In this document: piece by piece, positions 1 through 64,000 of the stretch
Layout: each line of letters starts with the position of its first letter
How positions within the stretch are numbered: position 1 is the first letter of the stretch
Made by a program: the position numbers and the translations under genes
Notes under the pieces: model-generated
Databases searched by the model: none
Told to the model about the DNA's origin: nothing
Seen by the model: the letters and a program-made list of their open reading frames with translations, nothing else
Source of the DNA: an uncultured Gemmatimonadales bacterium
GTDB taxonomy: Bacteria > Gemmatimonadota > Gemmatimonadetes > Gemmatimonadales > GWC2-71-9
NCBI GenBank assembly: GCA_963844035.1
Contig: CAWJMT010000005.1
Coordinates: 96,001 to 160,000, forward strand
DNA length: 64,000 nucleotides
Direction: 5' to 3'

Positions 1-16
1 TGATCGTCAGACGGGC

Positions 17-145
17 GCCCAAGAGCACGGTGGCTGATTGGACTGTCGTGGCTGCCCCGACCAAGGATGGTGAGCGGCCGCGTTGGAGCTCTGCTCGGCG
101 CCACGCCATCCACACCGCGCAGCTGCTATTCGACGTGCGTTAGGC
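17..145 (+). other. Degenerate integron attC-like site
   Basis: GCCCAAG (17-23, imperfect RYYYAAC) and GTTAGGC (139-145, GTTRRRY) bracket an imperfect palindrome (GGATGG...CCATCC, GAGC-TCT-GCTC); 129 bp long. Confidence 0.35.
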
Positions 146-240
146 GACCTGCCTAGTTGAACAGGTCGCTGTCCTCGAGGCTCGTGACATTGCCACGGGT
201 ACCGGTTTCGCGTCCGCACTCCAATGCCGCCAAGGGCGGA

Positions 241-323
241 CCAGAACGGTTGAAGACGGTCAAAGGTGGTCGAGGGCGCGAACCTACCGTCCTTGACCGT
301 CCTTGACCGTCCTTGACCGTCCT
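241..323. repeat. Inverted 10-bp tandem repeat (CAAGGACGGT-like / ACCGTCCTTG)
   Basis: Degenerate units at 241-276 face ~3.8 near-perfect ACCGTCCTTG units at 286-323; the right arm encodes the PolX C-terminus. Confidence 0.85.
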
Positions 324-2033
324 CTCTTCAATCCCTTCCGAAACTCCGCCAAAGGCCGCGTATTCAGGATGTCCACTGCCTCCAACCCTGCTCGGCGCGC
401 CAAGTCCACCGCGTAGCGCATGAACGACAGATTCCCCGGCTGGTGGCTGTCGGTCGACAGCACCAGTCGCACACCGTGTTGTTTCGCCGCTGTAGCCAAC
501 GTGTCGGGTAGGTCCATTCGCTCAGGGTGGCCGTTCAGCTCGAGCAGACAGCCTGTCTCGGCACAGGCGCGGGCCACCGCATCGAAGTCGAGGGGATAGG
601 GCTCGCGCTTTCCGAGCACCCGGCCGGTGGGATGCCCGATCGCATCCACCCAGCGGTGCCGGGCCGCGCCCACCAGGCGCCGCGTGAGCTCCGCTTGCGA
701 TTGCGTGATCCCGTAGTGAATCGTCGCCACGACGTAGTCCGCTTCCGCTAACACGTCGTCGGGGAGATCCATCTCGCCGTTCTCCAAGATGTCCATCTCG
801 ACGCTCTTCAGGATCGTGAGCCCATGGGCGGCGGCGTTCCACTCGTCGATCGCTCTTCCATTGTTCCCGCAGTCGCTTGGGATCGAGGCCCAACGCCATC
901 GTCACCCGTTTCGAGTGATCGGTGATGGCGATGTATTCGTAGTTGAGCGCCCGCGCCGCCTGGGCCATCTCGTCGATCGTTCCCTTGCCGTCGGTGGCCT
1001 TGGTGTGCATCTGCAGGTCCCCGCGGATGTCCTTCAGCTCGACCAGGGCGGGGAGGTGGTGCGCGCGGGCCAGGGCGATCTCTCCGCGGGCCTCGCGCAG
1101 CTCCGGCGGCATCAGATCGAGACCGAGCTTGGCGTAGATCTCCTGCTCGGTCTTTCCCGCCACGCGGCGTGCGCCCTTGAACAGACCGTACTCGTTCAGT
1201 TTGTATCCCTGATCCTGGGCGATCGTGCGCAGCTCGACGTTATGCGCCTTGGAGCCCGTGAAGTACTGCAGTGCCGCCCCGAACGCGGCCGGCTCCACGA
1301 CACGCAGATCCACCTGCAGCCCGCTGCGCAACTTTACCGTCGAGCGCGTCTTGCCTTGCGACTCCACCTCGGCCACGTCGCCGTACTCCACGAACCGGCG
1401 CATCACTTTGGCAGGGGTGCTCGTGGTCACGAGCACGTCGAGGTCGCCGATCGTCTCGCGCCGCCGGCGGAAACTTCCCGCCACCTCGATCTGTCGCACG
1501 CCGCCGCCCGCCTTCAGGTGCCCGACGATGGCCGCGGCCTGAATCTCCGCCTCGTTCAAGAGCATCCGCCGCTCGGTGACGTGCGCCTGGCTGAGCCCCG
1601 CGCGGACCTTGGCTTCCATTTTAGGGCCGAAGCCCTTGAGCTTGGCCACGCGTCCCTCGTCCAGCGCCTTCCCGAGGTCCGCGGCGGATTTGATCTTGAG
1701 TTTCGAGTAGAGCTGCTTGACGCGCTTCGGGCCCAGGCCGGGGATGCGCAACAGGTCCAGCAGGCCGGAGGGGAGTTTTGCGAGCAGCTGGGTGCGGAGC
1801 GGCAGCTCACCGGTGGTGACGAGCCCGCTGATTTTTTCCGCCAGGTCGTCCCCGATCCCGGGAATCTCGGTCAGGTCTCGGGCAGTACGCACCCAGTCAG
1901 CGATCGCGTCAGGGAAATCACGGACGGTGCGCGCCGCGTTGCGGTAGGCGCGGACGCGGAACGGGTTCTCGTCCTTGATCTCGAGCAGGTCGGCAACTTC
2001 GTCGAACAGCCGCGCGATGTCGGGGTTTTGCAT
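284..2033 (-). CDS. polX: DNA polymerase X / PHP exonuclease (frameshift near 850)
   Basis: ENPFRVRAY, HhH IPGIG, AGSFRRRRETIGDLD, LQYFTGSKAHN, PHP motifs DLQMHT, ITDHS, STDSH; ORFs 522..2033 and 284..796 joined. Confidence 0.92.
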
Positions 2034-2100
2034 GGGAGTAAAGATGGCGGGTAGCGTCGGGACAGGCGGGTCATCGTTCGCGCCCGGTGGTGCCGACCAC

Positions 2101-2129
2101 GCCCTCCCGCACCTCCCGCCCTCCCGCCA
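2101..2129. repeat. Short C-rich tandem repeat (GCCCTCCC x3)
   Basis: gccctccc-gcacctccc-gccctccc directly downstream of the cupredoxin gene. Confidence 0.5.
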
Positions 2130-2953
2130 CTACTCCACGTGATCTCCTGCACCATGCCGCGCGCCAGGTGCGACGTACCCCTGGCATCGGGAATGAAGCA
2201 CACGAGCAGGTACTTTCCCTGAGGGAGCGTGACGGTGAACGTGGCGCTCTTGCCGGCATCGAGCGCCACGATACCCCCCAGGGGCCGCCCGGGCAGCGGA
2301 CCCGGCATCAGGTGCGACGTCCATGCGAGCAGGTCGTGCACACCTTTGCCAGGCGCAGGCGCGAGAATCATGATCTCGTGCACCTCGGGGCCTTGGTTGG
2401 CGACGTAGATCGTGTGCGTGCCGGCGCTCAGTGGGTGCGCGACATCGAAAGTGAAGTCCGCAAGGGTGATGGTGTCATCCCCGGCGACGGTCACAGGAGC
2501 GGTTGGTGCCGGCTCGCGTACCACCATCATCCGGATCATTCCCTTCTCGAGGTGCATCGTTCCGTCTGGGCTCGGCAGGAAACACACAAGCGCATAGGTG
2601 CCGGGCGTGAGGACCTGCGTCGAGGTTGCCGTATCACCCGAGCCCACGGCGTTCGGGCCGCCGACGAACGCCATCCAGCGCGGCGGGACGCTGCTCTCGA
2701 GCCCCGCCGCAATCTCCGTCGTCGTTCTCCGGCCTTCGATCCGAACCACACCGGCCTGGTGCGGCTCGCGCCCTGCGTTGGCGAGGCGCAGGGTCACGAG
2801 GCCCGATGGGATCGTGTCCGGGACGTCAAACGCGTACTCGGTGGCCGTAATCAGGGTGGACCGCGCCTCGGTTGCCTCGTGGCGTTTCTCCGGTGTGCAC
2901 GCCGGCGCGAGACCCAGGATGAGGGCGACTGTGGGAAGCCAGGGTGAGCGCAT
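2130..2953 (-). CDS. Tandem cupredoxin-domain lipoprotein (two type-1 Cu-like sites)
   Basis: Signal peptide ending LAPAC; two repeats of H...CF(L/I)P-x(6-7)-H-x4-M (CFLPSPDGTMHLEKGM, CFIPDARGTSHLARGM); restoring one G gives ...QEITVE-TAG at 2130. Confidence 0.7.
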
Positions 2954-3222
2954 AGGCGCGAAATGTCTGTTGTCTCGAGGCTTGGGGCTAGGGTGGCATG
3001 TGAGGCGCATCACGCCGCGTTTCGACCCTCCACTACTTCATTGGGTGTAGCCGTTTCAGTGGGTGTTGCGCGCCTGCTACAGGTCTGAGCCCTCAGGCGC
3101 CCGGATTTTCCTTCGGTTCGTACTGCTTCGGGGCATAGGAGTTGCGCCCGGGCGTGCAGGAAAGCGCCCGGCGCCTCGGGGCCATGGCCCGAGGAAACCC
3201 CACAAGCGGAGTCGCGCATCTC

Positions 3223-3829
3223 ATGTTCACGGTCCTGCAGCGGTATCGGGTGAGGCTTGGTACTGTCGCTGACGCAGCGGCGCGCGCGGAAGAGTCACTC
3301 GTGCCACGCCTCAAGGAAGCGGACGGGTTCGTCGCCTACCAGTTCCTTCATACGGGTGACGGCACCGTTGCCGCGCTGGCACAGTTTGAGACTAAGCCCG
3401 CGGCGGATGCCGCAGCCCGCCTCCTCACGGAGTGGTTCCGGAGCGACTGGCCGGCGTTCCGTCTCATGGCGCCCGACCTGAGCGTCGCCGAATCGCTCAC
3501 GAGCGAGCAGGCAAACGGACGGCACCAGAGTGCCGGCGTGGCACTTCCGGCGAGCGGCGATGACGGGCAAGTGGTACCGTTTACGGACGGAATCACGGAG
3601 CAGGCGAGCCGGACCGCGGGTCGCCCGCGACCGGCGCCGCATCGGGGAACGTCGGCTCCTGGTCGCCGCGCGGGTACCGGAGCGGCGTTCGGGGATCGAT
3701 CGCCGTGACAGCGATGAGGTCGCCTCGGATCCGAGCAGGGCGGGTGGCGGAGACCCCGGAAGCGGGTCGCGATGCCCGAGCGCCGTCGCATCGCTCCGGC
3801 CTGGAGCCAGCGCGAGACGCTGCACGTAG
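3223..3829 (+). CDS. ABM-like (dimeric alpha-beta barrel) domain protein with C-terminal (D/E)RR repeats (frameshifted)
   Basis: MFTVLQRYRV...VPRLKEADGFVAY resembles ABM-type proteins; downstream frame has DRR, ERR, ERRSGIDRR. 3' end uncertain. Confidence 0.5.
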
Positions 3830-3853
3830 GGTAGCCCTTAGGAAGGGAGGACC

Positions 3854-4189
3854 ATGGAAGTACGTCCGTGGGCGCGAGTCGTCGGGGACGTCAACGTCAG
3901 AGTGCGCCGCGGGGCCTGGTACGAGGTGATCCGTCTGACACAGGAGGCGGCGCTCCTGGAGGTGAATCGTCAGACGCTCAACGTGCCCCGGTCGGCGGTC
4001 CAGGTCCAGACGGTGCGGCCGCGCGAGTGGTCCATCGTGGCCCGTCCCCACGACGCCGTGGACATTCCTGTCAGCTGGGGTTCCCAGTACGCGGTCTGTC
4101 CACGTTGCAGCATCCGGGCGTCCCTCAGGGACCAGCGCGTCACGATGAAGTGCCCGGGGTGCCAGGGGGTGTTTTCGATCCGCTTGTAG
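3854..4189 (+). CDS. Hypothetical protein with C-terminal Zn ribbon (paralog of 8402-8758)
   Basis: GGAGG RBS; WARV...RRGAWY...CPRC...CPGC; conserved with second copy in the window. Confidence 0.85.
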   Translation: MEVRPWARVVGDVNVRVRRGAWYEVIRLTQEAALLEVNRQTLNVPRSAVQVQTVRPREWSIVARPHDAVDIPVSWGSQYAVCPRCSIRASLRDQRVTMKCPGCQGVFSIRL

Positions 4190-4230
4190 GCGCGTGAAAC
4201 TCCGACAGCTGGGTCCGCGTAGTCGGCGGC

Positions 4231-4440
4231 ATGACACCGCTCACCGTTCAACTCCGGCCGCAACGGCTGGACAGAGGCTGGACTCAGGAGGAGTTGGCCC
4301 GGCGCTCCGGAGTTGATCAGAGCACCATCTCGCGCATCGAGAACGGCCTGACCCGTGGCGTGGGGTTGGGCATCGTGGAACGCCTCGCCGATGCCTTGGG
4401 TCTCAATCCGCGGTCCCTGCTGACTCCCGCCGACCAGTAG
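4231..4440 (+). CDS. XRE-family HTH transcriptional regulator
   Basis: RGWTQEELARRSGVDQSTISRIENG...LADALGL; 69 aa, single domain. Confidence 0.9.
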   Translation: MTPLTVQLRPQRLDRGWTQEELARRSGVDQSTISRIENGLTRGVGLGIVERLADALGLNPRSLLTPADQ

Positions 4441-4535
4441 CCCTTTGATTTATTGGTATTCCCAAGCTAGCTCGCAGGCGTCCGAGGCTCCCGCCAACAC
4501 CCCTCCGAACGTAAGTTGAACTCCGGTGTATTTTT

Positions 4536-4608
<73 letters not shown>

Positions 4609-4684
4609 TCCGCGCCATGGACCGAGGCCGCACCCAGAACGGTGCTTGGATCGTATCGACAGGGCATTTTTGGGGAGGCACGAC

Positions 4685-5128
4685 ATGAAGTTCGGCGTTC
4701 TGTTTCTTCTTGCGGTTCCTGCAGTGATCGCCTGCGATACGACCACGGACACGGGCGACTTCGTGGGCACACCGTCGATCAGAATCGCAGGCACTTGGGC
4801 CTACAATTTCAATCGTGTACGACGCCGACAGCTCGGCGTACTGCACTGACGTCCGGGAATGTCATGCTCAGCCAGACCCAGAACGGTGACCAATTCACCG
4901 GCGGAGTGTCCGGCGTCTTCAACTGCATCGAAAACGGCTACCCGGGCGAGGAGCCTGACCGCGCTCGTGCCTGTTACGGCCGGGGAGCTCGCGGGTACAT
5001 CGGTCCGGTTCATCGCGTTCGGCTGCATTCACCTGGGGGCGGTCAACGGCTACTCCCGCGAACCATTTCACCGGGACCCTGAACTGCACCTTCCCGCTCA
5101 CGGAGTTCGGCCCCACGCGCCCGATTAG
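4685..5128 (+). CDS. Hypothetical lipoprotein (multiple frameshifts)
   Basis: GGAGG RBS; MKFGVLFLLAVPAVIAC lipobox; IAGTWAY motif; continuation in other frames, end approximate. Confidence 0.55.
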
Positions 5129-5290
5129 CGGGACGTGGGAAGCAACCCGCTAGAGCACGGTACGCTATCTTAGGCGCATGCCTGACCGGCGTGCGCTTGT
5201 TCGTCGCGACCAAACGCATCACCCATCCTGACCACGGGCTGCTTCCAGCCGTTCGACGAGTTTCGGGTGAACCCCCCACGTTAGCGCCGC

Positions 5291-8200
5291 GTGCGTTCTA
5301 GGGCCGCGCTCGCCTTTAGCATCGTTTTCTTCCTGTCCGGCGTCACCGGGCTCGTCTACGAGTTGCTCTGGGTCCGGCTCCTCTATCAGGCATTTGGCTC
5401 CACCATTCAGTCGGTGACGACCGTCGTGGCTGCCTACATGGGCGGCCTCGGACTGGGCGCCTGGCTGCTGGGCCGATACGCCGACCGCCACCCGAAGCCG
5501 GCGTGCGCTCTATGGCTGGCTCGAAATCGCCATCGGCCTGTTCGGGATCGTGTCTCCGCTCGTCCTTGACCCTCGCGCACCGGGTCTATGTCGCCACCGC
5601 GGGCGCGCTGGCGCTGGACGGCGCCCCGAGCCTGGCCCTGCGGTTCTTCCTGGCGGCGATCGTGCTGCTCATCCCCACGACGCTGATGGGGGGGACGCTC
5701 CCGGCGCTCACCCGCGCCTTTATGGGCGTCGAGCGCGATCGCCTCAAATCCTCCGTCAGCCGCCTGTACGGCCTCAACACGCTCGGCGCCATGGTCGGCA
5801 CCGCACTCGCCGGATTCTTTCTCATCGAGCATGTGGGGATTCGCGCGTCGCTCTGGGGCACCGCCACCGTCAACGTGGTGCTCGGGGTGGCGGCGCTCGC
5901 GGCTGGCCCGTCACTCCGAGCCGAGCTGTCCGCCCGCCCGCCCCGGTCGGGCCGCGCGGCGCGGGGCACATACGGACCGTCGCGCTCGCTCTCCTCGCCG
6001 TCACGGCGTTTGCGTCCCTGCTCAACGAAATCGCCTGGACCCGCGTGCTCGTGATGATGGTCGGCGCCTCGACGTACGCGTTTACCCTTGTGCTGCTCGT
6101 CTTCTTGCTCGGGATTGGTCTGGGGAGCGCGCTGGTCGGCAGATGGGGTGCCGCGCGGCCCGCCACCTTGGTCGACGCCGCCCTGGCTCAGGGCATTACC
6201 GGCGCAGGAGCCGCGTTACTGCTGATCTTTTTCAACGCGCTCCCCCTGTATGTCATGGCTGTATTTCAGCATCACGAATTCGGAGCGATTACCCGCCTTC
6301 TCCTTTTGGGTGTGGCCGTCGGAGGGGTAATCCTGGTCCCGGCGATCGGCATGGGCCTCACGTTTCCACTGCTCACTGATCTCGCTGCCCCGCCCGATAC
6401 GGCGCGCGGTGCCGATGTGGGTCGCGCCTACGCACTCAACACCCTGGGCAGCATCGCTGGCGCCGTGCTCACGGGTTTCGTCCTCGTGGTGGTGCTCGGC
6501 AGCAAGACGACGTTGCGCGTCGGACTGGTGATCAACGGCGCTGCCGCGCTCACGCTCGCCGCGCTCGCCGCTGGAGGCGTCGCGGCGGGGTCGGTGGGGT
6601 ACCGGGGGCTGCGGCGCCGGGTGGTTGCCGCGGGCGCGCTCGCGAGCGTGGCACTCGGAGTCGCGATCGGCGCGCCGGGATGGAGCACGCGCCTGATCGA
6701 CCTGGCACCCACCATCTACGCGCGTCAGGAGATGGATGCCGCGGCCCGCCGCGCGTTCATCGCGCATCGGGGTCAGCGCCAGATCGCCTTCCGTGAGGGC
6801 TGGAATGCGACCGTGAGTGTGTGGGATGGGGTGAACGGGCGCACGCTGCGCGTGAACGGCAAGGTGGACGCATCGGACGGCCCGGACATGAACACCCAGA
6901 TCATGCTGGGGCTCGCGCCTGCGGCGGCGCGGCCGGACGCAGCGTCCGCTCTGGTGATCGGATTCGGGAGCGGGGTCACGACGCGGGTCCTCGCGGATGT
7001 CCCCGGGATGAAGCGGGTGCGCGTCGTGGAGATCGAGCCCGCCGTGCTCGCCATGCGGGGGTTGTTCGCGAGAGTGAACGACTCGGTGCTCGAACGCCCG
7101 AACGTTGCCGCTGTCGTGGACGACGCGCGCAGCGCGCTGCAGCTCTCGGGACGACCGGTTTGATGTCATCGTTTCCGAGCCATCCAACCCGTGGGTCGCG
7201 GGCGTCGCGACGCTCTATACGCCCGAGTTCTTCAAGATTGTCCGATCGCGGCTCGCCGAGGGCGGGGTGTTCGGCCAGTGGGTCCAGCTGTACCAACTTC
7301 CCCTGCCGGTGGTGGCCGGCGTGGTGCGCAACATCCGCACGGTATTTCCGCATGTGGAAGTGTGGTTTTCCAGTACGCTCGACATCATTGTCCTGGCCTC
7401 GGACCACCCCCTGCGCTACGAGCGTCCCTGGCTCGCGCGTCTCATCGGGCCGGGCACGAGCATCGGCGCGCTGGGCCGGGAGTGGTTGGGCATCGATTCG
7501 GTAGGCGATCACTTTGGCCGCCGGCTGTTGGGAGAGGCCGGCGTGGCACGCCTGGCCGAGCGGGGCGTGCTGGTCCATCGCGACGACCGTCCCCAGCTCG
7601 AGTTCGTCGCGGCCCGGCGATTTCTGGATCCGGATTGGGATGCTCACGTGTTCGACTCGCTCGTTGCTGTTGGAGACCGCGCGGGCGACACACCCGGGAC
7701 GTCTCCCGTGCTGCTGGCGCGGGCGATGACCGTGTCCCGGGTCTCGTCTATCGAGATGGCGATCCTGGAAGGAGCCCATCGCGCGCGGCCCGACGACCCA
7801 GTGTGGACCATACGTCTCGCCGCGGCGAAGTTCGCTTTCGGCGATACAGCGTTCGCGGACAGCGTGGTGCCCGCTCTCCTGGCGCACGCGCGACATCCGG
7901 AGGTGTTGTTGTTCGCCGCCGGCCTGGCGGATCGCAGGGGTGACCCTGTCCGACGCGGTGCCCTGCTCGAAGAGGTCCTCGCGCGCGGTGGCGATACCGC
8001 GATGGCGTTGGCCAGCTTGGCAGGTCCAGCCGCCCGCGCCGGCCGGTGGGAGGAAGTGGGCGAACACCTGCGGGTTGCCTTCGCAGTGGCCCGCGGGAGC
8101 TACCGCCATCCATTTCCCGCGACTCAGCTGCGAGAAGCACTCGCGCAACTGGCGGTGAAGGGGCCGGTTGCCATGGCCGACAGCGTGCTGGTGATCGCGC

Positions 8201-8388
8201 ACGACTCGCGCCCGGGGTGGGCGCCGATCTACGGATTGCGCGCTGTGGTGGCGCTACGCTCCGGCCGCTGCGACGTCGCCGCCGCTCAGTTCGAGGAGTT
8301 GTCGGAGTTCGGAATCGAGCCGGCCGACGTACAGCGCCAGCTCATGAAGTGTCGTCGTGGGGAAAAGGTCAGGGCCGAGGGACCCTAG
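5291..8388 (+). CDS. Fused MFS-like membrane / spermidine synthase family protein with helical C-terminal extension (frameshifted)
   Basis: LSGVTGLVYELLWVR, LYGLNTLGA, LVIGFGSGVT, VVEIEPAV, FDVIVSEPSNPW across ORFs 5291, 5503, 5550, 7105. Confidence 0.85.
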
Positions 8389-8401
8389 CCTTGGGCGTCG
8401 C

Positions 8402-8758
8402 TTATTTGCGGCCCAGGTATTTCTCGTCCCAGGCGACCGGGAACAATCCTTCACACTGATGGCACCCCATCATCGGCGGGGATCCCTCGAGCGACTCGCG
8501 ATGCCCGCAGTTCGGGCACGTTCCGTATACCGCGCCCCAACTCTCGGGGAGGTGCTTTGCTTGCAGCGGTCGCGGCACCACCGTCCAGCGCATTGGTCGC
8601 TCTTCGGTGATCTCGACGTCGGAGAGCGGGAGTCCCACCGGCGACCAGAGAATGTCGACCAGCACTTCGTTGGACTGAAACTCACTCACCCGATACCACG
8701 CACCGCGGCGCAGCGGGTAGGGACCGTCGGTCTTCACACGAGCCCAGTACTGTTCCAT
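8402..8758 (-). CDS. Hypothetical protein with C-terminal Zn ribbon (paralog of 3854-4189)
   Basis: GGAGG RBS; MEQYWARV...RRGAWY...SWG.VYGTCPNC...CHQC. Confidence 0.85.
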   Translation of the reverse strand: MEQYWARVKTDGPYPLRRGAWYRVSEFQSNEVLVDILWSPVGLPLSDVEITEERPMRWTVVPRPLQAKHLPESWGAVYGTCPNCGHRESLEGSPPMMGCHQCEGLFPVAWDEKYLGRK

Positions 8759-8831
8759 GGTGATTCCCTCCGATCCTCGATAGCGGTGTGCGTCGAGTGC
8801 GTCGACCGGGACCCAATATAGGGGCTGCCCG

Positions 8832-9599
8832 CTAGCGCGTCGCCGGTAGCCTCTGCAGCGTCGCGAGGTCGAGCATCGTCGCGCCATTCAGGAGCGATCC
8901 CGCGAGCGCGTGGCACGCCAGGCCGGGGTCGCCGAGGTGGTCGAGCACGAGCGCCGCGCCCCGGAAGTCGTGGGCGCGGGTGTAGTCGTTCACGGTGACC
9001 ACCGTCGTGACGCCGGCGGCCGAGGGCCGACCGCAGCCCGTTTTCCGAGTCCTCGAAAGCGACGCATGCGCTGGCAGGGAGACCGAGCTGTTCGAGCGTG
9101 TACACGTAGATGTCGGGCGCGGGCTTCTTCGCGGGCACGACATCGCCCGCGGCGATGACGTCGAACCATCCGGCGGCGTCTGGCGCGAGCGCGTGGTGGA
9201 GCAGGGCGTCTACGTTTTCCGGAGTCGTCGTCGTGGCGATCGCCAGGCGGACCCCCGCGTGCCGCGCTTCATCGAGCAGGCGTCGCACGCCGGGCCGCAG
9301 CGGGATACCGGCCTCGGCCACGAGCGCTGTGAAGTGACGGGTCTTTTCCGCGTGCAGCCGGGCGACCAGCGCCTCGAAGTCCGCTGGCGGGCGATAGTCG
9401 GGGCGGTAGCGCTCGACGTAATGCCGGATTCGCTCCTTGCCGCCGGTCACGGCCAGGAGGTCGCCGTACAGGGGGACGTCCCACACCCAGTCCAGACCGG
9501 CTTCGACGAACGCCCGGTTGAACGCTACACGATGCCCGTCGCGCTCGGTGTCGGCCAGCGTGCCGTCAACGTCGAAAAGCAGAGCTTGGGGGAGAGGGA
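8832..9599 (-). CDS. cbbY: CbbY-like HAD-IA hydrolase (frameshifted; start codon unclear)
   Basis: LLFDVDGTLADTERDGHRVAFNRAF, LLAVTGGKER, IATTTTPENV, KKPAPDIY, AFEDSENG. Confidence 0.82.
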
Positions 9600-10038
9600 C
9601 TACTTCGAATCCTCGTTGGCCGCCCGCGTGGCGGCGTCAACCGCGCGGTACACGTCGTCGACGTGGAGCGGAGGGCTCAAGACCCCGGACGCCCCGGCCT
9701 CGAGGGCCGCCAGGCGCTGGTCCGCCGTGGGTGGGTCGTCGCTCACCGTGATGATCGGCGTGCGCGGTGCGACCAGTGGATCGTCCCGCAGCGCGCGACA
9801 TAGACTCCAAGTCGTCGATGTCGGTCAGTGTGGTATCGAGCACGATCAGATCCGGATGGCTCACCCGTGCTTGCTTCCGGGTTGCTTCGCCGGTGTGGGC
9901 GAGCAGCACTTCGTACCCCTTCGCTTGCAGCAGGCTGCCGAGTGCGCGGCTGGACCACTCTTGCGCGCTCCCGATGAGGGCGATCGGATGATGGATCGGT
10001 GCTGCGGATTCGGTCCCACGGCTGTTCCGTGTTCCCAT
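9600..10038 (-). CDS. Atypical single-domain response regulator (frameshifted)
   Basis: KGYEVLLAHTG...PDLIVLD...TPII...AALEAGASG; lacks N-terminal acidic pair and conserved Lys. Confidence 0.65.
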
Positions 10039-10325
10039 GCGGTGAAGCTCCACTCTAGGGCTGGGCGACTTGCGTCACGGGCGATGGCGCTCGTGCGCCA
10101 CCTATGACTGCACAAAGTATACATAAGTCAAGCTTCGTGCAGTCCCCCGGCCGAATTTGGGGGCGGACGCCCGGCCCGGAGCGTGGTGACGGCGGTCACG
10201 CCTCGACCCCGGCCGCGCCGATTGGCACGTAACGTCCTTCTCCGGGCTCGCGGGAAATGGCGTAGTTGCGCCGTCATCTCGCCCACACTTCACCAAACCC
10301 TGACCCTGGCGCATCTTTCACTCCC

Positions 10326-11189
10326 ATGCCTACCACCATCTGGATCGACGGGCAGTATCACGACAAGGCGAGCGCCAAGGTCTCGGTGTTCGACCACGGA
10401 CTGCTTTACGGGGACGGCGTTTTCGAAGGGATCCGCATCTATAGCGGGCGCATCTTTCGCCTCGACAAGCATCTCGATCGTCTGTACGACTCGGCGAAGG
10501 GGGCGTGGATCGAGATCCCCCTGGCTCGCAAGGCCATGGCCAAGATGATGGAGGAAGCGGTCGCCAAGAGTGGGTTCGTAGACGGGTACATCCGGTTGAT
10601 CGTGACGCGCGGCATTGGTGACTTGGGCCTCGATCCCCGGAAGTGCCCCAAGCCGACCGTGATCTGCATCGTGGATGAGATCGCGCTCTATCCCAGCGAT
10701 CGCTATGAAAAGGGTCTCACGGCTGTCTCAGCGGCGACGCCGATCCATCACCGCGAGAGCGTGTCGCCGCGCATCAAGTCGCTCAACTACCTGGCGCATA
10801 TTCTCGCGAAGGTGGAAGGGATCGCTGCCGGCGTGGACGAAGTGGTCATGCTCGACCCGGCCGGTTTCGTCACCGAGGCGAGCGGTGAGAACATCTTTGT
10901 GGTGAAGGACGGCGTCGTGAAGACCCCACCCGTCTACAGCGGTATTCTGCTCGGTGTGACGCGCGAGGCGGTGCTGGAGCTGGCGCGCGAGGCGACCTAC
11001 GGGGTCGAAGAGGTCCCCATGAGCCGCTACGATCTCTACACCGCCGACGAGGTGTTCCTTACCGGTACCGCCGCCGAGGTCATCGGAATGACCAAGCTCG
11101 ACGCGCGGACCATCGGCGCCGGCGTGCCGGGCCCCGTGACCAAGGAGCTCGCCAAGCGCTTCAAGGCGCTTGCCACTCGGGGTGACTGA
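10326..11189 (+). CDS. ilvE: Branched-chain amino acid aminotransferase
   Basis: VSVFDHGLLYGDGVFEGIR, KSLNYL, EASGENIF, ADEVFLTGTAAE. Confidence 0.95.
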   Translation: MPTTIWIDGQYHDKASAKVSVFDHGLLYGDGVFEGIRIYSGRIFRLDKHLDRLYDSAKGAWIEIPLARKAMAKMMEEAVAKSGFVDGYIRLIVTRGIGDLGLDPRKCPKPTVICIVDEIALYPSDRYEKGLTAVSAATPIHHRESVSPRIKSLNYLAHILAKVEGIAAGVDEVVMLDPAGFVTEASGENIFVVKDGVVKTPPVYSGILLGVTREAVLELAREATYGVEEVPMSRYDLYTADEVFLTGTAAEVIGMTKLDARTIGAGVPGPVTKELAKRFKALATRGD

Positions 11190-11381
11190 CTAGCCCCAGT
11201 ACCCCCCGCCCCCCCCGCCCCCCCATCGGTGATGATTCGCACCGACGCCTGAGGGGTATATCCCCATATTGTTGCAGCGGCGTTCTCGGGTTCCCTACCA
11301 TCCCGGCGTCACTCGATTCAACGTTTCAGGCGTCCAACTATTGACCTGACTTCGGGTTAGGACACATATTGGCGCCGGTCT

Positions 11382-11646
11382 TTGCCGAGGAGGTACTGGG
11401 TGCCATGGAGAGTCATTGCACACGGTGACCAGGTATGGCATGTGGACGCGATCGCGGAGCGTCCAGCCAACACGGTCGCGTGGCAGCTGGCCCTGTCGTT
11501 CCGGGCAGCGGCTGAACGGTCGCGTGGACGCGCCTTTTGGACGCGCTACCCGCTCGAGGCGACATCCAAGACCTCTTTGTTCATCCAGGCCGAGCGGATA
11601 CCGAATACAGCCTTGTCCGAAACTCCTGGCCCAGCGGTTGGCGTGA
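11382..11646 (+). CDS. Hypothetical protein (one extra base near 11621)
   Basis: TTG start; removing one A gives ...ALSELLAQRLA-TGA directly before the next ATG. Confidence 0.55.
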
Positions 11647-11651
11647 GCGCC

Positions 11652-11891
11652 ATGGGGCTGAAGGACTTGCGCCGCATGGTGGCTGCAGTGGCCCGGTTGC
11701 GCGGTGAGGCGGTGCGGGACGTGACGGTGCGATCTGATGCCCGGCACCTCAAGATGGATCTCGAGAGCGGGCGCATCCTCGTCGTCTCGGCGGAGCAGGA
11801 CGAGCAGGGACGTCCGCGCCTCGCGGTGGACGTTGTCGACGCGCCGCAGGACGCGTCGGCCAGGCAGCAGATCGAAGTGCGCTTCGACTAG
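11652..11891 (+). CDS. Hypothetical protein, 79 aa
   Basis: ATG 5 nt after upstream stop; stop overlaps the next GTG. Confidence 0.6.
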   Translation: MGLKDLRRMVAAVARLRGEAVRDVTVRSDARHLKMDLESGRILVVSAEQDEQGRPRLAVDVVDAPQDASARQQIEVRFD

Positions 11892-12325
11892 TGACCCCCA
11901 CGGATTCGTCTGGGGGAGGGGCCCAGCTCCCGGAACGTCTGCGGTTCGAGGACTTCACGTTCGAGCGGCTGACGAACGGCCGCTGTCGTGCCCGCGTGGT
12001 CCTGTCCTGGTCGGATGGACGGCAGTTCACCGGTGAGTCCGAGGGCGTGATCTCGCAGGCAGGGGAACTGCGCTGCTCGGCCGAGGCGGTGGTCCGGGCA
12101 CTTGAGCGGGTGGTGCACCCGAAGTTGGGTTTCGAGGTGCTCGGCGTGAAAGCGGTAAAGGCATTCGATGCTACGGTTGTTATCGTGTCTATCTCGGCCC
12201 GGACAGAGACAGCGGTGTCACGGCTCGTGGGCTCGTACCTCACGGAAACAGACCCACCACAGGGAGCGGCATTGGCAGTGTTGAACGCGACGAACCGAAT
12301 GCTCGGGAACTACTACTTCCGATGA
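11891..12325 (+). CDS. Hypothetical protein resembling a stand-alone LeuA allosteric/dimerisation domain
   Basis: beta-beta-alpha repeats, FTGESEG...AEAVVRALE and C-terminal GAALAVLNATNR; coupled to both neighbours. Confidence 0.55.
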   Translation: MTPTDSSGGGAQLPERLRFEDFTFERLTNGRCRARVVLSWSDGRQFTGESEGVISQAGELRCSAEAVVRALERVVHPKLGFEVLGVKAVKAFDATVVIVSISARTETAVSRLVGSYLTETDPPQGAALAVLNATNRMLGNYYFR

Positions 12326-13863
12326 GCCGCCCCACGATCTCATCCGGAGCGGTCGGTGCGATGCCGGCAATGCTTGCGATGTTGCTTGCGATCGCGGGGT
12401 GCGGCGGGGCCCGGGGTCCCGCGAGCACGGCCGCGGTTCCCGCCGCCAAGAGCGGCCCAATCGTCCCCACCGAGCAAGACTCGGCTGCCGATCAGGCCCT
12501 GCTGGACACGCTGCACCGTCGCGTGCCCGCCAAGTCCGACACGGCCCGTGGTACTCCGCCGGTTGCCCCCAAGGGCGAGGAGGTGGAGCGTGAGGCCGTG
12601 CGCCTCTTTGGGCCCGAGGAAGGGCGGGCGGCGGTTGGAGCGGCGGAGCCCACGTTCGATATCGATGTCACCACGTTCTCGGCGAACCGCCGCGTCCTCG
12701 AGTACATGGAGTTCTTCCAGGTGGACGCCCGCGATCGCTTCGCGATCTGGCTCACGCGGCTCGGGCGCTACGAGGGGATGATCCGCGAGCGCCTGCGCGC
12801 GAAGCGTTTGCCCGAGGATCTCGTCTACCTCACGCTGGTGGAGAGCGGCCTGTCGAACACGGCAGTCAGCAGGGCGCGGGCGGTGGGCATGTGGCAATTC
12901 ATGGCCAGCACGGGACGGCTGTATGGCCTCACTATCGATCCATGGGTAGATGAGCGCCGGGACCCGTTCCGCGCCACGCAGGCGGCTGTCAACCACCTGG
13001 CCGACCTGCGCGACCGTCTGGGGGGTAGCGTGTACCTCGCGGCGGCTGCCTACAACGCCGGTGTGGGCCGCGTCGAGCGGTCCTTGAACCGTCTGCCGGG
13101 TGAGCCGGACTCGGTCACCGACAACACCTTCTTTCAGCTGGCCGATCGGCGCTACCTGCGGCGCGAGACGCGCGACTACGTCCCCAAGCTGATCGCGGCC
13201 TCCCTCATCGCGAAGCAGCCGGCGCGCTACGGGTTCGAGGATATCCAGCTGCTGTCCCCCCTGGTGTTCGACGAAGTGTCCATCCCGGACGCCACGGGCC
13301 TGGACGTTCTCGCGCGCCTGGCTGACACGACGGTCGATGCGTTCCTCGAGCTCAATCCGCAGTTCGTTCGCGGCATCACGCCCCCCGGTCGATCGGTGAC
13401 CGTGCGCGTGCCGCGTGGTCGCGGCACCCTGGTCGCGGCGCGTTTCGACACCTTGCCCGTGACCGATCGCATCACGTTCGTGGATCACTACGTGTCGCGT
13501 GGGCAGACGCTCACGGATATCGCGCACCGCTACAAAGTCACCGTCGCGATGCTGCAGAGCGCGAACCCCCGGGTGAAATCGCGTGCTCTGCGGGTGGGAG
13601 ACCGCATCATCGTGCCGATGAGCGGCCGCATCGTCCCTGCGTCTGCCTGGTCCGTGCCTCCGGAGCCGCGGATGCGCAGATCGCGGCCATCGGCGCGCGG
13701 TGGGCCGGTGGGCGCCAACGCGCATCGCGTGGGGGCGGGCGAAACGATGAGCGAAATCGCGCGGCGCTATTCGGTGTCGCTAGCTGAACTGCTCGACTAC
13801 AACGACATGACGATGAAGTCGATTGTTCGGGCGGGCCAAGTCGTGAAGATTCCACCCCGGTAG
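12322..13863 (+). CDS. mltD: MltD-like lytic transglycosylase lipoprotein with two LysM domains
   Basis: IAGC lipobox; LVESGL, AVGMWQFM, AAYNAG, ETRDYVPK; LysM repeats HYVSRGQTL and HRVGAGETM. Confidence 0.9.
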   Translation: MSRPTISSGAVGAMPAMLAMLLAIAGCGGARGPASTAAVPAAKSGPIVPTEQDSAADQALLDTLHRRVPAKSDTARGTPPVAPKGEEVEREAVRLFGPEEGRAAVGAAEPTFDIDVTTFSANRRVLEYMEFFQVDARDRFAIWLTRLGRYEGMIRERLRAKRLPEDLVYLTLVESGLSNTAVSRARAVGMWQFMASTGRLYGLTIDPWVDERRDPFRATQAAVNHLADLRDRLGGSVYLAAAAYNAGVGRVERSLNRLPGEPDSVTDNTFFQLADRRYLRRETRDYVPKLIAASLIAKQPARYGFEDIQLLSPLVFDEVSIPDATGLDVLARLADTTVDAFLELNPQFVRGITPPGRSVTVRVPRGRGTLVAARFDTLPVTDRITFVDHYVSRGQTLTDIAHRYKVTVAMLQSANPRVKSRALRVGDRIIVPMSGRIVPASAWSVPPEPRMRRSRPSARGGPVGANAHRVGAGETMSEIARRYSVSLAELLDYNDMTMKSIVRAGQVVKIPPR

Positions 13864-13905
13864 CGCGTCGTTGGCGGTATCACACCGCGAGGTCTAGAAA
13901 ACAAT

Positions 13906-13933
13906 GGAGGGGCGCGACACGTCGCGCCCCTCC
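13906..13933. terminator. Bidirectional intrinsic terminator
   Basis: GGAGGGGCGCGA-CACG-TCGCGCCCCTCC between convergent genes, A-rich upstream and T-rich downstream. Confidence 0.8.
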
Positions 13934-13961
13934 GTCTGTTTCGGCCACCAGGAGCTCGCCG

Positions 13962-14606
13962 TTACCGCTTGTATCCCCTCAGGACCGCGGTCGAGTAGCC
14001 GTTCTGCGGGTCCTGGCCGGCGTCGAGCAGCTCCTGCACGCGGCCTGGTCCACGATTGTAGGCGAGCAGCGCGAGACGCAGGTTGCCGTCGTAGCGCTCC
14101 AGCAGGTCGCGGAGGTAGCGGAACCCGAGGCGCAGATTCGTGGAGCGATCAAAAATCTGCTTGTTCGTCAGCCCCGGCTCATACAGCCGAGCCGTGCTGG
14201 GAAGCACCTGGGTGAAGCCGAGCGCGCCTGCCTTGCTCTTCGCCATCTGGGTAAAGCCGGACTCGGTCCGCACCAGGCGGAAGGCGAGGCCGGGGTCCAC
14301 CCCCTCGGACAGCGCCACGTCGTAGATCGCGGCGGCTAAGTCAGCGGCGATGCTGTAATGGGTGGAGTAGTCGATGATGGCGTTGGCCCGCTCGAGCTGC
14401 AAGCGCGCAACCGCGAGTTCACCGCGCGTGGCCTCGAGCGACTGCGACAGGGCGCGCAGCTCACCGAGCAGCACGGGCGCCGTGACGGCGGTCGGCTGAT
14501 CGTCGGCAGTTGCACGCCGCGCCCACCCTCCAATGCTGCTGATCACCAGGGCGCCGAAGAGGATGAAACTTCCCTGCAGCACCAATCGCTGTGTCTTTGT
14601 CTTCAT
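13962..14606 (-). CDS. SLT-domain lytic transglycosylase
   Basis: N-terminal TM and coiled coil; VRTESGF, GALGFTQV, ALLAYNRG. Confidence 0.9.
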   Translation of the reverse strand: MKTKTQRLVLQGSFILFGALVISSIGGWARRATADDQPTAVTAPVLLGELRALSQSLEATRGELAVARLQLERANAIIDYSTHYSIAADLAAAIYDVALSEGVDPGLAFRLVRTESGFTQMAKSKAGALGFTQVLPSTARLYEPGLTNKQIFDRSTNLRLGFRYLRDLLERYDGNLRLALLAYNRGPGRVQELLDAGQDPQNGYSTAVLRGYKR

Positions 14607-14673
14607 CGCTTGCTCCTAGTCAAAAGGCGTCGTCACACCGGCACGACGTTACGGCACCACCGTCAACCCTCGG

Positions 14674-15730
14674 TCAACGGGGCCCTGCACTCGACCACAG
14701 GTCCTCAACCAGAACGGCGGTGAGGAGCTGCGGGTTCACGTTGCCCTGTGCCAGTTCGCGAGCGTCCAGCACTCGCGCCATGGCGGCAACCACTGCCTGG
14801 GTCTCGCGTCCGGACCGTGCCTCGCTCCGCAGCCGCTCCAGCAGATCGTCCAACAGCGCGGTGAAAGCTCCGCGCGCTTGAAACGGTGGCTGCCCCAAGG
14901 CGAGGGCGTACCGGTCCGCGGGGGACCGACGTGCAGCCGCTAATACTGCATCTACTGCCGATCCCGCAGAACGGTCCATATCTTCCGCAAGGAGCCTGCC
15001 AATACTTCCCTCGGAATACGTAACTCGTTGCTCTAGAACGCGTTGATCAGTAATGCCAAGCTCCACGCTGCGCGAATTGTGTCACGACACTATCAGGCAG
15101 TCTCCCCACCCTAATCCGCACGACGCGAGAGAGGACGGTCGGCAGCAGGGCCTCCGGCTCGGAACTGGTGAGCACGATCACCGTGTCCGCCGGGGGCTCC
15201 TCGAGCGCCTTCAACAGGGCGTTCGCCGCCTCAGGGTTGGCTGCCTGGACGGCCAGCCGCTCAGCGTCTCCCACCACGAACACCTTGCGCCGGGCCATTG
15301 CCGGGGTGAGCCGCAGCCGGCGCGAAAGGAGCCGTGCGGAAGCGATCCCGTGACTCGCGAGTCCAGACGCCGGCTGATAGAGGGGCTGGTCGCGGCGGGC
15401 CGCCATCTCCTCGCCAAGGGCCGCCTCGGCGAGGTCCACCTGCTTGTCGGCGTCCGCCCCTTTGCGCGCCAGCTCAATCGGCACGAGCCAGTGCACGTCC
15501 GGGTGTGACAGGGACAGGACCAGCTTGCAGGGCTGGCATGACCCACACGGCTCGATCGCACCCTGGGCGTCCTGACAGAGGGTGGCCTGGGCGAGCCAGA
15601 GGGCGAGCCGTTGCTTACCCACCCCGCGTGGGCCCTCGAACAGGAGGGCTTGGGGAAGGCGGCCGGAAGCAATGGCCCCGGCTAGGCGACGGCGTAGCCC
15701 CTCGTGGCCGTACAGCGGGCGCAGAGGCAT
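14674..15730 (-). CDS. holB: DNA polymerase III subunit delta' (frameshift near 15060)
   Basis: LLFEGPRGVGK, PCGSCQPC, HPDV, AANALLKALEEP, LLPTVLSR; C-terminal NVNPQL. Confidence 0.88.
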
Positions 15731-15833
15731 GGCGGGAATGTAGCCGGGTCCCGGTGTTGGCCAGGGGTGGTGTCCCGTAACAGGCTGTGCATCTAGGCAG
15801 TTAGCGGTTTCGGCAGGGACTTGCGCCAACCTA

Positions 15834-15881
15834 TAGACATTAGTAGCAACGCATTATAATTAAAAGTGAGCACACACTCAC
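15834..15881 (+). promoter_or_regulatory. AT-rich promoter-like region with perfect TATAAT and GTGAG-N6-CTCAC palindrome
   Basis: TAGACA 15834-39, TATAAT 15855-60 (15-nt spacer), palindrome 15866-15881. Confidence 0.4.
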
Positions 15882-16099
15882 AATCCTCGTGCTCAACCGG
15901 GCGCCACTTCGGCACGCCCGAGGCCTATTTCTCAACGTCGCGCACCGGTGGTGCTGCGTAACCGCAACACCTGTAGCGCATTACACAACATGTGACCTCG
16001 GGCACGAAAGGGCCGTACCTGGCGCGATGGCACTTGGCTGGGTGTGGTGCAATGTTGTGGCGCTTCCACAACCAGCTAGGGGTTTTGACCAACGTCCGT

Positions 16100-18922
16100 A
16101 TGAGGCTTGTTCGGGCCGTCGAAGACTTCTCCCTGGAGCAACCCCGGGCTGAGGAGACGCTTCGCGCGACCGCTCGCCAGCAGGCGGCCGTGGCGCATTT
16201 GAGCCAGCAAGCCCTGGGCGGCGCGCTCGTGCCCGCACTCATGGATGAGGCGGTTGCCATCGTCGCCCGCGCGCTGGACGTGGAGTTCGTGGGGCTCTTC
16301 GAGTTCCGACCGGAGAGCCGTTCGTTGCTGCTGCGGGCGGGCGTCGGCTGGTCGGATGGGTGCGTGGGTCGCACCGTGGTCCCCGCCGACGGCGACCACC
16401 ACGGCGGCTACGCCCTCCGGTCCGCCACCCCCGTGGTCGTGGAAGATCTCGCCTCCGACCGGCGGTTCGGGTCGGCCCAGCTGCTCGTCGATCACGACAT
16501 CGTGAGCGGCGTGACCGTCGTCATTCAGGGGAAGGACCGCCCCTTCGGCATCATCGGCGCTCACACCCCGCGCCGGCGGGAGTTCACGGTGCACGATGCC
16601 CACTGCATTCAAGCCGTCGCCCACGTCCTCGCCACGGCGATCGATCGCGCCCGCACGGAGGAGGCGCTCCGCAAGAGCGAGGAGCATTTCCGGTCGCTGA
16701 TCGACAATGCGTCGGACATCGTCACCATTCTCGGTGAGGACGGGATCTTCCGCTACGCGAGTCCGTCCGTCCAGCGCCTCCTGGGGTACGCGCCGAGCGA
16801 GCTGCTCGAGCGCAACGTGTTCGAGCTGCTGCACCCCGACGACCTTCCCGTGGTGGCGGATGCGCTCGCCCGCGCGTTGGGAGAGCCGGGCACCCCGCAG
16901 TCAGCCGAGTTCCGCTTTCGTCACCGGGACGGCTCGTGGCGGGTCCTGGAGTCGGTCGGCCAGGCGCGTGTGGGGCAGTCAGGCGCCTTCAAGTTCGTGG
17001 TCAACTCGCGCGACGTCACCGAGCGTCGCGCACAGGAGCGTGCGTTGCGGGCGAGCAAGGAACGGCTCCGGACGGTGGTCGCCGGCGCGCCGCTCGTGCT
17101 CTTCTCCCTGGACCTGCAGGGGGTGTTCACGCTGGCGGAGGGCCGCGGTCTCGACGCGCTCGGGGTGCGGCCCGCGCAGCTGGTGGGCCAGTCTGCGTTC
17201 CAAGTGTACGCGGATATGCCCCAGGCTCTGACCGATGTGCGGCGCGCCCTCGCCGGCGAAGCGTGTTCGTCGACGGTCGAAGTGTTTGGCGTGGTGTTCG
17301 AGGTGTGGTACTCGCCGATCCGCGATGCGGCGGGTGCGGTCACAGGTGTGATCGGCGTTGCCAACGATATCACCGAGCGGCGCCGGGTCGAGGAGGCGCT
17401 GCGTCAATCCGAGGAGAGCAGCCGCGCGCTGGTAGCGAACGCGACCTACGGAATCTTCCGCGCCACTCCGGCGGGGCGGTTCCTCGCTGTGAATCCCGCC
17501 CTCGCCAGGATGCTTGGTTACGCCTCGGAGGCCGAGTTGATGACGCTCGAGCTGGGCCGGGATGTGTACGTCGACTCCGCGGCGCGCGATCGAGTAGTGG
17601 AGCGCGGCCCGACGGACGCTCCTCACAAGGATCACGAAGTGGAATGGAAGCGCAAAGACGGCGCGCGCATCCTGGTCCGGTTGTCCGGGCGGGCGGTGCG
17701 AGGGTCCGACGGCGCGGTCGAGAGCTACGAAATGATGGCCGAGGACATCACGGAGCGCCGCGCCCTTGAAGACCAGTTGCGCCAGTCTCAGAAAATCGAA
17801 GCACTGGGGCAGCTCACGGGCGGGATCGCACACGACTTCAACAACCTGCTGACGATCATCCTCGCGAATGCCGAGCTGGTCCGCAAAGCGCTGGGCCCGG
17901 AGTTTCTAGACCAGCAGGCCGACCTGCGGGACCTGATATCGGCAGCGTTGCGTGGCCGGGTGATGATTCGCGAGCTGCTCGGGTTTGCCCGACGCTCGAG
18001 CCTGGACCTCGAGGTGCTCGACCTGAACGACGTGGTCTCGACGCTGTCCGGCATGCTGCGCCGCATCGTCCCGGCCGACATCGAAATCGTCGTCGCCAAC
18101 AGTGAGGAGACCCCCGAGTTCCGAGCGGATCTGCACGCGGTGGAGCAAGTCCTCTTCAACCTGGCGACCAACGCCCGCGATGCGATGCCAGCAGGGGGCG
18201 TGCTCCGGATCGAGACGCGCTGCGGTGTGCCGAGCGAGGAACAGCGGATCGCTGCCGGCGTGCGCCCCGCGTCGCTCTGGACCTGCCTTGCGGTCGAAGA
18301 CACCGGCGTGGGGATGGACGATGCCACGCGGCGACGCGTGTTCGAGCCATTCTTCACAACGAAGTCCAGCGGCAAAGGGACCGGCCTGGGGATGGCCACC
18401 GTGTACGGGCTCGTCAAACAGCATGGGGGCGTCATCGAGGTGGACAGCGCTCCAGGGCTTGGAACGCGGATTCGCGTGTACTTCCCGGCCGTGGCGGCCA
18501 CGACCCCCGCGGTGGGCGACGAACCAGTGGGGAGCCGTGACGTCCGCGGCGGGAACGAGACGATTCTCATCGTCGAGGACGAAAGCGATCTGCGGCGCGT
18601 GGCGAAGCGGATACTGGAACAGGCAGGGTACCACGTGCTCACCGCCGCCGACGGGCAAGAGGCGCTCGAATTGCTGCGGCGGCCACCGGCCACCATCCAC
18701 CTCGTGCTATCGGACCTGGTGATGCCGCGCCTGGGCGGCCGGGGTCTCTTCGATGCCGTGCGCCGCGACGGGAACACCACCCCGTTCCTGTTCGCGAGCG
18801 GATACTCACCGGGCGACGACCGGGGCGGCCTGCCGCCGGAAGCGAGTGTGCCGTTGCTCTACAAGCCGTGGACTCACGACGACGTTCTCACGCGGGTGCG
18901 GGAGCTGCTCGACCGCGCCTGA
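16100..18922 (+). CDS. Hybrid histidine kinase GAF-PAS-PAS-PAS-HisKA-HATPase-REC
   Basis: GGIAHDFNNLL H-box, NLATNARDAM, DTGVGM, GTGLGM, receiver ILIVED...SDLVMP. Confidence 0.95.
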   Translation: MRLVRAVEDFSLEQPRAEETLRATARQQAAVAHLSQQALGGALVPALMDEAVAIVARALDVEFVGLFEFRPESRSLLLRAGVGWSDGCVGRTVVPADGDHHGGYALRSATPVVVEDLASDRRFGSAQLLVDHDIVSGVTVVIQGKDRPFGIIGAHTPRRREFTVHDAHCIQAVAHVLATAIDRARTEEALRKSEEHFRSLIDNASDIVTILGEDGIFRYASPSVQRLLGYAPSELLERNVFELLHPDDLPVVADALARALGEPGTPQSAEFRFRHRDGSWRVLESVGQARVGQSGAFKFVVNSRDVTERRAQERALRASKERLRTVVAGAPLVLFSLDLQGVFTLAEGRGLDALGVRPAQLVGQSAFQVYADMPQALTDVRRALAGEACSSTVEVFGVVFEVWYSPIRDAAGAVTGVIGVANDITERRRVEEALRQSEESSRALVANATYGIFRATPAGRFLAVNPALARMLGYASEAELMTLELGRDVYVDSAARDRVVERGPTDAPHKDHEVEWKRKDGARILVRLSGRAVRGSDGAVESYEMMAEDITERRALEDQLRQSQKIEALGQLTGGIAHDFNNLLTIILANAELVRKALGPEFLDQQADLRDLISAALRGRVMIRELLGFARRSSLDLEVLDLNDVVSTLSGMLRRIVPADIEIVVANSEETPEFRADLHAVEQVLFNLATNARDAMPAGGVLRIETRCGVPSEEQRIAAGVRPASLWTCLAVEDTGVGMDDATRRRVFEPFFTTKSSGKGTGLGMATVYGLVKQHGGVIEVDSAPGLGTRIRVYFPAVAATTPAVGDEPVGSRDVRGGNETILIVEDESDLRRVAKRILEQAGYHVLTAADGQEALELLRRPPATIHLVLSDLVMPRLGGRGLFDAVRRDGNTTPFLFASGYSPGDDRGGLPPEASVPLLYKPWTHDDVLTRVRELLDRA

Positions 18923-18940
18923 GTCCGCTGCCCGGGGCCG

Positions 18941-21251
18941 CTAGCCCACGTCCCTGACGTCCTCCCGGTCCAGTACCTCTCGCACCTTGCGCACCAGCGC
19001 GTCCGGACTGAACGGCTTCTGCACGTACGTGACTCCGTGTTCGAGCACCCCGTGGCGCGTGATGGCATCGTCGGTGTAGCCGGACATGTAGATGGTGCGC
19101 ATGTCCGGCCGCAGGACGGTAAGACGCAGCGCGAGCGTACGACCGCTCATTCCGGGCATGATGACATCCGTAAGCAGCAGGTGGATCCGGCCGGAATGGC
19201 GTTGTGCCACATCCAGCGCCGCCTCCCCGCTCGGAGCCTCGAGCACCGTATAGCCGTGGCGCTGCAAAGCCTGGCGGGCGACAGCGCGCACGGCCGCTTC
19301 ATCCTCTGCCAGCAGCACGGTTTCGGTCCCATCCATCGCCGCGGGTTGGGCCGGCGCGGTCGACGCACGCCGCTCGGGCACCTGTTGGACGCGCGGCAGG
19401 TAGATCTTGAACGTCGTGCCGCGGCCCGGTTCGGAGTACACCCAGATGTAGCCGGCGCTCTGCTTGACGATACCGTACACGGTGGCAAGGCCGAGCCCGG
19501 TGCCCTGGCCCTTCGCCTTGGTCGTGAAGAACGGCTCGAACATGTGGGTTTGGGTCTCCGGGCTCATTCCGGTCCCGGTGTCGCTCACCGAGAGCATGAC
19601 ATATGAGCCGGGAAGGGCGGGGAAGTGCTCAGCGGCGTACGCATCGTCCATCTCGACGTTCGCGGTTTCAATCGTGAGCTTGCCGCCCTGCGGCATGGCA
19701 TCCCGCGCGTTGACGGCCAGGTTCAGGATCACCTGCTCGATCTGGCTCGGGTCGGTCTTCACGGCTCCGAGGTCTGATGCGAGCGCGGTGGCGAGCTGGA
19801 TGTCTTCTCCCAGCAGCCGCCCCAACATGCTCTCGGTCTCGCCCACGAGGGCGTTCAGGTCGAGGACGGTGGGCTGGAGCACCTGCTGGCGGCTGAACGC
19901 GAGCAGCTGGCGGGTGAGCCCGGCGGCGCGGTCGGCGGCCTTGCGAATCTCTTCCACATCCTCCCGGTGCCGCCCTGTCGGGTCCAGGTCATCGAGCAGC
20001 AGCTGGGCGTAGCCGGTGATCGCGGTGAGGATGTTGTTGAAGTCGTGCGCCACGCCGGCCGCGAGCCGGCCCACCGCTTCCATCTTCTGCGCCTGCCGCA
20101 GCTGCTGTTCGAGGCTCAAGCGATCGGTGACGTCGCGGGCGATGCCCAGTACGCCCACCAGGCGACCGTCGCGGAACTGTGGGGTCGCCGCGAATTCTCC
20201 CATGCGGTAGTCGCCCTTGCGCGTGTGGATGCGCAGCTGGCTGACCCGTCCGGTCTCGCCCCGCACGGCCCGCTCGACGAACTCGAACAAGAGCGCCAGA
20301 TCGTCAGGGTGGACGAGCGGCTCGAACGGCTTTCCGAGCCACTCGTGCGGGGGCCACCCCGTCACGCGCTCGAACGCCGGGTTCAGCGACGTGACGGTCC
20401 CGTCCGGCCCCAGCGCGAACACGATGTCGCGTACGCCTTCGATCAGCGCGTGATAGCGCGTTTCCGATTCCCGCAACGCCAGCTCTGCGCGCTTGCGCTC
20501 CGTGATGTCGCGCACGATGCCCAGGATCCGGCCGTCCTCGAGGCGCTTCAGGCTGACTTCCACCAGGATTTCGGTGCCGTCCTTGCGCCGCATCCGCCGT
20601 TCCGCACCGACGTCGTCCCCGGCCGCGAGGGCGGCGAGACGTTGTGCCGCCGCCAGGCGGTCTTCCGTGGGATAGGTGTCGGCCATGTCCAGCCCCAGCA
20701 ACTCCTCGAGGGGATATCCGGTCAGGTCGCATGCCTTGCGATTGGCGTCGATCAGGTGGCCCGTCGAATCCGCGATGAGGATCGCGTCGGCCGCCTGTTC
20801 GATGAGCGCGCGGTACTTGGTTTCGCTGTGCTGCAGCGCTTCGCGGGCGCGCGCCTGCTCGTCCCGGGCGCGGCGCAGATCCAGGGCCCGGCGCACCGCC
20901 GATGGGAGGCGATGCAGGTTGGATTTGAGGACATAGTCCGCCGCTCCCGCCTTGATGTAGTCGGCCGCGGCCTCCTCGCTGAGGTGACCGGTGACGACGA
21001 TCACGGGCGTGTTCGGGGCATCGCGTCGCACGATGCGCAGGGTATAGTGGCCGCTGAACTCGGAGAGGGAGTGATCGGAGAGCACCACATCGGGCGCGAA
21101 CTCGGCGAGGGCCCTGACGAGGCCTGCCTCGGAGTCCACCCGCAACACGTCTGCCGCAATGCCTGCGCGGCGCAGAGACTGCCGTCAACAACTCGGCGTC
21201 GGTCGGGGCTTCCTCGACCAGAAGAACACGAGGCGAGAGCGGGGCCGTCAT
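18941..21251 (-). CDS. Hybrid histidine kinase REC-PAS-PAS-HisKA-HATPase-REC (5' frameshift)
   Basis: MTAPLSPRVLLVEE then PDVVLSDH; AHDFNN; NLAVNARDAM; LLLTDVIMP. Confidence 0.92.
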
Positions 21252-21399
21252 GTGCTCACCTTATTGCACGACGTCATGACGACGACGAGGGGATGGTTTC
21301 GGTTACGGACGCCCCCTCCTGATCGTTCACGTCCAGACGGTATCGCTCGCCCCAGGGGAGCGCCACTCGGGGAAACCCCTAGGCCCCCAGCCCGGCGGC

Positions 21400-21989
21400 T
21401 CAGGATTCCTGGGAGATGAGCCCGACCCGTCAACGCGTAACGGACCAGTCCAGCGAGGTCGTGGATGGCGAGGCGGCTCATGACCGCGGCTCGGTGGGTT
21501 TCGACGGTTTTGACGCTGAGCGTGAGGCGCCGCGCGATGTCACGGGTGGTGAGACCTTCGGCCATCAGGCGGAGCACGTCGATTTGGCGGGGCGTCAACC
21601 GGCGCAGCGGTCCCCGCACCGACTGCGCGGCGGCAATCGCGGGGCCGAGCCGCGTCAGGTGCTCCTTGAGGAGGTAGTCGTCCACGCCGGCCTTGAGCGT
21701 ATCGACGGCCGCCTCGCTCGTCGAGCGTGTTGGTAACGACGATGATCGGTGTTGCGGGCCGTTCGGCGCGCGCCGCCCGCAGGGCGGCCATGGCGTCGTA
21801 GCGCGCCAGGCCGTGGTCGAACAGGATGATGTCGGGTTCGAAACTCCGCAACGCGTGGACAAACGCGCCTTCCGTGTCTACGCGCTGGGTGACACAGCCG
21901 ATCCCGGCCCGCTCGAGCTCGTGGGTGATCAGCTCGGCGTCCGCGGCACTGTCTTCCAGGAGCAGTATGCGAAGCGGTGGCTCAGCCAT
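21400..21989 (-). CDS. NarL/LuxR-family response regulator (frameshifted)
   Basis: RILLLEDS...PDIILFDH receiver; LTPRQIDVLRLMAEG...SVKTVETHR HTH. Confidence 0.9.
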
Positions 21990-22128
21990 GGGCCGACCCC
22001 GGCCCTCGAAACGCTGCTCGCGCGGTGCGTGAGCGAGGGGGGCGACGTCGGTCGGCGGTCGAGGACGGTGATCCGTCCGGTGAAGCACCGGGCATCACGC
22101 CGTAGATATCCCCGGCCTGGGGAGGCGC

Positions 22129-24683
22129 CTAGGGCGTTTTTGCGGCACGGAGGGGTGTTTTTGCGGCATCGAGGACTTCCCGAACCTTGCGCGCCAGCCG
22201 GTCGGGCGTGAAGGGCTTCTGGAGGAACGCGGTTCCGGGGTCGAGCACGCCATGTTGGGCGATGGCATCCTCCGAATAGCCGGAGATGTACAGGACGGCT
22301 ACCCCGGTCCGGAGCCCGGCGAGCTGCCGAACCAGCTCCCGTCCGCTCAGTCCGGGCATGACGACGTCCGTGACGCACCAGGTGGATGGGCCCACGGTGG
22401 CGCTCGGCGACCTGCAGGGCGTCCCAGCCGCTCGGGGCCGCCAGGACGCTGTACCCCAGCTTGTTGAGGGCCCGGTCGCTGAGCGTGCGCACGATTTCTT
22501 CGTCCTCGACGAGCAAGATGGTTTCGGTGCCGCGCGCCGGCGGGGAGCCGTCCCGGGGCTTACGGCCGGCTCCGGAGCGCCGGAGGTCTGCGGCAGCAGA
22601 ATGGAGAACACGGTGCCGCGACCGGGTTCGCTTTCCGCCCAGATGTATCCGCCGCTCTGCTTGACGATCCCATATACGGTGGCGAGGCCGAGTCCCGTCC
22701 CCTTGCCGACCGCCTTGGTGGTAAAGAACGGCTCGAACAGGTGTGCGCGCGTCGCGGCGTCCATTCCGACCCCGGTATCGCGGACTCGCAGCTGTACGTA
22801 GGAGCCCGGGACGGCGCCCGGGTGAGCGCGGGCGAATGCGGCGTCGAGCTCGAAGTTCGCGGTGTCAACGGTGAGCGTGCCGCCCGCCGGCATGGCGTCG
22901 CGGGAATTGATCGCCAGGTTCACGATCACTTGCTCGATCTGTCCGGGGTCGGCGCGAACCGAGGCGAGCTGAGGCGCCAGTACATTGATCAGCTCCACGT
23001 CCTCGCCGATCAACCGGTGAAGCATGTGGTCGAGGCCGAGCACGACGGCGTTCAGGTCGAGGATGCGCGGCGCGAGCACCTGGCGGCGGCTGTACGCCAG
23101 GAGCTGGCGGGTGAGGTCGGCGGCACGCTCGGCCGCCATGCGGATTTCGTCGACATCGGCGTAGTGGGGCGAATCACGCCCGATCTCGCGCTGCAGCAGC
23201 TGAGTGGTTCCGAGGATCGCGGTGAGAATGTTGTTGAAGTCGTGGGCGATGCCGCCCGCCAGCCGCCCAACCGCTTCGACTTTCACTGCCTGTCGAATCT
23301 GATCCTCGAGGCGACGTTGCTCGGTGACGTCGCGCTGTGTGCCCCATGCCCGCACGACGTGGCCGTCCTCGACGATCCCGACCATGTTGTTGAGGAAGAT
23401 CTTGGGGTGACCGTCGCGATCGCGCTCGTGAGACTGCACGTCGGTCAAGCGGAACCCCGACGCGACAAAGGCCTGAAGAAACTCGAGGTTCTTCGGATCC
23501 GACGGGACGAGCAGGGCGTCCAGCCGCGCGCCGATGATCTCTCGCGCCGAGCCGAACCCGTACATGTGCGCCATCGCGTCGTTGCACTCGGCGAGGTACC
23601 CGTCGCGAAACAGTCGTTCGGCCAGCTCGGCGGGCGGAAGATCCACCGGGACGGGGCGCTCGAGCTCGAACTGCCAGATTCCCTCGGTCGATTGCGCGAT
23701 GAAGGCGCGATAGCGCTCCTCGGCGTGCCGCAACGCGTCGGCGGCACGCTTGCCCTCGATCGCGAGGGCGAGCTGTGTGGACACGAATGCAAGGATATCG
23801 CGTTCCTGCTCGCCGTAGCGGACGCCCTCGGTGTAGCTCTGCGTCACCACCACGCCGATCGTCCGCTCGTGCACCCGCAACGGGACGCCGAGCCAGTCGA
23901 TCGAGGGCGCGCCGATGAGCTCGACTTCGCCGCGTGCCACCAGATCATCGTACACCTGCGGTGTGGCCAGCAGCGGCTGGCCGGTACGCAGCACGTACTC
24001 GGTCAGCCCCTTGCCCAGCCTCCGGGGCAAGTCGCGCGTGTCGAACTCGTCCACGAAATACGGGAAGCTGAGCGTCTCGGTGGCGGGATCGTAGACGGCG
24101 ATGTAGAAGTTGCGCGCCGGCATGAGCCCTTCGATGATCTCGTGAACCCGGCGGAGCAGTGCGGGGAGGTCGGCGGCGGTATTCGCCGCCTCGGCGATGC
24201 GATAGGTGGCATCCTGGACCTGCTCGGCCCGCTTGCGGGCGGTGATGTCCAGCATCACGCCCACCAGCCAGCGCGGGCGACCGTCTTCCGGGAGCACCCG
24301 GACCACGTCCTTCAGCCATACCACGCGGCCGTCCGCGGCCACCATGCGGTACTCCATCTCATGCGGCCGGAGCAGATCGGTCTCGACGCGACAATAGTGG
24401 GCGGCCCAGTCGCGATCGTCAGGGTGCACGTGATCGAGCCAGAACGTCGGCTCGGTCGTCCAGCGCTCCACGGGATACCCCAGGAGTGCTTCGGCCTCGT
24501 GGCTCACGAAGTCGAACTGGAACGTGCGAGCGTCGCCGCGCCAGACAATCGCCTGGATCGACTCGACGAGCACTCCGTACCCCAGCTCCGTTTCCTGTCG
24601 CTCGGCGCCCGTGGGGATGCGGGGGACGCGCTTGGTGGACTTGGTGGAGCGGACGCGCCAGCGGGCCGGGCTTTACGAGCCAC
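22129..24683 (-). CDS. Hybrid histidine kinase PAS-GAF-PAS-HisKA-HATPase-REC (frameshifted)
   Basis: VHPDDR PAS, GAF (GLTEYVLRTG), AHDFNN, GTGLGL, TDVVMP; start inferred at GTG 24683. Confidence 0.9.
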
Positions 24684-24757
24684 GACCGAAACGGCGTAGG
24701 GGTCGCAGGAAGCCCTCCACGCTCAGGACCGGTGCTGCGGTCGTCGTCTCAACAAGA

Positions 24758-24830
24758 CTCCCGAGGAGGGACTCGAACCCCCGACCCGCCGGTTAACAGC
24801 CGGCTGCTCTACCAACTGAGCTACTCGGGA
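24758..24830 (-). tRNA. tRNA-Asn(GTT)
   Basis: TCCCGAG acceptor stem, GCCGG-CTGTTAA-CCGGC anticodon arm, GTTCGAG T-loop. Confidence 0.97.
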
Positions 24831-24868
24831 ATGTGCGGGAGGGAATATCGCGGTCACACGGCGTGACT

Positions 24869-25420
24869 TCAACCCAGTTGCGGCTTGAGGCGAGTTTCGT
24901 AGCAGTCAGGACACACGCCGTGGCTGAACTCGGCCTTGGAATGCTGCTCGATGTAGCGCTCGAGCGAGCTCCAGTTTCCGTCGGAGTTTCGCATCCGTTT
25001 GCAGTAGCTGCAGACCGACAGCAACCCTTCCAGGGCGAGGACCTCCTCCCGCAAGCCCAGAATACGCTCGGCCACCCGCAGCCGGGCCCCGAGCTCGTGC
25101 GCACTGGCGGGTTTCGTGATGAAGTCGTCGACTCCCGCCTCCATCGCTTCGACGTACGATTCCTGGCCGTGGCGCGCCGTCTGGAGGATGAAGTAGGTGT
25201 ACGGCCGCCCGAGTGTGGACCGAATCTTCCGGCACAACTCCAGGCCGTCCATTTCGGGCATCAGCCAATCCGCCACAACGACGCGGGGCGCCGAGAGCTG
25301 CCACGTTCCCCATGCCTGGCTGCCGTCCTCGGCTTCCGTCACCTCGTGGCCCTGCGCCTTCAGGAGCGCGCTCAGGGTGGCTCGGGTGACGAGATCGTCT
25401 TCAGCGAGCAGGATCACCAT
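24869..25420 (-). CDS. Response regulator with C-terminal Cys/His metal-binding domain
   Basis: ILLAEDD...ADWLMP...FITKP; CSYCK...FSHGVCPDC. Confidence 0.92.
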   Translation of the reverse strand: MVILLAEDDLVTRATLSALLKAQGHEVTEAEDGSQAWGTWQLSAPRVVVADWLMPEMDGLELCRKIRSTLGRPYTYFILQTARHGQESYVEAMEAGVDDFITKPASAHELGARLRVAERILGLREEVLALEGLLSVCSYCKRMRNSDGNWSSLERYIEQHSKAEFSHGVCPDCYETRLKPQLG

Positions 25421-25492
25421 GCGCCGGGACGGGGTGTGCGAAGTGAGACTGGGCGGGCCACGCCCTCAGTATTGGAAGCGCCCGACGCGAAG

Positions 25493-26381
25493 TCAAACCG
25501 GATCGGCGTCCGTCCGCGCACGGGGGAGCTCCGCCATCACCATCCCGAGCCAGGATCAACCCGCCGCCGGTCCACTGCAGCACGGACAACCGTTCCCCGA
25601 ACCACAGCCACGACGCCACGGCCGCGAACACCGGCTCCGCGCAAAAGATGAGCGCCGCGCGCGCGGAGGACATGAACCGCTGCGCGCGCATTTGCCAGAC
25701 CAACGCCACCGCGGTGGCGAGCACGGCGGTAAATCCCAGTGCGCCCAGCCAGCGCGGGGGTCCAACTCATCCGAACATCCTCCACCAACGCCGCCGCGAA
25801 CGCGGCGCCCACGGCCGTCACGATCGTCTCCATCCACACGAGGCGGAGCGGATCGTGTCGCCGCGAGAGGTGTGCCACGGCGACGATCTGCCCGCCGAAG
25901 CTGAGGGCGGTCACGAGCGTCCACAGGTCGCCGCGGTTCAAGCCGCCCGCGTCGGGCGCGGTGAGCAGATACATCCCGATCCCCGCCAAGACCAAGCGCC
26001 GCGACCACCCAGACGCGGGGGCGTTCGCGCACGACGAAAAACGCGACGACCGGCGCGAGCACCGACGAGCTGGCGACGATGAAGGCGGAACGGGCTGGGG
26101 TCGTGTACACCAGGCCCACGGTCTGCGAGGCGAAGCCGACGGCGAGCAGGCCGCCGAGCAGAGCCCCTGCACGAAGCTCGGCACGGGGGTACGGGGGCCG
26201 CAGATTGGTGAAGGGAAGCAGAACCAGGGCCGCCAGCGCCGAAACGGACGGCGGTGAACGCGAGCGGTGTGGCCGACTCCAGCGCGCCCTTCACGACGAT
26301 GAAGCTCAGACCCCAGAGGAGCGCCGCGGACACCAGGACGAGGTCCGCCCGCCGGGCGTTCGGGGCCGATGGAGGTGTCAC
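25493..26381 (-). CDS. EamA/DMT family transporter (frameshifted)
   Basis: LLWGLSFIVVK, GLVYTTPARSAFI, LNRGD, AALIFCAEPVFA. Confidence 0.85.
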
Positions 26382-29198
26382 GTCAGGTCGCTCAGATAGC
26401 GGCCGGTGGGAGAGCCGGCCACGGCTGCGATCTGTTCCGGGGTCCCCTGCGCCACGATTCGTCCACCGTCCTCGCCGGCCCCCGGGCCCATCTCGATGAT
26501 CCAGTCGGCCCGCTTGATCAGGTCCAGGTGATGCTCGATGACGAGGACTGTGTGCCCGGCGTCGACCAGCCGGTCGAGCACGCGGCACAGCACGCGCACG
26601 TCGTCGAGGTGCAGCCCGGTCGTGGGCTCGTCCAGAATGTAGAGCTTGCGCCCCTGCTTCCGGCGGCCGCTCGCCAGCGCGAGCTCCCGCGCGATCTTCA
26701 GTCGCTGCGCCTCACCGCCCGACAGGGTGGTCGCCGGCTGGCCGAGCCGCAGATAGCCGAGCCCGACTTGCTGCAAGTACCACAGGGCGCGCGTGAGCCG
26801 GGCGTGCCGGTGCAGGCGCTCGATGGCCTGGTTGACGGTCCAGTTGAGCACGTCATGGATCGAGCACCCTCCCAGCTTGACGTCGAGGACTTCCCGCTTG
26901 AACCGGGTACCGCCGCACATCTCGCACGGCACGAACACGTTGGCCAGGAAGACCATTTCGACCAGCACGTGCCCGGCGCCCTGGCATGCCTCGCAGCGTC
27001 CCCCCGCCATGTTGAACGAGAACGTGCTCGGCGAGTAGCGGCGCGAGCGCGCCAGCGGTTCCGCGGCGAACAGGGCACGGATCTCGTCGAACGCCTTGAC
27101 GTAGGTCACGGGGTTGGACCGCGGCGTGCGACCGATCGGCTGCTGGTCAATCAGCGCAACGTCGGCGAGTCCATTCCATCCCTCCAGGGCTTCGACGGCG
27201 CCCACCGCTTCGCCGAGGTGCTGCTTGGCGCTGTGGCCGCCGTGCAGGCGTGCTTCGAGCTGGCGGTACAGAATGTCGTGCACGAGGGTCGACTTGCCGG
27301 AGCCCGACACGCCGGTGACCGCCGTGAGGGTGCCGAGCGGGATTCGCGTGTCGACGCCGCGGACGTTGTGGAGGCGGCCACCCCGCAACGTGATCCAGCG
27401 CGGCCCGATGGGCCGGCGGGCGGAGGGCACGCCGATCCGCTTCTCGCCACTCAGGTACTGCGCGGTGAGGGTGTTGCTCTCCCGTACCCGATCCATGGCG
27501 CCCTGGTAGACGAGCTGTCCACCGGCCTCGCCGCTGCCGGGGCCGAGCTCGACCATGTAGTCTGCGGCGCGAATGGCCGCCAGATCATGTTCGACCATCA
27601 CCACGGTGTTTCCCTGGTCGGCCAGGCGGCGCAGCAGACCGAGCAGGCGGTCGATGTCCGCAGGGTGGAGGCCGATGGTGGGCTCATCCAGGACGTAGAG
27701 GGTGTCGACCAGATGCGAGCCGAGCGCATTGGAGAGGGCGATGCGCTGTGCTTCGCCGCCGGACAGGGTGCGGGTCTGGCGGTCGAGCGTGAGGTAGCCG
27801 AGGCCGACATCGGTGACGAACGCGATCCGCGCGCTCAACTCGCGCAGCACGTGGAGGGCAATGGCCTGCTGGAACGGGGCCAGCGACAGGCTGGCCGCCC
27901 ACTCGCGCAGCGCCGCGGCCGTCAGCGCCGTGGCGTCGGCGATGGTGCGGCCGTCCACGCGCACGGCGAGCGCCTCGGGCTTGAGGCGCGCGCCGCGGCA
28001 CGCGGGGCAGGTCTTGGCGAGCTGATACTGGCGCAGGAAGACCCGGATGTACTGCTTGTACCGTTTTGCCTCGAGCCGCTCGAGGAACGGAAACATGCCC
28101 AGATAGCGTCCCTTGGCGTTGTTCAGCAGAAAGGACCGGTCGCGCGCGGGGAGGTCGCGCCAGGGCGCGTCGAAGTCCAGGCCGCGTGCCCGCGCGGTCT
28201 CCCGCAGCAGGCGCCGCCGCCCCTCGTAGCGTGGCTTGGTCCACGGGTCGAGGGCGCCGCGCGCGAGCGAGCGGGCTGGGTCGGGCACGATCAACGACTC
28301 GTCGTATTCGAGCACCGCCCCGAAGCCGTTGCATCCGGGGCAGGCGCCGCGGGGGTTGTTGAACGAAAACAGGTTGGGTGTGAGCGCCGTGCCGGGGGCG
28401 CCGCAGCGCGAGCAGGTCGGGTGCTCGGAGAAGCGGTGCCGCGATCCGTTGTCGAGCGCGACCGCGACGCCCTCACCCTCGTTGAACGCGGTCGCCACGG
28501 CGTCGGCGAGCCGGCCGCGGTTTGCGTCCGAGGACGTCACACGATCCACCACCACCAGCACGTCCGCCGCCTCCCGCACCCGCTGCTCGGCGTCGGGCTC
28601 GTCCAGCCGGACGATGGCTCCGTCGAGCTGGGCACGGACAAACCCCGCGGCCAGGAGCTGTGCGGCGACCGCGACATCGGGCCGATGGGCGGAGGCGGGG
28701 AGCGGGAAGGTGATGACAATGCGGAGTGCGGATTGTCGAGTGCGGAATTCCGCTGCCGCGCTCCGCGATGAGCTCGTCCACCACTTCCTGCACGGTGTCG
28801 GTCTTCACGACCTGCCCGCAGGCGACGCAGTGCGGAGTGCCTACCCGGGCCCAGAGCAGCCGCAGAAAGTCATAGATCTCGGTGGCCGTTCCGACGGTGG
28901 AGCGGCTCGTGGTGGTGGGGTTCTTCTGCTCGATCGCCACCGCGGGGGATATGCCGTCGAGCCCGTCGACCAGCGGCTTCGGCATGCGCTCGAGAAACTG
29001 CTTGGCGTACGTGGACAGCGACTCGATGTAGCGTCGCTGGCCCTCGGCGTAGAGCGTGTCGAAGGCCAGCGAGCTCTTCCCGGCGCCCGAGGGGCCGGTG
29101 ACCACCGTCAGCGCCCGGCGGGGCAGCGTCACCGAGATCCCCTTCAGGTTGTGCTGTCTCGCGTTGCGGATGACGATGTGGCCGGGAGACGTGGGCAT
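26378..29198 (-). CDS. uvrA: Excinuclease ABC subunit A (frameshifted)
   Basis: [30 protein letters not shown], two LSGGEAQR signatures, second Walker A GVSGSGKS, Zn fingers. Confidence 0.95.
28718..28766. repeat. Heptamer (TGCGGAN) inverted repeat inside uvrA
   Basis: tgcggag-tgcggat-tgtcgag-tgcggaa followed by ttccgc...ctccgc; translates as low-complexity [11 protein letters not shown]. Confidence 0.6.
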
Positions 29199-29215
29199 AA
29201 CCCGGAAAACTAACT

Positions 29216-29290
29216 AGGTGTCAGGTGCTAGGTGTCAGGTGTCAGGGGCCAGGCGTCCGCGCTGACACCCGACACCTAGCACCTGACACC
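29216..29290. repeat. Inverted heptamer repeat (AGGTGTC / GACACCT)
   Basis: ~5 units at 29216-29253 facing ~4 complementary units at 29262-29290, between divergent genes. Confidence 0.88.
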
Positions 29291-29313
29291 GCTTCTTCTT
29301 AGCTTGCCACCCC

Positions 29314-30420
29314 ATGGCTCTGACGCCACGCCTGCTGCGACGCGGGCTACAGCTCTTCGCAGTGATCTCCCTCGGCGGCGTCGGCGTTGTCCTCTGGGTC
29401 TACGGCGAAAACCTCGCCGGCGTGCTCCAGACGTTGCTGCACCTCCACTGGACATGGATGATCGTGGGCTTGGTCCTCGCCTCGATGGATTGGTTCGGGG
29501 GAGGGACCCGGCTGTGGGTGGTGGCCCGACATGTGCATCCGGGGGTGCGCTGGAGGGACATGGTGCTGGCGGGCGGCATGAGCGCCTGGGGCGGCTATCT
29601 CACGCCGTTCCAGACCGGCGCAGGGCCGATGATGATGTGGTCGATGCGCCGGGGCGGTGTGCGCCTGCCGGAAGCGATGACGTCGACCTTCATGACCTTC
29701 GTCGCCACGGTCGCGTTCTTTGCGATCGCGGGACCGATGGCGATCTACTTCGGCGCCGGTAAGTCGCTCGCGCAGCACAACGTGGTGCTCGGGATCTCGT
29801 ACTACGACCTGTTTCGCACCAGCCTGACGATCTTCGGCATCATCGGCGCGGTGATGCTCGTGGCGATGGTGTTTCCCCTCTGGCTGCGCGACGTCGTGCA
29901 CGGGGTGGCGACGCGGCTCGAGCGCCGCAGCCGGCGGGTGGCCGCGCGCATCGAGCACCTGCGCGCAGGGATCGACCGCGCGCACGAGTGCATGGTGGCC
30001 TTCGGCAGTCCCAAGGGATGGCTCGCGCTCTTCTGGGCGGTGATTCTCTCGGGGCCGTCGCACGCCAACAAGTTGCTCGCCGGCTACGCCGCCCTGCGGG
30101 CCCTGGGGATCGAGGCGAACTTCGTCGACATCCTGCTGCTGCAGACGTTCATCACGTTTCTTCTCTACTTCGCTCCTACGCCCGGCTCGTCGGGGCTCGC
30201 CGAGTTCCTGTCCGCCGCCGTGATGCAGATCTACGTCGGCCCGGCCCAGCTGCCGTCGTACACCCTGATCTGGCGCTTCATCAACAGCTACGCGACGGTG
30301 GTGTTTGGGTCCCTGTTGTTCTGGAGCTGGATCAAGCGCGGGGTCGTAGGGGTGGAGGAGCGGTGTCGGTCGATGCGGTCTAACCCTTGTTTCCTTGCGC
30401 GGTTACGGCGTCGGCCGTAA
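29314..30420 (+). CDS. Lysylphosphatidylglycerol synthase TM-domain (UPF0104-like) protein
   Basis: LTPFQTGAGP, PTPGSSGLAE, LIWRFINSY; multiple TM helices. Confidence 0.85.
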   Translation: MALTPRLLRRGLQLFAVISLGGVGVVLWVYGENLAGVLQTLLHLHWTWMIVGLVLASMDWFGGGTRLWVVARHVHPGVRWRDMVLAGGMSAWGGYLTPFQTGAGPMMMWSMRRGGVRLPEAMTSTFMTFVATVAFFAIAGPMAIYFGAGKSLAQHNVVLGISYYDLFRTSLTIFGIIGAVMLVAMVFPLWLRDVVHGVATRLERRSRRVAARIEHLRAGIDRAHECMVAFGSPKGWLALFWAVILSGPSHANKLLAGYAALRALGIEANFVDILLLQTFITFLLYFAPTPGSSGLAEFLSAAVMQIYVGPAQLPSYTLIWRFINSYATVVFGSLLFWSWIKRGVVGVEERCRSMRSNPCFLARLRRRP

Positions 30421-30454
30421 CTTCGGGTCTCGCTTCCCCAGTAGGTCCTGAGAC

Positions 30455-31959
30455 ATGGCTCTGCTTGAGTTGGGCGGCAAAACGTTCCCGATACCGGTAG
30501 GTGAATTGGTGCTCGGCAGCGATGCCGCGTGCGGAATCGTGGTGTCGGGCAGTGGGGTGCTCCCCAAGCACGCCTTGTTTCATGGTCAACCCGACGGACA
30601 GGTGGTCATCCGCAAGGCCATCCCCAGCGCTGAGGTCATGATCAACGGCGTCCGCCTGGGCGCGGAGCCGACCCCGCTCCTGCATGGGGACAAGGTGGAC
30701 GTGGGTGGCCACGAGCTGAACTTCGTGGACGAGCGGCGCAGCGGAAGCACCCAGTTTCTCCAGGCGGTCAAGGTGCCGGAGGCGATGGCTCAGGCCAGGA
30801 GCGCGGCTCAGGCGGCGCCCGCCAGCGCGAATACCGGAGGCCGGCTCGTGAGCCTGACCGACGGGCGCGAGTATGTGATGAGCGGGGCGTCCCTGGTATT
30901 CGGGCGCGAGGCGGCGTGCGACGTGGTGGTCGGAGGGAAGGACGTATCGCGCCGGCATGCGGAGATCGTGCAGACGCCCAAGGGCTACCTGATCGTCGAT
31001 TCCAGTACCAATGGGACATTCGTCAACGAGGAGCGGGTCAGGGGCCAACGTATCCTGACGCGAGCCGACGTCGTGCGAATCGGAGACGACAACTTCCGAT
31101 TCTATGCCGATGCCGCTCCCGCCGCCGCCGCCGCGCCCTGCCTCTCTCGTCGCCCCCACCACGCCTGCGCCTCCACCCTCACCTCCACCGGCTCCGCCCG
31201 CTCCACCGCCCGCACCCGCCGTACCGGCCGCCGCCAAGGCTCCTGCCGCGAAACGCGCGCCGCAGTCCGGCTCCCTGGCGACCTTCCTGGTGAAGAGTGG
31301 GGCGCTCAAGGGGACCCGGTTCGAGGCGCGGACGCCAGTCGTGAATGTCGGGCGCGCCGACTACAACGACCTCCCGCTGGCTGATCCGTCGGTCTCGACG
31401 TCGCACGCGAAGTTGCAGCGGCGCGAGGGGGTCTGGGTGCTGATGGACCTGGACTCCACCAATGGGACCTTCGTGGACGGCGAGCGGGTGCCGGGCGAGA
31501 TCCCGCTTGCTCCCGGGGCGACCCTCAGGTTTGGGGACGTCGAGGTCGTATTCGAGCCGACGGATGACGCGTTAGGGATCGGGAAAGGGGGAGGGACGGT
31601 GGTCATGGCGGGGTTCAGCACCATTCCCGCGCCTGCGCCGAAGGCATCGGCCCCCGCCCCCGCGCCCGCACCCGCTCCGCGGCCGCACCTGCTCCAGCGC
31701 CCGCTCCTCCTCCTCCCTCCCGCTCCGGCTCCTGTGGCGGCCAAGGCACCTGCCGCGGCCAGGGCGCCCGCAGCTCCCGGCGCGCGAGCCGCCCAAGGCA
31801 GCGCAGCCGGCGGCAGCGCCGAAACCTGCACGGGCACCGGCGCGGGCCCAGAGCTCGACTCCGCCCGCCAAGAAGGGCAAGGGATGTGGCGCCAGCGTGG
31901 TCGTTTTGGTCGCGGGCGCGGGCGGGCTGGCGGCGTTGGCGCGCTGGCTTCTGGCGTAG
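30455..31959 (+). CDS. Triple FHA-domain protein with Pro/Ala linkers and C-terminal membrane anchor (frameshifted)
   Basis: Degenerate FHA1; FHA2 FGR...VSRRHA...SSTNGT; FHA3 VGR...STSHA...STNGT; tail KKGKGCGASVVVLVAGAGGLAALARWLLA. Confidence 0.85.
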
Positions 31960-31969
31960 AGCGATCCGA

Positions 31970-32752
31970 GTGCACATCACTTCGGCAGGGCGCAGCGACG
32001 TCGGCGTGATCCGATCCGGCAACGAAGACAACTACATCGTTGTGCCCGAGCGCGGGATTTTCGTGGTCGCGGACGGGATGGGGGGGCACGCGGCGGGTGA
32101 GGTCGCGAGCGAGATGGCGGTCCACTACATGACGCGGGAGCTCGGTTCCCTGTGGAGTCTGGGCGACGAGCAGGTGGCTGAGCGGATGCGCGGGGCGATC
32201 CGCGCCGCGAATGGGGCGATCTTCCAGCGCACGCTCACCGAGATCGACAAGCGGGGCATGGGCACGACCGTCACGGCTCTGGCGCTATACGGCACGCGGT
32301 TCCTGGTTGGGCAGGTGGGGGACAGCCGGGCGTACCTGTTCCGCGACGGCGCGCTTACGCAGATCACCAAGGATCACTCGTACGTCCAGGAGCAGGTGGA
32401 CGCCGGGTACCTCACGCCCGAGCAGGCGCGCTCCCATCCCTACAGCAACGTGATCACCCGCTGCGTCGGCGCGAACAGCGACGTGGTGCCCGATGTATAT
32501 GCGGGGGCGGTGCGGCTGCGGGACCTGTTTCTCCTCGCGTCCGACGGGCTCACCGGGATGCTCGACGATCCGGAGCTGGCCAAGGTGCTCATGTCGGATC
32601 GGACGCTGGCGGAAAAGGTCGACGATTTGATCAACGCCGCCAATCGTAACGGCGGACTCGACAACATTACGGCCATCGTCGTGCGCGTCGACTCCGTCGA
32701 CACACCGAGCGGCGGGGCGTCCAAGACCCAGCCTATCCCCGCACGGAACTAA
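31970..32752 (+). CDS. PP2C-family Ser/Thr protein phosphatase (Stp1-like)
   Basis: RSGNED, VADGMGGHAAGE, GDSRAY, ASDGL, GGLDNIT. Confidence 0.95.
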   Translation: MHITSAGRSDVGVIRSGNEDNYIVVPERGIFVVADGMGGHAAGEVASEMAVHYMTRELGSLWSLGDEQVAERMRGAIRAANGAIFQRTLTEIDKRGMGTTVTALALYGTRFLVGQVGDSRAYLFRDGALTQITKDHSYVQEQVDAGYLTPEQARSHPYSNVITRCVGANSDVVPDVYAGAVRLRDLFLLASDGLTGMLDDPELAKVLMSDRTLAEKVDDLINAANRNGGLDNITAIVVRVDSVDTPSGGASKTQPIPARN

Positions 32753-34012
32753 TCAGACTCCGTTCCGCGGCGAGTCGGGCGCTCACCTCGTCGCCGGGGA
32801 GCATGATCAAATCCACGACGGCCTGCATCGGCACGCGCACCGGCCGCAGCACGAATACACGCAACCACCTGGCGCTGCGGTACAGCTCTCCGGCCACCCG
32901 CGGCAGGCCGAGGTGCGCCGTCGCATCGGCGCCCGCGAGCTGAGTCACCGAGCCGTCCCGCTTCACCAGCGGCAGGTCGAGCGCCAGCATCTCCCGCTTG
33001 GCCGGGAAGTCCAGAAACAACTCCCCCGGCGCCAGTCCCAGCTCCTGAGCCAGGCGGTCTTCCACACGCATGCACAACGCGGGATCGCTGCCCGGCCACG
33101 CGGCGGTGTCGGCGGGGAGATCGGTCGCGGGGATGTCGAGTGCGCGCTTGGCGAGGCGGCGTTCCCGTAAGCCTGCGCCAGGCCCGTGACGTCTTCACGC
33201 TGCAGCTCGTGGATCAAGCCATCGTCGGTGGCGAGGGCGACGTCTCCCAGGCGGAGCCGCTGCGCCGCGAGTGCCGTCAGCACCAGCCGCTTGAACATCG
33301 CCGTGGCGCTGCGAACGGCATGGTGCCAGTACACGTTGCGGTACATCTGGTACTTGGCGAACAGCAGGGATTCGAGCGCCGACAGGCCTTTGTCGTGCAA
33401 CGCGAGCACCGGCCCCGCGGGTCCGGGGACGAACGTCAGAGACGTGAGCAGCCGCTCGACGTCGATGACGCCGTAGGGGACCCCGCACATCCAGGCGTCG
33501 CGCGACAGGTAGTCCAGCTTGTCCACGTCGAGCGAGCCCGACACGAGCCCCGCGAGCGGGCCGTCGCTCGTGCCTTGAATCAACGGCAGCAACGTCTCGG
33601 CCGGTGCGCCTAAACGCTCGAGGCGCAGCGCCAGATCTCCCGCCCCGAGATGGCGTGCGGCCAGGGATTCGTGGCGCGGCAAGCCCGCCTCCTCGAGCGC
33701 GTGGGAGAAGGGGTAGTGTCCGATGTCGTGGAGGAGCGCCGCGAGCTTGAGGCGCAGCACGGTTGCCGGGTCGAGCGCCGGACCGTCCGCCGTTTCCTCG
33801 AGGTGCGCGAGGACGCGGCGGGCCAGATGGTAGGTCCCCAGCGCGTGCTCGAACCGGGTGTGCGTGGCGCCGGGGTAGACGAGGAAGGCATGTCCGAGCT
33901 GGCGCACGTAGCGCAGGCGTTGCACCGCGGGGGTATCCACCACGGCGAGCGCCTCGGCATCGAGCCGAATGTTGTTCCACAACGGGTCGCGGACGACCTC
34001 GAACCGCGTCAC
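32733..34012 (-). CDS. HD-domain phosphohydrolase (SAMHD1/YdhJ-like) (frameshifted)
   Basis: QRLRYVRQLG, YPGATHTRFEH, LLHDIGHYPFSH, LDVDKLDY, MYRNVYWH. Confidence 0.9.
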
Positions 34013-35582
34013 GCGCGCGGGCCGGCGTCCCGCACGGCTGCCGGCGCCGCGATGTGCTCGAAGTTCTCCCGGAACAGGTGCGCCACGCGCGCCGCCTGCG
34101 CGTCGTAGGCCGCAGGGTCCGTCCACGTGCGCCGCGGATCCAGCATCTCGGCGGGCACCCCCGGGACCGCGCGTGGGATCGCGAGCCCAAAGACGGGCTC
34201 CGGCACCGTCGGCGTGCCTTCGAGCGCTCCCGACACGGCGGCGCGCACGATGGCGCGGGTCAGCTCGAGCGGAATGCGCTTACCCACACCGTAGGGACCG
34301 CCGGTCCAGCCGGTGTTCACGAGCCAGATCGCTCACGCCGTGCCGGGCGACCTTGTCGCCCAGCATGTTCGCGTACACCATCGCGTCGAGCGGCAGAAAC
34401 GGGGCGCCAAAGCAGGTGGAGAACGTGGCGGCCGGCTCGGTCACGCCCGCGCTCGGTCCCCGCGATCTTGGCCGTGTACCCGGACAGGAAGTGGTACAGG
34501 GTCTGATCGCTCGACAGGCGCGCGACGGGCGGCATGACACCGTACGCGTCGCACGTCAGGAACACGATCGGAGGACGGGTGACCGGCCATGCCGCTCGCC
34601 ACATGGTTCGGGACCACGTCGAGCGGGTACGCACGCGCGCGTGTTCTCCGTGATGGCGGCGGAGTCGAAGTCCACCGCGCCGGTCGCGGGATCCACGACG
34701 ACGTTCTCGAGCACGGTCCCGAAGATCCTGGCGGCCGCGTAGATCGTGGGCTCGCGCGTGGGCGAGAGCCCGATCGCCTTGGCGTAGCAGCCGCCCTCGA
34801 AATTGAACACGCCCTGGTCGCTCCAGCCGTGCTCGTCATCGCCGATCAGGGCACGCTCCGGATCGGTGGAGAGCGTGGTCTTGCCGGTTCCGGAGAGTCC
34901 GAAGAACAGCGCCACGTCCCCTCCGGTCCCGCGCGTGGCCGCGCAGTGCATCGGCAGCACGCCGTGGGCTGGGAGCAGGTAGTTGAGTGTCGTGAACACC
35001 GCCTTCTTCAATTCCCCCGCGTAGCGGGTTCCGCCGATCAGGATCGTGTGCGCGGCGAAGTGGATGACCACAAAGGTGCCGGACCTGGTGCCGTGCCGCG
35101 CTGGATCGGCCTGCAGCTCCGGCGCGTGAAGAATGTGCCACTCAGGCGTGAACGTCGGGAGGTCGGCGGCAGCCGGGCGGCGCAACATGTTGGACACGAA
35201 CAGCGCGTGCCAGGCGTTCGGGGTCACGAGCCGAATCGCGGTGCGGTACCGCGGGTCCACGCCGGCGAATACGTCGAGCACGAACAGCTCCTGTCCGTTC
35301 AGGTGCCGCACCACGTGCTCGCGCAGCCGCGCGAAGTGGTCCGGGCGCCATCGGCTGATTCACCGGACTCCAGTGCACGCGCTCGTTCGACTCGGGGTCG
35401 CGCACGATGAACTTGTCGCCGGGGCTGCGGCCGGTGTGAGGCGCGGTCACGACGCAGAGGGCTCCGTCCTCCGCAACCACGCCCTCGCCGCGACGCACCG
35501 CGTGAGCGTGCAGCTCGGCGGCCGCTTCGTTCCAGTGAAGCGCCCCCCGGGGTGCGAGTCCGGCGTCGAGGAGCGACGTCAT
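34009..35582 (-). CDS. pckA: Phosphoenolpyruvate carboxykinase (ATP) (frameshifted)
   Basis: [61 protein letters not shown]. Confidence 0.95.
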
Positions 35583-36239
35583 TGTGGCGGCGGCGCCACT
35601 GTTGCGGCGGTGTGATAGAGGACTTCCACGGTGCGGCGGTCGGCGCTGCTCGGGGCGTAGACCGTCGGCGTCTGGTTCATGATGTCGAGCGGGGCCGGGC
35701 TGTGCTTGAGCAACCCGAGTGCATGGCCAAGCTCGTGCACCGCCACGCGTTGCAGGCAGGCGGCGACCTGGGCCGGGGTATAGCCCGCGAGCGTGCCCAG
35801 GGTCACCCGGACCGCCCGTCCGGGGCGCCGAACCGCTCACCCACGACGGGTAGTCGGTTGGCCCGGCGCAGGCCGTGACCGGCGGACCGGGATCGGGCGG
35901 CACGTCTGGAGGGACCCACTCGCCCACTGCACGATCACGTCCGCCTGGCTCGAGTCGGTACACCGCCACTCCGCCGCAACTCGCCGTACAGGAACTGTGC
36001 CTCCCACGCCTCAATACCCAGCGTCACGAGCGATGGGCATCGCGCCCTCGCGGGTCGGCGTAGAAGCGCACGGGCAGCGCCGTGGCGGGCCAGTGGAACA
36101 CGAGGATGTCGGGCGGGACGGTGTCGGCAAAGTCGTAGGTGCATCCCGGACAATCGCGCACCGGGGTGGACGGGCTCGCAGCGGCCGCGACCACGGCGGC
36201 GCCGAGCAGGATCGCGGCTACGCGGCACGCCCGGGTCAT
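35579..36239 (-). CDS. Secreted matrixin-like zinc metalloprotease (frameshifted)
   Basis: Signal peptide; HELGHALGLLKHS...DIM Met-turn. Confidence 0.75.
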
Positions 36240-36860
36240 TGGCCCGCGCGTCCGTGCGCGCGCACGGTGAGCGCCACGCGGTGGACGGTCTGAGAGGACG
36301 TCGAATCCCTCGTCGCGCAGGGCGGGCGTCGTGAAGCCATGGATGTCGTAGCGGAGCTTCGACGGCGCATCCGAACCGCCTGCCGACCGGCAGCGTGTGG
36401 GCGAGTGCGAGCGTTCCGAGGCCCGCGAGGATCCGCTTCCCAGGCGGAACAGGCCGGTCTCCTCGGCCGGGAAGTACTTGATCCCGCCGACGCCGATCCA
36501 GGTGGAGAAGCCCCGCGGGCAGCGCGCGCTCCAGGCCGACGGTGAATGCCGCGGTGCTCACCCGGCCGAGTGCGACGCTCGAGCCGTCGGCCTCATGCCG
36601 CTGGAGCTCGCCACTCGAAAAATCGACGGCGACACGCGCGGCCCAACTGCTGTCGAGCGGCACGACCAGCGCGACTGCGACGACGGGGGCGAGGGCGGGG
36701 CGTACGTCGAACGGCGTCACGATCGAATCGTGCACCAAGCGCGGTGCTGTAGCGCGCACCGGCGGAGATCTCCACCATCAAGTTGGCCGGTCCCCGGCCT
36801 CGGCGCGAACGCGCAGAGCGCCGCGACGAGCAGGACCACCGCGTTCCTGCGGCGTAACAA
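36236..36860 (-). CDS. Hypothetical exported, probable beta-barrel protein (frameshifted)
   Basis: TTG with AGAGGA RBS; signal-like AVVLLVAALCA; alternating beta-strand segments; stop overlaps next ATG. Confidence 0.5.
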
Positions 36861-36864
36861 TCCT

Positions 36865-37699
36865 CTACGTCCTCCTCACGACCACGAATCCGCTCACGAC
36901 GGCCAGCAGCAACCCGCACGCACACACGATCGCCGCGCCCGTCGGCAAATCTAGCCGGTACGACGCCCACAGTCCCAGCAAGCTCGCGGCCGTCGCGATC
37001 CCGAACCCGATCAGCAGCCGTCCCATCCACCGTTGCGCCAGCATGACCCCGCACACGGCGGGCACGATCAGGTACGCAAACGTGAGCAGGACGCCCGCGA
37101 TCGCGCACGAAACTCACGACCACCAGCGCAAACGCGGCGTAGAACAGGAAGTCCCACAGCCGCACGTGCAGCCCTTGCTGGTACGCCTGCTGGTGGTCGG
37201 ACGAAATCAGGGCGAAGCGGCGGTGGAAGGCGCCGAAGAACGCGGCCAGCACCGCGAAGAGGGCGGCACGCTGGCCGACTTCGGCGCCGGTCACGTTGAG
37301 AATATCGCCGGTCAGGAGGTGCTCGAGCTCCTCCTTGCCCCCGGCGACCCGGCTCAGCAGCAGGATCACCCCGGCGGCGGCGACCACGAACGTGATGCCG
37401 ATGATCGCCTCCTGCGGGACCTGGTGCTTCTCGCTGCTCCGGGACCAGCTGAAGAGCGCCGCCGCGGCAAACGTCACGCCGAGCGAAATCCAGAACGTGA
37501 TGCGATCATCGAAGTGGTACCCCAGGATCAGCGCGACGCAGGTACCCAGCGTGGCCACCTGGGCGAGCGCGAGGTCCACAAAGATCACTTCGCGCTTCAC
37601 CACGTGCAGGCCGAGATAGACCAGCAGGGGCGGCAGGATCAGGCACGCCGCCAACGGCCACTTCATCACCGCCCAGACGACTTGGAAGTCCACGGGCAT
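36865..37699 (-). CDS. Metal ABC transporter permease (ZnuB/MntB-like) (frameshifted)
   Basis: YLGLHVVKREVIFVDLALAQ, EAIIG, LTGDIL, DLPTGAAIV. Confidence 0.88.
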
Positions 37700-38628
37700 C
37701 ACTTGGTCCCTCCCAGGGCGGCCGCCAGGGTGCGCACGATGTAGTCCATCAGGTCGAAGTAGGTCTCGGTGCCCGGGATGGCGCCGGGCTGCTGCGGAAT
37801 GTCCAGGACCTGCGCGTCGGTCTGCCGCGCCACCGTTTCCGCGGTCTTGCGATTCTGGAATGGTTGCACGAGGATCACCCGCGCCTTTTCGGCCTTCATC
37901 TTCGCGATCACCTTCGCCAGATGCGGCGGGCGACGGCGCGATGCCCGGCTTTGGCTCGAGCGTCTCGACGATCTCCAGGTTGAACCGCTCCGCGAGGTAG
38001 ACGAAGTCCTTGTGGTAGGTGACGATCTTCGCCCCACGATACGGAGCCAGCTGCTTTTGCCAGTCCGCGAGCTTCGCGTCGAGCGTCGCGTTGAACGTCT
38101 GGAGGTTGGCCTTGAACAAGCTCGGCGTCTGCCGGATCCACCTGGGCAAGGTGGTCGGCAATCTGGCGGACGATCAGCTTGACGTTGACCGGGTCGATCA
38201 GGAAGTGCGGATTGCCGAGCGCGTGCACGTCGCCCATGGAGCGGTCCAGCGTGCTTGGCACTTCGAGCAACGTCACTCCTTGGGACGCGGAGATCCGTCC
38301 CGGCGCGCCGGCGGCGATCTTGTCGTTGCGCGCGCTCTCGAGCAGCGGCGGCAGCCAGCCGATCTCGAGCTCCGCGCCGCCCTCGATCAGCACATCGGCG
38401 CGGTTCAGCGTCACGATGTGGCTGGGCTTGGCGTCCACGAAATGCGGATCTTCGGTGGGTTTGGCGAGCGCTTTGACGTCGACGGCACTCCCGCCGATGG
38501 CGCGGGCCAGCGCGGCCAGGTCGGGCGTCGTGGCGACCACGTTGAGTTGGCGCGCGGGGGGCGTACTCGCACCCAGCGATGCCATCAGCGAGACGGCCGT
38601 GCAGGTCCGCAGGATCCATGATGGTCAT
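37699..38628 (-). CDS. Metal ABC transporter substrate-binding protein (TroA/ZnuA-like) (frameshifted)
   Basis: VVATTPDL, EDPHFVDAKPS, GDVHALGNPHF, VTYHKDF, EPKPGI. Confidence 0.9.
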   Translation of the reverse strand: MTIMDPADLHGRLADGIAGCEYAPRAPTQRGRHDARPGRAGPRHRRECRRRQSARQTHRRSAFRGRQAQPHRDAEPRRCADRGRRGARDRLAAAAARERAQRQDRRRRAGTDLRVPRSDVARSAKHAGPLHGRRARARQSALPDRPGQRQADRPPDCRPPCPGGSGRRRACSRPTSRRSTRRSTRSSRTGKSSWLRIVGRRSSPTTRTSSTSRSGSTWRSSRRSSQSRASRRRPPHLAKVIAKMKAEKARVILVQPFQNRKTAETVARQTDAQVLDIPQQPGAIPGTETYFDLMDYIVRTLAAALGGTK

Positions 38629-38643
38629 GGGAGGTTCTCGCCT

Positions 38644-39855
38644 CTAGAACTTGTGAGCGGCGTGTGCGCCGAGGAGGAACTCGATTTGCAGCCAGACCGA
38701 GTGGTCGACGCCGAGTCCCTCGCGATGGTCGAGGTTGTACTGCAGCCGCACTTTCGAGAACTCGCTCGGATACCAGGTCACGTTGGGCGACACGCGATAG
38801 CGGTCGGCGCGCAGCTCCGAGTCGAAAGAGGCGGTGTCGCCGCCCGCGAACTCCCCCCGCAGACCCTGCCACGAGCAGCGGCTTGATTCCCCACAGGACC
38901 TGCGCGTATGCACCGCCGTCACGCAGCGTCTCCTCGGGCAGCGTGACGATGGGATCGGCGGCCGACGGGCGCTGCTGCCGCGTCATAGCGGCGCGTGAGC
39001 GCCTCGGCTTGAAATGAGACGAAGGGGAATCCCTGATGCGCTTTCAGGGACTTCCATTTCCAGTACAGGTCGGCGCCGTACACCTGCGTTCCGGCATCGG
39101 GCCCGGAGTTGTTGGGGCCGAACGCTCCGGAGACTCCCATCACCAGGGTCTGCGTGGCGGTCACATCGAACGAGGTCGCGAGGCGCGGGACGATCAGCAG
39201 GTCGCCCACCGAGCGTACCGCGCGCTCGATCGGCTCACCGCCGTGGATCTCCTCCGATTCGTCCGACCGAAAGCTGTACGCCGTTCCGCCGGCGCTGTTG
39301 AACACGCCGACCATCGCCTCGGCGTACCACGGGGTGGGCGCGAGCCAGGACACCCGCATCCCTGGCTGCGCAGTCCCTCGGGGCCGAACATGCGATTGAG
39401 GACGAGCGGCTGGTCTGCAAACGCCCAGGCGTGGGGGTGCTGGGCGTTCTGGCGGCCGAACTCCGCAAAGAATTGGCCGCCCTTGAGCTGCAGGTTCGCC
39501 GGGGAGCGAGGTGGTCAGGAAATACATCTCTTCCAGCTCGACACCCGTTTCCCCTTTGTCATCCAGCTTGTAGACGATGTTGGCGAATCCCTTGAAGTGG
39601 GAGTCGACGGTACCGTCGAGCGCGAGCTCGCCGTTGGGGATCGAAAAGCCGCGCACCTTTGGGTCGTGGTCGCCGAGCTGCAGCGAGCCCACATCGGGCT
39701 CGGTCGACCAGCCGACGTCCGCCAGCCCGACGAAGCTGAGGTTCATGTAGGACCCGGCAGCACGGCCCGGAGCGGTGCGGCTGCTGCGCGACGGCCGCAC
39801 CCGCAGCACACAAGGCTACTGCCACCAGGATGGCGACGTAGGAAACGGGAGACAT
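38644..39855 (-). CDS. Outer-membrane beta-barrel metal uptake protein with C-terminal GAHAAHKF (frameshifted)
   Basis: Signal peptide; GDHDP...GF, ELEEMY, PSEFSKVRLQY, WLQIEFLLGAHAAHKF. Confidence 0.75.
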
Positions 39856-39926
39856 GTCATCTCTCCTGTGTTCGCGATGTATGAGCATCCGCCCCCGCTC
39901 GTTCCGAGCAGCGGTGGCGCGCGATG

Positions 39927-39950
39927 TCGGGACCCCGCGCGGGGCCCCGA
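39927..39950 (-). promoter_or_regulatory. GC-rich hairpin just downstream of the leader ORF
   Basis: Minus strand TCGGGGCCCC-GCGC-GGGGTCCCGA (10-bp stem, one G-U), 6 nt after the leader stop; no U tract. Confidence 0.55.
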
Positions 39951-39956
39951 GGTTGA

Positions 39957-40288
39957 CTAGGAGAGGTGGAGCGGTGGGGCGCGGGGCTGGGAGGCGACGT
40001 AGGTCGCGCTGCCCATCCCAACGTGTTGCAGCCAGCGGCGCGGGGTGCGCCGGGACCGATGCCCGCAGGGCGACCTTCAAAGGCCGGCGGGGGCGCCGTG
40101 AGCGAGTTGGCGTAGAGACACAGCGCGCAGCGCATCGCGTCGTGGATGACGACGCAGCTCGCATCGTGGTGCGCTTCGATGGTCGTCGGCGCGGTCTCGC
40201 GCTCTCCGGCGTGCGCCAACGGCACCGCCCCGCCCGCTACGAGCTGCAGCAACAGCAGCAGGGCGGAGATGGGAGTCCGGATTGGCAT
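39957..40288 (-). CDS. DUF2946/CruR-like leader protein with His/CxxC motifs and C-terminal RAPP (one indel)
   Basis: Hydrophobic N-terminus, AHHDASCVVIHDAMRCALC; the -1 frame ends TYVASQPRAPPLHLS-TAG; span 332 nt, one base short of a full frame. Confidence 0.72.
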
Positions 40289-40294
40289 CAGTCG

Positions 40295-40324
40295 ATCATT
40301 GCTCTTGACGGTCGTCCTTGTCAA
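40295..40324 (-). promoter_or_regulatory. Sigma70-like promoter for a leaderless transcript, overlapped by TTGAC-N10-GTCAA
   Basis: TTGACA (40324-40319), 18 nt, AATGAT (40300-40295), 6 nt, ATG (40288); palindrome 40305-40324. Confidence 0.5.
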
Positions 40325-41205
40325 CGGGCGTTCACGCGCGCCGGGCGCGCGTAGGCACGCAGTCTCCTGAGCATGCGCCGGTCATGCCGCACCGGATCGT
40401 CCGCCTTCGGGGTCTCGATGATCTTGATGACCGAGGCGAGCCGGGGGTCGCGCATGATGCGGCGAAATGCCGCCGCGCCGATTTGCCCCTCGGCGATCCA
40501 CTCATGCCGGTCGAGGTGCGACCCCGGAGCCGCCTTGGAATCGTTCAAATGGAGACACTTGAGATGCGACAGGCCGATCTCGCGGTCGACCCGATCCCAC
40601 ACCCCCTCGACATCACCGGCCACATCATACCCCGCGGCGTGCAGATGAGCCGTGTCGAGGCAGAACCCCACGCGTGCGCGTACCGCGGCGGGCAGGGCAT
40701 CGCGCAGTGCCCGCAGCTCCTCGAACGTCGCTCCCAGGGCGGTCCCGGCGCCGGCCGTACCTTCGATCAGCACACCGACGTCGCCGGGCACGGCCGCGAG
40801 GCAGGCCGCGTATTCCCGCGCGTTCCGATCCAATCCCGCCGCGCGCTCGTCCATGAAGTTGCCGGGATGCGATACCACCCAGGGGATGCCGAGCGCCAGG
40901 CACCGGCTCAGCTCGCCGACGAAACATTGGGCGCTGCGCGCGCGCAGCACGGGGTCGGGCGAGGCGAGGTTGATCAGATAGCTGTCGTGCGACACGACGG
41001 CGTGCACGCCGCTCCGGGCGAGCGCCGCGCGGTACTCGGCGACGTGCGCCGCCGTGAGCGTCGGCTCGCGCCACTGGTTGGGTGTCTTGGTGAAGATCTG
41101 CATCGCGGTCGCGCCGATCGCCGCTGCGCGAGGAGGGGCGGTGGCCACGCCCCCCATGGTCGATACATGTGCACCGAGCAGGTCGGCGTGGCGCCGCCGG
41201 GTCAT
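40321..41205 (-). CDS. nfo: Endonuclease IV
   Basis: LGAHVS, QIFTK, HDSYLINLAS, HPG, CLDTAH, HLNDSK, DRHE, IIETP. Confidence 0.95.
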   Translation of the reverse strand: MTRRRHADLLGAHVSTMGGVATAPPRAAAIGATAMQIFTKTPNQWREPTLTAAHVAEYRAALARSGVHAVVSHDSYLINLASPDPVLRARSAQCFVGELSRCLALGIPWVVSHPGNFMDERAAGLDRNAREYAACLAAVPGDVGVLIEGTAGAGTALGATFEELRALRDALPAAVRARVGFCLDTAHLHAAGYDVAGDVEGVWDRVDREIGLSHLKCLHLNDSKAAPGSHLDRHEWIAEGQIGAAAFRRIMRDPRLASVIKIIETPKADDPVRHDRRMLRRLRAYARPARVNAR

Positions 41206-41870
41206 TCTTGCTCGACGAATGCGTGGCGCGAGATGAGGGGCACGAACCGCACGCTCCCGGCGCTCCGCTCCTGCACCCCCTCGACGGTGCGGCGGTAGAC
41301 CACCAGGTCCTGCGCGCGGCGATCGCCGATCGGAATGACCATCCTGCCGCCGATGGCGAGCTGCTCCAGGAGCGGCGCCGGGGTTGCGGGTGCGGCGGCG
41401 GTGACGACGATGACGTCGAACGGTCCGGCATCCGGCCACCCGTGCGCGCCGTCCCCCAGCCGGGTCTCAATGTTGGTCAGTCCCAGCCGACGGAACCGCT
41501 CCTCGGCCTCCACCAGGAGGTCCGGGAGCCGCTCGATCGTGTACACGCGCCCCCCGGACGCCAGGCGGGCGAGAATGGCGGTCTGGTATCCCGTGCCGGT
41601 GCCGATCTCGAGGACGCGGTCGCGGCGTCGCGGGGCGACCCACGCGGTCATCAAGCCGACGATGTACGGTTGCGAGATCGTCTGCCCGCTCCCGATCGGG
41701 AGCGGGGTATCGGCGTACGCCTCGTGCTGCAAGTACGGGGGGAGGAACCACTCGCGCGGCACACGGGCCATGACGGCGAGTACGCGCCGGTTGCGAATTC
41801 TGCGCTTTGCGAGTTGCGTCACCACCATACGGCGGCGGTGCGCCCGTGTTTCCGGTGCGTGCACGCCCAT
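41202..41870 (-). CDS. pcm: Protein-L-isoaspartate O-methyltransferase
   Basis: GQTISQPY, VLEIGTGTGY, GPFDVIVVTAA, VRFVPL. Confidence 0.95.
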   Translation of the reverse strand: MGVHAPETRAHRRRMVVTQLAKRRIRNRRVLAVMARVPREWFLPPYLQHEAYADTPLPIGSGQTISQPYIVGLMTAWVAPRRRDRVLEIGTGTGYQTAILARLASGGRVYTIERLPDLLVEAEERFRRLGLTNIETRLGDGAHGWPDAGPFDVIVVTAAAPATPAPLLEQLAIGGRMVIPIGDRRAQDLVVYRRTVEGVQERSAGSVRFVPLISRHAFVEQE

Positions 41871-41876
41871 CCTTGA

Positions 41877-41930
41877 AGGTGTGAGGTGTTAGGTGTCAGG
41901 TGTCAGAAATTCCCTGGCACCTGACACCTG
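41877..41930. repeat. Inverted heptamer repeat (AGGTGTN / CTGACAC)
   Basis: Four units 41877-41906, complementary units 41914-41930; further partial copy at 42369-42381. Confidence 0.85.
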
Positions 41931-41934
41931 TCTT

Positions 41935-42342
41935 TCAATTGCCGTTGCATCCGCGTTGCTCGGGGTGGTCACTGCAATCGCCACTTCCGCCCGGTAGCGG
42001 GGCCTGGGCACGACTTTGGCCGGTGCCTGAGACCGTGTACAGGACTCCGGCGAAGCCGACGACGAGACCGGCCGCCAGCAGCATCGTGCGTCCCGGAGCC
42101 GACTCGCGGACGTGCAGGTGCCGGATCTCTGCGGTCGGCAACTTCGTACGCTGGCTGCCGACGTACCCCACCAACGTGTCTCGCACCACCCTCGGCTCAT
42201 ACAGGAGGACGACGGAGTGGTCACTCTGCGTCACCCAAATACACTCAGGTGCTTGCTCCGGGATCTGTTGCAGGGTACGGGGCTTCATGGTCGTGCACGC
42301 AGTGCAACAGAGGAGTACCGCGGGGCCGATCAGTGGACGCAT
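41935..42342 (-). CDS. Hypothetical lipoprotein
   Basis: GGAG RBS; MRPLIGPAVLLCCTAC lipobox; second hydrophobic helix near the C-terminus. Confidence 0.65.
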   Translation of the reverse strand: MRPLIGPAVLLCCTACTTMKPRTLQQIPEQAPECIWVTQSDHSVVLLYEPRVVRDTLVGYVGSQRTKLPTAEIRHLHVRESAPGRTMLLAAGLVVGFAGVLYTVSGTGQSRAQAPLPGGSGDCSDHPEQRGCNGN

Positions 42343-42384
42343 GTTCTCAAGTATACCGCAACTCCGCGCACCTGACACCTGCTG

Positions 42385-43498
42385 CTAATCCAGCGTCTTA
42401 TGGAACCGTCGCACCGCCACCACAATGAGCAGCCCCGCGAACGCGCCGAGTATCCCCACCTCCCGCCACAACGCATCGAGCCCCACCCCCTTTAAGAGGA
42501 TGCCACGCAACACCGTCAGGAAATGGGTCAGCGGGAGCATGAACCCCACCCACTGAAACAGCGACGGCATCGCCTGCCGCGGGAACATGAAGCCTGAGAG
42601 CAGGATGTTCGGGCAGGACGAAGAAGAAGCTCACCTGCATGGCTTGTTGCTGGGTGCGCACCAGGGTCGAGATCACGAGCCCCAACGCGAGGCTCGCGAT
42701 AATGAACAGCAGCGCGATCGCGTACAGCAGCAGCACGTTGCCCGTGAGGGGGACGTCGAACACGTAGCGGCCGATGATCAGCACCGCGGTCATCTGGAAC
42801 AAGCCGACCCCCACATACGGGGCGATCTTGCCGAGCATCAGCTCGGTGCGGGTGATCGGTGTGACGATGAGCTGCTCCAGCGTGCCGCGCTCACGCTCGC
42901 GCACGACCGCCATGGCCGTCACGAGCACCATCGTGAGCGTGAGGATGACTCCCACCAGACCGGGGACGATGTAGTTGGGGCTGCGCAGTCCCGGGTTGTA
43001 GAGCGGGCGCACGCGGGCATCGATCGGGATGCTGGTGCGACCCGCGGCCGCGCTCAGAATCGCGAGGTTGCGGACCTGCGCCACGCCGGCCGCGGCCGCG
43101 ATCGCCGACTGCGACGATAAGGGATCGGCGGCGTCGACCACGACCTGCACGGTGGCGGCCTCGCGGCGGGCCAGCCGCCGGGGATAGTCGTAGGGGACGA
43201 TGATGCCGGCCTGAGCGTCGCCGCGCGCGATCGCCCGATCCAGCTCCGGCCGCTCGTCCACGAACCCCACAATGCGGAAGTTGCCGGTGTTCTCGAACGC
43301 CCGCACGAGATCCCGGCTCTCGGGCGTACGCGATTGGTCGAGCACCAGCGTCGGCAGGTGGCGGACGTCGGTCTGGATGGCGAAGCCGAACAGCAAGAGC
43401 TGGGCGACGGGGAGGGCGGTCATGATCATGAGCGTGAGCCGGTCCCGCCGCATCTGGATGAATTCCTTGCGGAACATCGGCCAGAAGCGGGGCATCAT
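42385..43498 (-). CDS. ABC-2 type exporter permease (frameshift near 42610)
   Basis: KEFIQMRRD, VVRERERGTLEQLIVTP, LPLTHF. Confidence 0.9.
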
Positions 43499-43551
43499 CG
43501 CTCGGGGCGTTCCAACTCTTGGTGCCATGTGCATCGGACCCGTATCCTCAT

Positions 43552-44298
43552 CTAGTTGGAACGCCCCTCGCTGCGCTCCTGCAGAATGATGAACGCGTCC
43601 TCGAGCGTCTTCCCGCCCACCTGCGCCGCGACCTCGGCGGGTGTCCCCATCGCGATCAGGTGCCCTGCGCTCAGCATGGCCAGGCGGGTGCAGCGCTCCG
43701 CCTCGTCCATGTAGTGGGTCGTGACGAGCACCGTCGTGCCCTGCTGCGTCAGGTCGTAGATCGCCTGCCAGAACTTCCGCCGCGCGGCGGGATCGACGCC
43801 GGCCGTGGGCTCATCGAGGAACAGCACCGGCGGCTTGATGGATCAGAGCGCAGGCCAGCGCCAAGCGCTGCTTCCAGCCGCCCGACAGCTGGCCCACGAG
43901 CTGTCCCAGGCGCTCGCCCAATCCGAGGAACGCGATCACCTCCGCCAGGCGGCCGGTTTCGACTTTGCCGCTCACACCGTAGATCCCGGCATAGAACTCG
44001 AGGTTCTCGGCGACGGTGAGATCTTCGTACAGGCCGAAACGCTGCGACATGTAGCCGATGTGCTGCCGGACCTGCTCGGGCGCCTGCGCGACATCGATGC
44101 CCGCCACGGTCGCCGACCCCTCGGACGGTTCGAGCAGACCGCACAGCATGCGGATCGCCGTCGTCTTGCCGGATCCGTTCGGGCCCGAGCAGGCCGAACA
44201 CCTCGCCGCGCTCGATGTCGCAGGTTGAGATGCTGCACGGCGGTGAGCGCGCCGAAGCGGCGCGTGAGGTCGTGCGTCTCGATCGCGCTTGGCGTCAC
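43552..44298 (-). CDS. ABC transporter ATP-binding protein (frameshifted)
   Basis: FGLLGPNGSGKTT (split), GYMSQRFGLY, LSGGWKQR, FLDEPT, VTTH. Confidence 0.9.
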
Positions 44299-45170
44299 GG
44301 CATCAGTGGGACGTCCAGTGTGACGGGCATCCCCGCCTTGAGGCGACCTCCCGCGTCGGCATCGGTGGGCTCCACTTTGATGCCGAACACCAGATCGGCG
44401 CGCTCACGCTCCGTGAGTGCGACCCGCGGAGTGAACTCGGCCTGCGACCCGATCTCGATGATCCGCCCCGGGAATGTCTGATCGGGATATGCGTCCACGT
44501 GCACCGAGGCTGTCCCACCCACCTTGAGCCGGCCGATGTAGCGATCGCCGATGTACGCCCGGATCCAGGGACGGTGTACCAGGCCCAGGGACAGGACCGG
44601 CGTACCGGTCGCGAGCGCCTCTCCCGGGTCCGCGTAGCGGGAGAGGATCACACCGTCCTCGGGTGCGATGATGGTCAGCTCGTCGCGCGTGGCGAGGACC
44701 GCGGCCACGGCCGCGCTCGCCACCGCCACCTCGCTCGACGCCGCGCGGCGGGCCGCGAGGCGGGCGGACGCCGCAGCGGCGGCCGTCTTCATCCCGTCGT
44801 ATTGCTGTTGGGAGATGATGCTTTGCTGCAGCAGGCGCTCGGCCCGGGCGAACTCGTTGGCCGCTCGCTCGCTGTCGGCCTGCGCGGCGGCAACTTCGGC
44901 GACCCGCAAGGTGGCCGCTTCCACCTGGGCGCGCCGTTGGGTGATGAGGGCATCGAGTCCCGGCTGACTGAGCACGGCGAGGGTATCGCCGCGCCGCACC
45001 GTGTCGCCCTCGTCCTTGAGCAAGCGCTCCAGACGACCGTAGGTGAGGGGCGCGAGGCGGAGCTGGCGGATCTCGATCGTGCCGGACACCTGCAACCGGT
45101 CGGTCGCGCCGCGGCAGCTCGCGGACAGCAGCACGGCAATCCCCGCGAGGGTGCGGGCAAGGGGCGTCAT
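44295..45170 (-). CDS. HlyD-family membrane fusion lipoprotein
   Basis: LSASC lipobox; SGTIE, EGDTV, IIAPEDG, AEFTP, LKAGMP. Confidence 0.9.
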   Translation of the reverse strand: MTPLARTLAGIAVLLSASCRGATDRLQVSGTIEIRQLRLAPLTYGRLERLLKDEGDTVRRGDTLAVLSQPGLDALITQRRAQVEAATLRVAEVAAAQADSERAANEFARAERLLQQSIISQQQYDGMKTAAAAASARLAARRAASSEVAVASAAVAAVLATRDELTIIAPEDGVILSRYADPGEALATGTPVLSLGLVHRPWIRAYIGDRYIGRLKVGGTASVHVDAYPDQTFPGRIIEIGSQAEFTPRVALTERERADLVFGIKVEPTDADAGGRLKAGMPVTLDVPLMP

Positions 45171-45192
45171 GATGTCGACAGTCTCCGGCGCG

Positions 45193-46419
45193 TTAGCGCT
45201 GGCGCTTGAGCCAGTTGATCGGGTCGAGCGCGATCCCGCCCTGGCCACGGATCTCGAAGTGGAGGTGCGGACCCTCATTGCTCGTCTGTCCACCGACATG
45301 CCCGATCACGTCGCCCTTGAGCACGCGCGATCCTTTGGTGACGGACGCGTCGGCAAGATATCCGTAGAACGAGTAGTAGCCACCCCCGTGGTCGAGCAGC
45401 ACCGAGGTGAGGTACGTGCCGAGGGGGCCGGCGAGGCTGACCGTGCCGTTCGCCACCGCCTTCACGGGCGTTCCGACCGGGGCGCCGATGCCGATGCCGT
45501 GCCAGGGAATGCGCGTGTTGTTGGGACCAGTCGCCGTGCCGAACTGATACACGATGCGTCCCGCGACCGGCCAGTCGAGCCGGCCCAGGTCGGCCGTCGT
45601 AATGGAGGCGGCTCCGACGGGAGCCCCCCGCGCTTCGGCCTCGCGGCGCGCGCGCTCGAGCGCGGCGATGCGGTCGCCCAGGGCGCGCTCGTTGCGTTCG
45701 AGCTCCGACAACCGCCGTTCTGCGGCCGTCGAGCTGCGGCGCGTGTCACGCAGACTCGCCTGCCGTTGCCGCTCGAGCGTGAGATAGCGCTGCAGCTCCT
45801 CGGTTCGCTCCGCCTTGCGCCGGGCCAGGGCGTCGCGCGCGTCGAGCAGGCCTTTGCGCTCGCGCGCGATCCGGTCCCGCAGCTTGAACATGTCGTTTGC
45901 GAGCAGCCGGTCCTGGCGGCTCACGAGGTAGAGGTACTTGTATCGTGACAGGAGGTCGCCGAAACTCTCGGCCAGCAGGAGTGCCTGATAGGCGTACAGG
46001 GTGCCGCGCTTGTAGATGTCCACGAGGCGCCGCTCGAGCACGGCGCGCTTCTCTTCCAGCGCGTCCTGGGCCAGCACCAGGTCCACCGTAATCTGGTCGA
46101 TTTGGGTCGAGAGGCCGCCGATCTGGCGGTCGAGCTCATTGACGATCCGGTTGGTCGTGAGCCGCTGCCGCTCGATATTCGACAGCTCGTCCGCGAGGGA
46201 ATGCGCCTCGGTGCGGAGCAGCTCGAGCTGTCGCTCCACCTCGGAGCGCTCGCGGCGGATGTCTTCGAGGCGGCGCTGGTCGTCGCGGAGCTGCTGCTCG
46301 AGAGGTTTGGGACGCTGAGAGGGAAGAGGGAAGGGGGAAGAGGGAAGGGTAAGGCATGCCAGGATCGCCGCGCGCAGCAGTACCCTTCCCCCGTCCCCCG
46401 TCCCCCTTCCCGGTTTCAT
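45193..46419 (-). CDS. envC: Murein hydrolase activator EnvC
   Basis: Long coiled coil plus M23 domain (LDWPVAG, GIGI, HLHFEIR); follows ftsEX. Confidence 0.88.
   Translation of the reverse strand: MKPGRGTGDGGRVLLRAAILACLTLPSSPFPLPSQRPKPLEQQLRDDQRRLEDIRRERSEVERQLELLRTEAHSLADELSNIERQRLTTNRIVNELDRQIGGLSTQIDQITVDLVLAQDALEEKRAVLERRLVDIYKRGTLYAYQALLLAESFGDLLSRYKYLYLVSRQDRLLANDMFKLRDRIARERKGLLDARDALARRKAERTEELQRYLTLERQRQASLRDTRRSSTAAERRLSELERNERALGDRIAALERARREAEARGAPVGAASITTADLGRLDWPVAGRIVYQFGTATGPNNTRIPWHGIGIGAPVGTPVKAVANGTVSLAGPLGTYLTSVLLDHGGGYYSFYGYLADASVTKGSRVLKGDVIGHVGGQTSNEGPHLHFEIRGQGGIALDPINWLKRQR
46321..46411. repeat. Inverted heptamer repeat (GGGAAGR / CCCCCGT-like) inside the envC signal region
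   Basis: GGGAAGA/G x4 at 46321-46348, complementary units at 46383-46411; encode GRGTGDGGR and LPSSPFPLPS. Confidence 0.75.
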
Positions 46420-47273
46420 ACGCGCCGCAAATGCCGTCCGACACTCGTCGCGCTTCCAAGCAGTCCGATGAGGGTGCCGAATCCCACGATGGCAAGCGCC
46501 TGCTCGCGGGAGAAGAACGTCGCCTGAATCAACCAGCGGTTGATCAGCGCGTAGGCTCCGTACGAGAACGCCACGGCCACGAGGCCGCCCAGCATGCCCT
46601 TGATGGCGCCCTGGATCAGGAACGGGAGCCGGATGAAGCCGTCGGTGGCACCGACCAGCCGCATGATGGCGATCTCGCGGCTGCGCTGCAGCACCGCCAT
46701 ACGGATCGTGGTGCCGATGATGATCACCGCGACGATCGCGAACGCCGAGCCCACGACCAGACCGACGGCAGCAGCGATCTGCCGCAGGCGGTCGAGCTTC
46801 TCGACCCAGTCTCGTCCGAACCGCACGTCGTCCACGAACCCGAACCCCTTGAGCCGGTCGGCGACGTCGTTCACATGATCCGCGTCCCGCGCGGTGGGCT
46901 TCAGCTTGATCTCGATCGAGGCGGGCAGCGGATTGCGCTCGAGCTCCTGCAGTACGTCGCGGAACTCCACCAGCTCGCCGCGCGCCCGCGCCAGGGCTTC
47001 GTCTTCGGTCACGAAGGTCGCCGACTGCACCTCCGGGAATGCCGCGATGTCCTGCACGCCCAGGGTCACGGTCTCGATCGGCGTGCCGGGGAGCAGGTAC
47101 GCCACGATTTCCACCCGTTCGGCGACGTCACGCAGGGCCCGCTCGAGGTTGACGGCCACCAGTCCGAACAGACCGACGACGAACAGGGAGAAGGCGATCG
47201 TCGTGACGGAGAGCACGGACAGGAGGGGGGCGCGCCGGAACACGAGCAGGGCCTCGCGGAGGACCAGCCTCAT
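46416..47273 (-). CDS. ftsX: Cell division permease FtsX
   Basis: NPLPAS, TIRMAVLQRSREIAIMRLVGATDGFIRLPF. Confidence 0.95.
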   Translation of the reverse strand: MRLVLREALLVFRRAPLLSVLSVTTIAFSLFVVGLFGLVAVNLERALRDVAERVEIVAYLLPGTPIETVTLGVQDIAAFPEVQSATFVTEDEALARARGELVEFRDVLQELERNPLPASIEIKLKPTARDADHVNDVADRLKGFGFVDDVRFGRDWVEKLDRLRQIAAAVGLVVGSAFAIVAVIIIGTTIRMAVLQRSREIAIMRLVGATDGFIRLPFLIQGAIKGMLGGLVAVAFSYGAYALINRWLIQATFFSREQALAIVGFGTLIGLLGSATSVGRHLRRV

Positions 47274-47971
47274 GTGTTCGCCGCCTGGTCGTGGCCTTGG
47301 CCCTCGTCGATCGCCGAGTCGTACACCAGGGCGCCTTCCTGGAGCTCGATGACGCGGTAGGGCGCTTGGCGCACGAGGTCGAGGTCGTGCGTCGCCATCA
47401 CGACCGCCGTACCGCTGGCGTTGATGTCCCGCAGCAGCTGAAACACGCCGCGCGTGGCACGCTCGTCGAGATTGCCGGTCGGCTCGTCGGCGAGCAGCAC
47501 GGTCGGCTCGTTGACCAGTGCCCGGGCGATCGCCACGCGCTGTTGCTCGCCGCCCGACAACTCGCGGGGGTAGGCCTGCGCCTTGACCGCCAGGCCCACC
47601 TGCGTGAGCACGCGCGTCACGCGCGCCGCGATGCTCGCGTGCCGCGCACCGGTCACTTCGAGTGTGAACGCGACGTTTTCTTCGGCGGTACGGTCCTCGA
47701 GCAGCCGGAAATCCTGGAACACGATGCCGAGCCGGCGCCGCAGCTTGGGAACGTCTCGCGGAGAGATCTCGGCGACGTTGAAGCCCGACACGCGCACCTC
47801 GCCGCTCGTGACCGGCTCCTCGGCGTAGACCAGCTTGAGGACCGTCGACTTGCCGGCGCCCGAATGGCCCGTCAGGAAGGCGAACTCGCCCTTGGCGATG
47901 TGGAAGGAAACGTCCTTCAGCGCCAGGCCGCCCTTGGGGAAAGCCTTGAAGACGCTGGTGAACTTGATCAC
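47270..47971 (-). CDS. ftsE: Cell division ATP-binding protein FtsE
   Basis: [39 protein letters not shown]. Confidence 0.95.
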
Positions 47972-49126
47972 TTACAGTTGCGCCAGCGCGCGCGCGAAAT
48001 CGGCGATAAGGTCGTCGGCATCTTCGAGCCCGAGGGAAAATCTCAGGAATCCGTCGGGAATGCCAGCCTCCGCCCGCTGTTCCGGGGTCAGCGACACATG
48101 GGACGTGAGGCGGGGCTCAGATACGAGCGTCTCGACGCCGCCCAGGCTGGGAGCGTGGATTGCGATCGTGAGGGCGCGCAGGAAACGCTCCGCCGCCGCC
48201 GGGCCTCCCTTCAGCTCGACGCCCAGCATGCCGCCGTAGCCGTTGAACAGGCGCTTCGCGTCTTCGTGGTCGGGATGCGAGGTCAGGCTGGGGTGGTGCA
48301 CGGCGGAGAATGCCGGCTGTCCGGCGCACCAGGCGGCCACCGCGGCCCCGGTCGCGTTCTGGCGCGCGACCCGCACCGCCAGCGTCTTCATCCCGCGATC
48401 GACCAGCCAGGCGGCCATCGGGTCGAGCGCCTGACCCCACACCTGCATCAGGCGGCGTACCTCCTCGATGACCGACTCGGTTCCCACCACCGCGCCGGCG
48501 ATCACGTCGTTGTGGCCGTTGAGATACTTCGTCGCGCTATGGATCACCACGTCGGCGCCGTGCTCGAGCGGGCGGAAGTTGATGGGCGAGGCGAAGGTCG
48601 AGTCGACGATCAGCGCGATGCCTTCCGCCTTGCAGAGCGCCGCAAAGGGCTCGATGTCCACCACGCGCAACAGCGGATTGGTCGGCGTCTCGAGGAAGAT
48701 CGCCCGGGTTGTCTTGCGCAGCGCTTTTTTCCAGGTGCGCGACTCCTGCGGGTTGATGAAGGAGACGTCGATGCCGAAGCGGCCGAACTCCTGGGTGAAC
48801 AGCCGGTGCACGCCGCCGTAGATCCACTCGCTCGAGAGGAGGTGGTCGCCCGGCCGCAGCACGGCGAGGTGTGCGAGCGCGGTGGCGCCCATGCCGCTCG
48901 AGACGAAGATCGCGGACTCGGCCCCTTCGAGCAGGGCGAGGCGCTTCGCGATGGCGACCTGGTTGGGATTGTTGCCATACCGGGTGTAGAGCACCTGCGC
49001 GGTCGAGCCGATCGGGTTGCTGAACGTGCTGCTTTGCACGATGGGCGGGGCGACGGGGGTCCAGTCCGGACGCGCCGCCGGATCGCCGTGGATGGCCCGG
49101 GTGGCCAGGCCGAGGCGACGCGTCAC
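47972..49126 (-). CDS. Cys/Met metabolism PLP enzyme (cystathionine gamma-synthase / gamma-lyase family)
   Basis: YTRYGNNP, SSGMGA, ETPTNP, HSATKYLNGH, SLGGVE. Confidence 0.92.
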   Translation of the reverse strand: MTRRLGLATRAIHGDPAARPDWTPVAPPIVQSSTFSNPIGSTAQVLYTRYGNNPNQVAIAKRLALLEGAESAIFVSSGMGATALAHLAVLRPGDHLLSSEWIYGGVHRLFTQEFGRFGIDVSFINPQESRTWKKALRKTTRAIFLETPTNPLLRVVDIEPFAALCKAEGIALIVDSTFASPINFRPLEHGADVVIHSATKYLNGHNDVIAGAVVGTESVIEEVRRLMQVWGQALDPMAAWLVDRGMKTLAVRVARQNATGAAVAAWCAGQPAFSAVHHPSLTSHPDHEDAKRLFNGYGGMLGVELKGGPAAAERFLRALTIAIHAPSLGGVETLVSEPRLTSHVSLTPEQRAEAGIPDGFLRFSLGLEDADDLIADFARALAQL

Positions 49127-49133
49127 ATCCGGC

Positions 49134-49577
49134 TCACGTGGCGCTGAGCGCGAACGTGCCTCCAGGCAGGCGGCGGGCCAGACGCTGGGTCACGAGCTGC
49201 TCGAACAGTTCGACGGCCGCTGCAGGCAGGCCGAGCGCGTCCAGCGCGCCGTCGGGGAGCTCGACCAGGACCGCGAGGCCGTGCGCGGCCAGCACCGGCT
49301 GGATCGCTTCCCGATGCCCGTCGGTGAGGTTCCGCAGCAAGAGCACCGCGGGCCATTCGCGCACCAGCCGCGCCACGATCTCGTCGGCGCACGAGTAGTC
49401 CATGCAGCCGACGCCGTTGAAATCCATGCGCGCCAGGATGGGCACGCCGCCCCCGGCCGCGAACACCCGCTGAATACCTTCGCGCACCACGCGCCCGGTA
49501 GGGCGTGTGACGAGGTCGGTGTACACCCCGGCAGAGGATTCCTGCAGCACCGAATGGACGTCGATATGCTGGATCAC
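49134..49577 (-). CDS. STAS-like (DUF4325-type) domain protein
   Basis: LVTRPTGR...MDFNGVGCMDYSCADE; GTGA overlap with upstream gene. Confidence 0.7.
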   Translation of the reverse strand: MIQHIDVHSVLQESSAGVYTDLVTRPTGRVVREGIQRVFAAGGGVPILARMDFNGVGCMDYSCADEIVARLVREWPAVLLLRNLTDGHREAIQPVLAAHGLAVLVELPDGALDALGLPAAAVELFEQLVTQRLARRLPGGTFALSAT

Positions 49578-50479
49578 CGCTTTGCGGACCCCTGCTCGGG
49601 TATGATGATGAGCACCTGCGCACCCGGAAAGTTGGGCAGCCCTTCCTTCAACGGTACGTCGTCGTCCCACTTGGGCACGATCGCGATGCGCGCGGTGCCG
49701 CTGCGGATCGCGATCTTGCCGTCCCAACGCGCCAGGTAGCGGCGGATGCCCGCGAGGCCCTGTCCCCGTCCGGGATCCCGGAACCGGCTCACCCCCTGGA
49801 TGAGGGCCGTCTCGAGCGCGGCAGCGTCACCCCAGCGGTCGCCGAACCGTTTCGCCTGCGTCGGCTCGAGTGAATGACGGAATCCGACTCCGGCGTCTCC
49901 CACAGCGATCACCACCACCCGCCGCGCCAGCTTGCGCCGCCAATTGTAGCTCTGCACGGCAACCCACCCGCCGACGCCCGCGTGCTCTACAATATTCTGA
50001 CACGCCTCCGAAAGCGCCATAGCGAATCCCATCGTCGCCTTGGGATCGAGTTGCAGCTCGGACGCCAGGATCGTCGAGGCGCGTTGTTGAATCTTGCTGA
50101 CCACCTCGTGCACGTCCTCGGCCGCGCGTACGGCGGTGACGGGCAACAGTACATCACTCTCTTCCCGCGGTTTGCCCTTGGGCACGCGGCCGTGAATCTC
50201 GAACAACTCCGCCGCCTCCCGGAAGAATCCAGCCCGCACCCAGTAGCTCACCACGTCCGGGTTCGTCGGGGCCGTGAGCAGCGCCGGCTCGCCGCCCCGC
50301 TGACGCGCTGCTGCCCCGGCCACGAGCAGTCCCACCAGCCCGTAGGGCGATGCCCATTCCGCGGCGTGGGCATCGAACAGGAGCCGCTCCCCGTCCTGCG
50401 CCGCTTCGGCGAAGGCGGTCGTGAACTGGTCGAACGAACGGTCGTCGAGCTGCGTCGGGACGTCCACCAAGCGCGTCAT
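49574..50479 (-). CDS. STAS-like + HATPase (anti-sigma-kinase-like) ATP-binding protein
   Basis: LLFDAHAAEWASPYG; N-box SEACQNIVEHA; G1 DAGVG; G2 GRGQGL; no HisKA H-box. Confidence 0.8.
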   Translation of the reverse strand: MTRLVDVPTQLDDRSFDQFTTAFAEAAQDGERLLFDAHAAEWASPYGLVGLLVAGAAARQRGGEPALLTAPTNPDVVSYWVRAGFFREAAELFEIHGRVPKGKPREESDVLLPVTAVRAAEDVHEVVSKIQQRASTILASELQLDPKATMGFAMALSEACQNIVEHAGVGGWVAVQSYNWRRKLARRVVVIAVGDAGVGFRHSLEPTQAKRFGDRWGDAAALETALIQGVSRFRDPGRGQGLAGIRRYLARWDGKIAIRSGTARIAIVPKWDDDVPLKEGLPNFPGAQVLIIIPEQGSAKR

Positions 50480-51387
50480 ACGCTTGCGAGGCGTCCCACC
50501 AGGTGGTCGCGGAGGCCGGTCGCGCCACGGTGCGTCACGTTGCGCGCTCCCATCTTCGTGCCGAGACGCAGGGCGTCTTCGAGATCGGCTCCCGCGAGCA
50601 GGGCAGCGACGACCGCTGCGCCGAATACGTCGCCGCAGCCGGTGGGATCGCCGCCCGCCGACGCGCCCCCCGGGATGGGGATCCGCGCCGTGCGGACCGG
50701 CCGCCCGGTGAAATACGCAGCGCCCAGCGGCCCCAGTGTGACGACAAGCGTCTGGCATCCTTGCCCCAGAGCCGATGCGGCGACCACGAGGGGGTCCTCG
50801 CCCAGGTGGCGCATCTCGTCCTCGTTCAACTGGACCACGTCGAAGCAGCCGAACCAGGCGGGGGCGTTGGGGAGCGGCTGCGGCACGCGCGTGCCGTCGG
50901 GCTCCTTGCCGAGGAACAGGCTGTGGAGGTCGGCGTAGAGCAGCCCGCGGAAGCCGTGCCGCAGCATTTGCGCGGTCGTGAGGTCCATCTCGTAACCGGA
51001 GATGAAGTTCACGTACACGGCGTCGAGATCCTGGACCATGGGTCCCAGCTCAGGCCACGTCCACGGGGGTACGCCGCCGGAGAGCTGCTCGGAGCGGCGC
51101 TGCGCCTGGGCGTATCGCAGCGTGACGCGATTGTTCGCCTCCGGCACCTCGAGAAACCGCGCTCCCGCGCCCACGCGCTCGAGCGAGCGCAGAAATTCGT
51201 TGGCCCGGCCCGCCAGGTCGCGTCCGACTTTCACCAGGGGCACGATCTCCCAGCCGGGCGCCAGCGTCGCGTCCAGCGCGGCGAGCGAATACGAGATGCC
51301 ACCCCACTCCTCCACCGCGCGCTGGGCCGGGTCGCGGTCGTAGATGGTGTCCCACACCATCGAACCGACGACGCCCAGCCGTTTCAC
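50476..51387 (-). CDS. PfkB-family carbohydrate kinase
   Basis: WGGI, LNEDE, VTLGPLGA, DPTGCGDVF. Confidence 0.9.
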   Translation of the reverse strand: MKRLGVVGSMVWDTIYDRDPAQRAVEEWGGISYSLAALDATLAPGWEIVPLVKVGRDLAGRANEFLRSLERVGAGARFLEVPEANNRVTLRYAQAQRRSEQLSGGVPPWTWPELGPMVQDLDAVYVNFISGYEMDLTTAQMLRHGFRGLLYADLHSLFLGKEPDGTRVPQPLPNAPAWFGCFDVVQLNEDEMRHLGEDPLVVAASALGQGCQTLVVTLGPLGAAYFTGRPVRTARIPIPGGASAGGDPTGCGDVFGAAVVAALLAGADLEDALRLGTKMGARNVTHRGATGLRDHLVGRLASV

Positions 51388-52349
51388 GGCTTTCCCCACG
51401 TCCGGCGCATGAACACCGCGGCCGCTCCGTAGACGCCGGCCGTGCCCGACAGCTCGCCCGGCACGATGCGGCACGCGTTCGCGGCCGGTTTGAAGGCGCG
51501 CCGCTTGACCTCGCTGCGCAGCGGCACGAACAGGAGGTCGCCGGCGAGTGTCACTCCGCCGCAGATCACCACGACCTGGGGGTTAAAGATGTTGATGATA
51601 TTGGCGACCCCGGCGCCCAGCACCTTGGCGGTGTCGTGCACCACCTCGCGGGCGTACTCGTCGCCGTCATGCGCGGCTTCATACACGACCTGGGCGGTGA
51701 TCTGCGTGAGATCGCCCTTCACGTAGTCCGGCAGCGAGGTATCCGCGCCGGCTTCCACTCCTTCGACCGCCCGCGCGGCGATGGCCGGGCCGGACGCATA
51801 CGCCTCGAGGCACCCGTAGTTGCCGCATTTGCAGCGGCGGCCGGTGGAATCGATGGTCATGTGCCCGATCTCGCCGGCGATGTCCGAGGCGCCGTGGTAG
51901 ATCTGGCCGTTCAGCACGATGCCGCCTCCGATGCCGGTGCCGATCGTGAGCCCCACCACGTGCTCGGCTCCACGCGCGGCGCCGCGCCACCACTCGCCGA
52001 AAATCGCGCAGTTGGCATCGTTGTCGAGGGTGCCCGGCAGTCCGAGCGCTTCGGTGATCCGGTCGCGCAGCGGGAAGTTGGTCCAGCCGAGGTTGGGCGT
52101 GAGCAGGACCAGCCCGCGCGCCGTGTCCAGCGGGCCGGGAGAGCCGATGCCGACTCCGGCGATCGCCTTCCCGTGCGCCGCCGCGATCGAGGCGCGCGCG
52201 AGCTTTACGATCCGGGCAACGACCGCGTCGGAGCCCTGTTCGGGGAGCGTCGGCTCCGATACGAGACCGATCAGCTCCGAGCCGTCCTCGGCGACCGTGC
52301 CGACGACGATATTGGTCCCGCCGAGGTCAATCCCGACGACGTAGCGCAC
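51384..52349 (-). CDS. ROK-family sugar kinase (glucokinase-like)
   Basis: GIDLGGT, DNDAN, GTGIGGG, GEIGH, CKCGNYGCLE. Confidence 0.93.
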   Translation of the reverse strand: MRYVVGIDLGGTNIVVGTVAEDGSELIGLVSEPTLPEQGSDAVVARIVKLARASIAAAHGKAIAGVGIGSPGPLDTARGLVLLTPNLGWTNFPLRDRITEALGLPGTLDNDANCAIFGEWWRGAARGAEHVVGLTIGTGIGGGIVLNGQIYHGASDIAGEIGHMTIDSTGRRCKCGNYGCLEAYASGPAIAARAVEGVEAGADTSLPDYVKGDLTQITAQVVYEAAHDGDEYAREVVHDTAKVLGAGVANIINIFNPQVVVICGGVTLAGDLLFVPLRSEVKRRAFKPAANACRIVPGELSGTAGVYGAAAVFMRRTWGKP

Positions 52350-53326
52350 CGGACTCCTCCAGGGCCGTTACCACTGTTGCCACGCGCAGCTCCCGCATGC
52401 AGCGGTGGTGGCCGAGCGGGCAGGTTGGGGGACCGTGATCCGAGCATGGCCGGCACACGAGTCCCATCACGCCGAGGGCCAGGTCCCCGTCACCCACGGG
52501 CCCGAACCCGAACTCGGGGACCGTCGGCCCAAACAGGGCCACCACGGGGGTCCCCAATGCCGAAGCGAAATGCAGCGGCGCGCTGTCGTTGGTGACGAGC
52601 ACGCGTGCCCGACCAATCAACGCGGCGGATTGAAGAAGCGTAAGACGTCCACAGGCGTCCAGCGCCGTCCCCCCGGCCTGCTGCACGGCCGCGGCGATAC
52701 GTCGGCCCAGGCCGCCGTCCTCGGCCCCGCCGACAACCACCACCGGGACGCGCTGGGCGAGCTGCACCGCCAGCTCCTCATAGTATGGCCACCGCTTGCT
52801 TCCCCAGATCGAGCCCGGTGCCAGGGCCACGAAGTCCCCGGCGATTCCGGCCTCGCGGAGGGACGCGGCGACGGCCTGGGTGTCGCGCGGTTCCGGGTAC
52901 AGCTCCGGCCGGCGAGACCCCGCCGGCGCGCCGGCGAGCGCGAGCAGCCGGTCGATTTCGTGTCCGGTGCGCGGTCGCTGGCGCGTCTCGGTGTAGAGCC
53001 AGGGCCACCCGTCGGAGAACCCGACGCGCTTCGGCACCCCGGCGAGGAACGCGAGCGCCGCGCTGCGCAACGAGCGATGCGGCAGGTAGGCGGCCTCGTA
53101 GCGGGCGGTGGCGAGGCGCCGCGCGAGCTGACGCAGTCCGGCGAGCCCGTGATCGCTGCCGCGTTTGTCGAACGGAATCACGTGCCGCACCGCCGGATGG
53201 GCCGCGAGCAACGGCGCGGCGGCCGGCGTGGTGACGACGTCCACCGGTCCGTGTCGGTCCGCCAGCGCGGCGAGCAGAGGCGTCGTGAGCACCACATCGC
53301 CCAGGAACGCGGTCTGAATGACCAGG

Positions 53327-53334
<8 letters not shown>
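52327..53334 (-). CDS. waaF: GT9 lipopolysaccharide heptosyltransferase II
   Basis: [36 protein letters not shown]...CPLGHHRCM. Confidence 0.85.
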
Positions 53335-55126
<1,792 letters not shown>

Positions 55127-55146
55127 GTGCGGGGGAATATAGCTGG

Positions 55147-55212
55147 TCAGACGTCAGGCGTCAGCCATCGGCGTCAGTCGTGATCTGGCCGGCTGACGTG
55201 CTGACGTCTGAC
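55147..55212. repeat. Inverted 7-8-mer repeat (CGTCAG / CTGACG)
   Basis: GTCAG units at 55146-55177 face CTGAC units at 55193-55212, between divergent lepA and rho. Confidence 0.75.
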
Positions 55213-55240
55213 ATCTATCTTCCACACTCACCACTCTCTC

Positions 55241-56323
55241 ATGGCACCCATCACCGGCTGGTACGATTCCAACGCCAAAGGCGGCCAACTGCGCCTAGCG
55301 GAACACGGCTATCTCCCGATGCCCCGGGATCTCGCCGTTCGTTTGCCGGGCCTGCGGCGCGGGGACCGCGTGACGCTCGCTGACGGCCGCGTGACGGCGG
55401 TGAACGGCGGACCGCCCACCGCGCTCGCGGACCGCCCGGAGTTCGCGACGCTCGGCGCGGTGCACCCGTCCCGGCCGCTCTCCCTCGAAACCGCCCAGGC
55501 GTCGAGTCCGCGCTCCGCGGACATCCAGCGCGTCGTCGACCTCATCTGCCCGTTCGGATTCGGCCAGCGCGCCCTGATCGTCTCACCACCCAAGGCCGGC
55601 AAGACCGTCATGCTGCAGGCGGTCGCGGAAGGCGTCGCGCTCAACTATCCCGACGCCGAGCTGATCCTCTTGCTGGTGGACGAGCGCCCCGAAGAAGTGA
55701 GTGAGATGATGGACTGGGGGCGGGGCGAGGTGATCGCCTCGAGCTTCGATCTGCCGCACGAACGTCACGTGGCGGTCGCCGAGATGGTCTTCGACCACGC
55801 CCGGCGCCAGGTGGAGATCGGCAAGGACGTGGTCATCGTGCTCGACTCCCTGACCCGGCTGGCCCGCTCGCATAACACCGCCGGCAAGAGCAGCCGCCGC
55901 ACGCTGTCGGGCGGTCTCGACGCGAACGCGTTGGCCAAGCCGAAGACGCTGTTCGGCGCGGCGCGTGCGGTTCCCGACGGGGGGTCGCTCACCGTGATTG
56001 CGACCGCTCTCGTCGAAACGGAGAGCAGGATGGATGAAGTGATCTTCGAAGAGTTCAAAGGGACCGGCAATGCGGAGCTGCGGTTGGCACGCGCGCTGGC
56101 CGACCGGCGCATCTATCCGGCGGTGGACATCGCGGCGAGCGGCACCAGACGGGAGGAGCTGCTGGCGGACCCCGCGACGGTGGCGGCCCGGCAGGCGTTG
56201 CGACGGGGGCTGGTCGGACTTCCGGCGGAGCAGGCGATGGCAGCCCTCCTGGCCCAGCTGCGAAGGACGAAGACCAACGCCGAGCTACTGGGTCAGTTGG
56301 CGCCCTCGACGACTCGCTTGTAA
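55241..56323 (+). CDS. rho: Short Rho paralog with degenerate RNA-binding domain
   Basis: GFGQRALIVSPPKAGKT, LVDERPEEV, DSLTRLAR, EEFKGTGN, SGTRREELL; only 360 aa. Confidence 0.88.
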   Translation: MAPITGWYDSNAKGGQLRLAEHGYLPMPRDLAVRLPGLRRGDRVTLADGRVTAVNGGPPTALADRPEFATLGAVHPSRPLSLETAQASSPRSADIQRVVDLICPFGFGQRALIVSPPKAGKTVMLQAVAEGVALNYPDAELILLLVDERPEEVSEMMDWGRGEVIASSFDLPHERHVAVAEMVFDHARRQVEIGKDVVIVLDSLTRLARSHNTAGKSSRRTLSGGLDANALAKPKTLFGAARAVPDGGSLTVIATALVETESRMDEVIFEEFKGTGNAELRLARALADRRIYPAVDIAASGTRREELLADPATVAARQALRRGLVGLPAEQAMAALLAQLRRTKTNAELLGQLAPSTTRL

Positions 56324-57838
56324 GCCGCAGGATCCCACCGCGGTCGCGCCGGCGCCGTCGCGATACTGAGCCCCACGTAGAACACCAGCCGCACGATCCG
56401 CGCCTCTTTCTCCGCGTCGATCTTCGAGACTTCGTCCGACACCATGTGATAATCCGGGTGGGTGCCGCTGAAGAAGAACAGGATCGGAACCCCGCGGCGC
56501 GCGAAATTGAAGTGATCGGACCGCCCATAGAAGTTCTCGTTCCGGCCAGATGTCCCCGATCGTCGTGAGCCCCAGCTCGGGATGCGCGGCGGCGACCCGG
56601 TCGAGCGTGGTACCGAGGTCGGATTGTTCCTTGCCGATCGCCGCGATCGTGTCCTTCCAGTTGCGCCCGACCATGTCGGTATTCAGATCGGCCACCACCG
56701 CACTGAGCGGGACGGTGGGGTGGGTAGTGAAGTACTCGCTGCCCCACAGGCCCTTCTCTTCGCCGCTCACGGTCATGAACACGAGCGAGCGCGCCGGACG
56801 AGGGACCAGCAGCGAGAACGCCTCGGCATTCTCGAGCACGGCGGCGGTTCCCGAGGCGTCGTCGTCCGCCCCGTTGCAGATCGAGTCCGCACCCCGGGCC
56901 CGGCAGGAGCCCCCCGACGCGACGCCGAGATGATCCATGTGGGCGGTGAAGAACACGTACTCGCTTTTCAGCTTCGGATCGCTCCCCTCGAGAATCCCGA
57001 TCACATTGGGCGCCGACGAGGTTGACAGGACCCGCTCCCGAACGCGGAACGTCGCGCTGATCCCATTCAAGGGCTGCGCCTCGCGCGCCGTCTTACGCAG
57101 CGCCGCCGCATCGATGCCGAACACACGCGCGGCGGCCTGGTCCCGGATCTCCACGAGTCCGGGAGCGGCGGAGTCTTCCCGGGACGGCTGTCCCAATGCC
57201 ACCGTGGGCGGGTAGCGGCTGCGCACCCGCGCTTGCCACTCGGCATCCGACAGGTCGGAGATGACGATGAGCCCGACGGCCCCGGCCGCGAACGCCGCCT
57301 GCACCGCCGGCACGTCGATACGCAGCCCCGGCCCGGCGCCGCTCGAGAGCGCCGCGACCCACGCGCCCCGAGCATCGAGGCCCGCGAGTGGCTCGGAAGG
57401 GCTGTTGGCGCGGGTGGGCAGCAGAATCACCGGACCGGTCAGGTCCCGCGGCGGCAGGGGAGTGCCAAGCTGTAGCACGTTCACATCCTGTCCCGCGGCG
57501 AGCGTGACAGGGGGTGCTCCGGCGCGCGTCACCGTGAAAGAGGTTTGGGCGATGTCGATCTGCTTGCGCACGATCGTGTACCGCTGCAGGAAGGTCCCGT
57601 CGCCGGCGCCGGGCTTCAGGCCGAAACGGCGGAATTCGGCGGCGATCCAGCTCGCCACCTTCTCGAGCTCCGGGCTCGGCGTGTCCCGGCCGCGCGTGGA
57701 GTCATCGGCGAGGATGGCGATGCGCCGCCGGACATCGTCGGCCGTGATGGAGTTCACAGCACGCGCGAGCGTCGCGGGCGTCTGGGCCGCGCTGACGCAA
57801 GGGTAGAACAGGAACCACAACGCTCTGAGCCGGGACAT
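56293..57838 (-). CDS. Secreted M28-family peptidase (3' frameshifts)
   Basis: GRDTPS, TAHMDH, NGADDDASG, SGEEKGLWGS, NTDMVGR, RSDHF. Confidence 0.9.
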
Positions 57839-57921
57839 GGATTCCACGGTCGGGGGAGAGAAACGTAACGCGCCCGGCCGCGTGCGACTACGACCGGGCG
57901 CCCTGCTCACCCGCCAGGCGG

Positions 57922-59067
57922 CTACGACGGCTTGCGGCGCCGGAGCTCCGGTTCGCTGCGCTTGCCGCCGTCTCTCTGTCCGCCGCGCGACGGCTCCGCC
58001 CGCGGGGGTCGCCTCGGCTGCGCCCGCTCCGTTGACGGCGAGCGGCGCGTCGGCGCTGCACCGCTGCGCTCCGGACGCCGCGACGTGGCGGGCGGGCCCG
58101 AACGCTCTTGGTCCGCTCGGGCTCTGACCACGGCGCACCGTGCGGTCCGGCGGACCCGCGCGGTTGCGTGACGCGTCGCGCTCGCCGGGGTCTCGGCCCT
58201 CGGGAAAGCCGGGCAGCCGGCGTGGCGTGACCGCCCGGGGAGGCGGCACGGTGCCGGGACTGCCGATGTCGCGCCCCCGCACACCCACATCGCGGCGCCG
58301 ATCGTCGTTCACCGGGCGCTCGCGGAATCCGGGTGAAAAAGGCATCGGCCGCGCCACGGTCCCTGAAAATGAAGCGGGGCTCGAGACGCTGCGGCCTCCG
58401 GATGACGGCTCTCGTTCCCCCGTACCAGCGGTACGGGTAGTAGTAAGGATCGTCGAACACGACGACCCGGAACCGCACGCACGTGTAGTCGTACGGGTTC
58501 CAGGTCCGGAATCCGGCGTAGGCATGACAGTCGAAACAAAGGAAGCGCGGATAGTCGTAATGCCGCTGCACGTGATACGGGGCGATGTCGTAGTCCCAGT
58601 CCTGGCTGCCTTCCGGGACGATGCGCGCCGCGAGCTCGGTGAGTGCGGCGTAGGGGTCGCCACGGATCCGGCCGCCGTCAGCGACCAACTCGTAGTTCCA
58701 GCGCTGCTCGCTCTCGATCGGATCGTAGATGAACGGTTCGGCGGCGACGACCGCGAACAGGTATCCCAGCCCGGGGTAGGCGTCGGCACGAAAGCCCGAA
58801 AACCCCCAGGCATCCCGCACCTCGTAGACGCGCCCGCCGCGCGCGAGGTTGTCCTCCCACGGCTCGCGCGGGAACAGGACGCGCACGCGACCGTCCGTGT
58901 CGACCCGCAGCACGGTGACGTAGCCGTCCTGCTCGGTTTGGAACATGACCCGGACGGCCTCGCCCGATGGATACGGATCCTCGCCCCGATTGGTCCAGAC
59001 TGAGACTCTGTGGGGGATGTGGGGCCGCCATCGTGAGGGCGGTGAGTAGAGCGAGGTGTGTGAACAT
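57922..59067 (-). CDS. Secreted DUF4384-like protein with CxxCH motif and R/P-rich tail (frameshifted)
   Basis: MFTHLALLTAL signal; GEAVRV...DGYVTVLRVDTDGRVRVLFP; FLCFDCH; Tyr-rich segment. Confidence 0.72.
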
Positions 59068-59088
59068 GGGACGTCCCGTCCAAGAGAG

Positions 59089-59103
59089 GCAGGTCGCGTG
59101 CCA
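59089..59103 (-). promoter_or_regulatory. Sigma54-type -24/-12 promoter
   Basis: TGGCACG-CGAC-CTGC 22 nt upstream of ATG 59067; a second TGGCACG lies 29 nt further upstream. Confidence 0.45.
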
Positions 59104-59233
59104 CGTCTTGAGCGTCGCGCGCTGCGTGCCAACCTTCAATCCGGCAGTCAGTTAGACCTTTGACGGCAGCGGGCCTTGCACTCCCGTGTCCTCTACCGGC
59201 GACAAGCTGTCGGCCATTAGGTTCCCCCCTGGC

Positions 59234-60116
59234 ATGCCAGCTACGCGTATCGATCTGCTCGATCCTGCCGAAGTCGCCCTGCTCGGCGGAATCGAGATCG
59301 GGGCTTTGGGGGTGGTCGAAGGCTTCCTCGCGGGAATCCACCGCTCACCGTTTCGCGGCTTTTCGGCGGAGTTCACGGAACACCGGGCGTATCAGCCGGG
59401 CGACGAGCTCCGCTACCTCGACTGGAAGATTCTCGCGCGGTCCGATCGACTGTTCGTGAAGCAATTCCAGGAGGAAACCAATCTCCGCGCGGTCATCCTC
59501 CTCGATGCGAGCCGGTCGATGGCGTGGCGCGGCGCGCCCAATCGCCTCACCAAGCGCGCGTACGCTGATCGACTGGCGGCCGCGCTGGCGCTGATCCTCC
59601 TGCGGCAACGCGATGCGACGGGGCTCGTCACGTTCGATGAGGTCGTGCGCCAGGTGGTGCCCGCCGCGCGTTCGGACCGGGCACTGGGCCCGGCTGGTTC
59701 GAGCGCTGCTCGAGACGCCGGACGGGCAGGGGACCGCCGCCGAGACCGCCCTGCGTCAGGTCACGTCGCTGCTGGCACGCCGCGGTCTGGTCGTCCTCAT
59801 CTCCGACTTGCTCCTCGACCGCCAGCAGGCGTTGACGGCGCTGCGGTACCTGCGTCACCGCGGGCACCAGGTCGTTGTGGTTCACCTGATGGATCCGGCT
59901 GAGATGGAGCTGACCGGCCCGCCGGAGGTGCGATACCGCGATCCGGAAACCGCGGCGAGCGTGGTCGTGCGCCCCCGCGAGCTGGCCCGCGCCTACGCCG
60001 CGACCGTCGCGCGCGAGATCACGGCGTGGCGAACTGCCTGCCGCCGCCACGGGATCGCGTACCATCACGTCCTGTCCGACGTGCCGTTCGGCATGGCGTT
60101 GCGGCTGCTCGCGTGA
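59234..60116 (+). CDS. DUF58 (vWA-like) protein (frameshift near 59665)
   Basis: GIHRSPFRGFSAEFTEHRAYQPGDELRYLDWK, LDASRSM, LISDL. Confidence 0.9.
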
Positions 60117-61826
60117 CGTTCCTGAATCCCCTGGCATTGCTGGGACTCGTTGTCGCCGCGCTGCCGGCGCTGCTGCATCTGTTCGAGCGACGCACCCCGC
60201 CCGACGCCGAGTTTCCACCGCTGCGCTTTCTGACCGAAGCAGAGCGGCGGAGCGCGCGGCGGCTCGAGACTGCAGCACCTGCTTCTCCTTCTATTGCGCA
60301 CGGCGTTGCTCGGGCTTGTGGTGCTGGCGGCCGCCAGGCCGGTGGTGCCGGTCCGTGCGAGCGACGCGCACGAGCCCACCGCGCTGGTGGTCATCCTCGA
60401 CAACTCACTCTCGTCGGGGGTGGTCCAGGACGGCCGGCCGGCGTTCGAACGCCTGCGGGCGATCGCGCGGGGATCGGTCGCCGCGGCCGCCGCCGGGGAC
60501 CGGCTCTGGTTGCTCCTGGCCGACGGCGTCGCGCGGGAGGGCTCGAGGCCCGCCCTGCTCGCGAGCATTGACGAGGCCGCCGTGCTGCCGCGGCGCCTCG
60601 ACCTCGTGGAGGCGCTCCGCACCGCGACTCGCATCGTCGAGGGACAATCCTTAAAGGCGCGGGAGATCCACATCGTCAGCGATCTTCAGCGCAGCGCACT
60701 CGGGAGCGGTCGCGTGGCCGTCCCCGCGGGTGTGCGCGTGCTCGCGCTGGCGCCACTCGCGGTGCCGTCGCCCAATCGCGGACTCGGTCTGATTCGCGCC
60801 GACGATGGCGCGGTGTCGGTCCCGCTCGTCGGAACGCCGGGTGCGCGGCCCGGTGCGATCACGGTGCAGATGAGAGGAAAGGCGGTCGGGCGAGCAATCG
60901 CTGCTCCGCCGTCCGGCGTCTCAGTCCCCCTGCCGCCGCTCGGTCCCGGCTGGTGGGTGGGTGAGGCGATGCTCGAGCCTGACGAGCTCCGGGCGGACGA
61001 TCGCCGGCTGTTCGTTTGGCACAGTGCCCCTCCGGCACGCGTGACGACTGCTCCCGACGCCGGTCCGTTCGTCACCGCTGCAGTTGCCGTGCTGCGGGAT
61101 GCCAGGCGCGTGGCGGCCGGGAACGAGATCACGATTGGCGGTCGCCCGCAGGGTGGCGGCGGCGTCACCGTCGTGTTCCCGCCCGCCGATCGAGCGACGG
61201 TGGGTGAAGTGAATCGCGCGCTCTTGGCCAGGGGAGGCAGGTGGCAGTACGGTGCTCCAGGCACGCCGGGGCCGATTGCGGCGCCCGAGCTGGGCCGGGT
61301 CAGCGGTGCTCTCGTCTCGCAACGCCACCGTCTTGTAATCGGGACGGCGACCGGGGACCGCGAAACCGGACTCGACAGTGCGGTGGTGGCGACCGTGAAT
61401 GGAGAACCGTGGCTGGTGCGGGACGGTGGCGTCGTGTTGGTGGGGAGCCGGCTCGACACGGCGTGGACCGCACTCCCGCGCGTGGCGGAGTTCGTCCCGT
61501 TCATCGACGCGCTGATCAACCGGGTCGCGCGCGGTGCGCGCGCGGTGCGCGCAGCAGAGGGTGAGCCCCGCGTTGTGTTCGACATCCGGGGTGCCGACAC
61601 GGTGGGTGCCACCGTGTACGGCCCCGACCCCAGAGAATCGGACCTGACCCCGGCCGGGGACGATGTCGTGCGGGGCGCCCTCGGCGCTCAGCCGATCGCC
61701 GAGGCGCGCTTTGCCGCTGCGCGGTTCTCCGGAACCCGGCGCGCCGAAGCCACCAGCTGGTTCCTTGCACTCGCGCTGCTGGTGGCGCTCGTCGAGCTGG
61801 GACTCGCTACCCGCACGAGCGGATGA
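60113..61826 (+). CDS. BatA-domain / vWA membrane protein (frameshift near 60268)
   Basis: FLNPLALLG...LLHL...FPPLRFL, ARP, ILDNSLS, IVSDLQ, DPRESDL, C-terminal TM. Confidence 0.85.
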
Positions 61827-64000
61827 CGCTCGACTTCCTGCTCGACCGCTTCGACGAGTTGCCGGCTACGCGCGCCCTCGCCGAGCAGCTCCCCGCGCGA
61901 GGCGTTCGTCTCGCGATCGGCGGCCTTCCCGGATCGAGTCCCGTCGTACTCGCCGCGACCCTCGTCCGGCGGCTGCCTCAGCGCGTGCTCGTTGTCGTCA
62001 CGCCGACACCCACCGATGCGGAGCGGTGGCTGGCCGATGCCCAGGCGTTGCTCGGGCCGGTCGCGGCGCTGTATCCCCAACGGGAAGGATTGGGAGCGGA
62101 GGAGCCGCACCTCGAGATCGCGGGCGAGCGGATCGAGACCGTCGAAACCCTGTTGTCCGGGGCGGTGCGGGTGCTGGTGACGACCGCGCGCGCGAGCGCG
62201 GAGCGCACCGGCGTGCCCACGGCGCTGCGGTCGAAGCGCCTCGACCTGGTGGTGGGCCGGGTAACGGACGTTGGGGATGGGAACTCGCTGAGCGACGTCG
62301 TGCGCCGTCTGGGTGAGATGGGGTACGCGCGTGTGCCGACCGTGACCGAGGTGGGGCAGTTCAGCGTGCACGGCGGCATCATCGACGCATACGGTTTCGG
62401 CATGGCCGCTCCCGCCCGGCTGGAGTGGTGGGGCGATGAGATCGTGTCGCTGCGGAGCTTCGATCTTGATTCGCAGCGCTCGGGGGACGGCGTCGAGCGG
62501 GTCACGATTCTCCCGGTGAAGACCGAAGCCGCAGGGCGGGCGGGGTCACCGGGCGACGGCGCCGTGCGGTCGTCGCTGCTTCAGCTCCTGCCGCCCGACA
62601 CGCTGTTGCTCTTCGATGGAGAGTCGGCGATCGAGCGGGAGGTCGCGCGCGCGTGGGAGGAGGCGGCGCATCATCTCGAGGTGGCACGCCGGCTCGGAGA
62701 GGAGGCTCCCGGGCGTGAGGCGTTGTGGCTCGACCCGAAGGAGTGGCGGGCACAGGCTCACGGGTTTGGGCTGCTCGTGTTGGATGAGGGCGGGGCGACG
62801 GCGCGGTTCCCCATCTTGCCCCCGGACGCGGTAGATCGCGACCTCAAGCGCCTGCGGCAGGTGGTGGCGACCGACCCACCAACGGTGATCTTGTGCGACA
62901 ACAACGGCCAGCTCGAGCGGTTGGAGGAGCTCATCGGACCGGAGCGCGCGCGCCTCGCCGTGGGGGCGCTGGACGGCGGGTTCGTACTCCCCTCGCTCCG
63001 GCTCCTGACGGACCACGAGATCTTCCGGCGCGCGCGCCGGCTGCGCCGGCCGCGGCGCTACCGCACCGCCGCTTCACGCGCTGCCGCCAGGCCCCTGTCG
63101 GTGGGGGACTATGTGGTGCACCTCGAGCATGGCATTGGGATCTACCGCGGCCTCCAGACGATCGTGGTCGGGGAAGGGGAGCTCGAGGTGGCGGTCGTCG
63201 AGTACGAAGGGGGCGCGCGTCTCAATGTGCCGCTGTATCGACTCGACCAGCTCGAGCCCTATCGCGCGGCCGGGGACGGCGACGCGCCGCCCCCGCGCCT
63301 CCACCGTCTGGGGTCCACGACGTGGCAGCGCCAGCGAGACAAGACGCGCGCCGCCATCCGCGAGATGGCCACGGAGCTGCTCGATCTGTACGCGCGACGC
63401 GGACTCGCGGCCGGCTTTGCCTTCCTCCCCGACACACCCTGGCAGCGCGCGCTCGAGTCGGCGTTCCTGTACGAGGACACGCCGGACCAGCGGCGCGCCA
63501 CGGACGAGGTGAAGCGCGACATGGAGCGCGCCCGGCCGATGGACCGCCTGCTGGTCGGGGACGTCGGATACGGCAAGACCGAGGTGGCGGTGCGGGCCGC
63601 GTTCAAGGCGGTGCAGTCGGGCAAGCAAGTCGCCGTGCTGGTCCCGACGACCATCCTGGCCGAGCAGCATGGCCGCACGTTCCGGGAGCGGCTCGCGGAC
63701 TATCCCGGTCCGGATCGAAGTGTTGTCGCGTTTCCGCAGTCCCGCCGACACGCGCCGGACGCTGGCGCAGCTGGCCGGCGGCGAGGTCGACGTGATCATC
63801 GGGACGCATCGCCTGCTGTCGCGTGACGCCACGTTTCACGATCTCGGCCTGCTGATCGTGGACGAGGAGCACCGCTTCGGCGTGCGGCACAAGGAGCGCC
63901 TGAAGGCGCTGAAGCTCGCGGTCGACGTGCTGACGCTCACCGCGACGCCGATTCCCCGGACGCTGCACCTCTCGCTTGCCGGGTTGCGGGACCTCACGCT
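61823..64000 (+). CDS. mfd: Transcription-repair coupling factor (partial; frameshift near 63706)
   Basis: [52 protein letters not shown]. Confidence 0.96.

Follow-up and report, generated by a model that had tools for sequence, protein, structure and literature searches.

The locus studied here raises the question of whether a short open reading frame, broken in the assembly and lying ahead of genes for an outer-membrane barrel, a binding protein and a permease, encodes a regulatory nascent peptide, and what this peptide would sense. The window, i.e., the whole 64,000-nucleotide stretch of an uncultured Gemmatimonadales genome that was analyzed, carries all these genes on its minus strand (Table 1). 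An earlier note on this DNA had described a leader running from 40288 through a hydrophobic segment, a His/Cys motif and a RAPP motif to a stop at 39957, followed 6 nt further by a 10-bp GC hairpin and then by the barrel, binding protein and permease genes; every one of these parts was found where it had been placed, and in that order, with the ATG at 40288, the His/Cys motif at 40171-40118 and the hairpin at 39950-39927. Since a predicted export signal, a His/Cys cluster and a RAPP ending stand directly ahead of genes for a predicted porin and a zinc-type importer, the leader is likely a built-in metal switch. We consider it rather probable that its RAPP would stall the ribosome and that its His/Cys cluster would bind a metal (probably zinc), thereby switching the porin-importer operon.

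Table 1. Features of the leader-operon locus (positions in the window)
Feature	Position	Strand	Remarks
Promoter-like site TTGACA-18 nt-AATGAT	40295..40324	-	ends 6 nt 5′ of leader ATG; weak
Leader ORF	39957..40288	-	109 residues with two extra bases discounted; arrest-peptide candidate of CruR/CutF type
Predicted export signal	40208..40288	-	start ATG 40288; hydrophobic segment, end LAHA (40219-40208); Ala-His-Ala terminus
Candidate metal site E-x2-H-x3-C-x3-H-x4-CxxC	40118..40177	-	residues invariant in 120/120 top homologues
Extra base, first frame break	40083		missing in X1, X2 and X6 contigs; probable assembly error
Extra base, second frame break	40025		missing in X1, X2 and X6 contigs; probable assembly error
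RAPP arrest motif	39972..39983	-	44 codons after CxxC; 4 residues ahead of stop (39957)
Predicted anti-Shine-Dalgarno CUCUCCU	39959..39965	-	within last codons of leader; RNA fold prediction
10-bp GC hairpin	39927..39950	-	internal arm of intergenic fold; no U-tract
Barrel-gene Shine-Dalgarno AGGAGAG	39861..39867	-	pairs with anti-Shine-Dalgarno in predicted fold
Outer-membrane barrel gene, ends GAHAAHKF	38644..39855	-	predicted 16-strand plug-less porin; homologue of Vibrio 'omr'; 4 frames
ZnuA-family (PF01297) binding protein, His ligand set	37699..38628	-	start approximate; at least 3 frames
ABC-3 (PF00950, ZnuB-like) permease	36865..37702	-	2 frames; end approximate; operon without ATPase gene

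As the start of the leader, TTG 40324 is less likely than ATG 40288, because relatives have about 61 residues ahead of CxxC, a length that the related contigs X1 and X2 reach through 21 extra nt near the N-terminus that the window lacks. The promoter-like site matches the consensus at 10 of 12 positions (two such sites in 7 kb vs 0.4 expected), and a transcript starting from it would be leaderless, which the sequence suggests weakly. Unlike this spacing, the leader start of several relatives overlaps the stop of an upstream endonuclease IV-like gene.

The break in the leader frame recognized by the earlier note is present in this sequence and the net frame that it deduced is the same, but it had invoked one missing base, whereas comparison with relatives reveals two extra ones. 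The X1, X2 and X6 contigs (about 95% alike to the window) each lack both, as well as one base each at 39941 and 39906; these are contigs of relatives rather than reads from this genome. X1 and X2, from one study, seem to be a single contig of 1688 nt, whereas X6 comes from another study and has a depth of 2.4. Removal of both bases gives a spacer of 44 residues between CxxC and RAPP. Furthermore, the assembly is indel-ridden since the barrel, binding protein and permease genes are themselves split over several frames. A decayed pseudo-operon with true frameshifts, within a family that is otherwise real, is a highly improbable explanation: unrelated housekeeping genes across the window are also frameshifted, the operon pieces retain 50-87% identity to intact relatives, and the six single-base differences listed (four in the leader and intergenic region, two in the barrel gene) are every one an extra G on the + strand. 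Decay would agree with the absence of the 21 nt present in X1/X2, with a relative (G004, L030) whose leader is degenerate and whose operon is gone, and with the search for source reads, in which the best run shares only 0.15 of the words. Among the listed holders of these words, there was no RNA run.

The earlier note had proposed to look in relatives for CxxC and RAPP in frame upstream of the barrel gene, and this anatomy is indeed conserved in frame. Among the top 120 homologues of the leader, all carry CxxC, 119 carry RAPP and one RGPP, and the His-Ala at the end of the signal is invariant (120/120). The spacer between the two motifs is of 44 residues in 118 of them and of 43 in the other two, these sequences being the top profile matches and hence selected for spacing. 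The His/Cys motif described previously is present, except that the first His of its 'HH' is not conserved (His in 31/120, Gln in 76/120). From the barrel side, 118 of 130 loci were retained after one duplicate and 11 loci with less than 450 nt upstream were set aside. A leader with R[AGS]PP ahead of its stop, ending at most 250 nt from the barrel gene, was found in 101 of these 118 loci, distributed over several phyla, compared to 2/118 on the opposite strand, 0/68 one kb upstream, and 3/118 and 5/118 for control motifs. Examined by eye, 10 of the 17 loci devoid of the standard motif have an ORF of the same kind with a variant ending (HAPP, HGPP, CGPP, RPPP or LAPP), HGPP being already known to cause arrest (PMC12992588).

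CxxC is in range in 60 of the 101 barrel-locus leaders, with a spacer of 43-46 residues in all 60, and is absent at that spacing from the other 41, so that the set of ligands varies between leaders. All 97 leaders counted have a total of at least three His and Cys in the interval 41-66 residues ahead of the Arg, and 92 of the 97 long enough for the test have a hydrophobic 13-mer, as judged from hydropathy alone. The leader profile gave no significant alignment with the Sulfurovum leader; therefore, distant leaders share this anatomy without demonstrable homology. At least nine leader-operon pairs of this kind are present, undiscussed, in published source data. Similar leaders also stand ahead of a TonB-dependent receptor gene (paralogous leader).

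CruR (Bp2923) of Bordetella pertussis, the prototype of PF11162, is likewise the first gene of a metal-uptake operon, with an export signal, CxxC, RAPP near the stop, a spacer of 45 residues (vs 44 here) and, as here, a long structured intergenic region. The CxxC-RAPP spacing, which agrees to within 1-2 residues with the value of about 45 that characterizes CruR-type leaders, thus matches one that has been functionally tested: the control by CruR is broken by five additional spacer residues (PMC9426467). Ribosomes translating CruR in vitro stall at its RAPP (PMC12992588). However, the two systems differ in their phyla and in (i) their leader, which here lies below the DUF2946 cut-off and has extra invariant His/His/Cys/Glu, (ii) their downstream genes (a TonB-dependent copper transporter and a PepSY protein for CruR, compared to a porin, a ZnuA-type protein and a ZnuB-type permease), and (iii) their way of working, with Rho termination shown for CruR and a predicted stem occluding the Shine-Dalgarno (SD) sequence here. 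The DUF2946 search suggested by the earlier note did not bring the leader into that family: the pieces from the window gave no match, and none of the intact leaders (0/6 and 0/20) reached the PF11162 gathering cut-off of 23.7 bits, the best scoring 16.5 bits and 8/26 being weak matches (E 0.015-0.096). In one Atlas cluster of look-alikes, DUF2946 is found on 13% of the members. The CzcI family NF045614 (cut-off 100 bits) was matched by the paralogous leader L032 alone, at 22.4 bits, and by none of four other leaders. Scans against further families likewise gave scores under their cut-offs.

CutF of Rhodobacter capsulatus is also an exported nascent metal sensor, whose stem-loop shields the downstream ribosome-binding site, and it belongs to a family noted as not all copper-specific (PMC9973294, bioRxiv 10.1101/2025.02.05.636593); the word zinc does not occur in the main texts of these two sources. 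It differs by its CxxxC and PPP motifs, by a stall that is induced by copper and by the switching on of a detoxifying oxidase. ApdA and ApdP resemble the leader as small exported proteins with RAPP near the C-terminus, encoded upstream of a regulated gene, but are protein-localization monitors without metal site (PMC10951233). By analogy, the leader could monitor export or periplasmic redox through SecM/ApdP-like pulling or a disulfide, and couple porin synthesis to envelope capacity with no metal involved. The export signal in 92/97 leaders, the fact that secretion monitoring was the first function demonstrated for RAPP peptides (PMC10951233) and the disulfide proposed for the cysteines of CutF (bioRxiv 2025.02.05.636593) are consistent with this, but it is quite improbable considering the invariant His and Glu next to Cys, the three or more His and Cys at a similar distance from the Arg in 97/97 leaders and the metal importers found downstream in 73/74 loci. 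In the literature found, copper is the only metal shown to be sensed through a stalled nascent chain (CruR, CutF), and our search, with most subscription papers outside its reach, yielded no zinc-sensing arrest peptide. The main text of a GTDB-wide survey of RAPP uORFs (PMC12992588) does not contain the word zinc and reports tests of none of these leaders.

The structure model of an intact relative of the barrel (P0001) has 16 long strands, no plug and a barrel pLDDT >90, and its top Foldseek matches are the porins OmpT, Omp38 and OprP. None of three intact barrels had any Pfam match, thus none to PF00593 or PF07715, the families of TonB-dependent transporters. A TonB-dependent transporter, with 22 strands and a plug, was rejected on these grounds and the barrel is a predicted porin, as could be expected from the 'non-TBDT' uptake system of the earlier note; the existing names of the barrel clusters are only 'hypothetical' or 'TonB-dependent receptor'. 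Along with the in-frame conservation and the CruR-like spacing, the non-TonB barrel supports the interpretation of the earlier note, in which stalling, metal response and its direction are putative. Downstream of the leader, 74/74 loci encode the binding protein and 73/74 the permease, and only 10/74 have an ATPase gene inside the operon, these 74 being the loci left after 56/130 with less than 3 kb downstream were set aside. The binding protein has a His at the position of the Glu of Mn/Fe binders and does not have their Asp; four His residues are conserved in 121-122 out of the 122 sequences, and one extra His is invariant.

The barrel, binding protein and permease match a cluster of V. campbellii (locus L164) with E values of 3e-45, 2e-40 and 7e-27 (hhalign 99.9%). 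This Vibrio omr-znuA2-znuB2 cluster, judged from the V. campbellii locus, has the gene content and gene order of the operon studied here, lacks an ATPase, and shares the GAHxAHxF end of the barrel and the His ligands, and its label 'TonB-dependent receptor' is at odds with the predicted plug-less 16-strand fold. It is assigned to the Zur regulon, with palindromes upstream and no leader, whereas here the leader occupies that place. The V. campbellii operon, devoid of leader, is preceded by two TGTTAT-n3-ATAACA palindromes, which are presumably Zur boxes. This pattern, that of Vibrio, was found upstream of 0/98 leaders and a second palindrome upstream of 2/98, and neither occurs exactly in this genome, although such consensuses may not suit these phyla. 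In V. parahaemolyticus, omr-znuA2-znuB2 (VP_RS21430-21420, VPA1307) is listed in the Zur regulon and is up 283- to 1034-fold under zinc limitation (PMC9817125), and the ZnuA of that cluster supports growth under TPEN via conserved His (PMC3794297), the link to this species being made through the V. campbellii locus and a statement in PMC9817125 rather than by direct alignment.

Among the metals 'Zn/Ni/Co' put forward by the earlier note, our analysis points to zinc as the most likely. That the same arrest switch responds to another metal (copper as for CruR, nickel, cobalt or manganese) is rather unlikely, the zinc induction and Zur control of the Vibrio homologue, the His instead of Glu/Asp at the ligand positions and the best NCBIfam match of the binding protein (AztC, far below the cut-off) arguing against it. 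Such a metal would agree with CxxC being the copper site of CruR (PMC9426467), on which zinc has just a moderate effect, with the His-only CutF-like leaders that precede Ni/Co transporters (PMC9973294), with the best solved-structure matches of the binding protein, which are Mn/Fe binders, and with its extra invariant His, which could fit Ni or Co.

The GC hairpin is one arm of a larger predicted fold, whose closing stem associates the last codons of the leader with the barrel SD. As an intrinsic terminator it was rejected for want of a U-tract, and terminator prediction gave none on the minus strand. Pairing between leader tail and SD is predicted in 44/69 related loci vs 25/69 with shuffled tails, and the native tail ranks in the top 10% when partners are swapped in 25/69 loci vs about seven expected, but related loci are not independent, the shuffled control pairs often too, and 32/101 leaders were left out (no clear SD, or intergenic length outside 20-200).

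If the leader works as a metal-responsive arrest switch, its last codons would, when no ribosome is stalled, pair with the porin SD and keep the operon off. At low metal, the ribosome would halt when the first Pro occupies the P site, the arrest position established for ApdA, ApdP and CruR; it would then cover these codons and thus free the SD, so that the importer would be made. The 44-residue spacer would set the metal site just beyond the exit tunnel, close to the translocon or across it; at high metal, binding there may cause the chain to fold or to be pulled, which would release the stall and close the operon. A stall released by metal would be the CruR direction and would fit an importer. 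Alternatively, metal-responsive arrest may act through Rho-dependent transcription termination, as in CruR, instead of SD release, or both may combine. In the model of the window, the SD re-pairs with the first codons of the porin gene when the anti-SD is blocked and therefore stays mostly paired, and 25/69 loci have no predicted tail-SD pairing, as would be expected if Rho were involved. Rho termination instead of SD release is nevertheless unlikely, since the intergenic region (median 88 nt in leader-barrel loci) is highly structured and shorter than the 162 nt of CruR, locus-specific complementarity of tail and SD exceeds that of swapped partners, and there is no intrinsic terminator.

This genome has one Fur-family gene, which is closest to Fur/PerR and scores below all cut-offs. 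No gene of the Fur/Zur family was found in 16/88 barrel-bearing genomes, and in 10 of these, which are near-complete, the leader was seen along with the operon (hand count). The leader and Fur-family genes are not anti-correlated, the absence of Fur-family genes concerning 16/88 barrel-bearing genomes vs 36/201 overall. We tentatively propose, as a possibility short of probable, that a nascent-peptide zinc sensor replaces Zur across Gemmatimonadota, Verrucomicrobiota, Planctomycetota, Nitrospirota and others, and gates an unrecognized zinc porin and a mostly ATPase-less importer; this proposal takes in genomes where no Fur-family gene was found. If true, the zinc version would allow phyla that are abundant in soil and water to control zinc uptake independently of Zur, and would account for the regulation of the main ZnuA-type importer in genomes without detectable Fur-family gene. 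Furthermore, these leaders, whose ligands differ (CxxC, single-Cys, His-rich) while their distance to the arrest site is constant, would be a natural series for testing how a bound metal pulls on a stalled ribosome or releases it, and the family of 'zinc-regulated TonB-dependent receptors' would be relabeled as predicted 16-strand porins and candidate zinc channels.

The leader at this locus is a real feature, and its anatomy is near certainly that of an arrest leader (see the table below). In the window, its N-terminal half and its RAPP ending lie in different frames of the minus strand. The window is rich in indels, many genes being split, and the barrel, binding protein and permease genes of the operon are broken into four, three and two frames, respectively. 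Contigs ~95% alike from sequencing runs X1 and X2 (same study) and X6 (a separate study) lack bases 40083 and 40025 and have one base fewer at each of the intergenic positions 39941 and 39906. Since these contigs lack bases 40083 and 40025, sequence comparison indicates that the leader is broken by two extra bases, and not by the loss of one base whose restoration the earlier note had proposed. Without both bases, the leader has 109 residues and a spacer (from CxxC to the Arg of RAPP) of 44 codons, compared to 45 codons if one base were added.

Coordinates of the leader elements in the window and of paralogous leaders in two related loci
Feature	Position	Strand	Basis or motif
Leader start ATG	40288	-	sequence
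Leader hydrophobic segment	N-terminal half of leader	-	sequence
Leader His/Cys motif	40171-40118	-	sequence
RAPP, then 4 residues, then stop	39983-39957	-	sequence
Paralogous leader	L032:3361-3750	-	H-x4-C-x3-H-x3-CxxC + RAPP
Paralogous leader	L023:~4990-5359	+	H-x4-C-x3-H-x3-CxxC + RAPP

A -10-like hexamer lies 6-8 nt ahead of the leader start codon in the window (40295-40324, minus strand) and in related loci L005 and L009, a proximity hinting at leaderless transcripts. At L002, L003, L004 and L006, the leader start shares 4 nt with the stop of an endonuclease IV-like gene, a hint that leader translation is coupled to a housekeeping operon.

The N-terminal half of the leader has matches in 15 of the 61 genomes searched. 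An in-frame CxxC plus RAPP ahead of the barrel, which the earlier note had suggested looking for in relatives, is indeed present: 11 of the 15 non-self loci carry the motif and an in-frame ending (RAPP in 10, RSPP in one). Two others have RAPP but no CxxC, one is degenerate and has lost the operon, and the last showed no RAPP leader in the part of the sequence examined. A leader profile search matched 326 proteins; among the best 120, which are biased toward profile features, RAPP is found in 119 and RGPP in one, the spacer is 44 in 118, E-x2-H-x3-C-x3-H-x4-CxxC is invariant and the linker between the His/Cys motif and RAPP is free to vary. Since these matches were selected by the profile, a second approach started from the barrel, using 130 loci (50 taken from 88 found in one search, 80 from another), 118 unique ones having sufficient upstream DNA. 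An R[AGS]PP-stop ORF ends ≤250 nt from the barrel start in 101 of these 118 loci, compared to 2/118 on the opposite strand, 0/68 one kb upstream, and 3/118 and 5/118 for control motifs. According to record labels, the barrel loci include Gemmatimonadota, Verrucomicrobiota, Lentisphaerae, Planctomycetota, Binatia, Nitrospirota, Methylomirabilota and Alphaproteobacteria. CxxC lies at a spacing of 43-46 in 60 of the 101 leaders, and the other 41 have different His/Cys sets in the same zone. By eye, 10 of the 17 remaining loci have a similar ORF of variant ending and seven have none. HAPP, HGPP, CGPP, RPPP or LAPP endings with the same anatomy (L103, L107, L113, L117, L120, L129, and further L133, L136, L141, L142, L165) are natural variants of the arrest motif. 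Behind the paralogous leaders of L032 and L023 lies a gene for a TonB-dependent receptor of ~790 residues; in L023, this leader directly follows the permease, so that one locus has two leaders and tandem operons.

The downstream system had been described in the earlier note as distinct from TonB-dependent transporters, and the barrel model agrees: an intact relative is predicted to form an N-terminal helix and a 16-strand barrel without plug (mean pLDDT 89.8), and porins rank best in Foldseek (OmpT, Omp38 and OprP, the last with the highest query TM, 0.55). The following genes encode PF01297, then PF00950. Among the 74 loci with 3 kb downstream, these are present in 74 and 73, respectively, and an ABC ATPase lies within the operon in 10. 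The binding protein, the only ZnuA-family gene product found in this 84%-complete genome, has His at three canonical positions, one being Glu in Mn/Fe binders, and no Asp at the fourth. C-terminally, the barrels (L033-L162) fall mainly into a GAHxAHxF and a GPHKHETY type, which share about 20-25% identity. Their occurrence at the same operon position within one genus suggests that the porin-importer module has been exchanged behind a retained leader. Two genes downstream of the operon (~35400-36800, minus strand) are conserved in Gemmatimonadales: the first encodes a probable outer-membrane barrel of ~206 residues, the second a lipoprotein-like protein of ~213 residues with CxxC and a Matrixin-type zinc-protease motif (PF00413, 26.4 bits in L019). 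Both stay in place at L030 in a relative's genome (G004), where porin, binding protein and permease are all gone and a degenerate leader remnant (1385-1660), with a duplicated segment and RAPP, precedes a fragment of another gene.

The V. campbellii omr-znuA2-znuB2 locus has the same three genes as the window operon, but inspection upstream of its barrel revealed no leader. It revealed two TGTTAT-n3-ATAACA palindromes, which we take to be gammaproteobacterial Zur boxes; this pattern is absent upstream of all 98 leaders. A TGCAA-n5-TTGCA palindrome, possibly a Zur-type operator, precedes the barrel of the leaderless Verrucomicrobiota locus L094 (~2950-2975); palindromes of this type occur in 2 of 98 leader loci. 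The omr-znuA2-znuB2 cluster is stated to belong to the Zur regulon in V. campbellii and V. parahaemolyticus, with a 283- to 1034-fold induction by zinc limitation in the latter (PMC9817125), and its ZnuA supports growth under TPEN (PMC3794297). By hand count, a Fur-family match is missing from 16 of the 88 genomes with the barrel, which is no enrichment over background (36/201); the leader was seen in ten of these 16, these being 93-100% complete. All that this shows is that control of the operon by Zur is improbable in these genomes. The genome of the window carries a single Fur-family gene.

By analogy, the leader may work like CruR, a metal-sensing arrest peptide, and like CutF. However, it falls outside the CruR family DUF2946 by score, as none of 26 intact leaders reached the cut-off in the HMM search suggested by the earlier note. 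CutF-like leaders are already said to include non-copper (Ni/Co) sensors (PMC9973294), and our literature searches found no described zinc-sensing arrest peptide. Among the 26 'zinc' rows seen in the PMC12992588 supplement, 17 refer to ORFs with RAPP that precede TraR/DksA C4 zinc-finger genes. Most of these ORFs share a RGLRGLDVLRRS-x-DRAPP ending, and they are a candidate separate arrest-peptide family.

In the window and relatives, the last leader codons (CUCUCCU) and the barrel Shine-Dalgarno (SD) form a predicted duplex, which closes a multibranch fold that has the hairpin of the earlier note as an inner arm. The model gives this duplex in 44 of 69 loci, compared to 25 with shuffled tails; mean duplex energy is -15.1 kcal/mol for native pairs, versus -12.5 with swapped partners and -11.2 when a different segment of the same leader is used, and the native tail is in the best tenth of partners in 25/69 loci, these loci being partly kin and not independent. 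When the stalled-ribosome footprint was masked in the model, a step run without control on the 69 loci, SD opening rose by more than 0.2 in 39 and fell in one. In the window model, the freed SD re-pairs with the first barrel codons, which counts against SD release and in favor of the leader acting via Rho termination instead. In ApdA and ApdP (PMC10951233), as in CruR (PMC12992588), ribosomes stall at RAPP while Pro occupies both the P and the A site. Overall, the mechanism with the best support is an SD switch that senses zinc, and we favor it with moderate confidence: at low metal, the leader ribosome would stall at RAPP, freeing the barrel SD and turning the importer on, and metal binding to the emerged His/Cys site would release the stall and turn the importer off.
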